A DNA stretch of 64,000 nt from Pocillopora damicornis (GCF_003704095.1 NW_020847079.1:62001-126000); one strand, 5' to 3'; counted from the stretch's first letter, positions 1-64,000 are shown. Made by a program: numbers and translations. The notes: generated by a model from the letters alone, not told the origin.

Positions 1-544
1 TTGTTACTTCGTCAAGCAGTTCCTGTACATTCACAAACGAACATGGTATTTAACAGTATTTGCTCTCTGGGACCAATAACTACTGTTCTTTACTGTTATT
101 TATACTAAATAGGGTCCACATTGAGAAGGGTTTTTTGTATAATAGGAATTCTGCTCAGATATACAAACTGTCTATAATAAAGATTTCTCAGTGAGAGGTC
201 CAGTTCAACCATATGCACATGATGTATAATGCTATTGCATATGTGAGCAGTACTGTTGCCACATACAACAGTTAGTTTATAAATTTAACTTGAGAGAGGA
301 CATCAGCCATCACTGAGAACTCATGAAGAAAATCTAACACAAATAAATGTTTTATTTTTCTATAGGTGGTACAAAAAGTACAATGTACAGTTAAAGTGAA
401 TTAACATCTTAAGCAATTTTTTTCTACAATGGAACTTTGTTACTTGAGGTAAGAAAACTGACACTTAGTGCTTTAAAAGGATAAAAAATTTTAAAAAAAT
501 GATTGCAGACTTGTGGCAGATAAAATGTTAAGTGACAGAGTATC

Positions 545-925
545 AAATTGACTGACTAACTGACTGACCTATCAACTTAGTGAAAGGCTTACTAACTAAC
601 CGCCTGACCAACTACTTAAGGGATGGCCTGACTAAGGGACAGATGGACTGGCCATTTGACAGCTAGTATACTGACAGGCTGTGCTCACTGTAGGTGATTG
701 ATTGCTGGACAGAATGTTAGACTAGATTGCTGACTGACCAATTAACTGACAAACTAATTGATTGATGGCCTGACTTGGTGTTGGACCAACAACTGGTGGG
801 CTTACAAATGATCAACTACCAATCTTGATGATGTGCTGACTTTCTGAATGACTCATTGGCTGACTGGCTGATAGAAGGAGTGACTGATTGACTGAGTGAC
901 TGATAAATCAGTAAACCAACTGCCT
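545..925. repeat. Degenerate (CTGA/ACTG)n tetranucleotide-derived low-complexity tract
   Basis: Many imperfect tgac/actg/ctga units, e.g. ttgactgactaactgactgacc and gtgactgattgactgagtgactga. Confidence 0.75.
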
Positions 926-1387
926 AATGATATGTGTTATTAATCATACTGTAAATTGGATTTGTAGGGGTATGTGGCCACAGGGTGGCCCTTCTTCCAA
1001 AAGTTTTGCTTAATTACAGTGATGCTCAAGTTAGAACAAAGTATTATATTTTTCACCATAACCAAATTCACCATGGCCAGATTGTTTGTGGAAGGGGGGG
1101 GGGGATCACTGCACTCCTTTTTGAGTAACTAGCATGTAAAGTTAAGAGTAATGCTATGGAAATTGGTCACAAAAATGTTGAGAAATAGCTGAATATTTTT
1201 AGGTATCATGTTCAAGGGAACACTCAAAAAAGTGCAGATAGTATATTTCATCAAATATATTTGAGTTTAAAAATAATGAAACCATGTTAAGCCACCTTAG
1301 CTTGAAATAAAAATCAAATGAATATAAAAATACCATAAAATTTAATGAGTTTTGCTTGGTAATCATTTCTTTTAATTCCACTTATCA

Positions 1388-1597
1388 AATCCCATAACTC
1401 CTAAGAGTGATTAGCATCTAATATCTCTGTACAGTATCACTCATTTATCACACGTTAAGTTCAAAAGAATAAAGGAAATGATCACCAACTAAAGAAGCTC
1501 TTGATTGTTAAACAAATTCTCCTTGTCAGGGCCCCAGGAAATGTATGGAGAACAGTATGGAGAATATGCATACTGATGTTAGGGTGATAAAGGGTAA
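1388..1597 (-). mobile_element. piggyBac-type MITE (~210 bp), subfamily B, degenerate
   Basis: Shares the core gctcttgattgttaaacaaattctcc...aacagtatggagaatatgcatactgat...aaagggtaa with copies at ~21056, 27669, 36005 and 37605. Confidence 0.7.
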
Positions 1598-2189
1598 GGG
1601 GCTGTTTTAAAATCTGGTGCTTGTAGTTGTACTCGCAACGGAGCAATTAGACCTATCAGAAGACATAACTTAAGTACTGCAGTAATTTACAGCAAAAACT
1701 GAATTCAAATTTGATAACAGCAGGTCATGTGGGCTGTGAGATTAATATACCGATTGCGAGTACTAAAAAGTAGATGGCCAAAACTTTTCTGTCCTTGTCT
1801 CAGCTATCACGGAGCTTCACGACGCTAACTTACATATTAGTTCTTGTGGCAAACATTCCTTTCAATCATTTCTTTTAGGACTGGCTGGCCTCCGTTTCAT
1901 TCCAAACGAGATGGAAGCTTGGAGAAGAGAAGCTTTTTGCAGACGGGAAAGAAAAAATGAAAAAGATTCGGAAGAAATCGTACGCGATTTGCGATAACTT
2001 TTGTCACTTTACCCTTTTAATTATTAAAAGAGTACTTTTGAAATGAACTTGAACACAGTTATTGCTGGGCACATTGAAAAACTATCTGTAAGGAAAATTG
2101 GTCCCCAAAAATGAGGAACTGAAGAATGTTCCCCAATAACGCCCCCTGTATGGTCCTATTTCATTGGGTGTCCTGAGGAGCAACAACGT

Positions 2190-2415
2190 CCAGTAAAACA
2201 AAGTGGAAAGTCGCTATTAGCAAATGAAACTGAAAATGGAAACACGTGTAACTGCCTGAGGCGTGGAAAAACGCAAAAGATACAGTTGCGTTCGGTTTTA
2301 GTCCAGCATTTCATTGGGTGACAGGGTGGCGCCAGCTTTCCAGACAATCTCAGAGTGAGATTATGCAAAACAAATGCAATCTGAGATTATTTTGGACGCT
2401 CAGTTACAAACTTTC
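2190..2415 (+). repeat. Fragment of an interspersed repeat family (also ~19990-20060, 44915-45205, 45715-45970, 46880-47100 and 60275-60485 reverse)
   Basis: Recurring motifs such as gcgcgggaaaacgc, gattggttgagagggtg and agccaatgaga...aaaacc. Confidence 0.55.
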
Positions 2416-2985
2416 TTGATGCTTTCCTGTGATTCAAATTGTATCCCACTCTGCCTTCGTAACAAAGCCGTGTTCAACATTTCCAAAGCCTCTGTTTCAA
2501 AACGAGGGTAAGAGCTGAAAACTCTTTCAACCTCAGCGGTGCCAATTCTTTTTTACTCGGAAGGAAAAATGTCTAGTCGTTCTTTGTTCTCTTCCACCCT
2601 AAATATGGATTTCAGATTCCATTCCAAAATCAGAGTGATCGGCTCTCTTTTCTAATCTGGTGTAGGTTACTTTCCAAACACAACTTTCCTTAAAGAATGA
2701 TTCGAAAATTTCCCTCTACACTTATCGGTTTCAAATAATGATACTAATCAACTTGTTGGAGTGAAAAAACGCTAATAATGGCGTTCCAAAACTCTGCATT
2801 ATAGGCTAACCATCATATCACATTGAGATACAGCGATGAGAAAACTTTCGACCACATCGCCTGACGAAGATTACCGTGTAACAATGGCAGTATAAATTTC
2901 TCGATCTCAGGTAGTGACTCTAAATTACAAGACAAACGAGTCAAAGTTTTATTTCGTGTATCTGGCTATCCTAGGTGGTAACATG

Positions 2986-3152
2986 ATGGGCCATTTTCGA
3001 TAAATCAAAATTCTAACATGGCTCCGAGGCCGGGGGAAATAGAACAAAATAAATTAATCTTTCATCCCTTAACCTCGATTCGATTTTTTTTGGTTTTATT
3101 TTCCCAGGCCTCAGAGCCAAGTTTGAATTTTGATATATCGAAAATGGCTTAT
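2986..3152. mobile_element. MITE with ~55-bp terminal inverted repeats
   Basis: atgggccattttcgataaatcaaaattctaacatggctccgaggcc pairs with ggcctcagagccaagtttgaattttgatatatcgaaaatggcttat. Confidence 0.8.
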
Positions 3153-3979
3153 TTAACGACAGTGACCGAAGAGTTATTCGATAATTTTCGGACACCTCTC
3201 AAAGTCCGTAAACTCATTTGAATTACAAATAATTTCTTGAAGTTAATATTCATATTTTCGATCAGTCTTGCACGTGGAAAGAGCGTAAGAAGTTCAAGAC
3301 ATTTCAGCGTCTTTTCTAGCTTCTACAGGGCTACAAAACACATCACTTCCACCGTCATAATCTCAGATATGGTCCGTTTTGTCGAGTTCTGCGTGAGTTT
3401 CTTTCTTCGTTCGAAGTTGCTTAGTAAGGTGGCTCATATTCCACGTCGCAGATTGATGAATGCTATCCGTCTCCAATTATCTTGAGGTACATTACCTAAA
3501 TATAAATGCATATTTCATAGAAGTTCAGTATCTCGTCGTTGCCTTCGAAATTAAGCTAAAATTGCAGATTCGGACACAATAAGGAAAAGCATACCATACC
3601 AACTACAGCCGCCATGACAGTTCTTACTACGCCACGTGATTTAATGAGCAACACTGACAATTTTTTGCTTTAAGATCAGTTTATCAATAGTGTAATTATT
3701 TATCGCTTTTTCAGTTGATTTCAATACTCGTTTTTATTCTACATTCAGTCACTTTTGCTTACGGTATGTCAAATTAAGACTTGCTATGAACGCGCCTGTT
3801 GCTTTCCTGACACCCAATCACCACCGCAAAGTCCAATGGGTGATCGTGAAAAGGTTTCGAAGTAAATTCTTTTAAAGAAACCAGGTGACTTTAGTCCCCA
3901 TTTTTAAAAATGACGCTGCGAATGGCACAAATTCCTGTTTTATCTCGAATTAAGTAAAATATCAGGTATCTCGCGCGTG

Positions 3980-4125
3980 CTAACGTTCGAAGTTGGATCG
4001 TAAGGCTCAGGTTAAAAGCCCGGCTGGGTCATTGTGTCATGTACTTAGGCGAGGGAATTCAACCTCCACCTAAGAGCATAAATAGGTACCAGTGAAGTGT
4101 TAGAGAAATCTGTCAAAATACTTCA
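3980..4125 (+). mobile_element. tRNA-derived SINE fragment (related copies ~20085-20225 -, 34540-34960 +, 57260-57480 -, 59640-59935 -)
   Basis: B-box-like ggttaaaagccc followed by ggctgggtcattgtgtcatgtacttaggc...ataaataggtaccagtgaa...agaaatctgtcaaaat; similar blocks recur in the window. Confidence 0.55.
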
Positions 4126-4513
4126 GGGCGCCCGACCAGACGAAGTTTCTTCATACCATAGATACCGGAATATACCATAGTGGCTGTGGGAGTTATAATT
4201 AGTTTCGAGTAGAAAGGTAGCTTTTATGATCTCTTGTTTGACTTCTTTTGATTTAGACAGCGATTTTTATTATTCACACTAAACTGAAGTACATCTACTT
4301 ATTTAAAGAAGGGTATACTCGTATTCGAAATCGATTCAAACTCAAATATTATATTCTGGTTTTCTCCACAGCAAAAGTCAAGCATAGAATGAGAACATCT
4401 CAGAAAAAAAAATTCGAGAAAGGAAATGGAAACTGGTCAACTTCTTATATGGTCAGTATTTCAATTTTTGATAACGAATTGTGCGCTCGTGCGTCTGATC
4501 TGCTTTGAACACT

Positions 4514-4723
4514 TAACTCTTTCATTCCCAAGATCACATTAGTAATTCTCCCTACTGTCCCCCATACAATTCTTATGAAGTTAGTTTGGAGAAATTGTTG
4601 TTTGATCAACTAATTTCCGCTTATTGTTATGTTTCTTTATCCTCATCGCTTGTTTGCTTGATATTGCATTGATAATACAAGTAGAAAGTCTCTCTCGGTA
4701 ACCCATGGGAATTAAAGGTTCAA
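4514..4723 (+). mobile_element. piggyBac-type MITE, subfamily A
   Basis: ttaactctttcattcccaagatcacattagtaattctcc...ccatgggaattaaaggttcaa; aligns end to end with the copy at 47406-47617. Confidence 0.8.
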
Positions 4724-4888
4724 ACCTGGATTTAACGGACTACAATTGAAAACTAGCTAGGTGCAAAAGCAGAAACATTGATCTTATCCATTAGCCTACA
4801 GCGCTTTTGGCTTGATGATGATGGCAAAACACTGGTGTCAAAGAAATACGTAATGGCTATCGTGCTTGAAAATCCATCCAACCTTCCT

Positions 4889-4988
4889 NNNNNNNNNNNN
4901 NNNNNNNNNNNNNNNNNNNNNNNNNNNNNNNNNNNNNNNNNNNNNNNNNNNNNNNNNNNNNNNNNNNNNNNNNNNNNNNNNNNNNNNN
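4889..4988. other. Assembly gap (100 N, probably an unknown-size placeholder)
   Basis: Run of N. Confidence 0.99.
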
Positions 4989-7190
4989 TCTCATTTTTTT
5001 TCAAAAGCCAAAAAACGTTGATTGGTTTTGACCTTTATTCTAAGTTTCCTCAAAAGTTAATTTTTTTCAAACATTATAAATTAAGGAAAAACAAAAATAT
5101 TACCGAAATTTACCTTTAAAAGTCTGCCATATTAAGATAGACTGATAAAAGAGTTGACGAGCGAAATAGTGACCTCTTATTGTAAAATAATACAGACTAA
5201 GGCAGTCACCTTTTTAGTGTTACGGATATCTATATCTTCGCAAACGTTTCGAAGCGAGATCGTTCTACAGAACTCTACAGAAAATGTTTCTTTTTCTCAT
5301 TTAGCTATGCATTGACACAAATTAAACGGCAAATTTCAATGTTTAAAATTATGCTGCAAAGTCAAGGTTCTCCTCTCTTAGTTTAGGTTGCCTCTTGCAT
5401 TGTGTCAAAAAATCAGACTTTCTCTGGTAAAAGTAGATTTTTTTCTTTAAAATTGAAAAGGGATAAAAATAAAACAAACACAAAAAGTAGTTTTTAACCG
5501 AAGATTACTGCGGAAAAAAATTTTAAAATGTCTTTTCGAGTGAGAAATATGATGAAAAAAGTTAAAAAACTATAATTCGCTATCATTTAAAAACAAACGA
5601 AAAGCTGTATCAACTCAAATAATGTGGATATAAGTTCCTTTTCTAAGGATGAGATTTTTACTCCAAGGTAGTTACTGTTTTAGGCAATGAATCCACCATC
5701 AACGAATTTTTATGTGAGACCACTGAAAAATGTTTCCTTTAGTTTCCGAAGAAAGTTTGGATGTCTTGAGGTTGATTCAGATTTATCTGCAAACAACATG
5801 AATCTCCGCGATTATTTTTCGGGAAATTCAAAAAATATATATCGTTAGAATTAAAATATTTTACCTAGATCAGTGTATTAGGCATTTCTGAAGGCTTGAC
5901 TTAATCAATCATTCTCTCTCTGGAAAGGTTTCAAGTACTACCCATATATATCCTTTTGATCCCTCGTCAAGAAAACAAGAGAATTAAGGAGAAATGGTTG
6001 GAGCAGTAAATGCTAAAATTCTTCCAATAGAAAAGTTATCCTTTAGTTAGAGTTGTGTGCGTCTAGGAAAAGCGCGTTGAAGTTGTCAAAGAGTTCTTCT
6101 AAAACAGCTTACAATACTGTTCTTTTCGTAATGTTAATCTGCGCACAAAGATTACATTGATATTTCGACGTCTATAGTAGCAAAATGAAAATTATTTTCC
6201 TGATTATTTGATAAATTTTTTCAGAAACTATATGGTGAGAGGATAATACAAAAAATTCTAAACTTAATAGGAAAAGGTGTAGTTTTCTTTAGAACAGCAA
6301 TGTCTTCATTTGTGAAAATGGATTTTTCAATCAACAGATACACGACAGGATCTCAAAAGAAATTTGGAAAACATATTTAATATCTTGCTAATACAAAAGA
6401 TCATGATAGCTACATAAAGGAACAACGGAAACTGAACAAAAAAAGCTGAAAATGTTTTTTCAATAAATAAGAACTTCAATAATTTAAGCCTTACATGGAA
6501 GTCTCCTAGAAAGATTTCGATGTGTTCCTTTGGTGCTCTAGCTATCTATCAGCCCATCTGTCTATTAAAATGTGCACTTTGGAAATAGTAACCCTTCTTA
6601 ACTTTATTTTTTTTTCAAAAAAAAAAGACAAATTTTGTTTCACTAAAACTTAGAATTTTTTAAAATCGCAAAATGTTTGCTGAACGGAGGTAAAAGTTTC
6701 GTAAATACAAAATTAACTTTAGAATAAAAATTTAATTTTTTCTTTACAGTTATAGAACAAACATCTAAAAGTCATTGGACCTCTTTAATTTGAAACAAAC
6801 TACTTTTATAATAAGTTTGAGATTGTTTTATCGACAGTATCTAATTTCTTAAAGTTAAGTTAAAACCCCAACAGCAGACAAAGTTAAAAAAAGGTATCAA
6901 CAGAGAAATTTTAAACAAACAAAACGTCACCAAGAAAAAGTTATGAATGCCTTTGAAAAAAGAATTGCTCCGCTTGTCAGATGTTTAAAGATGATTATTT
7001 TTACATTTCAATATTTTTTCCGAAGGACATTTCTTTTTATTCTGTTTCTTTTTGCTTTTGATTCGCCTTTGTGTTCTTGTGGCAATGCCTGGCTCGTTCG
7101 CTGACCATATTCTCTCATCCTTCTGTAACTTTAAATTGTAATAATTCCAAGCAGCTTTCATCTTAAAATGAGAAGAAATGCATTGAATTA
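4989..7190 (-). pseudogene. Decayed AT-rich coding-like arm of an unclassified element (left arm, reading away from the hairpin module)
   Basis: Manual minus-strand translation gives long near-open stretches (IARAPKEHIEIFLGDFHVRLKLLKFLFIEK; DPVVYLLIEKSIFTNEDIAVLKKTTPFPIKF) with weak resemblance to the right-arm pseudo-ORF. Confidence 0.35.
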
Positions 7191-7495
7191 TAAGAGCTTT
7201 GAGAATTTTTTTCTGAAAAAAACAAATTCAGATAATAATTCTCGGAGCTCTCAAATATGAAATAATTTTTGCTCTTTTAAAGATTAAAAGGAAAATCGAC
7301 CAACGGGGCCTTGACCCCTTGGAGTTGCTTCAACAATTTAAATTAAACGACGGCGGGGATACGGCCGTCGTTTAATTTGAATTGTTAAACGTGCACTACC
7401 GCTAGACCACAGAAGCTTTTAAAAAAGCTTGTAAAATTACACTAAAACTAGGTTGGCTCCCATTGTTCATAGAAACAATGGTGAATTTTGTTTTA
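7190..7495 (-). repeat. Structured module, copy 1 (three stem-loops; main hairpin 7332-7386)
   Basis: 23-bp stem aacaatttaaattaaacgacggc / gccgtcgtttaatttgaattgtt with a 9-nt loop; reverse-complement homologue of 10470-10790. Confidence 0.85.
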
Positions 7496-7849
7496 TTCTA
7501 ATTGTTTTCATCCTCCTGAGACATGTAGCTGTATTATGTTCACCTTCAATTCTTGTTTACTTTTTTGCAGGTTGCTTGAATTTTATTATTGAAGAAAGAA
7601 AGTAGAGGAATTTTGTAAGGCTCTGTCAAAGCCAATAACAAGAACTGTTAAATAAAGTAGGAAATTTCGATTGTCATCTTACTACACAGAGTCGTAAAAA
7701 GTTTGTCGAAGTCAAACTATGCGTAAGTGAGTCTATAAAATTCATTATGATTCAAGTGGAGTTAGCAAAACAATCTAAGAAAATTTGTTTTGTTTTGAGT
7801 AAAACAAATTTAAATTTAAAAATTTGTTCTAAAGGCGCGAGTGAAAATT

Positions 7850-9905
7850 CATTCGCAAATCTGTCAGTCTATTAGTAGTGCAAGTGAGAGCACTGAATCT
7901 GTCAAAGATTAGAAGGAAAAGCGCTTGTTGAAAGTATTTCAAGGATAAGTCTAGTAATAGCTTTAGTCCATCTGAAGAGGTTTTTTTTTAATTTTTCAAA
8001 GCCTATAAATGGTTCAACTGAAAAGTTGCTCAAACATATGTCGTGTCAAGCCGTAGACGTAGTGATAATAGTATTTTTAAAAAGTAATTAGTCCAACAGT
8101 ACTAGTACAATTGAGTCTAGTAATAGCAATACAAATAAACATCGTTTTAGAATTTTGTCAAAGTCTAGTAATAGTAGTTCAAAATAAAGTCGTTTGAGAA
8201 TCTGACAAAGTCTAGCATTAGTAGTACATATAAAAAGTCATTTCAAAATCTTGTAATAGTTGTACAGATATTTTAAAATCTGAAAGTCTGGTAAAAGTGC
8301 AATACAAAAGTTGTTTTAGAAAGTCTAGTAATAGTAGTACAAAAAAAACTCGTTTGAGAATCTGTCAAAGTCTAGTAGTAGCAGTACACATAAAAAGTCT
8401 TCTCAAAATATAGTATTAGTAGTACAGTTGAAAAGTTCTTTTAAAATCTGAAAAGGTGTAGTAGTAATGCAATAGAAAAGTCGTTTTAGAATCTGACAAA
8501 GTCTAGTAAGTGTAGTACAAATAAAAAGTCGTTTGAGAATCTGACAAAGTCTAGTAATAGTAGCATAAATAAAAAGTCGTTCGTTTGAGAATTATGACAG
8601 TCTAGTAAAAGCAGTACAATTAAAAAGTTGTTTTAGAATCTGACAAAGTCTAGTAAAAGAAGTACAAATAAAAAGTCGTTTGTTTGAAAATTTTGACAGT
8701 CTAGCAAGAGCAGTAACATTTAAGAGTTCTTTTAGAATCTGACAAAGTCTAGTAATAGTAGTGCAAATAAAAAGTTGTTTTAGAATCTGTCAAAGTCTAT
8801 TTATAGTAGTACAAANNNNNNNNNNNNNNNNNNNNNNNNNNNNNNNNNNNNNNNNNNNNNNNNNNNNNNNNNNNNNNNNNNNNNNNNNNNNNNNNNNNNN
8901 NNNNNNNNNNNNNNNNNNNNNNNNNNNNNNNNNNNNNNNNNNNNNNNNNNNNNNNNNNNNNNNNNNNNNNNNNNNNNNNNNNNNNNNNNNNNNNNNNNNN
9001 NNNNNNNNNNNNNNNNNNNNNNNNNNNNNNNNNNNNNNNNNNNNNNNNNNNNNNNNNNNNNNNNNNNNNNNNNNNNNNNNNNNNNNNNNNNNNNNNNNNN
9101 NNNNNNNNNNNNNNNNNNNNNNNNNNNNNNNNNNNNNNNNNNNNNNNNNNNNNNNNNNNNNNNNNNNNNNNNNNNNNNNNNNNNNNNNNNNNNNNNNNNN
9201 NNNNNNNNNNNNNNNNNNNNNNNNNNNNNNNNNNNNNNNNNNNNNNNNNNNNNNNNNNNNNNNNNGAATCTGTCAAAGTCTAGGAATAGTAATGCAATTG
9301 AAGAGTCGTTTTAGAATCTGTCAAATTCTACCTATAGTAGTACAAAGAAATAGTCGCTTTAAAATCCAAAAGTAGTAGTGCAAATAGAAAGTTGTTCAAC
9401 ATCAGTCAAGTCGAGTAACAGAAGTGCCAATCAAAAGTCTTTCAAATATTTGTGAAAGTTTCACAGTGGTAGTGCAGATAAAAATTAGTTTTAGAATTTG
9501 TAAGTCTTGTCATAGTAGTGCATATTGAAAAGTCGTTTCAAAGTCTAGAAATAGTAGTGCGATTAAAAGGTCGTTTAAGAGTTTGGCAATGTCTAGTAAT
9601 GGTAGTGCAGTTGAAAAGTCGTTTTATTATCTGTCAAAGTCTAACAGTAGTAGTACAAATTAAGAATCGTGTCATAATCTTTCAAAGTCTCTCAATAGAA
9701 GTGCAATCAAACATTCGCTACAAAATCTAACAGTAGTAGTGCAAATAGAAAGTTGCTCTGCATCAGTCAAAGTCTAGTAATAGAAGTGCAAATCAAAAGT
9801 CGTTCAAAAATTTGTTTAAGTCTAGCAGTAGTAGTGCGAGAGAAAAGCATGTCAAAATGTAGAGGTAAAAGTGCAAGTGAAAAGTCGTTCTGTAATCTGT
9901 CAGTT
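7850..9905. repeat. Tandem minisatellite, 48-bp unit (gaatctgtcaaagtctagtaatagtagtacaaataaaaagtcgtttta), interrupted by a gap
   Basis: Dozens of diverged head-to-tail units, most homogeneous at about 8140-8815 and 9266-9360. Confidence 0.92.
8816..9265. other. Assembly gap (450 N) inside the 48-bp array
   Basis: Run of N flanked on both sides by array units. Confidence 0.99.
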
Positions 9906-10469
9906 TCATTTCACTTAATTTAATCTAATGAAGAGAATTATTGTGTAGCTGCAGTGTTAGTGAGAGGACGGACACCAGAGGCAATTCGATTTCAGTCACA
10001 GTCTCAACTCCAAAGTTTATTCAATTTTTGTATTTGTATTTTTAAATGTCTTGAACTTCCTCCTTGTCAGGGTTGAAACCTTAAAGAGATCGAAAACAGA
10101 TATTCAATTTTAAAAGATCACCACAACAATTGCATTGAGAGTTTAAACCACAAACCTTACATACATGAGATCTAATACTTGAAATTTTTGTTGAGAACGC
10201 AAATTAAATGTTTTATGCTAATTCTAGTTTGCACGCTTTCCTTTTGGTCCCTTTGAATAAAACTCATATGCAAGAATCGCTTGCTTCGAGTTTTATCCTT
10301 GAGTGGCAAGAAATATTGGGACTGGAAAAGCTTACCTCGAAATCAAAGTGCATTTTTTTAGAGGAGAGCAAGTCGATAATAGAACTGCATATCAAAATGT
10401 TTTCTACACAGGTAGAAATCTGAATCAAGCGCATGTCAAACATTCTCACGAGGGTGATACATGTACTAG

Positions 10470-10790
10470 GTGAACCTATTGTTTTTATGAACAATGGGAG
10501 CGAACCTACTTCTAGTGTAATTTTGCCAATTTCTCTTACCAAAAGCCTCTGTGGTCTAGCGGTAGTGCACATTTAACAATTAAAATTAAACGGCGGCTGG
10601 ATTCCCCCCAGCCGTCGTTTAATTTAATTGTTAAAGCACATCGGAGGGGCTCAGGCCCCCCTGATCCGATTTCCTTTTAATCTTTAAAGAAAAATTTTAG
10701 TTATTTTAAGATCTCCGAGAATTTTTTCTAGGGATTTTCTTTTTTGAGAGAAAAAATTTCCCGGAAAAACTTCTCGGAGATCTCAAAATT
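10470..10790 (+). repeat. Structured module, copy 2 (main hairpin 10572-10635)
   Basis: tttaacaattaaaattaaacggcggctgg / ccagccgtcgtttaatttaattgttaaa, then atcgga-ggggc-tcag-gcccc...tccgat and agatctccgagaa...ttctcggagatct; inverted homologue of 7190-7495. Confidence 0.85.
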
Positions 10791-10799
10791 AGACAGATT

Positions 10800-13700
10800 C
10801 TGATTTAGAGAGTAAAATAAAATTTACGTCTGAAAATAAAAAATGATGGTGAATGGCCGTCGTGCCATGCCCTGAAGACATGCGCAAACCACGGGAACAC
10901 AAAGCCAAACAATTAACAAACGTAAATGGGAATTCCACAACAAGAACTGGAGAACGAGAGGAGGTTTGTATATATCTGGTAAAAAGTGCACCGTAAAAAC
11001 ATCATTTGTAAACTTAGAAAATATGAAACAAACCTATAATCCTAAGTAATGTTGGCACCTTAAAAAACAATAATGGAAATGATGTTCGCAAAAATAAAAA
11101 AATTGTAACTCCAAAAATTTTCTTCTCCCTACTAAATGCAGTCACAACTTTTGATTCGTAGTTTTCAGGGTTTACAGGTCAGGGTTTTCAGTTGATACGT
11201 ATCAGAAAACTCACTCGTTCGCTGCGCTCACTCGTTCATTTTCTGATACTACACAACTCGTGAATAAAAATCGTACGCGCGCATTTTCCATGAAGTAATC
11301 TCTATATATTCAGGAATTTTAATTATTTCTGTTTTGTATTTAATTTTCACTTGTATAGAATTTTACAGCAATAGCATTGATTTACAAGTGTCCCTTTTTT
11401 CATTCACCGTGAAAAACTCTTGAAAAATAAATCGTTTGAGTTGTATGACCGTTTTGTCCTTCGCAAAGTTTGCCGTTCAAAAATATTATTGGTAAAATGC
11501 ATCAATTTTTTTTTACTTGAAACGGATATTGAATTTTTCAGAAACGTTTGTGACTTACAACTGCTCTCTTTTCTCTACCATTTTCATTGAAATATGTCCT
11601 TGGTGAGTTCTAATAGCAAAGTTGAGAAATCTCCTTGACTTTACAAAAGATTGAGTTATTTCAAGTATTATTAGAGAATATGTCCACCTTTCATGCGAAA
11701 GATTTCTCTTATAAAGAAAAATCACTCCTATCACCCGACAAGTTTGATTTAAAAGTAGAAATCTTCCCTTTTGCTCTCACAATTTGAAACAACATGAGGT
11801 GGTCATCAATTCCTATTTTTGCTGATATATACTTCCGTATACATACCCTCGTCTGACACGAAACGCCTTTTCATGAAAAGTTTGAAGATAAATTATACGC
11901 ACACATGACATGTAAAGAAACCTACTGAGTTAATAGGTAAAATTTCACAGCGATGTTTGACAACCTTGTTCGTCTATAGATGACTCTCCAAGCGTTCTGT
12001 CTAGAATGTTTTTTTCACCATAATTGAAAAGCAAATTTAACTAATATTTTGGGCTTTGTCAAGGATAAGAATGGTTCCAAACATTTTCACCCCAGGAACA
12101 CTAAATATAAAGATTTAGACCCATTTTGTTATGTGACAAAAAGATAGCAGTCGTACACTAGCAAACCTTAAGGCTTGCTTCTCAATCGAAAAATTTGTGG
12201 AAATTTAAGTTTTCTTGATCGTCACGAAAAGTAAACAAAAAAGAGAAAATAATTTTGTTCTAAGAACTACTGAAAACTCATCAGCTATCCAGCAGATTCC
12301 TTTTTCTCAGTCAAAGCGTTCACACTCAATACTACAAGGATATAGAGCTTTTTCGAAACTTTGTTTTCGGCGATGTATCTATTACTTAAATAAAAATAGA
12401 TGCTTCACAGTAAAACTGAAAATTTAAAGAAATTGCGATACAACTTGTCCATTTAATCTCCAAAACCTTTTTTCACCAAAAAGTTTTCGTTTCTAAGATA
12501 TCTAACGGGGGATGTTTGTTTTTTTTTTTTTCGTAATTTTTCAAAGCGATAGAATTGTTGACTTGAAGGAAAAAAAATATGAAATATACATACAGACACT
12601 CGCCTTTCGCGATCTTGAACGATCCTTTTGCTAGGTTTAAAGAGAATGTGATTTCATTTCAAATTACATAGGTTGTCTTCATTGTTTGATTTATTGAAAA
12701 CAAAAATCTAACAACTTACCAGGCGTAGGAGCTCATTCCGTATCGAAATTACGCTTATGTTTGGTTCTACCACATAATTTGACTTACACCCGCGCAATAA
12801 CAACTGTCGCAAATTTCGGTTGAGAAATCTCCCTTTTGAACTCAAAACCTGTTTATCTAGTTTTACGAAATTTCCCACCGTCATTTGCTAGAATTTTTTT
12901 ATTCTTTCGGCATTAAAGTTTATTTTTTGAGTTCAAAGATATTTTTCAGGTCATATTGTAATTGAAATAATTTTTAATTTAAATTATTTCTGTTTAGTAC
13001 TTAATTTTCACTTGCATATAATTTTCCAGCAACACCTTTGAAATACAATTGTCTCTTTGTAAATAAAAGCGTTCCATTTCTATTTTAAAAAAAAATATTC
13101 AACCTTAAATCTATCATATAGGCATTAATTCACCTTGAAAACTCATTTTGGAAAAGAAAATGGATTGTTTGTGGTGTTTGGTGTTCGAAAAAACGATGAG
13201 CAATATTTTGTTTTGCATCAATTTTTTTCACTTGAAAAGACTGGAATTTTTTCACAAACGTTCGTAGCTAACAATTGCCCCATTTTCTCATAGAACGTAC
13301 CATTTTTCATCAAAACGTTTCCATGGTGAGTAGTGATAACAAAATTAATAACTTTACTTCAGGATACCAAAACTTGGGTTATTTTAAGCATTATTATCGC
13401 ATAAAAAAAACCTATCACCCTATCACCCTATCTTTTTGCTATCACAACACTATTTTCTGCTTTTGTTGATTTGTACTACCATGTGAAACATACTGTAATC
13501 TCTCATGAAAAACTTCATGGAAAGGTTAAAGAATCATTCTAAGCGCACATGACTGTTAGGAAATCTATTGAGTCAATTGGTGAAAATTCATGAGATGGTT
13601 CATAACCTTGCCGTCTATAGACGACTCTCCAAACGTTTTTTTGTTTGTTTGTTTGTTTGTTTGTTTTTCTGTCATTCCTTTCTGTACCATGCTTGCAAAA

Positions 13701-14620
13701 GCAACTTAAGCTGATATTTTGGGCTTTTTTAGGAAGAAAATGGTTCCAAACGTTCCACCCTTAAGAGACACTCAATAAATAGATTTTAGGCCTACTGTAG
13801 TTTGTAAAAAAGAGAGCTGCAACCCTTGAGGGACGCTTAATCGAGAGAGTAATGGGACATACTTGTTTTCTATTGAAATTTTTCTTGCTCCTCTCGTGAA
13901 GTAAACTAAAAAGGCAAACTCGAGTACTGAAAGTCATCAGATATGCAACAATTCCTTTCCTTCACTTAAAGCATTTATTTTCAATATGACGAGTTGTCAA
14001 AAGTTTTTTTACGTTTTGACGATGTATCTGTTACTTGAAAAGATAGACACCTCACAGTGAACGTGAAAGTTTACAGATATTGTAATTTGTGCAATTAATC
14101 TTCAAAAACTAATTACGGCACGAAAGTAGATTCTTTGTTTACAGAATATATTCGAGAAGATACTATTTTCATTGAAAGATCTCCTTGGTGAGTTCCAATA
14201 CCAAAGTTGAGAAATCTCCTTCTTGCTACAAAACCCTGTTTTTTAAGTATCATTAAAGAATATATAATATAAAAGAAATTGCAGTTTTACTAATTATCTC
14301 CAAAAGCTATTTATGGTTGAATGGAAAATTCATTGTTTCTACGATATTCCTTTTGATCTAAAAGTCTAGTCTGCTCGTTTAGTTTTATGAAATTTCCCTC
14401 TCTTTCATTTTGCTAAGTATCTTTTGATTTCATCGGCGCTGCAGTAAATTCCTTTGAAAAGTTTCTTAACACGAGAAAATCGACATTACGATAGCTTTGA
14501 TTTTTTTTTTGGAAAAAAAATAGATGCCTCATGGTGAAACTGAAAATTTAAAGAAATAGTATTTTTTTCCAAATGATCTCCAAAAAATTTTATGGTTCAA
14601 AAAACAATAAATTCTTTGTT
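10800..14620 (+). pseudogene. Decayed, internally duplicated coding-like arm of the unclassified element (right arm)
   Basis: About 11580-12470 keeps one frame with scattered stops (QKIELFQVLLENMSTFHAKDFSYKEKSLLSPDKFDLKVEIFPF...MTLQAFCLECFF). 11320-12480 is repeated in diverged form at 12980-14120, with further partial copies at 14165-14600. Confidence 0.5.
11195..11308. mobile_element. Half of a palindromic MITE inserted in the right arm
   Basis: tatcagaaaactcactcgttcgctgcgctcactcgttcattttctgata...cgtacgcgcgcattttccatgaagtaatctctatata; a CpG-rich island in AT-rich context. Confidence 0.6.
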
Positions 14621-17615
14621 ACCGAGGAAGTGATGAACGCATGGGAAAATTCAATTCCAAAAAGCTTAAAAGATGCTGCAAGTTTAGCGTAACACTTCTC
14701 AAAGGTAAGGCGTTTTTGTTAATACAATGAAATAAACCTGTCAAAACTGCTGGCTTCTCTTGATACTAATAATCAAAACAATTGGAACAAAATGTGCGCA
14801 GTGCTTTCTTTATTTAGAAAATTTACAACAGAATTCAAAAGCACCTAAGCAATTATACTAAAGCAATTATTCAGCCAAGGCGAAGTGAATATTGTTCAAT
14901 AATCCCATGGTAGCATTCGTTGTAAATTTGGCCACGTTCTCCAAGTTACATTATCATGGATTTCTTTGAGGTACTAACCAATAACAAATTGAACAACTTA
15001 CGTGTAGGTGAGGTCGTTTCTTTTTCCCAGTTTGCAGTCCTCTTTTCCAGGAACACTTTTCCTTTTCCGTGGTTCTGTTCTGCAATCCAATAAATACATT
15101 GATAATTGACATGACAAGCCAAATAAACCAACAAATCTGACACAAATAAGACAAAAAAAGAGAAAAAAGCCGCCAATTATTTGTCTATCTATTATTTGCA
15201 CTGCTGGTTTTGTTGGGTCTTAATAGTCGCGATTTTATCTGGCGTCGGCTAGAAGAATAATTCGAGAAGTAATTTGTAGGAACAGGTCTGACGACAGTTC
15301 TTTTTCAGAACTACCCTTGCCCGACCATCATACTAAAATTTCTTGAAAAAAGTAAATTGTTTAGGTCGAGACGGAGTCAAGGGGCTCTTCAATGTTAACC
15401 TAAGTTGAAGCTACCCTCAAAGCTTAGCAACTTATCAGTCACAATTCATTATTTAGTTCCAAAGACTCAAAAATCATCCGAGCGTTTCAGATTCTACAAG
15501 AAAAATAGTATTTCGTGCGCAGCGTGCCCAAAGTTCCCCTTTTTCCATTAAATGAGCCCCTTTGGCGTTTGAACCACGTCTCCACAAAAGTTGTCACATG
15601 TCTAAAGCCGATTCTTTCGGAGTGGTTTAGGAATTAACCATAAAATCCCTCTCTTTTTACATTTTTGGTTTTCCTTCTCCAAACTTTTAATTCACATTTA
15701 AACTGAGTTTCCCACGAGTACAGTTTCTTAGTGGAAAAATCATGTAAATTGAAAGCTGAGAGTAACACGGTTCAAAAGTTAAGCAACAGCAAACAAGAGG
15801 TAAGAGAACGAAAAAAGAAACATTGCCATATCAACGAAACAGTTTGGAGTAGTTCAAACAATGGCAGCCTACGACGAGTGTTTTGGCGCCCTCCTCACCT
15901 ATACTTAATTGTCACGATTTGCTTTGAAATGCCATTAATGCAATACAATAAAGAACTTACGTTAAGTTTCGTTCTTTTACATCACTCCGTGCATTCCACA
16001 TTCCAGCTTTCCAATCTTCTTTTTCAATCTTAATTTTTATTTCCTTCTCACGACTCTGTAAATCCGATGAGTACACTGATTAAATAAAATGTCGCACACC
16101 ATTTAATGACCGTCCATGCTAAGAATGGCCGAAGGGAAAGGACTCTTAGAAAAGATGCAGAGTGATCCAGCTTAATTTTCTTTCTCAAAGAGGCATTTAT
16201 CGGTAGATTTTAAGCATTCATCAGTAAGTTTTATTACTCATCTCCACCTCTTTTTTTCTTTTTTTCCTTACTTTTTGTTTAAGGTAAGCAGTTTACGTGG
16301 TTAGTACGAAGGCTGGCATCTCGCTTTTCACGAATTCTAGGTACAAAATATACACCAAATATACATCGCACAAAAGTTTACGTCTAAAAAGCATGATCCA
16401 TGAACGATGAGAACCAACGGCTTAATGGAAAATGTTTGCACGGTTACATATGGATGGTTTCTATCATTTACCACGTTCTAACAATTGTAGTCGTCATAGC
16501 CGTTGGGTCTCGTCGTTCATTACTTACGCCACTTAGGGTCAAAGTTTTTGTAATCGAGAGTATATTGAAGTTCATGTTTGACTTACCAATCGACAACAAG
16601 TTCGCAGTCCATAGCCCATAGGACGCCAAAATCATTTTCCTTATTATGTTTTCATTTATATTACACTTTGAAACTAGGAGTACCGAAGCACTTACCATAA
16701 ATCTGAGAAGAAAAAACTGTAGTAGTCCTGATACTTACTAGTATTCAGTAAGGTAACTCGATAAACCCAGAGCACAGAGTCCCAAGGTACCGCTTAACTA
16801 TGAAAAAGAGGACAAATTCAACTTAAAGACGAGATAAAATTTTGTTGAAGAAGTTCTCTCTGGCAACTTTTAAAAAGATGTGATAGAGTCGACATTTAAG
16901 ACGAAGTTATAAGAAAGGTCGAAGTACAAGAATTAAACGCAACGACATAAGCAAATAACCTATCAAAGTTCTGCATATGATTCATTCTCTCACCTCGTGT
17001 AAAGTTACTGGTATTCTGCAAAAGTATACTAATATTTCCATATTTGGCTGCTGATCGCAGGAAAAGGAAACAGTCGTCTTAAAGATACTGTTAGAAACAG
17101 TTACGAGCGCAGAAACCGGCAGAATATGTCAAGGTTCTGTTCGAAGAAGCAAAACACGATAACTTCTTGAACCACATGTCACACTGACCCAAGGTGTGAG
17201 ACAAACATGAATGAATAATTAATTTTTGAGACAATTTCGTCGTGCCCTTTGCTTTCTGCATAAATTGATCACAAAAAATTCAGAGAATTTCATATTTGCC
17301 CCAATAGTTCTTTGTTAGGATTACATCTGAAATAAAAAAAAACCTCATAATTCATCTATAAACTTATTTCAGTTTTCCGATTAAATTTAAGTCCACAAAT
17401 ATAATTTACGGCCAGACGGCTCTTTCCGGACCAGCTTTAGTTAACCTCTCCGTCAAACCCTCAGCCCTACACAAGTCAGCTTTCATTGTGATTTTCTACA
17501 AGATCGGGTTGGTGAGGCCATGCAGGTCATATCATTATGGCCGAACGAGAAAATTTTCTAGTCCGGTCCTCCCACTCAGTCAATATGTACATAGAGTCTT
17601 AGGGTAATTCAGTAT

Positions 17616-17706
17616 TAACAACTGAGTTGACAACGTAAATTGGCCACCGTAACTGAAGAGTTTGAAAACTGACGTTTCGAGCGTTAGCCCTTCGCCAGAG
17701 CGATTG
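17616..17706 (-). mobile_element. Penelope-like terminal-repeat fragment with a mutated minimal hammerhead (CTGGCGA-agggctaacgctc-GAAACGTC)
   Basis: Same family as 32806-32870, 46025-46195 and 63185-63430; catalytic core changed from CUGANGA to CUGGCGA. Confidence 0.7.
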
Positions 17707-17919
17707 GTTGCAAAAGAAGTATGTACGATAAGTAGATGGTTGATGTTACGCTCCTGTTCGCCCCACTGCGTACCTCCCTTGTACAGGCATCTTTTTTTTT
17801 TTAGCAGAAGCGCGCACGGGGCCGCTCAGGTCATAATTACGATAATTCGGATAATCACCCAGGGAAAAGCGATTGACATATAATACCAAACTATGCGAAT
17901 TTTGGGAGAAAAAGCACAT

Positions 17920-18215
17920 TTCAAGGAACGACGTTTCGGCCTCTCCAAGGTCATTTTCAGGTTTTTGTAAAATACAAAAATTTAGCACATAAATATAATG
18001 GTTAAATACAATAAATCTTATAACAAAACATGAAATTATTTTCAACTTAAATATTTCAATTGTTGTAATTGTGCAATTTTAACATGACATAACCCTTGTT
18101 ACATTCTTCTCCGGTTTTTTATAAATATTATATTTATATGCTAATTTTTCTTAATTCTAGATTCTACTAGAACTTGAAAATGACCTCCAAGAGGTCGAAA
18201 CGTCGTTCCTTAACA
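17920..18215. mobile_element. Inverted pair of Penelope-like termini, each with a hammerhead-like motif
   Basis: aaggaacgacgtttcggcctctccaaggtcattttcagg (17923-17961) mirrors cttgaaaatgacctccaagaggtcgaaacgtcgttcctt (18173-18211); the inner AT-rich arms are also partly inverted. Confidence 0.7.
18170..18208 (+). ncRNA. Putative minimal type I hammerhead ribozyme, U3:A8 variant
   Basis: Stem I GAAC/GTTC; core TTGAAAA plus T; stem II GACCTC-caa-GAGGTC; GAAA; palindromic ACGT stem III; GUC cleavage triplet ending at 18204. Confidence 0.55.
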
Positions 18216-18812
18216 TCGCCAATCTTTATTACAAAGTCTATATCAAAGAAATTTCAAGGCTCAATCAAGCAGCTTTGTTGCGTAAAATTCGTCAGTGAAA
18301 CACGAGATTAATCAACCTTTATTCATTTCCTCCTACTATGACGACAGATTACATTTCGCAAACTGATTGTTTTAAGTCAAACACTGAAAATGTATTATAA
18401 CCGTATCGGTCTCTGAAAAAATGATGACTCATCCCACTGTCGCCGATTTGCAAAAATTTGGATTGCTGACTAGTCATCGGACTTGAAGCTGAAAAGATTA
18501 TTTACCTCACTAATCGAAACTGAAATTTATAATTTTTTCCTCAATATTGTATTGAGGTAAAACAATTATAAATTTGAGTCAGAAATGTCAGAAATGACAG
18601 ACAAGCTAGTTGAGTAGATGCCGAACGAAGATAAGTTTTCATCAAAAGAGCCGACCTTTTTGAGTGGCAGCTAAATACTAATTTATATTATTCATCGTTT
18701 TATTTTGCAGAGGAGGTGGTCAATTTTTATGATAATTTCTCAGTTATTTCGTACCGAGCGAGAAGAATTTCTTTCATAAGTATTTACTGCCAAAAATTAC
18801 AACTTAAAACTA

Positions 18813-19985
18813 ATGGAGGAATCAACCTTGAACTGCATAAATTCGACGACTTTTTCACCAACTCCTCGGGAAGAGGAGTGCTTTTCCAGAGATCCGATGC
18901 CATTGAAAATCATCCGAATTTGTGCGTATTGCATTGTGATCTTCGTCTCTTTAGTTGGTAATCTCTTGATAATTGCGGTGACGAGGAGAACAAAAATGAC
19001 AAGTAGAAAATCTATCCATTATCTGATTGTGAACATGGCCATGGCAGACATATTTCTAACAGTGTACATGCCTCGGATGATAGCTCTGGCTTATGTGGGT
19101 TACGAATGGCAGATTGACAACCTGCCAGGCGAGATATTCTGCAAAATTTCAACACTGCTCAATCACGCTTGCATGACTGCATCGATTCTCACTGTTGTGG
19201 CAATCAGTTTTGATCGGTTTTTAGCTGTTATTTTCCCATTACGATCGTCACTCCTCACAATTCCAAGAACCAAGGTGATCATAATTTTCATATGGCTCAC
19301 GGCTATTGCATTTCGAGTACCCATGGCATATTCAGCAAGCCTACACAACTTGAACGGAAAACCAAATTGTTACATTGTTCTAGATGAGACATTCGGTGAT
19401 GGAACCAAAAAAGTCTACTACTTTCTAAATCTCTTCAGCCTTTTTGTGATACCATTCTTTATCATTTTGATTTTATACACTGCCATTTTGGTAACTCTAA
19501 AGAAACGTAAACCACCACAAGTTGACACTACTCTGAATATAAACCCATGGCAACAGCGTAAAGAGGAAACTACAAGAAGAGTCCTACAACTGGCAACAGC
19601 TGTTGTGATGGCATTTATAATTTGCTGGTTTTTGTACTTCATTCGTCTTATCTTGTTCTCCTACAACGTCGATGTTTCATGCCATATTTTATTTTTGCAC
19701 CTTTTTCTCGCCCACTCTAACAGCGCCATCAATCCATGTCTTTACGTGGTATTCAGTGAGAGCTATCGACACGGAGTTAAAAATATCATCTCGCAGTATT
19801 TTCCAAAAGTTTGTTGGACAGAAAATTATGTTTTACCATCGTCCGCAGCAGTTGCAAACTCTAGAGCTACATATCAAGAAAAAGCCGACGGAAAATTTCC
19901 CCATCAACGAAATTGTAAAGGAGAGAGTACCATGATCGCAGATAGGGCAATGGAGAATTCCATTTCTGATGAAGACGCAGTGTAA
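18813..19985 (+). CDS. Rhodopsin-like (class A) GPCR, neuropeptide-receptor-like, 390 aa, intronless CDS
   Basis: Seven hydrophobic segments with GN (TM1), MAMAD (TM2), C3.25, DRF, CWFL and NPCLY; 5'UTR splice acceptor ttttattttgcag at 18710. Confidence 0.95.
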   Translation: MEESTLNCINSTTFSPTPREEECFSRDPMPLKIIRICAYCIVIFVSLVGNLLIIAVTRRTKMTSRKSIHYLIVNMAMADIFLTVYMPRMIALAYVGYEWQIDNLPGEIFCKISTLLNHACMTASILTVVAISFDRFLAVIFPLRSSLLTIPRTKVIIIFIWLTAIAFRVPMAYSASLHNLNGKPNCYIVLDETFGDGTKKVYYFLNLFSLFVIPFFIILILYTAILVTLKKRKPPQVDTTLNINPWQQRKEETTRRVLQLATAVVMAFIICWFLYFIRLILFSYNVDVSCHILFLHLFLAHSNSAINPCLYVVFSESYRHGVKNIISQYFPKVCWTENYVLPSSAAVANSRATYQEKADGKFPHQRNCKGESTMIADRAMENSISDEDAV

Positions 19986-21055
19986 AAAAACGCGATCGAC
20001 GCCTGGCGCGGGAAAACGCGAGTAACCAGGTCATGATCGGTTTTCATCTTTCATCAAAACTTTGGCTCAACATATAAACGAGATAATCTCCGACAAGAAG
20101 GGAAGTTTGTCTATTGTGCATTATTCCTCTGTCTTTCATTAAAATTACCTGACAGTTCCTTGTTACTAGTTCATTCCCCTTATTGGAAAGAAGAACTGTT
20201 AGAATGAAATGTCTTGCCTAACAATGCCGACTCTCACCCGTGGCTGATTGTGAGCTGTGATTAGCTCGAAAGGAAACCTACGCTTTCAAATCAACTAATC
20301 AGATGTAAGGTTCACGCGAATGCTGACTTGGTCATGTGCCCCATTGGCCTTATGTATATCTTTGTTGTCTGCATGAATGGCTACCAATAGCAGTTAATTT
20401 TATGAATTGTTACAAATAGCAGTTCATTTTACGATCCTCAATCAGTCATAACTGCTTAATTGCAATGCGTAGTATATGCATCTCAATAGTGACCATAGGA
20501 ATTTGTTGTTGCATAAAACTAGTCACTAAGCAGAGCGGGAAATGTTTTTCTGATCAGGTAGATAGGAAAAGGATACAAACGTAATTTCCCCAGATATCAT
20601 TAAGCAATAGTTGCATAAAATAAACTTTGATGCGGTCATTTCATTGGTAATTCGTGTCTAAACTTGAACCAATGACTTCGATTATTCGGAGCGTCTTAAA
20701 AAAAATTGAAGTCACAGTTGGAAGTTACTGTTTTATTTTTATTGGTGAGAATTCAGTTTATCTTCGAGCTTAAAAAGAAAAGTCTATCCTTTCAACTAAT
20801 GAATATTGAAAGCTTCCGAAAGGGTTTAATTTGCGTTTGAGCAGACATATTAACGGTTTTCTTAAGCTTGAACCGAAGAAAAATCATGTTTTAACAGCTT
20901 GGCATGTTTTATTTAGCTTGGGCTCTTCGCAATGAGCCTGCCAATACAACAATATAAACATTAATGCCAAGGTTGTTGAGAGCCGCTGTTTACTTTATTT
21001 CGAGCGTTTGACACTCAAAGACGATTTCAGCTGCTTTATGACTTGTATCAATGAA

Positions 21056-21259
21056 TTGACCCACAAGAGTGACTAAAATTTAATTTCTCCTTACAATATC
21101 CCCCCTGAATCACACATCAAAGTTACGAGAGTACAGAAAACGATCATCATCTAAAAGAGCTCTTGATTGTTAGACAAATTCTCCTGGTCAGCACTTCAGG
21201 AAATTTACGGGGAACAGTATGGAGAATATGCATACTGATTTTCAGAGATAAAGGGTCAA
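21056..21259 (-). mobile_element. piggyBac-type MITE, subfamily B
   Basis: Same core as 1388-1597; ends in aaagggtcaa. Confidence 0.75.
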
Positions 21260-21780
21260 ATGTGAATTAAAGCCGACACATATTGAACATTCCCCCCGGA
21301 ACTACTCGGTTTTTTCGGTATGTCAGTCATGTATTAGATATCTTTATGAGATTTGGGTATTTGTAAGTAATTGCAACAAAAGATTTCCTTCCCCTTCGGT
21401 CACGAATTCAGCGGGCAGTTTCTCCAGGAGAAACAGCTTGATGTTTTGCTCACTTAGATATATTATATAACGTAAAGAAGGGCTGAGTGAAAGAACAAAA
21501 TCAAAGCCAGGAAAAATGTTGAACAAAAACCTCAGGACAAGGTCGAATTAAAGTCGTCACACTGTTTTTTTACCATCGAGGCTCGTATTCATCGCCAATT
21601 TGAGCTTTTTGTCAACATCTTGTCAAACTCAGGTACTTTTCTTCAATTTTAGGCCTTGTGCCAAACAGCGGGCGCTAATCAGTTCTTACGTAATTCAAAT
21701 ACTGAAAGGGAAGATGTAATTTTTTTCGTTTCGAACCGTTTGTTGATGGGCACGCTCACGCTTTCTTTTTGTCCGCATTT

Positions 21781-22860
21781 TCAACTTTGCTCATCGTCAT
21801 TTTGTTGAGTTTTCCACAGATTCATTTTGCTTGTCGGAAACACCTTTTGCGAGGAATTCTCCTCGCTAAGAATACCACTACAAAGCGCGCAGCGAACCAG
21901 AATGCGTTTCAATCCTGTACGAAAGTTCTCGTTTAAAGCGAAGCACAAACATGGATTCACTGCACTGTTTAGATCAGCCAAAAACAATCTCAAAAATAAA
22001 ACTTCACAGCCCACTTGTATTTTGTACGAAAATAAAATGAGTTGGACAAAGTAGAGCAACCAGCAGAGTACAAATGCAGCCACCACTATCAACACCATTC
22101 GAAGAACTTTCTTCTTTATCCGTGTGTCTCTTGTATGCTCTCTTCCTGCGATTTCTTCTCCGGGTGCTTTTCGTAGTTTCAGGGAAATTAAAATGGCCGA
22201 ATACAGCACAACTATCAATGCTAAAGGCACAGCAAAGAGGCCAATGAGGGTAAAATTGTAATAGGTCTTTTCGGCTCCTTGGTAGAACACATCGTCTAAT
22301 GACAGATGACAACTCGTTTCGCCGTTGTTGGTGTTAATAAGTTTCAGGCCATACAACATCGGCAGACGAATAACGACGGATGAGAACCATATCATTGTAA
22401 TAATGATTCGACAAATTTTCTTCGTAATAATGGTCCTCAACGGCAATATCACAGCGAAAAATCGATCAAAGCTGATGGCTACCACAGTGAATATGGAAAC
22501 GCAAATGGCAGTTTGATGCATGAAAACAGCGAACTTACATACCACAAGTCCCAATGTACCGTATAGCTGCCATTTATAGCTATCATGCCACACAGACAGC
22601 GAGCGAGGCATGTACAATGTTATTAAAAGGTCTGCAGTACACATGTTGACCATGAAAAAGTTAACCGTTTTCCTCAGGCGCTGTTCTTTCCATACCACGG
22701 CAATGATCGCAGAATTTCCAAGAAGAGATACTACAAGCAGCATGCAATAAGGAACGATCCTGGCCATTTTAACAGCTGTTAAATCATTCTCAAAGCAGTC
22801 CTCGTTTTGGACGCTTTCCTTCTTGGGGGTATAATTGAAGCTTTTGTTGGCCAACGACAT
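21781..22860 (-). CDS. Rhodopsin-like (class A) GPCR, paralogue of 18813-19985, 359 aa
   Basis: 7TM with GN, TAD, DRF, CWLL and NPCLC; shares TVVAISFDRF, LILFSY and LFLA..NSA.NPCL with its neighbour; acceptor ttttcccag 7 nt upstream of the ATG. Confidence 0.95.
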   Translation of the reverse strand: MSLANKSFNYTPKKESVQNEDCFENDLTAVKMARIVPYCMLLVVSLLGNSAIIAVVWKEQRLRKTVNFFMVNMCTADLLITLYMPRSLSVWHDSYKWQLYGTLGLVVCKFAVFMHQTAICVSIFTVVAISFDRFFAVILPLRTIITKKICRIIITMIWFSSVVIRLPMLYGLKLINTNNGETSCHLSLDDVFYQGAEKTYYNFTLIGLFAVPLALIVVLYSAILISLKLRKAPGEEIAGREHTRDTRIKKKVLRMVLIVVAAFVLCWLLYFVQLILFSYKIQVGCEVLFLRLFLADLNSAVNPCLCFALNENFRTGLKRILVRCALCSGILSEENSSQKVFPTSKMNLWKTQQNDDEQS

Positions 22861-25072
22861 CGCCAGGCTGGGAAAATTAAAATCAGTGAATTCCTTGCCG
22901 CACTACTGAGCTGTTGGGAAAGGTCTTACAGGTGATTAATATTTAGAGAGTCTTTCATTTCTTGGTCATAGTACTCACGAAAGGTATTTTCCACTAAAAT
23001 TCCGGTTTAGGGAAAAATCCTTCCGAATGAAAATGTAAAGTGATCTTTTTCTCAATTTGTTATGAATTTAAATAATAATAGAACGATGTGTTGTTTTTTT
23101 TTTGGACACATAAAACCGCCCAGGTTGAATTAAGAACTTCAAATACACCTGCAAGACTTCCAAAGAGTATAGGATCTACCCTCGCTCAGCAGAAAATCTT
23201 AATAACAGAGTCCTTAACTTACCAATAGCAGTTTAAAGAAAAATCCGATTAGTTTTACTCCGATGTAATTGCTTAGTGTACGTTTTAGCTAAGGCGAAAA
23301 CCTTCAACTAATCTGATCATGTTACGACGTCCATAAACAAACAGTTACGAGTGGGTATTTTGTAAATGCACCTTGTGTTAGGTTTGTCATCCAACGAACC
23401 AATAGTTCGCCAAGATAGTGAAGCACAGTTCAAAATAAATACAAACAGTGTCATGAAATAAAGGGAGCCGCTGATATTCGGTGCCTTAGTCTGAACTAAT
23501 TATGTACTTTTAGTGGGAGCGGAAGGGAATTTTTGAATGCTTAGAAATGGTATTGACTAGTATTTTCAAGCATTCAAAAAAATCCCAGTCACTGAAACAG
23601 CGTAAATTTTTGTTGCGGCAATAATTTTTGGACTTTTGTTCAATAGAGCATTAGCACATAAATTATCGGAATACCACTCTATGATATCGTTTCTAAGGAT
23701 TTTCATTTGTGAGGTTATTCGATTCGAAGTAAATATTTGTACATAGTGGAATTTTGCACAAGGTTTTGACATTAAATAACATCAAGTTTGGAACCCGTCA
23801 GAAACACCAAAACTGTCGGCTTGAATTTTTTTCATCGTTGCACCTGTCAAAACAACGACAGTCTAAGTGTAAGACTTTGTTTAATCAAATTCAAAGCGTC
23901 AATAACCAACTTTCAGCCTGTACGAAAATCGACTCAAATACATCTACTGATGTATACAAAATGGAACGCTTTCTTGGTAGGAGTAACACGATGACCTTCG
24001 CTGCTAAGAGGAAAAGAGAACTCAACTTAAGACCACTTTATCTTTGAAATTATAACCCCCTGTTGAATAATGAGTTTAATCTCATCTGCAAAAAATGAAC
24101 GCTCAATTTTCATATCGCATAATTCTTCGCTAGAAAAAAAAATTCCCCTCTGTTTAAACAGGTTATAGTTCCACAAATAGATGTTTTTACAGTTGCTTTG
24201 TGTTTTGCCAAGTTTTCACGAGTTGTCTAAGCACCTTAACACCTCTAAGAGAACAAATGACGTATGTTTTGAGTTATTTTACCTTTAAAAACATCCCGTT
24301 TTTTTTTTTACAAGGGCTCTACATATGCGTTAGAAAAAAACGCGATGGCCAGAAAGGTATAATACTTGGTAATAGACGTTAGACACAAAATGGTGACAAC
24401 GATTTTTTTACATTTAATAATCGTTTCACAGTTAGGTATTTACGTCTAGAAAGGGAAATACTATTGACGAAATAAAAGCCAGCAAAAAAGAGGATTATGC
24501 GCAGACAATTCTTCGTGAAAATAACTTATATCAACAAGATACCTAAGCGCACAACTAAAAAAAAATTTTTGACGAATGCGTAAAATTGTCGGATATGCAC
24601 ATCTATTTACATTAGGTCAGTTACAACTACAAGGCCAAACCAAGACTAAAAAGTCCTCCCTGCTTTAACTCGCCTCGGTGGGTTGCATCACAAGTTTTGT
24701 ATAAGTTTTGTATTAAGTTATTTAAAAACTCCTAGCTTGACTGGTCAAGATTTTGTTGATTTACAGGTATAAAGCTAGATTTTATGAAAGTGGCGGAGAT
24801 GATCTGCACATAAGCACAAAAACTTGTGGATGGTCTTCATGAAAAGAATTGCAAAAATTTTAAAGAATTCTGCACAATCTTATTCCTTTTTCACAGATCG
24901 GATTTTAGGAACATTTTAAGACAAAAATAACACTAAAATCCAAATAAAGAAAAATAATTTCTGATTTCAACTTTTTAAAAAAAGTACTTGAGACTTTCTC
25001 TTCCAAAGAATGATCGTAAATACTCACTGGCACCGCTTTAAAAGAACGCTTTCTATCGCTGACTTTAGTTCG

Positions 25073-28000
25073 CTACATAAATCTCTCGACAGCTTTCAAA
25101 AATTCAACGAGATTACTCATGGTTCCTTCGTCAGACGAAACTGCACTCTCGCAGGCAGTTCGAGCTTTGATTCCAAAATCTCTTGCCTGCAACGAAAATA
25201 ACAAACGCTTCAGCGCGCAAAAGAACAGTCTACCGAACGATGGAAACTAAGACATTTAGTTTGGAAACTTTTAACCCTCTCAGATTGAAAACTGATTATG
25301 AATAGGGAGGGAAGTGATTCGTCGTGTCAGTAAGAAATACATTAATTGTATCGAGTATACTATGAGGACAAAATCAGACGGTATTTAACAAGGTCCGCTC
25401 GTTTCTCACGGTGTCGCCGTTCGAGCCGCAGCCTACGGCCTGCTCGCGGACTATCTTTCAGACTTTATGCACAAATCAAGTTTGTGCATGCACACGACAA
25501 TTAACCACAGTCGTACGATTTAAGTTATACGGACTTACTTTTGGCATATCTCCCAAAATAAACTGTAACATGGCTGTGGTGAAATATATTTTACACATGA
25601 CTGCAGGAGTTTGCACTGTCTGCTGCTCTCGCAGGTCCAATATGGCATTTACCACCTGGATAGCCTCTGCTTCTTGAGCCTCGTCTGAAAGAACGAAACA
25701 TCTAAAGTTCACCTTTAATTTACCTTGCTTATAAATTTTACACAAGGAAGTCCTGACACGAGTCTCTGATAGCCTGCTAGTTGCGCAACCTTTAACTATT
25801 TGAAATCCAGCTGTAGCTAATGTTATTTTTTTCAAAACTTCTAGACATAAAAAGGGTAAATTACACAAACATAAGCCCCACCAGAGAGGCTCACTCAGAC
25901 AAAAACAATTGCAATAAAAGACGCAGGTGATTGTTTCGAAGAGGTTTGGAATGGAGTTCTATGAAATGAGTGGCAAAGCCTTGAGAGCCAATTGTTCAGG
26001 AGCTCGTTTCCTTCATTCCTATTTAACGCCCTCGAAGCCGGCACGAAAAGCAAAATTTTCTCAGCTAGCGTCAAAAACATTCGAACTAAGAAAAAAATAC
26101 TTCCAGTGAGACCCTCAGTAACATATTTTATCACAATTATTGTCACTTTGGATGCTGTGCTACTGAGCTATAGGAAACCGAAATTGCCCAACGAATGAAA
26201 AACAAACACAGATCTTGTAATTTAACACACATTCCACATTTTAGTACCTAAAACATCAAAATCTGTTGGTACACCAGAGTTGAAGGCTGGTCCTATCCCA
26301 GAAGGTTCTGCAGGCGTTTTGGTTCTCTGACCCACCAATTTGCCAAGGTGTTCAAACCAGATGTCTGTCACCTGGAAATAAAAATGAGCTAATGCCATTA
26401 GAATTGTGAATATGCATTCATAATAGTCTAGCACACAAGACAAGTGACAGACCAAATCATTGTAGCAAATTGCAATTTCCATGTAACTTGAAGTGAATAC
26501 ACTGCTAATGCAGCAGTCTTATTACTCCCTCTGGCTATAGCCTGCCAGCAGACCCTCATTATCAGTACATTACCACAAGCAGTTCTTTGCCCATTGTAAA
26601 GTATGAGGCCTAGAGCAAAGCAAGCTAGCGAGAGGTCTCAAGGGGTCTAGCAACTGCTATTATCAATGACACACCCCCAGAAAACCTCACACTGATTCAT
26701 CTCAAATCTTCCTCTAGAAGAGAAACTTGCACCAAGCAGCAATACAACAAGGGCCTGTTTTCTGGCTACTATGGCTACCACCAAACAACTTCAGGCTGCA
26801 ATGTCTGTGAGTTGTAAAATACAAAAGAACACTATGTATATTGGCTGATTGGCTACAAAAGCACCAATACTCTACTTTTCTCAAGCCTCATACTGCATTT
26901 ATTGAATATGCCATCCTGGAAGAAGTGCTACATGTGAGACCAAAAACACTGATATGCAATACCCCTTAGTAAGTGCCCCAACAAGTAACGTGATGCTTCT
27001 GAGGAACTTAGCTTAGATTTAAATTTGGCTTAAACAGCCTTGGAAATTCCTCTTCCTCCAAAACCACATAGTTAAGTTTGACTGTTTGAAACAGTGATGG
27101 TTTCCTTCCCTTCCATTAAACTCTTAAACTAAAATCAGCAGGCAGTGAGATCAAAATTTTGCAAACATGCAAAGAGCAGGGCAAGAAGAGACAGCGGATG
27201 TAATTTTAACATTTTATATTTCTTTGTCTTTATTTTTCCAAGAAAAATAAAGAATGTTATAAAAACACTCCATGACTTGCAAAAAATGTTTGAAATGCCA
27301 TGATATTGGTCTTAAATAGAGTAAATACAGTCTAACAGTTTGACAACTCCTGGACTTTTTAACTCTATACAGTCATCATGATATTGCCTTACTTGATTGT
27401 ACAGAGAAAATGCTACATCCAACTTGTTCTGCCTGTAGAACACATTGGCCATGTGAAAATATCCACCAGAGGTCCTAATGTCATCTGTACCATGCACTCT
27501 AGATGAGTGATAGATCTACAAAACAATGAGTGGACATAAACATTGGAGGTTTTGTCAAAGAAAGGCCTTTAGGGTCACACTTTCTGCATGAATCAAAATT
27601 GCATGAAAAAAATTATTGTTCAAAAAATTATTTTTGTTGTTGACTTGCATTTCTAAACAAATAAGAGTTTAACTCTTTACACTATATACATATTCTCCAT
27701 ACTGTTCTCTATACATTTGTTAAGGTACTAACAAGGAGACTTTGTTTAACAATCAAGCACTACTTCAGTTGGTGATCATTTTCTTTATTCTCATAATCTT
27801 CATGTTCAATTCAAGAGTGATATTGTACAGAGAAATTAGATGCTAGTCCATCCTAATGCTTATCTGGTGACTTGTCAGACTGTCAGTTAAACTTACATCA
27901 TCAGCTAGTTGTGAGAGAGCATCAGGGTAATTTCCCTGTGCAGCATACAGCAAACCCAAGTTCCTGAAGAGCTTTGATTTAATACTGTCTGGACATTCAG

Positions 28001-30421
28001 GAGTCTTAAGCACTGTCCACTGTGCCTGAGCTAAATACTCCTCTGCCTGAGATAACCGACCAAGACCTAAAAAGAAATACACATGAAGGTTTCACATCTG
28101 ATCCTTCATGGGATACTTAGATTTCTCTTTTTTTCCAAGCTGATAAGAAAACAAGTAACATCTTTCTTTAATTTCACCAGTGACACTTTACCATATGTCT
28201 TATTCTATTGACTAAGCACACTATGCTTTGCAAACAATCATAACATTATTTTACCCTTAGATTTTTTATTGAGAAGAGTTGCTTTATCTCAAACTATTGA
28301 AAGAGACATTTGACTTGACTAAAAAATATTACCACAGCACTTATCAGCAAAGGTTGGAGCCTTAGAGTAACCATTGTTTGTTTAGTCCAATCATCCATGT
28401 GAGAGTAGTCTTGGAAAGAAATGACATTTCAACAACTTGAACTGTAGTCATCATTTGAGTCACTGATACCAAGCATGACTCCAATGATGACTTTTGCTCC
28501 CGTTGTCCAAACACCAGTCATTATCACAAACAATAGTTGTCTTTCAGGTCTACACAAATCTTCGCAATCACACTAAATAATTCATTATCTAACTTCAATA
28601 AAAGTACTCACCTATACTTGCCTCTCCCAGTATAAGGTATGAAGGGACAAGCTCAATGCTACTCAAGCCATAAACCTCAATAGAGAACTTTAAGGATTCC
28701 AGTGCTGCTGGAACTACTCTGTCATATCTACCTTCAAAGAGCAGCTTTTGACCCTCTGTGCGGCATAATTCAATCATTTGTGTCTGTTTGAAGGAAACCA
28801 AACAGTGATTTATTTTTAACTTCTCCTTGCAATTCCACTTTTTCATCTTGCAAAAAGTTATGGAGAATAGACAAGCTTATATCAGTCAGGGAGTGTCTTT
28901 AAGTTCAGTAAGGGGAAATAATAATTTGATCTTGGGACTTAAAGGGTTAAGATATTTTAACAATTTTGTACTTTGAATTCTTAATTTTTTTTTCAATACC
29001 TTTCTGTTCCAAACAATTACAAAAATGATAAATACCTGTCTGACTATTTGCTGTTGTTTCCTGTGCTGCCTTTCTTCTTCTGATCCAAGAAATGGAATGG
29101 GTGTTCGCAGTGGAATTAACAACTGACATATCTTTTCATGAATTCCAAGCCAATCAGTTTTCTGATGCTCAGGACCACTGAAAAGGAACAAAACATGCAA
29201 AACTGCTATTTCATTTCTTTTATTACTTATAATTTTAACTTATTTATGCAAAAAGAAAAGAGCTCTCTTCACAGGTAGTTTACACACCAAGTATTATACA
29301 CCAAGTAATAGTTCATAAGAATAGCTGCATAAATCTTATAAACAAAATAAGGAACATGGCTTAAAATGGATTTCAGGTCATATTGAGAGAAACCACCCAT
29401 TTAAATTATTTGTTAAGTCTATAAATATTCCCATCTGATGGTCACAACTTACAACACACTATAATCAATACTCACATCGCTTAAAATACATTTCACAACA
29501 GTAGTATTCATAGTTAACCTTTTAACTCCTGTGAGTGACCAAGACAGAATTTCTCCTTACTATATCTATACAATATCATGCAGACAAGTAATGAGAATAA
29601 AGAAAAATATCAATTAAGGGATTACTAAATGATCCAATACCAAATTCTCCAAACTAACATGAGAATCACTTGGTAGACAGTAAGGAGAATTACTAATAAG
29701 ATCTTGGGAGTTAAAAGGTTACAGTCATGCAGTAGTGCCAATCTACTCCCGTGATGAACGCATTCTTAAAGATACGACACTACATTATTTCTACGAGTAA
29801 ATCACCGAAATACTTAAGCAAATAAAGTACATGCATATCCAACTAGTTCAATATGAAATCTTTATTATGAAATTATTTTCATCTACAACAGAACACCCTA
29901 ACATTAAGTACTGGGTATATATGATGCATAACCAAACAAAAATTCAGTGGTCTTCAAAGAATTCCGATTTTTCTCTCAAGTGCCGCAGCGCTAGTATCCT
30001 TGTTGAAAATTTCAAAAATTAATACCCCCTTAGTGCTGCAGTAAGATACTCCACTAATAATTAAATTAAATAATTGGTATAGCGACCTGCGGGTGATGTA
30101 CAAAGTAAAGATACGATCTTTGTAGATGAGCTACAATTAAAGTAATCTCTGAAAAGAAGCCTGAAAAATTCCAGGCTCCGATGTGCCCCCTATCTGTTAT
30201 TAAGAAAAATTTATTTTACTTAACAATCTAGAAATTTTAATTTCAAGAGCAGAACCTTTCATTTTAAACCGAGTAAACATTCAGAATTCAGCGCACAAGA
30301 CATGAACTTACCAATAGTAAGTTACTCGGCAGTCCGTACATTGAACAAATGCTGGCTTCTGGCACAACTCACATAAAAGTTTGACACCCTTTGGGTTGGC
30401 CAAAGGATTGATAGTAATCAT
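25073..30421 (-). CDS. ZMYND12: Zinc finger MYND domain-containing protein 12 (MYND finger + TPR-like repeats). Exons: 30421-30312, 29177-29036, 28783-28612, 28066-27897, 27515-27393, 26371-26248, 25684-25539, 25186-25073
   Basis: MITINPLANPKGVKLLCELCQKPAFVQCTDCRVTYYCGPEHQKTDWLGIHEKICQLLIPLRT...LGRLSQAEEYLAQAQWTVLK...GTDDIRTSGGYFH closely matches vertebrate ZMYND12 as I recall it; all junctions are GT-AG and in frame. Confidence 0.95.
27669..27852 (+). mobile_element. piggyBac-type MITE, subfamily B, in a ZMYND12 intron
   Basis: ttaactctttacac...tattctccatactgttctc...tttgtttaacaatcaag...agaaattagatgctagtc. Confidence 0.75.
28375..28585. mobile_element. Heavily CpG-decayed Penelope-like terminal-repeat remnant with inverted arms
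   Basis: gtcatcatttgagtca...tgactccaatgatgac followed by a decayed GAAACGTC motif (caaacaccagtca); related fragment at ~15285-15340. Confidence 0.45.
29514..29721 (-). mobile_element. piggyBac-type MITE, subfamily A
   Basis: ttaaccttttaactcc...gggagttaaaaggtta; reverse complement of the 47406 copy. Confidence 0.85.
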
Positions 30422-30521
30422 TTCTTTCGCAGCCGACAAATTTGTGAATAAAGTCCTCTCAAGTCCTAAAAGTCAACTTCACTCCGACCGCCATATTGTT
30501 TCGAGATGCGAAAGGTTTGAG

Positions 30522-30534
30522 GTTGCTAAGCAAC
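30522..30534. promoter_or_regulatory. RFX X-box-like motif upstream of ZMYND12
   Basis: GTTGCTAAGCAAC inside the palindrome gaggttgctaagcaacctc, about 100 bp upstream of the ATG of a ciliary/flagellar gene. Confidence 0.65.
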
Positions 30535-31268
30535 CTCCCTATCACAGATTCAATGTCCGTGGGCTCATATGTTGACGAGATAAAATTTAACGGAGGATAG
30601 GATCGGTGGAAAAGGATTATGGAACTTACTTTTTCCAAGACCGGTAGGTGTTGCGCCGGGTTAATTGAAGAAAATATGCGTCACTTACCGTAAAAAACGC
30701 TAGAGCGAAAACTTTTTGTATATAATGATTAACAGAAACATGCTGTAAGTGATAAGGTTAACGGGAAAGAAATTAATGAGGAGAAGGATTGAAAAACAGA
30801 CTGGTTCTCAATCCTCTTAGGTTGTCTGGCGCATTTTTCCCCGAGGAATTCTCATTGGATGGGATAGGAGAGAAAAGGAAGATAACGAAAGCCACCAACT
30901 CCCTGGTTCCTGCAAGATGTCGGGACGTGGGCGTTTAAATCATGGTTTCTGCATTTTGAACAGCTCATATATTAGAGAGGTTGGCAATGACGATGCTGCT
31001 AGCGGCAGTCGGGAATAATTGAACTACTTGTCGTATTCTTTCAGCCGTTTGCACACTAAAGTGATAATACTTGAATTTAAAATGGTTTGAGTATCAGAAG
31101 AAAGTGGGCAAAATCAGAGTCTGTTATTTTATTTCAGTCGTTCCTGTAAACGTCAAGCTTAAATTTATTTCTCCACCGTTCAAGATCCGCTTAGATAGGC
31201 TGGTCCCTTCCCGAACACAAAAAAGTTATCAAGGAAACGTAAAGATTTTCCATGATTTTTTATTAATC

Positions 31269-34200
31269 TTATAAAATTTTCTTTTTAATAAACTTAGCAA
31301 TAAAGAAACCGATAGTATCTTCATTACTCTGAGACCCTCCTGTGTCCGTAACATTAACTTTAGTCGGATCAAACCGCTGTACCAATTGGCATTCATCATC
31401 TGAGAGACCACAGGTACGAAGACCTGGTCCTCCCAGATGAGGTGTCTGTAAGAAAAAGATATAAAAAGTCAACTAAGAAAAGGATTCCGAGCAGTTCATC
31501 CTTTTCGACAAAGTCCGCCGCGCGAGTCCAAAAAATTCAGCCCAAAAAAATTGTGTTTAGGGCGAGAGAGTTTGACCTCTGTGTTACGCTCACAACACAC
31601 TTCTCGCGCGCCTCGTTATTCCCAGAGTTCTGCGCGGCGTACTAACAACAATTTCAATTTTTTCCCACTGATTTTTTTGGACTAACGCGATAAACTTCGC
31701 CGAAAGGAATTAAATCAGGTTTGTTATTTTCAATCTGTGTCAATCGTCTCCATTCTTGACCATCCTTGCTACCTTTGGACGTACTCTTGCACCTAAGTAT
31801 TTGTTGACCTTCATTGGTTACATTTACAAGTACCGACAGCTTTCAAAAATTCCTCATACAACCTCAAAATATTAGATATCTTACAAGACACATGTTGGAT
31901 GAAATATTTTCCCTTCACCCTTAAAAGCCATGTCAAGCTCAATCACCCCCAATTTCACCGAGACTAAAACGAGTTTCTGCAACGTAAACTGAGGCTGAAT
32001 AGAGCACAAGAGGTTAAATCACTGACTGGATAATCTGTCGTAAATTATAGAATGATACCTGACCTGTTTATCTAGTTTCAAGCAAGGAAATGACTTCAGA
32101 GCCCAAGCCACTTGTTCTTCATTTTCTTGTGGAGTTATAGTACAAGTAGAGTAAACAAGTACCCCTCCCTCCTTTAATAACCCCACAGCCTACAAGAAAG
32201 CAACAGATGGGGTCAGTACAGGGGAAAAAGTAGACAAAATATACCTTTTTGCTCAGAGAGATCTTTAATCCAGTGTTAAGTTATAAAAGGTTTCATTGCT
32301 CTTATCCAAAATGTTGCAAGATTGGTTTTTAAAGATCTCCTGAAATCGCCTTTCCTGGCAAGTTTGCAAAAGCATCCTTTTTCGTATCAACGAATATAAA
32401 GTAAATTACTTTCATAGATAAAACCGTTCTCGAATCAATTTCAGCTGTTCACATAGTCGCGTATTTACTTGAAAATGCCAACATCTTGATTAGCTTTTGC
32501 TTACATTCCCCCTATAAAAAAACGCTGGAAGACAATGGTAAGAGAACCATTTTGCGACGCTTTCCTCCAAACCGTTTTCAAAAGCTTCGCTTTCATATAA
32601 GTAAAAGGAGCGTTTCCAAAACGATGCGTTTTCATGACAACCCATAAAAAGCCAGAGGGCTTTTATGAAAATGGAGAGTTTCGAAAATGGGTTTAGAGGC
32701 GAAGTCTTTCATAAACACCTCGTTTTTTGTATAAACAGGCCGAAGTTTCTAAAGACGGTGGTGTTGCGTCGATAAGGAGTATTACAAGATAATAAATTTG
32801 GGTTTTATTAACTGAGTTGATAATGTAGATTGGCCAACACCCTTTCAAGCTGAAGTTTCGAGCGTGGACGAGGATTTAAATATATTAGCCCACTGCCTAC
32901 GTAGTTACAACCAAGCACGAGATGAGTAGCCATACAAACAATGAGAGGACCGTTGGTCAAATGATGACAGCGTCCGATGGAAGATGGTTACATGAATCAT
33001 TATCAGACATTAAAAATAAAATTAATGAAACAATTTAAGTAACAGTAAACGATCCTTTAGGTGTAATTATTTTTTTCAACTTACAGTTGTGAAGAGTTTT
33101 CTTTGTAACCTCGGATAAGACTGTAACTCTTTTAAAGTCATTCGGACGAAAAACTGAGGACGCTGACCCAAAGCACTACAAGGCGCATCGAGAAGAATGC
33201 GGTCAAAACTACCACACGGGTAGGGTGGGGACGTCGAGAGAAAAGCTAAACAGAAAGCGAAGGAGGATTAATGTAAATGCGATACTCATTCACGTAAATA
33301 TTATTATGAGGTACACCTTATTTGTTCTTGATTTATTTTCAGTGCACTCTGTGATTGGTTAAATCAACTCCAGCCACACCCTTTACCACTTAGATGAAAG
33401 AAAACAGTATTCTATTTAGAAATATCATCGGTTCACTGTATTTCTCCTTTTTCCTTTATATTCTGTGATCAGCCGTTGATTGGGTTTCTCAAATTACTTT
33501 TTGTCCAGACTTTCCACAGTTACAAAAGACAACACTACAGCTCAGATTAATGTTACCACAATGATAGGCACTTTGTTCCATTTCCCAAATTACAACCAAT
33601 TGTCCAAAAATTGCATTATTTTAGAAAGCAACATACACTTACTGTTTTCTCCACCGTAATGTTTCTCAGAGTCGAGAGACTTAACACCATCATATATAAA
33701 ACTCTTTACACATTGGATACCAAGCTTTTCACAGTTTGCTCTCAGTTTGGCTACTTTTGGCTCACTCTTGTCAAAAGCAATCACTACACCCTTACAAAAA
33801 AAAAACAGAATAACAACCTAACTTTCTTTAACCCTTTTACTCCCAAGATTTCATCAGTAATTCTCCTTACTGTCTGCCATATATTTCTTCTGATGTTAGT
33901 TTGGAGAATTTAGTATAATAATTGGATTAACTAATAATCCCCTAATTAAGATTTTTATTTATTCTCATCACTTGTCTGCTTGATATTGTATTGATATTGT
34001 AAGGAGAAATCCTGTCTTGGTCACTCATGGGAATTAAAGGGGTAAAAACACAATTCAGAAAAGGGACAGAGGATAAAAGTCTTAATTAATTGTGAAATAC
34101 CTATGACCCCAACTGTCAATTCAGAAACATGCAATGCACCCAAAATAAGTCTAACTTAGGGAGACAAAGAGTTTATGTAGGAGGCAATGCATTTGAATAA

Positions 34201-37200
34201 AAGAAATTCAACCATAAACATGTTTCAGAGGTATTTTGCTGTCACTGCCTATCACTGACTCACTAGTCCTTTAATTTAACAATTTTCTTAGTTGCAAACA
34301 AAGAAAAAGCTAATGCTACACCTAATCACTAAAACATTTTTTTTAAAAAGCTCACCTTGTCTTCCATGAGGGAGGCCACATGAGTGGTTTTTCCACCTAA
34401 AATAACAAATGAAGAGTAATATAAAAGCACTTTGTTTATTCTAAAACAACTTCAACTATTTTGCTTAAAAGAGCTTCTTTGTCTTTGTTATAACAGTAAG
34501 ATTGTTAGAAGGTGTATTCAATAAAGTAATTGTCAACACAGGGGTGAGTTGGTAGCATGCTCCCAGCTGTTGGCTATGATTCTTGCATATAATCACATAT
34601 CAAAGAGGTATGGAAAGCACACTTTTCTCATGACCAAAAGGTCTGAGTTCAACCCAAGCTGTGATATTGTTCTGTAGTCTCCAACAAGACAGTTTAATCT
34701 CACACTGCCTCTCTTCAGAATTTTCCATGGTATGCATGTCATCATGACTAAGCATTCTAGAAATTTCTAGATAAGTATTTTACAGTTATTATCCATAACA
34801 CTGTAACTAGGTATTAATAACTTTCTGGGAAACTTGATAAAATGCCAAGAGGGGGTTGGGGTTAGCTATGATGGACAGGCACTTGTTTCTGGGGAAGGGT
34901 GGCCAAACTCCCATTCTCATCAAAATTAAGACATCAGGATTAGCACTGATAACAATGGGCAACCAAGTGTTTAAGACCTCAAGACTTAATATAACCCATT
35001 TCCAAACTAAAAGGTGGCAGTGGATTGTCTATTTTACCTGGAGCAGCACACATGTCTAGGATGACTTCACCAGGTTGAGGGTCCAACACATGTCCAACCA
35101 CCACAGACGGCAAGTTTTGAAGGAACAGCAGATGAGGAAGCACTCCCCCCAGTGATGGACAGCTGAACAAAGGAGATGTCATATGAACTGCCACACCACT
35201 GGAAAGAAAACAAAGATGCAAATTAACAACCTCTAAGGCTTATCCATGCCTAAAAAATCCAACAGTAATGAGGCATCATTGCCCTAACCCTTCTGCAAAT
35301 GAGTTCACATAGCAGATAAGGCATCTACCTCAGTCTTCCATGAGAAACACTACAACAAATCATGCAAGAAAATCAAGGTAATCTGAATTGTTACATGTTT
35401 TAACATGCTCTCTGGATTAACAGTTAGCAAAGAATTCACAAAAAAAGTCAAGTTTGTCATAATGAGAATTAAAAAGACCTCTAACTACAGCCAAAACAAT
35501 TACCTCACATGTTCTTGTGAGCAGAATAGATCTTTTCTGGCAAGGACAGCTATTCCATTTCCCAAAAACACCCTCTTACCATTGTAATGTTTGGTAAGAC
35601 CTTTACGGCATTTCCCTTCCAGATCGGCGTAAACTGAGACTGTGTCTCCACTTTCCATGCCTATAAGTGAATGTTAAATAAAAGTAATTTATCACATTCC
35701 CACATCATAATGCTATCCATTCTAACTGCATATGTCTCTGTTTCTGCTATATTACTGTACATGCAATGCCACATTAAAACCAGGTTGAGGAAACATTTAA
35801 GAGAGAATAAAAATAACATGGCGATATGAAAGGGGTTTATCTTGGTGCACATAAATTTTAAGATTTTCAGACCAAAAGAGCTGCCAGAGCTAGTAAGGAA
35901 AATGGTTCCTCCTCTTAGATCAGGCACTATCTACCACGAGAATCTCAGCATTTTTTCTGGTTTCCCAGGGCATTTTTTTCAATATCCCTAACTTTGAGTC
36001 CCATTTGACCCTTTACACACTGAGATCAGTATGCAGATTCTCCATTATGTTTTCTATACAGTTACAAAGAAACTTTCAAAGAAAATTTGTTTGTCAATCA
36101 AAAGCTTCTTCACTTAAAAATTATTTAATCCTTAATTCTCATAACTTTATTTTTAATTCAGTGGTGATACTGTAAGGAGAAACTAGATGTTAGTCACTCT
36201 TTGGGGTCAAAGGATTATTGGAGCACTGACTGAAAAGATGTCTTGGGGAATTACATATACATACTCACCAGGGTGAGCTGCCATGACTCCAGGAGCAAAG
36301 ATATCTGCCCCTCTAAGTATTGCAGCCCCACAGTTGGAATCAACAATAATCTCCTTTACAACTGGTACAAGATTGGTGTCCGGGCCAAATCCATGGATTA
36401 GCAAGACATCATTCAATTGCTCATGCAGGATCACTTTGTAATTATGTTGTCTTGCTTTCTTGCCCTCCTTCAATCAAAATGCAACTTATTTGTTATTAAT
36501 AGTAAAACATTTACTTTGAAAAGTTTCAGTTCTTACTTTTATCAGTTTGAATGATCCTTTGTTTGCATGTTTTACCTTATCTCATTCAAGGAGTAAGATG
36601 TACATTAAGCCCCTAACTCACCCTAAGTGACCAAGACAGAATTTCTCCTTATAATATGAATTTGACACCACACAGACAAGTCATGCAAATAAAGATAAAA
36701 AGGTAGGGGATTATTAGATGATCCAATACCAATTTCTACAAACTAACATTATAAGAATTGTATGAGAGACAGTAAGGAGAATTACAAATGATATATGAAA
36801 GTAAAATGGCTACGTTACACTTATTATGTTTCAGCTCCTAGTGAACCTAAATAAAGTGATGCCCATTTTTATTTAAACCAAATCCAACTCTGAAAGTAAC
36901 CAATAAATACTTGTGAAGAATCAAGCAATGGCACCTCCACCAAGGAGATCCTCTGATTCCAAGTTGAATTAGGATTTGAAGGAATGTCTTTTGTCAAGTG
37001 AAGAAGCAAAAGAACTGGAAAATGCACTCAAAGCAAGGTTAAGAATGAAAAACAAACCAAACACATTTGTGACATCAGGATATAGGAATTGAACCTGGGC
37101 ATGGATTTAGATGCTTTTACCACTGTTCTATCTCAGCTTTGGGGGAGACCAGCCCTTGTAACCTACCCACCATCACTGTTATGTTGGCTATTAAACATAA

Positions 37201-38352
37201 CCAGGGAAACATTGTTACATCCATATACAAGATCTTTAACAAAATGTCACCAAGCTTTACCTACCTCACTGTTGTAAAAATATTTTTTTTTACATTTTAT
37301 AGAGAAAATAACCAAGGGGCTAGCTTCTCAAAATAAGCTTAGCTCTCACATACCTCCTCCAAAATCTTCTGTAATTCCTGCTGTGCATCTTGAACTGTTG
37401 TCTTCAGAGTATTAACCCTCACAACAGTGTACAAAGGTGGAGTAACAAGTGCCTTCAGTAGCTTATCAAATCCAGTAGTGCTATCACTCACATCATGTTC
37501 CTGTCTTAACAGAGAAAATTTGCCTTTCAGAGCTTTATTTAGGATTTGTCATAGGTCACTGTCTAAGAAAATTACATGGTGCTAGGTATCACCTACAGTC
37601 AGCAAAACCTTAACTTGACAGACCTAACATCAGTATGCATACTCTTCACACTGTTCTTGGTACACTTCGTAAGGGGTTGGCAGGGAGAATTTGTTTAACA
37701 ATCAAGAGCTTTTTCAGTTAGTGATCATTTCCTTTGTTCTTCACGATCTTAATGTTTGATTCAGTTAGAATGTTTGTTAGAAGAAATTTGATGCTAGTCA
37801 ATCTCGAGGGTCAAAAGTTTAATGAGTAAATGGCAAAGTTGGCTCGCCATGGCTGTTCAACAACCCCATGTACTTCATGGGTCTGCAGTTACTCTGCCTC
37901 GTAACATTTCAAAAAATGAAATGGAACCGTGAGAAACTGAATTAAGGGGAATGGGTATGCGATTAACAGGCCTGGGGTGAAAAAGGTGGGGTGTACAAAT
38001 CGATAGATTAGGATAAAGGCACCACAGATGAGCTCCCAGGAGCAACCATTAATAGGACTCCATACTACAACAAAGCGCATAGCCCTAGCATTAAAGCTTT
38101 CTAATATATCGAGCATACCCCCGATTATTGAAAACGTTTTGTTTCACCAATGAAGCAATTTATCGGGATCGTCTAAAAACTGGCCACTACCTTCATAAAA
38201 AGAATTTCTTACTTCTCTTGATTCTCATTAAATTACCATATCTAGAGCAAGATTGACACGCCTTTAATTACCTTTAAAAGACACTGCGAACTTCTCAAAT
38301 AGTCTTCAACTTCTGGGACTGAGAAGGTCAGCTTTGTAAGACCGTACGACAT
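31269..38352 (-). CDS. NSUN6: tRNA (cytosine-72-C5) methyltransferase NSUN6 (PUA + RsmB/NOP2 methyltransferase). 10 exons, approx. 38352-38272, 37500-37354, 36467-36270, 35660-35504, 35198-35038, 34397-34357, 33791-33641, 33245-33085, 32189-32064, 31445-31269
   Basis: [86 protein letters not shown] (both catalytic Cys motifs) and DTIGFFIAKF. Confidence 0.95.
31485..31709. mobile_element. MITE with imperfect TIRs in the last NSUN6 intron
   Basis: tccttttcgacaaagtccgccgcgcgagtccaaaaaattcag pairs imperfectly with ctgatttttttggactaacgcgataaacttcgccgaaagga. Confidence 0.6.
33828..34045 (+). mobile_element. piggyBac-type MITE, subfamily A
   Basis: ttaacccttttactcccaagat...catgggaattaaaggggtaa. 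Confidence 0.85.
36005..36217 (+). mobile_element. piggyBac-type MITE, subfamily B
   Basis: ttgaccctttacac...atcagtatgcagattctcc...gtcactctttggggtcaaaggatta. Confidence 0.7.
36605..36812 (-). mobile_element. piggyBac-type MITE, subfamily A, degenerate
   Basis: agtgaccaagacagaatttctcctta...gacagtaaggagaattac. Confidence 0.7.
37605..37822 (+). mobile_element. piggyBac-type MITE, subfamily B
   Basis: cctaacatcagtatgcatac...ggagaatttgtttaacaatcaagagct...gggtcaaaagtttaa. Confidence 0.7.
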
Positions 38353-38860
38353 GCTAAATATCCGCCATGTTTTCTTGATTGGTTCCCAGGTTCTAAAGAT
38401 CGGCCATCCGTCCCCCTACAATCCCCGACCCTCCCATGAGCAAATTTCCCACTTCAGCTGGCGGTAGTATTCTTTTAAAAACATAAACGTGTTATGTTAA
38501 CCTCATTTTTAAATAAAAATTATACCTTTTCTGCATATGTCGACGAGGCTAGGAGGGCTAATTTTTCACGGATATGAAAAGAGCAGCAACTAAGCCCGTT
38601 ATTTGTAAAAAGAGGTGTAATCTTTTAAATGAAAATTCAAAATCACGGTAACTTTGTCCTCATTCCACTTATATAACTTCTGAAATTTTCCTTTCATGTC
38701 ATAGTAAAGCTTATTCATTAAAATGACCATGTAATGTAGTGATTGGTCATTTTCCAATTACGGAGAAAAAGATAAACTTTTGAATAAGTGCCGGTGACTG
38801 GGGCACACATTACACTATTATGTAATCGTTGACTACGAGCCTTTATTTTTTCTCCACCAA

Positions 38861-39190
38861 GAGGGTGGCAAAGGCGAAGTCCTGACCAGATTTACGCCCG
38901 AATTTTAGATTCACGCATCACGTACATTTTAAACAGCATTTCAGGCTTTACAAATTAAAAAGGCCGGAAAAACTTTAAATATCTCTTCTTGTGTGCGAGG
39001 TTTTAGGGAAATCTCAAGGTTTTCAGTAAAGAGGAAAAAATTGATGGGTCACGTCTACTTCACGAGGCAAATCACACCTCACGTTGTTTCATAAATATTC
39101 ACGAATCACACTCGCCTTTGTGTAAAATTCACGTGTCACATATCAATGTTGGCCTTAGTCAAGCGTCACGCGTACACCTTTGCTACCCAC
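38861..39190. mobile_element. MITE with 14-bp TIRs and many internal TCACG motifs
   Basis: gagggtggcaaagg ... cctttgctacccac, with caa on both flanks; repeated tcacg/tcaca inside. Confidence 0.7.
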
Positions 39191-40333
39191 CAAAGACGAT
39201 TCAAAATTTCCTCAGAAGACGTTAATCACTCTGGAAATTCAGTCTGAAAGCAAAACAGAGTAAATGGTTGGTGGAAAGCTACCTTAATGAAGATTGACAA
39301 TAGTAATGGCTTCACATCACTACTTTGAAAATGGAAGCTAGTAGCGTGATTTTTCCAATGTTGTTCTGAAATAAGGGAACGTGTTATTAAGATTGACATT
39401 TTTGAAGGCGTGTCGCCTAAATGTGTTTTTCATTAAACACTAGACAAAAATGGGTTTATATTACACGAGGAAAGAAATCAATGGAGACGAAAGGTAAAAG
39501 CGAACTGGTCTTCAGTCAAAATAATTGTGTAAGCGAGAGAGGGTTTGTTGTTCTAGTGAAATCAGTTTACAACACTGGAAAATTTTATTTCATATGGCAA
39601 AATCAACACTATGTTCTGAGCGTTGTATGTTTTTTAGCATAAATATTGATCTAAGAGTGTCTTATTTGAAATAGGAATGAGGGTCATGATTAAGGGTCAT
39701 AAATAACACATATTTTCACGACCTTGTACGTGGTGAAAGTAAGTGACCCTGAAATTCGACCCAAAAGGCACGTGCACCCCTTTATTGAGCACGTCTAGGT
39801 AGGTCACAGAGTCAATAAAAACTAATATAAATCAATTAAGAGGTCAATAACAGTAGATATTCCAGCTTTCCTAACCAGCAAACGTCAATAATCAAGATTA
39901 ATCCTTCCTGAAAAACTTATCTACAAATTGCGAAATGTTATCAGGCAATGATTCAATTCAAATACATAAGTTCAGTTACTAGGATAAAAGTACATGCATT
40001 GTTTCTTTTGAGCCAGGGTATAATCTGAATGAAAGAGAACAAATTTCAATTTAAAGAACAATTTTGGCTGGGGAAAAGTACACAATGGAATTTTAATTTT
40101 CAGTTACGCTCTTGTCCTCTGACAACGTCGCGCGCGCTTTCGATTAAAGCAAAAGGTGTCACGGATGACGTCACGAAACAGTCGTCGCTTTTATTCAAGG
40201 TATTTCCGCCGGCTGTGAATAACCATCTTCGCTTCGGTGAACGTGAATCGAATCTCGCATTACACATCGATCATCAAGTGTTGTGTCTCGTTGAAAATTT
40301 GTCATTTTTGTGATCTGTCTTTTCGGGTCAACT

Positions 40334-43300
40334 ATGGCTCAATTCGAAGCCCATGAGAACGATGTAACGGAACAAATTAAAACAATCGGGTCCAACGAAC
40401 CGGCATCGAAAGGTTGGCAAGCATTCCAAGTCGTATTTTGGACGTGGCTGACGGTAGTGACTGTTGTTGGGAATTCTTTGGTGCTTCTGTGTATTGCGTT
40501 TAAAAAGCGCCGAAATTCGTCCATGTTTAAGTTTTATGGGAGCCTTGCCTTGGGAGATCTGATCGTAGGTGAGTGAAACATAAAGGGTAGGTCATAAAGG
40601 GTTAACTAATGATGGCAAAATTTTTCGTCGCATGTCTAATCGAGAAGTTAATGATTTGTTCTTCGAATTACAACAGCGGCGCAAATAATTTGCATGCAGA
40701 GCTAGTAAACACTTGAATAATATACCTGCTCAATCAATTAAGCCGCAAAACCAAAATTTCTTATGCTAGCATAATTTTTTTCAACCCCGTATTCAGCTGT
40801 ACTAAACTATTCTGTAAAGATAGTGCATTATTTACAAAGAAAACGGCACGCAAACTACATCAGTCAATTACGAAAAAATACTAAAATTCCTTACATTCTG
40901 AAATTTAGATTCTAAAAATTACCTCCATTAATTAAATCAATATTTTTCATTTGTGGAGATTACTCACTATCATAGCTTTTTGGAAGAAATATAAAAATAT
41001 TTAAATTTATTAATGATCTACATGGTTAGTTTTTATTGTGATGAAATTCATTAGTCATATTTCCGATGTTCTGTTTCGCAGGAAGGACATTTTCCAGATT
41101 AGAAAACCACGCTGCCGCTTGACTTCCTTTGATAATTGGCATTAGTAAATTTTATCTTTCACTCTAAGTAAATAATTGTACGAAATTCAAAAGGTTGAAT
41201 ACAAACAGTAGTGTTTAGATGTCAGATCCTTTCTTATTTTAGATTATCTGACTGAATAGAGTTTCGTGACCTGTACCCTGTCTATCGATATAATCATACG
41301 TCTTTTCTTTTTTTATGTAAACAAAAGGAAATTAACATTTTTTTTCAAAATCTTTACAAACAAAACCTGTATTTTCGCTTTTTTAAAACTAAAGCAGCTT
41401 CCTCTCGACTTTCTCAAGGAGAATAATTAATTAAAACTCTAGAACGTTTTAGCTAAAGAATCGGCCATAAAAAAATTACCCGGTGACCTTTAGACGGCCT
41501 AAAATGGTGTGTAAAGGTTTCAGGATTTCCGAGCTCACGTTCTCGCCCCGAGGGCTTTCACGTTCACATTTTGCACAATTCTGATCTATCTTCGTCCTCA
41601 CCTTATCACAAATCGTCCCTTGAAAGCCAACCTTGAACAAAAATAACTTCAATTGAAAATATCTGCCATCATTCTGAAGAATAGTTTTGAAAAATTGTTG
41701 CACTTTACTACAAACATTTCTTTTGTGCTTGTTTCATTTTAAGACTCGCGCTTACTGTCTGGTATGATATCGGATTAGTTTCATAAGTGACGTCAGCAGA
41801 TCACGTTTACGCCATTTTAAAACACAGGATTTCCCTTGCGCGTTGTTTCCGTGCACTTTGCGCACATTTTCGCCAGCGATAGAGTCGGAGTTAGAGTCGG
41901 AGTTGAAGTCGGAGTCGCGAAAGGGCTCACGACAAGGCGCAAACGGAAGATCGAAATCGAAAGCAGTCACCATAGATATACTACATTCATAACAGAGTCG
42001 GAAAAATTAAGCCATCTTCATTTCCTCCGGTACTGCGGCTCCTCATTTAAGACTATTGTTGGAGTGGCAAGCGGAAGCAGTAGAATCTAGCAATCACAAG
42101 CCAAGCCAAGCATACACTTAACCTTGCAATAGATTCAAAAGTGACGTCGGTTTTCTCCTTCTAAATCCTTGGGTTTGATTTTCACTGAATCGTATCCTTC
42201 TACATTGCACTTCTAATCACGACTCTGACTAAGACACTCTCGTTGGTGCAACCAGCCTTAAGATCGAGTAGCTGGTAGAAGGAAGCGCCGAATCGGAGTC
42301 AAACATGACTGCTTGTGTCGGTGTGAAGGCGTAATGACCGCGAAAAGAAGTCAGCGTGCGAGGGAATTGCGGTTCCACCTCTTTTACGTCCCCACTACCG
42401 ACACCTGCGTGGGCAACACACCGAAAGTGAACGTCATCTGATTTATCGTTGTTGTCAGATGGACGTCATCTGATTTATCGTTGATGTCAGATGGTCAATC
42501 AATACCCAAACACTCATACACACACAAACACACACACACCACAAATGATATGCACTTCCAAAGTGGCGCGTTTCTATATAAATGGCTAATACCATTATTG
42601 GATCGTGATTCGAAAATTTTTTTGTCATTGAGTAATGCTACACGGTATCTCCGTCAGTAGAGTTGCGATATAGTTCAGAGATAAAGGCTCCTAATGATAG
42701 CAGAAATGCTTTGTAAGCTCCCTGAATGAACCGGCCCTAATCTAGTACGCGTACGCATTTTCTAATGGGAAATGGGATATGGGTACTAGATTAATATTTT
42801 TATGAACGAAACAAAAGGGTGCTTTTCCTTTTCGGCACAATCTAAACAGTTTCCATATCTCTTTCCAGGGATTTTTTGCGCTCCCCTTCTACTAGCAGCA
42901 GCATGCCGCCAGCAGTGGAAGATGGGAAACGCCTTGTGTTACGCTTACTCCACTGTGATTTCACTGTCTCTCAACGTCTCCGTCATGACTTTGTTTCTAA
43001 TCAGCTTAGACCGCTTAAACGCCGTTTCAAAGCCTTTCCAGTATAGAGCAAAAGAAACCTTCACGCAGAAATGGGCATTATGGCTCATTCTCTTCACCTG
43101 GCTACATTCCATATTCTGGGCCGCGGCGCCCTTGGTGGGCTGGGGAGAGATAATCAATGACGAAATTACCAACTCCTGCAAGCCTAACTGGTCAGCGAAA
43201 GGACTCAAAAATGGTACGTACTCCATGGGATTAGCAGTATTTCCCTTCGCTATTCCTGTGTTGTCGATGATAGTTGTGTATATAATGATATATTATAGGT

Positions 43301-43866
43301 CGAAAGTGAGCAATCGTTTCATCAGAAATAGATCACAGACCTTAGCCGATGAAGAAAAAAAGCGACGAAAGCAACAAAATGCTATATTACGGACAGTGTT
43401 AGTAGTCGTGGGTATGTTTGTGTTTTGTTGGCTACCCTACACCATCGCTACCATTTTCAAACTGTTTTTCCGCGCCCTTCCACCCACGTGGTTAGTTCAT
43501 CTGGGTTTAATGCTTGCCACTGCGAACAGTGCGGCTAACCCCGCGATATACTCAGCATTTGATAAGAGTATGCGGAACGAGTTCAAGCGAATGTTACTCA
43601 TTTGTCGCAAAAAACGGGACACGCTAGAAGAGGATGGGGTGCGAAGTCGGCGAACCAGCTCAAACATGGCTACGTGGAACAATACGATCACAAGAATAAG
43701 CGACGAAGCTGTCAACAAGATTATTAATAAGGATACGAAGGAGATGAACGGTAATAATTTACCAAGAAAACAAACGATGACAGACTCTTACAACAATATG
43801 ATCGAGTTGTTCGTTAAGGACATCGGTCAAAAATGGGAAAACCCCTCGAGAGAGACTTGGGTATAG
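40334..43866 (+). CDS. Class A GPCR, orphan/GPR161-like; exons 40334-40568 and 42869-43866
   Basis: Exon 1 (TM1 GNSLV, TM2 LALGDL) joins by a phase-1 GT-AG intron to GIFCAPLLL...SLDRL...PLVGWG...CWLPY...NPAIY; no retinal-binding Lys in TM7. Confidence 0.9.
41868..42261. mobile_element. Degenerate MITE with GGAGTC subterminal repeats (Harbinger-like), in the GPCR intron
   Basis: ttttcgccagcgatagagtcggagttagagtcggagt at one end; acgactctgactaagacactctcgttggtgcaaccagcctta at the other. Confidence 0.5.
42431..42494. repeat. 32-bp direct tandem duplication, each unit with a catctga/tcagatg hairpin
   Basis: acgtcatctgatttatcgttg(t/a)tgtcagatgg occurs twice. Confidence 0.9.
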
Positions 43867-45458
43867 ATATCTGTGTTGTGGATGTTTATATGTAAGAACA
43901 CATTTGTGAAACAGACAGGGATCCCCGCCGGATCCTCACGAAGCCCATCCTCCATTTGATGCGCCGATCGACAATCATCCGAAATTCACGGAACATTGGA
44001 GTACATTGACTTCTCCTTAGTGTGAGATGCCACCATCATGTGCGATGTGTTACTTTGCCCCTTGCTTCTACAACAACTTGTATTCATTTTCACCTAGTGG
44101 AGAGTTACCCCAATTATTTTTTACGGTATATGCCATTGACAGCGCATATAGACGAAAAACTTACTTTCATATTGACGCTTTCTATCGCGTACCAGACAGA
44201 GCTAAAACGCCTTTACGTGCATCACGAGATCGCGCTTAATAAAATTGTTGCAACACGATAGTGGAATTTACCAAGAAATGTAAAGTAGTGAGGCTTTCTG
44301 TTCTTCATAAGACGAAGGTAGAATGCTTAAGCTTGGACCTTACACTGCAGACCGTCCTAAAACAGGATCTCAAAATATATTTTGAGCAGCACAGGTTAAC
44401 CGAGAATTATTAGTTCAGTCGCAAAAACGAAACGGCAAAAAGCCCTATAAGTACCCGGTTTGTCGGAGCAGTACATTGACATACACACAAGTTCCACAGT
44501 TCTGCCTCGAATCTCTGTTTTACTTACTGCAATTACTGTAATTAAATAGTAAATATATAGTCAAACTTCAAAATTTCACGCAGTGAAATTCCATATAAAT
44601 ATATTCTAATGACTGTAACAAGGTTAAAGCTAACATTGTAAATATTTGTTTAAAATGAAAATAAAGGTATTTATTTTATTTAAGTCAAAAGAGATTATAG
44701 GGACAGAAACGACGAATTTGTGATACGTAGTAGAATCATATGGAATTACTAGAAACAAACAAAAAAAAGATTATAATGATGTATAAACTTATCCATTACC
44801 CTTAAATAAAAAAATATTAAATAATGATCTCGAACAGTTTATGTTTCGTTCTTGTATGGAAGAATTTCATAAAAGGAAATAGGGCTTAAGCGACTGGTGG
44901 GAAAAGAATTAGAAGAGCTCACTTCGATGGCTGTCGTAAAACAAAAACAAAGTCATCAGCCAATTAGAGCAAAGGAAAATATTACAAGGAGCCAATGAGA
45001 GGTCAAAAAGAAAACAAGAAACCAGGCTGAAGCGGGGGAAAACAGAAGCTGCCAAGTCGTGGCTATTTTAGTTTTTTACCTATAATTGGTTGAGAAACCT
45101 TTCCAGAAGGTTTCTCTACCATCTATAGCGCAAGTTTCTATAGCAATCTGTGAGCATACTAAAGAAAAACCAAATCTATGTAGACATTTAATTCGAAAAC
45201 TCCTGTGCAGAACGGCAAGAAAAGACGCGCGTAAAATGACGAGGTAAAAGCGCACAGAATAGTCTAGACAACAAGTAAGTTTCCCTTCCAAAGTAATTCC
45301 AATTAGAAAAACAAGTATCGTTCTAACTTCCGCGTGCGTTTACCGAAACCTCGCCACATCAATTGCTAAATCCCTCAATTTACAGAGCTACTATGTGCAA
45401 TGATTCAGCCAGACGAAAAAACTGAGAAAAATACAGAAAGACTCCAATGTTCTTTAGC

Positions 45459-48400
45459 CTATAATTCATTATGTTTGCCCTGTGATTCGGTCTGTTGACT
45501 TTTTAAAACATCATCAAGTCTTTCCTGTATAAAATCTCTCACAGACTTGTCCAGTTGTTCCGAATGTTGTCCAAGAAATTTGTTAAAATCTTCCAAGGTT
45601 TTATCGTCTCTCAAGAGGAACTCCTCGACCAAAGGAGGCTGCTTCTCCACAGATTGTAATAGTGTACTAACTCTATCGTCACGTCGCCGAGATTCGCCAC
45701 GGATATTTACCTGAGAAGTAATGACAAGGGCAAATCAGAGCAAAGACAAATTTGCGAAACAAGCCAATGAGAACTCAGAGAAAACTAAAGTAGCTGGTTC
45801 AAGTGCGGGAAAATGCAAGTGGTCAAGTCCTTATTTTTTTTTCTTTTCAGACTTTCATTGTTGGCTGGGGCATGTAGGGAGATTGCATGAGTTTTCTACA
45901 CCAATAATAAAGAGTACAAAAACAACACCAAAGAAATCACATTACAATGGACAATTGATTGAAAAGTAATCAAAATACATGTACTATTTAAAAAATTACT
46001 CATCATGCATTCTCAAACACAAGATAATGTGGTTTTATCAACTGAGCTGATAATGTAGATTCGCTTCGCCAAAAGGCTAACGCTCAAAATATCATCTTCA
46101 GAAACTCTTTACGGAGGTCAATTTACATTATCAACTCGTTTTATTCCCCCACCAACGCATCACCACACTTTCCTTATAAACTTATCCCCTTAAGTCTCTA
46201 ATACAGTTTGCTGAAAAAACCCTATCGGATTAGCAAGATAAATATCTGGTTTTGCTGTTTCAAAGAGTCCTGAATTTCGTGAAAAAGATCCAAAGAGATA
46301 GAGTTTCCACGCTTGTAGCGAGAACGGAATGTGATTCCTACGCTTTTAAATGACACAGTCGCAAATAGTTGCTGATCAAAGATAAATAAAATCTCATTCC
46401 CTGTCCCTTACCTCTCCAGGCAACGTTTTCCCGAAAGCCTCATCTACCACGTCGGCAGGTACGGACATGACGTTATCTTCTGTTAGGTAACCATCCTGGT
46501 CTGTATCAAGTAGCGAAAACCGCTGCATGATACAATAGGGGAAATTGGAGGTTAATAGAGCGATTCAGATTTCTGTAATAGTTCGCAAACGTGTATAAAA
46601 AAAGGTCAAGAAGTGTTTGTCTGAAAGCCTCATTACTCAAATGCTAAATACAGAATAATCTTTTGGCAGACATCAAAAGGTATGGTAAAAAAATTGCTGA
46701 GCTTTTGGAAGCTATTATTATGATTTACCGTTTTTGTTATGAGTCTTTCTCCGGTGTGCTCTCCCTAGAGGAATATCAAAAGATAAAGACAGTCAAATAC
46801 AAAAATAAGTCTTTATATGCTCAGTTAGGCACTGCATGATAAAAACGGTCGTTAAAACACGGCATAGTAAACTAAGCTTAACAAAGAGACAAAGTTTGCG
46901 AGCCACTGCAAAGGCTAGTCGAAAGAAACAGAACTAAAAACAAAGGGACAGTAGGAAGTCAAAGAAAAAAATTATGAAAACGCCAGTGATCAAGTCGTAA
47001 CCTGTTTTAGTAATGTAATATGATCTGATTGGTTGAGAGGGTGTGCGGTTGGTTAAGGCCATTCACTGAACCGAAAAAAGCAAAGCCAAACGAAAACAGT
47101 ATGTACTTACCACAATCAAAGGATTGATAACATTATATGTCATCATTCCATTGTGTTCTTTTATCACTTTAAGAAGCATAAATCTGCAATGCAGTAAGCA
47201 GTAGACTAACCTAAGGTAATGCTAACTTGGGTTACATTCAGCCCAAATTTGTCAACTTCACAATTCAAATTCAAATTTCTTTTAACCCATTTTCCCTTTT
47301 CTTTTCCATTCTTTTTTTTCCCTTTTCAAAACGACAGATAGTGATACTCATTCTATTACTAATTATCTTAGAGATCTACTAGTACAATATATATGTTAGG
47401 CTGAATTAACCCTTTAACTGCCAAGATCTCATTAGTAATTCTCCCTACTGTCTGACATACAGTTCTTGTGATGTTAGTTTAGAGAATTTGGTATTGAATC
47501 AACTTATGATCCTCTAACTGATATTTTTCTTTATTCGCATCACTTGTCTGCTTGATATTGTACTGACATTGTAAGGAGAAATTCTATCTTGGTCACTCAT
47601 GGGAATTAAAGGGTTAAGTGCTCATTTTGATTGGTTCTTATTTATATTGGAGGACAGATGCATTGATAACCTCACGACTGATGACAATTTGTTTTTTCAT
47701 CATATAAAACAAATAGATTTTACATTGCCATGAGTCTGTTCCGTAATAATAGATCACAAAGGATAGCAAAATGTGACAAGAAAATCAGTGACACCCTCAG
47801 CTGCCCTTAGTATGCCATTTTTTTTTTTACTCATCTGTGATCTTGCTATTACTGAACAGGGAATCTATTTGTAAGACAATTAACCCAATATACTAACTAC
47901 ATCTAAGTAAAGAGACAATGGAAATGGATGGAAATGCTGGTTATCTCACTCAGGGGAGACTATTGCGTATTTTGTTATTTCTTAGGATGCTAAGGGCTAA
48001 ATAGAACTAGTTTAAAAGGAATAGTGACAGGAAATGCTGTTTAGTCTGTCAGGTCAATTTGAGAGGAATCATTTCATGGGGGTATCTACCACAGAGGAGA
48101 TTGGTTCTCTTTTCCAAGGAGTTTTCCCTCTCCTTGGGAAACAGTTTTTACACACCTTAGCTGCTCTCCTGTTGTGAACTTAAAGTTACTCAACTTTGCT
48201 TTTGATGAATCTCCATTTTCTGAATTTACTGTTGGTGAAGGAAAGAACAGAGAGGATTTACATACTTCATAGTTGTGAAGTATATAAATTATAACATGGT
48301 ATAAATGTGTGAACCCATCATTTGGAGTCAAAAGAAAAACACAGGCATAGCTATCCTATGTTAGGGCTATTTGTAAACTGCTCATGGCTACCTTCAATTC

Positions 48401-64000: not shown

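What the first reader, a model, noticed from the sequence alone, without database searches (positions are those of the whole stretch)
7190..10790. Two inverted, diverged copies of a three-hairpin module flank a tandem array: candidate unclassified mobile or viral element
Seen: 7190-7495 and 10470-10790 are reverse-complement homologues that share exact blocks (TCTGTGGTCTAGCGGTAGTGCAC; GCTCCCATTGTTCATA) but are clearly diverged elsewhere. Both keep three stem-loops: (i) a 23-28 bp AT-rich stem with a GC-rich tip and a G- or C-rich loop; (ii) a GGGG/CCCC hairpin whose basal helix differs in sequence but still pairs (ATCGGA/TCCGAT versus CCAA/TTGG); (iii) a GAGMTC..GAGAA/TTCTCGGAG inverted repeat. 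Homology extends on both sides of the hairpins, so they are not simple TIR ends. Inference: structure kept despite sequence change suggests a single-stranded DNA/RNA cis-element, such as an origin, resolution or packaging site of a rolling-circle (Helitron/Helentron-like), Polinton-like or endogenous viral element. I recognise no transposase, Rep, RT or integrase here.
Basis: partly seen in the sequence, partly recalled or inferred. Interest (0 to 1): 0.72.

Follow-up and report, generated by a model that had tools for sequence, protein, structure and literature searches.

The report
Coral tRNA-like hairpin cassette family
The two mirror-image hairpin blocks are real, but they sit in the middle of a roughly 17-kb non-coding unit repeated about ten times in this coral genome, and their unusually well-kept core looks like a tRNA gene with a long hairpin in place of its anticodon arm, so it likely makes a small structured RNA rather than serving as the end signal of a virus or transposon.

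Summary
In detail: the inverted modules are 79% alike and fold well (z -7 and -10). They are not element ends. Eight loci carry the same inverted pair around a related array, a ninth is a diverged relative, and homology runs 4-7 kb beyond the modules on both sides. The ~17-kb unit has no ORF or Pfam hit, no terminal repeats, no target duplication and no viral match. It is an old giant inverted duplication: both arms hold related non-coding exons with kept splice sites, and RNA contigs show splicing of the right arm. The 90-nt core departs from the group majority at 4-5% of sites against 15-16% in its flanks, but shows almost no covariation, and the claimed compensated basal helix is private to the window's right copy. 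Read outward, each core has a tRNA-like 5' head, a 25-bp hairpin, a weak B-box-like arm and a T run. Best reading (0.4): a host-kept, Pol III-type hairpin RNA cassette; expression untested. Rivals: a cis signal of an old mobile element (0.25), or a DNA boundary or binding site (0.2). The scan's earlier notes held nothing like it.

The parts
3150..17333 (.). Dispersed non-coding unit (about 17-19 kb in gap-free copies; this copy and C279 extend further left, to about 700 bases before the window); old giant inverted duplication centred on the array
4889..4988 (+). Assembly gap; other copies hold 3.4-5.4 kb here, including left-arm homologues of exons B/C with kept AG and GT on the + strand
7075..7190 (+). 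Outer, decayed copy of the cassette (left), converging on hp1
   Evidence: weak model match 7065-7122
7193..7253 (.). hp1 left: centre of an old palindrome joining the two converging cassettes
7292..7416 (-). Inner cassette, left: head 7416-7391, hp3 7389-7329, hp2 7318-7305, first T4 at 7295-7292
7417..7481 (-). Conserved block upstream of the left cassette (two short dyads with variable spacers)
7560..7571 (+). Splice-acceptor-like site, AG kept in 6 of 6 aligned copies; no RNA support seen
8114..9907 (+). Degenerate 48-bp tandem array with a 450-N gap (8816-9265); the unit differs by locus (48, 50, 53-56 bp; 41 bp in C1472)
10330..10335 (-). Splice-donor-like site, GT kept in 8 of 8 aligned copies; no RNA support seen
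10478..10544 (+). Conserved block upstream of the right cassette
10545..10678 (+). Inner cassette, right: tRNA-like head 10545-10570, hp3 10572-10635, hp2 10646-10659, first T4 at 10675-10678
10669..10823 (.). hp1 right (arms 10669-10741 and 10751-10823)
10830..10906 (-). Outer, decayed cassette (right); its head at 10906 still scores 18/26 against tRNA 5' ends
15002..15079 (-). Exon C (non-coding, purine-rich); joined to exon B in one RNA contig; donor kept in 7 of 7
15961..16055 (-). Exon B (95 nt, paralogue of exon C); exact piece in an RNA contig; donor kept in 7 of 7, acceptor AG in all 8 rows shown
16739..17648 (-). Exon A: RNA contigs of three studies stop at the donor at 16738; it holds the well-kept end block and runs past the unit's right edge

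Best explanation
Each module is a pair of converging, likely tRNA-derived cassettes inside a ~17-kb non-coding unit that the genome carries about ten times, and the well-kept inner cassette is likely transcribed outward by RNA polymerase III into a ~125-nt RNA whose 25-bp hairpin would be a substrate for Dicer-type cutting or a dsRNA-binding protein. Shown: the unit, its copies in unrelated surroundings, its old inverted-duplication layout, splicing of exons A-B-C, the 3-4-fold lower divergence of the core, and the order head - hairpin - B-box-like arm - T run. Inferred: tRNA ancestry, purifying selection (rather than conversion) as the cause of conservation, Pol III transcription, processing, and spread by DNA-level duplication with introns kept.
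For: Core constraint: hp3 plus head departs from the side majority in 37 of 709 (left) and 22 of 609 (right) cells, against 15-16% in the flanks (Fisher 6e-13 and 5e-18; cells are not independent). Left-right identity is 0.88-0.90 in hp3 and the inner block against 0.42-0.56 just outside, and is the same within and between copies (0.840 vs 0.840 for the core). Head: 12 of 16 inner heads match this genome's own tRNA 5' ends at 18 or more of 26 letters, best tRNA L110. Only 12 of 127,946 window 26-mers score that high, and 3 of them are cassette heads. The same 19-mer heads unrelated tRNA-SINE-like repeats in 2 of 2 metagenome loci read (their SINE reading is my inference). A B-box-like 11-mer falls in hp2 at +99 to +104, score 7.7-10.7 in 8 of 16 (background 0.0003 or less). 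The first T4 run lies at +117 to +131 in 16 of 16. Outer cassettes start their homology at the same +1. The diverged relative C1472 keeps module-array-module. Splice sites are kept on both arms: donors 7 of 7 and 7 of 7 against a 0.54 background, left-arm AG and GT 5 of 5.
Against: No direct evidence that the cassette is transcribed: the RNA runs were contigs of poly(A) or random libraries, and depth over the module is a sum over paralogues. B-box scores are below real tRNAs (14-20), the hp2 loop varies freely, and right-type copies lack the conserved A. The acceptor stem is not intact; default ARAGORN and Rfam find no tRNA. The opposite strand is nearly as free of T4 (2 of 16) and also ends in a T run. 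G-U versus A-C cells do not pick a strand (18 vs 14). There is almost no covariation. The head test was chosen after seeing the motif. One left module (C1425) carries right-type letters, so conversion happens. No target for the hairpin arm lies outside the family (22 of 22 exact hits inside). How the unit moved is unexplained.
Confidence: 0.4

Rival explanations
1. The unit is an old, large non-autonomous mobile element (Helitron-like or unclassified), and the modules are internal cis signals kept because the lineages that spread needed them.
For: Copies lie in unrelated surroundings with introns kept. Six of the eight right ends aligned stop within about 100 bases of one point, while left limits vary. 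There are internal tandem repeats and hairpins. Helitrons capture gene fragments and bypass terminator hairpins (PMC6431247, passages).
Against: The modules are 4-7 kb from either edge. No TIR, target duplication or HINE end layout was found. A hairpin near the right edge is clear in only 2 copies. No near-identical pair of copies was seen (65-83%), and each array has drifted to its own unit. Splice sites are kept.
Confidence: 0.25
2. The cassette works as DNA: A-box/B-box-like and dyad sites bind TFIIIC or another factor and act as boundaries or enhancers around the array or for the spliced non-coding transcripts.
For: Conservation is of sequence, not of covarying structure. The upstream block has two short dyads with variable spacers. 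The inverted pair brackets a satellite-like array in 9 loci. tRNA-like boundary elements are established in yeast and vertebrates (recalled).
Against: A 25-bp hairpin kept at 96% paired cells and a terminator-distance T run are not needed for a boundary; the B box is weak.
Confidence: 0.2
3. A functionless relic of duplicated pseudogenes or lncRNAs whose cores stay alike through gene conversion among inverted repeats and hairpin-templated repair.
For: One conversion tract is seen (C1425 left). There is no coding signal, the RNA depth is low, and indels are frequent.
Against: Within-copy left-right identity equals between-copy identity, and left and right mostly sort apart in the tree. Kept splice sites on both arms are not explained by conversion of the cores.
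Confidence: 0.1
4. Endogenous virus or Polinton remnant with the modules as origin, resolution or packaging sites.
For: Size of 15-20 kb; long palindromes; tRNA-hairpin hybrids exist in a herpesvirus (PMC11092647, passages).
Against: 0 Pfam families in six frames of window 2900-17500 and of the 4.5 kb hidden by the gap. No long ORF in any copy, no codon periodicity, no terminal repeats, 0 matches in viral contigs, and spliceosomal introns.
Confidence: 0.03

Closest known systems
tRNA-derived SINE heads (PMC5786205, search listing and start of abstract)
   Same: 5' head resembling a tRNA 5' half with A box; the same 19-mer heads SINE-like repeats in two metagenome loci
   Different: Not found as solitary high-copy insertions (16 of 17 pattern hits are in this family); a long hairpin lies between head and B-box-like arm; no LINE-type tail seen
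Gammaherpesvirus TMERs (PMC11092647, passages)
   Same: Proposed logic: a tRNA-like part serves as Pol III promoter for a hairpin RNA
   Different: In TMERs a whole tRNA is followed by the hairpins; here the hairpin replaces the anticodon arm, the acceptor stem is broken, the locus is chromosomal and nothing is shown to be expressed
Helentrons / HINE / DINE-1 (PMC4067079, passages; PMC7492417, listing)
   Same: Non-coding, central tandem repeats, short GC-rich stem-loop followed by T's
   Different: HINE subTIRs are 12-15 bp and lie within 60 bp of the ends; here the inverted parts are about 280 bp, internal, on both sides, with kilobases of shared flank
FAM230 lincRNA family in human low-copy repeats (PMC6162681, PMC5906017; listing and start of abstracts)
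   Same: Multi-copy spliced non-coding genes spread by DNA duplication and carrying an AT-rich breakpoint motif
   Different: No sequence relation tested or implied; here the copies are 65-83% alike, on many scaffolds, with a constrained tRNA-like core
Coral CMITEs (PMC2872659, passages)
   Same: Coral repeat whose internal part is better kept than its ends
   Different: CMITEs are about 100 bp with TIRs and TTAA duplications; none of that applies here

Membership tests
Helentron/HINE | 12-15-bp subTIRs within 2-4 and 38-60 bp of the ends, 3' palindrome near the end (PMC4067079) | tested here: not met
   Modules lie 4-7 kb inside shared sequence; no inverted match between the unit's ends
Helentron/HINE | Central tandem repeats, no coding capacity | tested here: met
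Helitron (canonical) | 3' hairpin followed by CTRR, sharp ends, no target duplication (recalled) | tested here: inconclusive
   A 20-nt hairpin near the common right edge in 2 of 8 rows, no CTRR seen; left edge varies
Helitron/Helentron autonomous | Rep/Helicase ORF | tested here: not met
   0 Pfam families; no long ORF
Polinton / endogenous virus | Polymerase, integrase, ATPase or capsid genes | tested here: not met
   two copies scanned with Pfam (one nearly whole, one 4.5 kb), the others by ORF length only
Polinton / TIR transposon / MITE | Terminal inverted repeats and target-site duplication | tested here: not met
   ends could not be fixed, so a short decayed TIR is not excluded
tRNA gene | Cloverleaf with acceptor stem and anticodon loop | tested here: not met
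   ARAGORN 0 genes; Rfam none; relaxed ARAGORN gave inconsistent calls
Type 2 Pol III gene | A box near +8 to +19 | tested here: met
   18 or more of 26 letters against own tRNAs in 12 of 16; 12 of 127,946 in background
Type 2 Pol III gene | B box downstream | tested here: inconclusive
   Score 7.7-10.7 in 8 of 16, real tRNAs 14-20; a second weak site at +51
Type 2 Pol III gene | T4+ terminator after the body, none inside | tested here: met
   16 of 16; weak, because the other strand is nearly as T4-free
Type 2 Pol III gene | Pol III occupancy and a discrete transcript | not testable with these tools
   Only long-RNA contigs were available
Type 3 Pol III gene (U6-like) | PSE plus TATA at fixed spacing | tested here: not met
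   One U6 promoter locus compared by eye: loose likeness on the opposite strand, no TATA; U2 search empty
tRNA-SINE | Solitary dispersed copies with a LINE-derived tail | tested here: not met
   matches only in this family's loci, bar one chance hit
TMER | Whole tRNA followed by pre-miRNA hairpins | tested here: not met
   Hairpin lies between head and B-box-like arm
miRNA gene | Precise mature and star reads from the hairpin | not testable with these tools
   No small-RNA data; Rfam miRNA matches are all far below gathering score

The most novel reading that the evidence does not exclude
A host-encoded family of tRNA-scaffolded hairpin RNAs: Pol III transcribes a broken tRNA whose anticodon arm is a 25-bp dsRNA, made from about 20 constrained cassettes nested in convergent spliced non-coding genes, and Dicer turns it into small RNAs that silence or regulate the locus's own antisense transcripts. 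This would be an animal counterpart of viral tRNA-miRNA hybrids with a new layout.
Probability: 0.22. Interest if true: 0.78.

Novelty: new variant of a known kind. Interest (0 to 1): 0.5.

Why it matters
If the cassette is transcribed, corals make a tRNA-scaffolded hairpin RNA of a layout not found in the eight literature searches run here. It would give a natural Drosha-independent route to small RNAs in a lineage where small-RNA origins are debated. Even if it is not, this is an unannotated 17-kb non-coding family with kept splice sites and a sharply constrained 90-nt core, with exact coordinates that one look at existing small-RNA or Pol III data can test.

Tried and rejected
Misassembly: rejected (8 loci, 3 gap-free). 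Coding array: no codon periodicity in 35 exact units, and a 116-aa frame from C279 found 0 of 802 candidates among longer proteins (weak evidence). Coding unit: 7 of 1,230 windows at p<0.01, as chance gives. Terminal repeats: the right-end profile does not hit left ends of the main family. Longer shared right flank: it is a separate 47-bp satellite. Rfam: 11 matches, none at gathering. U6-type promoter: not matched; the U2 search rang nowhere, so it says nothing. Strand from G-U bias: not decisive. Viral contigs: 0. Metagenomes: 3 hits, none of this family among the 2 read; all 3 scored E 0.03-0.08 with the model. Module RNA: one 600-nt contig carries letters of the C1935b right module and summed depth reaches 32 in one run, but paralogues add up and DNA may be present, so it is not counted as expression; bins without cover are not counted as silence. 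Centromere-like role: considered, but two copies share one scaffold and copies sit among genes. Hammerhead or other ribozyme: no Rfam hit. Literature: motif search gave 4 unrelated papers. Supplements of 10.1101/2025.03.15.643469 (coral miRNA lists) were not seen and may hold these hairpins. Whether the segment between the modules inverts in living DNA, and what fills the gaps, remains open.

Full report
Observation. The two regions are reverse-complement homologues, 79% over 287 columns. Each folds far better than shuffles (z -7.4 and -10.2), and a degenerate 48-bp array with a 450-N gap lies between them. The hp2 basal helix is kept in 7 of 8 left copies, but the flanking helix scored only 1-2 bp in all 7 right copies. 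The ATCGGA/TCCGAT helix is seen only in the window's right copy. hp1 arms fit their own partner best in 6 of 14 modules.

It is part of something larger. A search of the own genome with each module (21 and 20 candidates, all scored) found the inverted pair at 8 loci: the window, C279, C382, C1285, C1425, C1935 twice and C1986. A diverged pair around a 41-bp array lies in C1472, and single modules in C1951, C4119 and C2081. Of 6 pairs measured, 3 have no N between the modules, so the layout is real. Homology continues from about window 3150 to about 17330, at 65-83% identity. The window and C279 share sequence further left, to about 700 bases before the window, where it starts at a promoter-like site. 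Six of the eight right ends aligned stop within about 100 bases of one point; left limits differ by copy. No terminal repeat or target duplication was found. Beyond the edges the loci carry unrelated sequence and genes. RNA runs that hold parts of it are labelled coral or marine; earlier scan notes call the host a stony coral.

No coding capacity. No ORF of note lies inside any copy. Pfam found 0 families in six frames of window 2900-17500 and of the 4.5 kb of C1425 that the window's first gap hides. Codon periodicity is at chance level, in the unit and in the array. An array frame found no protein relative. The core 19-mer has 0 matches in viral contigs.

A giant old inverted duplication with spliced exons. 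RNA contigs from three of four studies stop at 16738, a minus-strand donor. One contig piece is exactly 15961-16055, and one joins it to about 15079-15002 (contigs show presence only, at depth 4-12). These two donors are kept in 7 of 7 copies each, against 0.54 for any such dinucleotide. Over all donor-like and acceptor-like sites the rates were 0.47-0.61, so only the RNA-chosen ones stand out. Profiles show inverted homologues of these exons in the left arm, with AG and GT kept in 5 of 5 copies and reading frames broken in 3 of 5. C4119 has the end block on both sides, and C1951 ends its right arm with an inverted left block. So both arms carry the same kind of exons pointing to the centre.

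The module itself. Each module is an old palindrome centred on hp1: an outer decayed cassette and an inner kept one converge; in C4119 the two arms are still 80% alike. The inner core is constrained: 3.6-5.2% departures from the side majority against 15-16% in flanks, and left-right identity of 0.88-0.90 in hp3 and the inner block against 0.42-0.56 outside. There is no excess within copies, and left and right mostly sort apart in a tree, with one conversion tract. Read away from the array, the cassette begins with 26 letters that match 5' ends of this genome's tRNAs (23 distinct tRNAs from the 30 best of 45 hits): 18 or more matches in 12 of 16 heads, a level reached by 12 of 127,946 window 26-mers, three of them cassette heads. 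Then come hp3, where the anticodon arm would be; hp2, with a B-box-like 11-mer in 8 of 16 that is weaker than real ones; and the first T4 run at +117 to +131 in 16 of 16. The acceptor stem is broken and tRNA finders report nothing by default. The other strand is almost as T4-free, and wobble counts do not choose a strand. The head motif also starts unrelated SINE-like repeats in two metagenome loci. In this genome 16 of 17 head hits and 22 of 22 hairpin-arm hits are in the family, so there is no parent SINE family and no outside target in the assembly.

Mechanism. Most likely (0.4), a tRNA-derived cassette gained a foldback hairpin, was duplicated head-on within a non-coding gene, the gene was duplicated in inverted form around the array, and the whole unit spread by DNA-level duplication. 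The inner cassettes have since been kept because Pol III makes a ~125-nt hairpin RNA from them. Anatomy, constraint and splicing are shown; ancestry, selection, transcription and processing are inferred. Rivals: cis signal of an old mobile element (0.25), DNA boundary or binding site (0.2), relic kept alike by conversion (0.1), virus or Polinton (0.03).

Comparison. It fails the end criteria of HINE/Helentrons (PMC4067079, passages read) and of coral CMITEs (PMC2872659, passages). It lacks the genes of Polintons and Helitrons (PMC6431247, passages). It resembles TMERs in logic but not in layout (PMC11092647, passages), and the FAM230 lincRNAs in mode of spread (PMC6162681, PMC5906017; listing and start of abstracts). 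A coral ncRNA survey (10.1101/2025.03.15.643469, passages; supplements not seen) mentions nothing like it in the passages shown. Eight literature searches found no description; Dfam and Repbase could not be checked. Look-ups of earlier scan notes showed no report of this family.

Verdict. Real, non-random and apparently undescribed, but not the viral or rolling-circle end signal proposed. Interest 0.5; new variant of a known kind; expression data would decide it.

Noticed in passing
window 18780-19985 (+) and 21781-22902 (-): Two single-exon ORFs (401 and 373 aa) that read like rhodopsin-class GPCRs by eye, facing each other just right of the unit; RNA runs from the unit's exon A toward them.
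   Followed up: no
window 1395-1595, 4510-4730, 11191-11308, 14617-14910, 17600-17705: High-copy short repeats inserted in or beside the unit; the one at 11191-11308 is 96-99% identical to copies elsewhere, so it is young. 2990-3148 is a 64-bp-arm inverted repeat found only in this copy.
   Followed up: partly
L068 9330-9515 (just left of the window): Homology with C279 starts at a promoter-like site followed by a splice-donor-like motif on the + strand; it may be the first exon of a left-arm transcript.
   Followed up: partly
C1425, C1285, C1935 (both copies): A separate 47-bp satellite lies beside or inside 4 of the unit's copies, on both sides in inverted orientation in C1425; its genome-wide frequency was not measured.
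   Followed up: no
L037 (C1285), L034 (C1935b), L032 (C382), L061-L062 (C165): Array pieces or arms appear in both orientations between N gaps, and C165 has a 95%-identical inverted duplicate of the right end; these could be scaffolding flips or real inversions.
   Followed up: no
window 11315-14600: Three internal paralogous blocks (about 11320, 12980, 14160) with kept donor-like and acceptor-like motifs; probably duplicated exon-intron units of the same family.
   Followed up: partly
L106, L111, L113, L114, L116, L120-L123: Nine of the 23 distinct tRNA hits belong to one repeat family with shared flanks, probably a tRNA-derived repeat rather than true tRNA genes; they inflate the tRNA profile used here.
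   Followed up: no
L034 about 5135-5776 (-): A frame that reads like a DNA-transposase fragment (MULE-like by eye) inserted in the array of the C1935b copy only.
   Followed up: no
L075 700-1600: Two tandem U6 copies with a shared upstream element and TATA; the element loosely resembles the module's upstream block on the opposite strand.
   Followed up: partly
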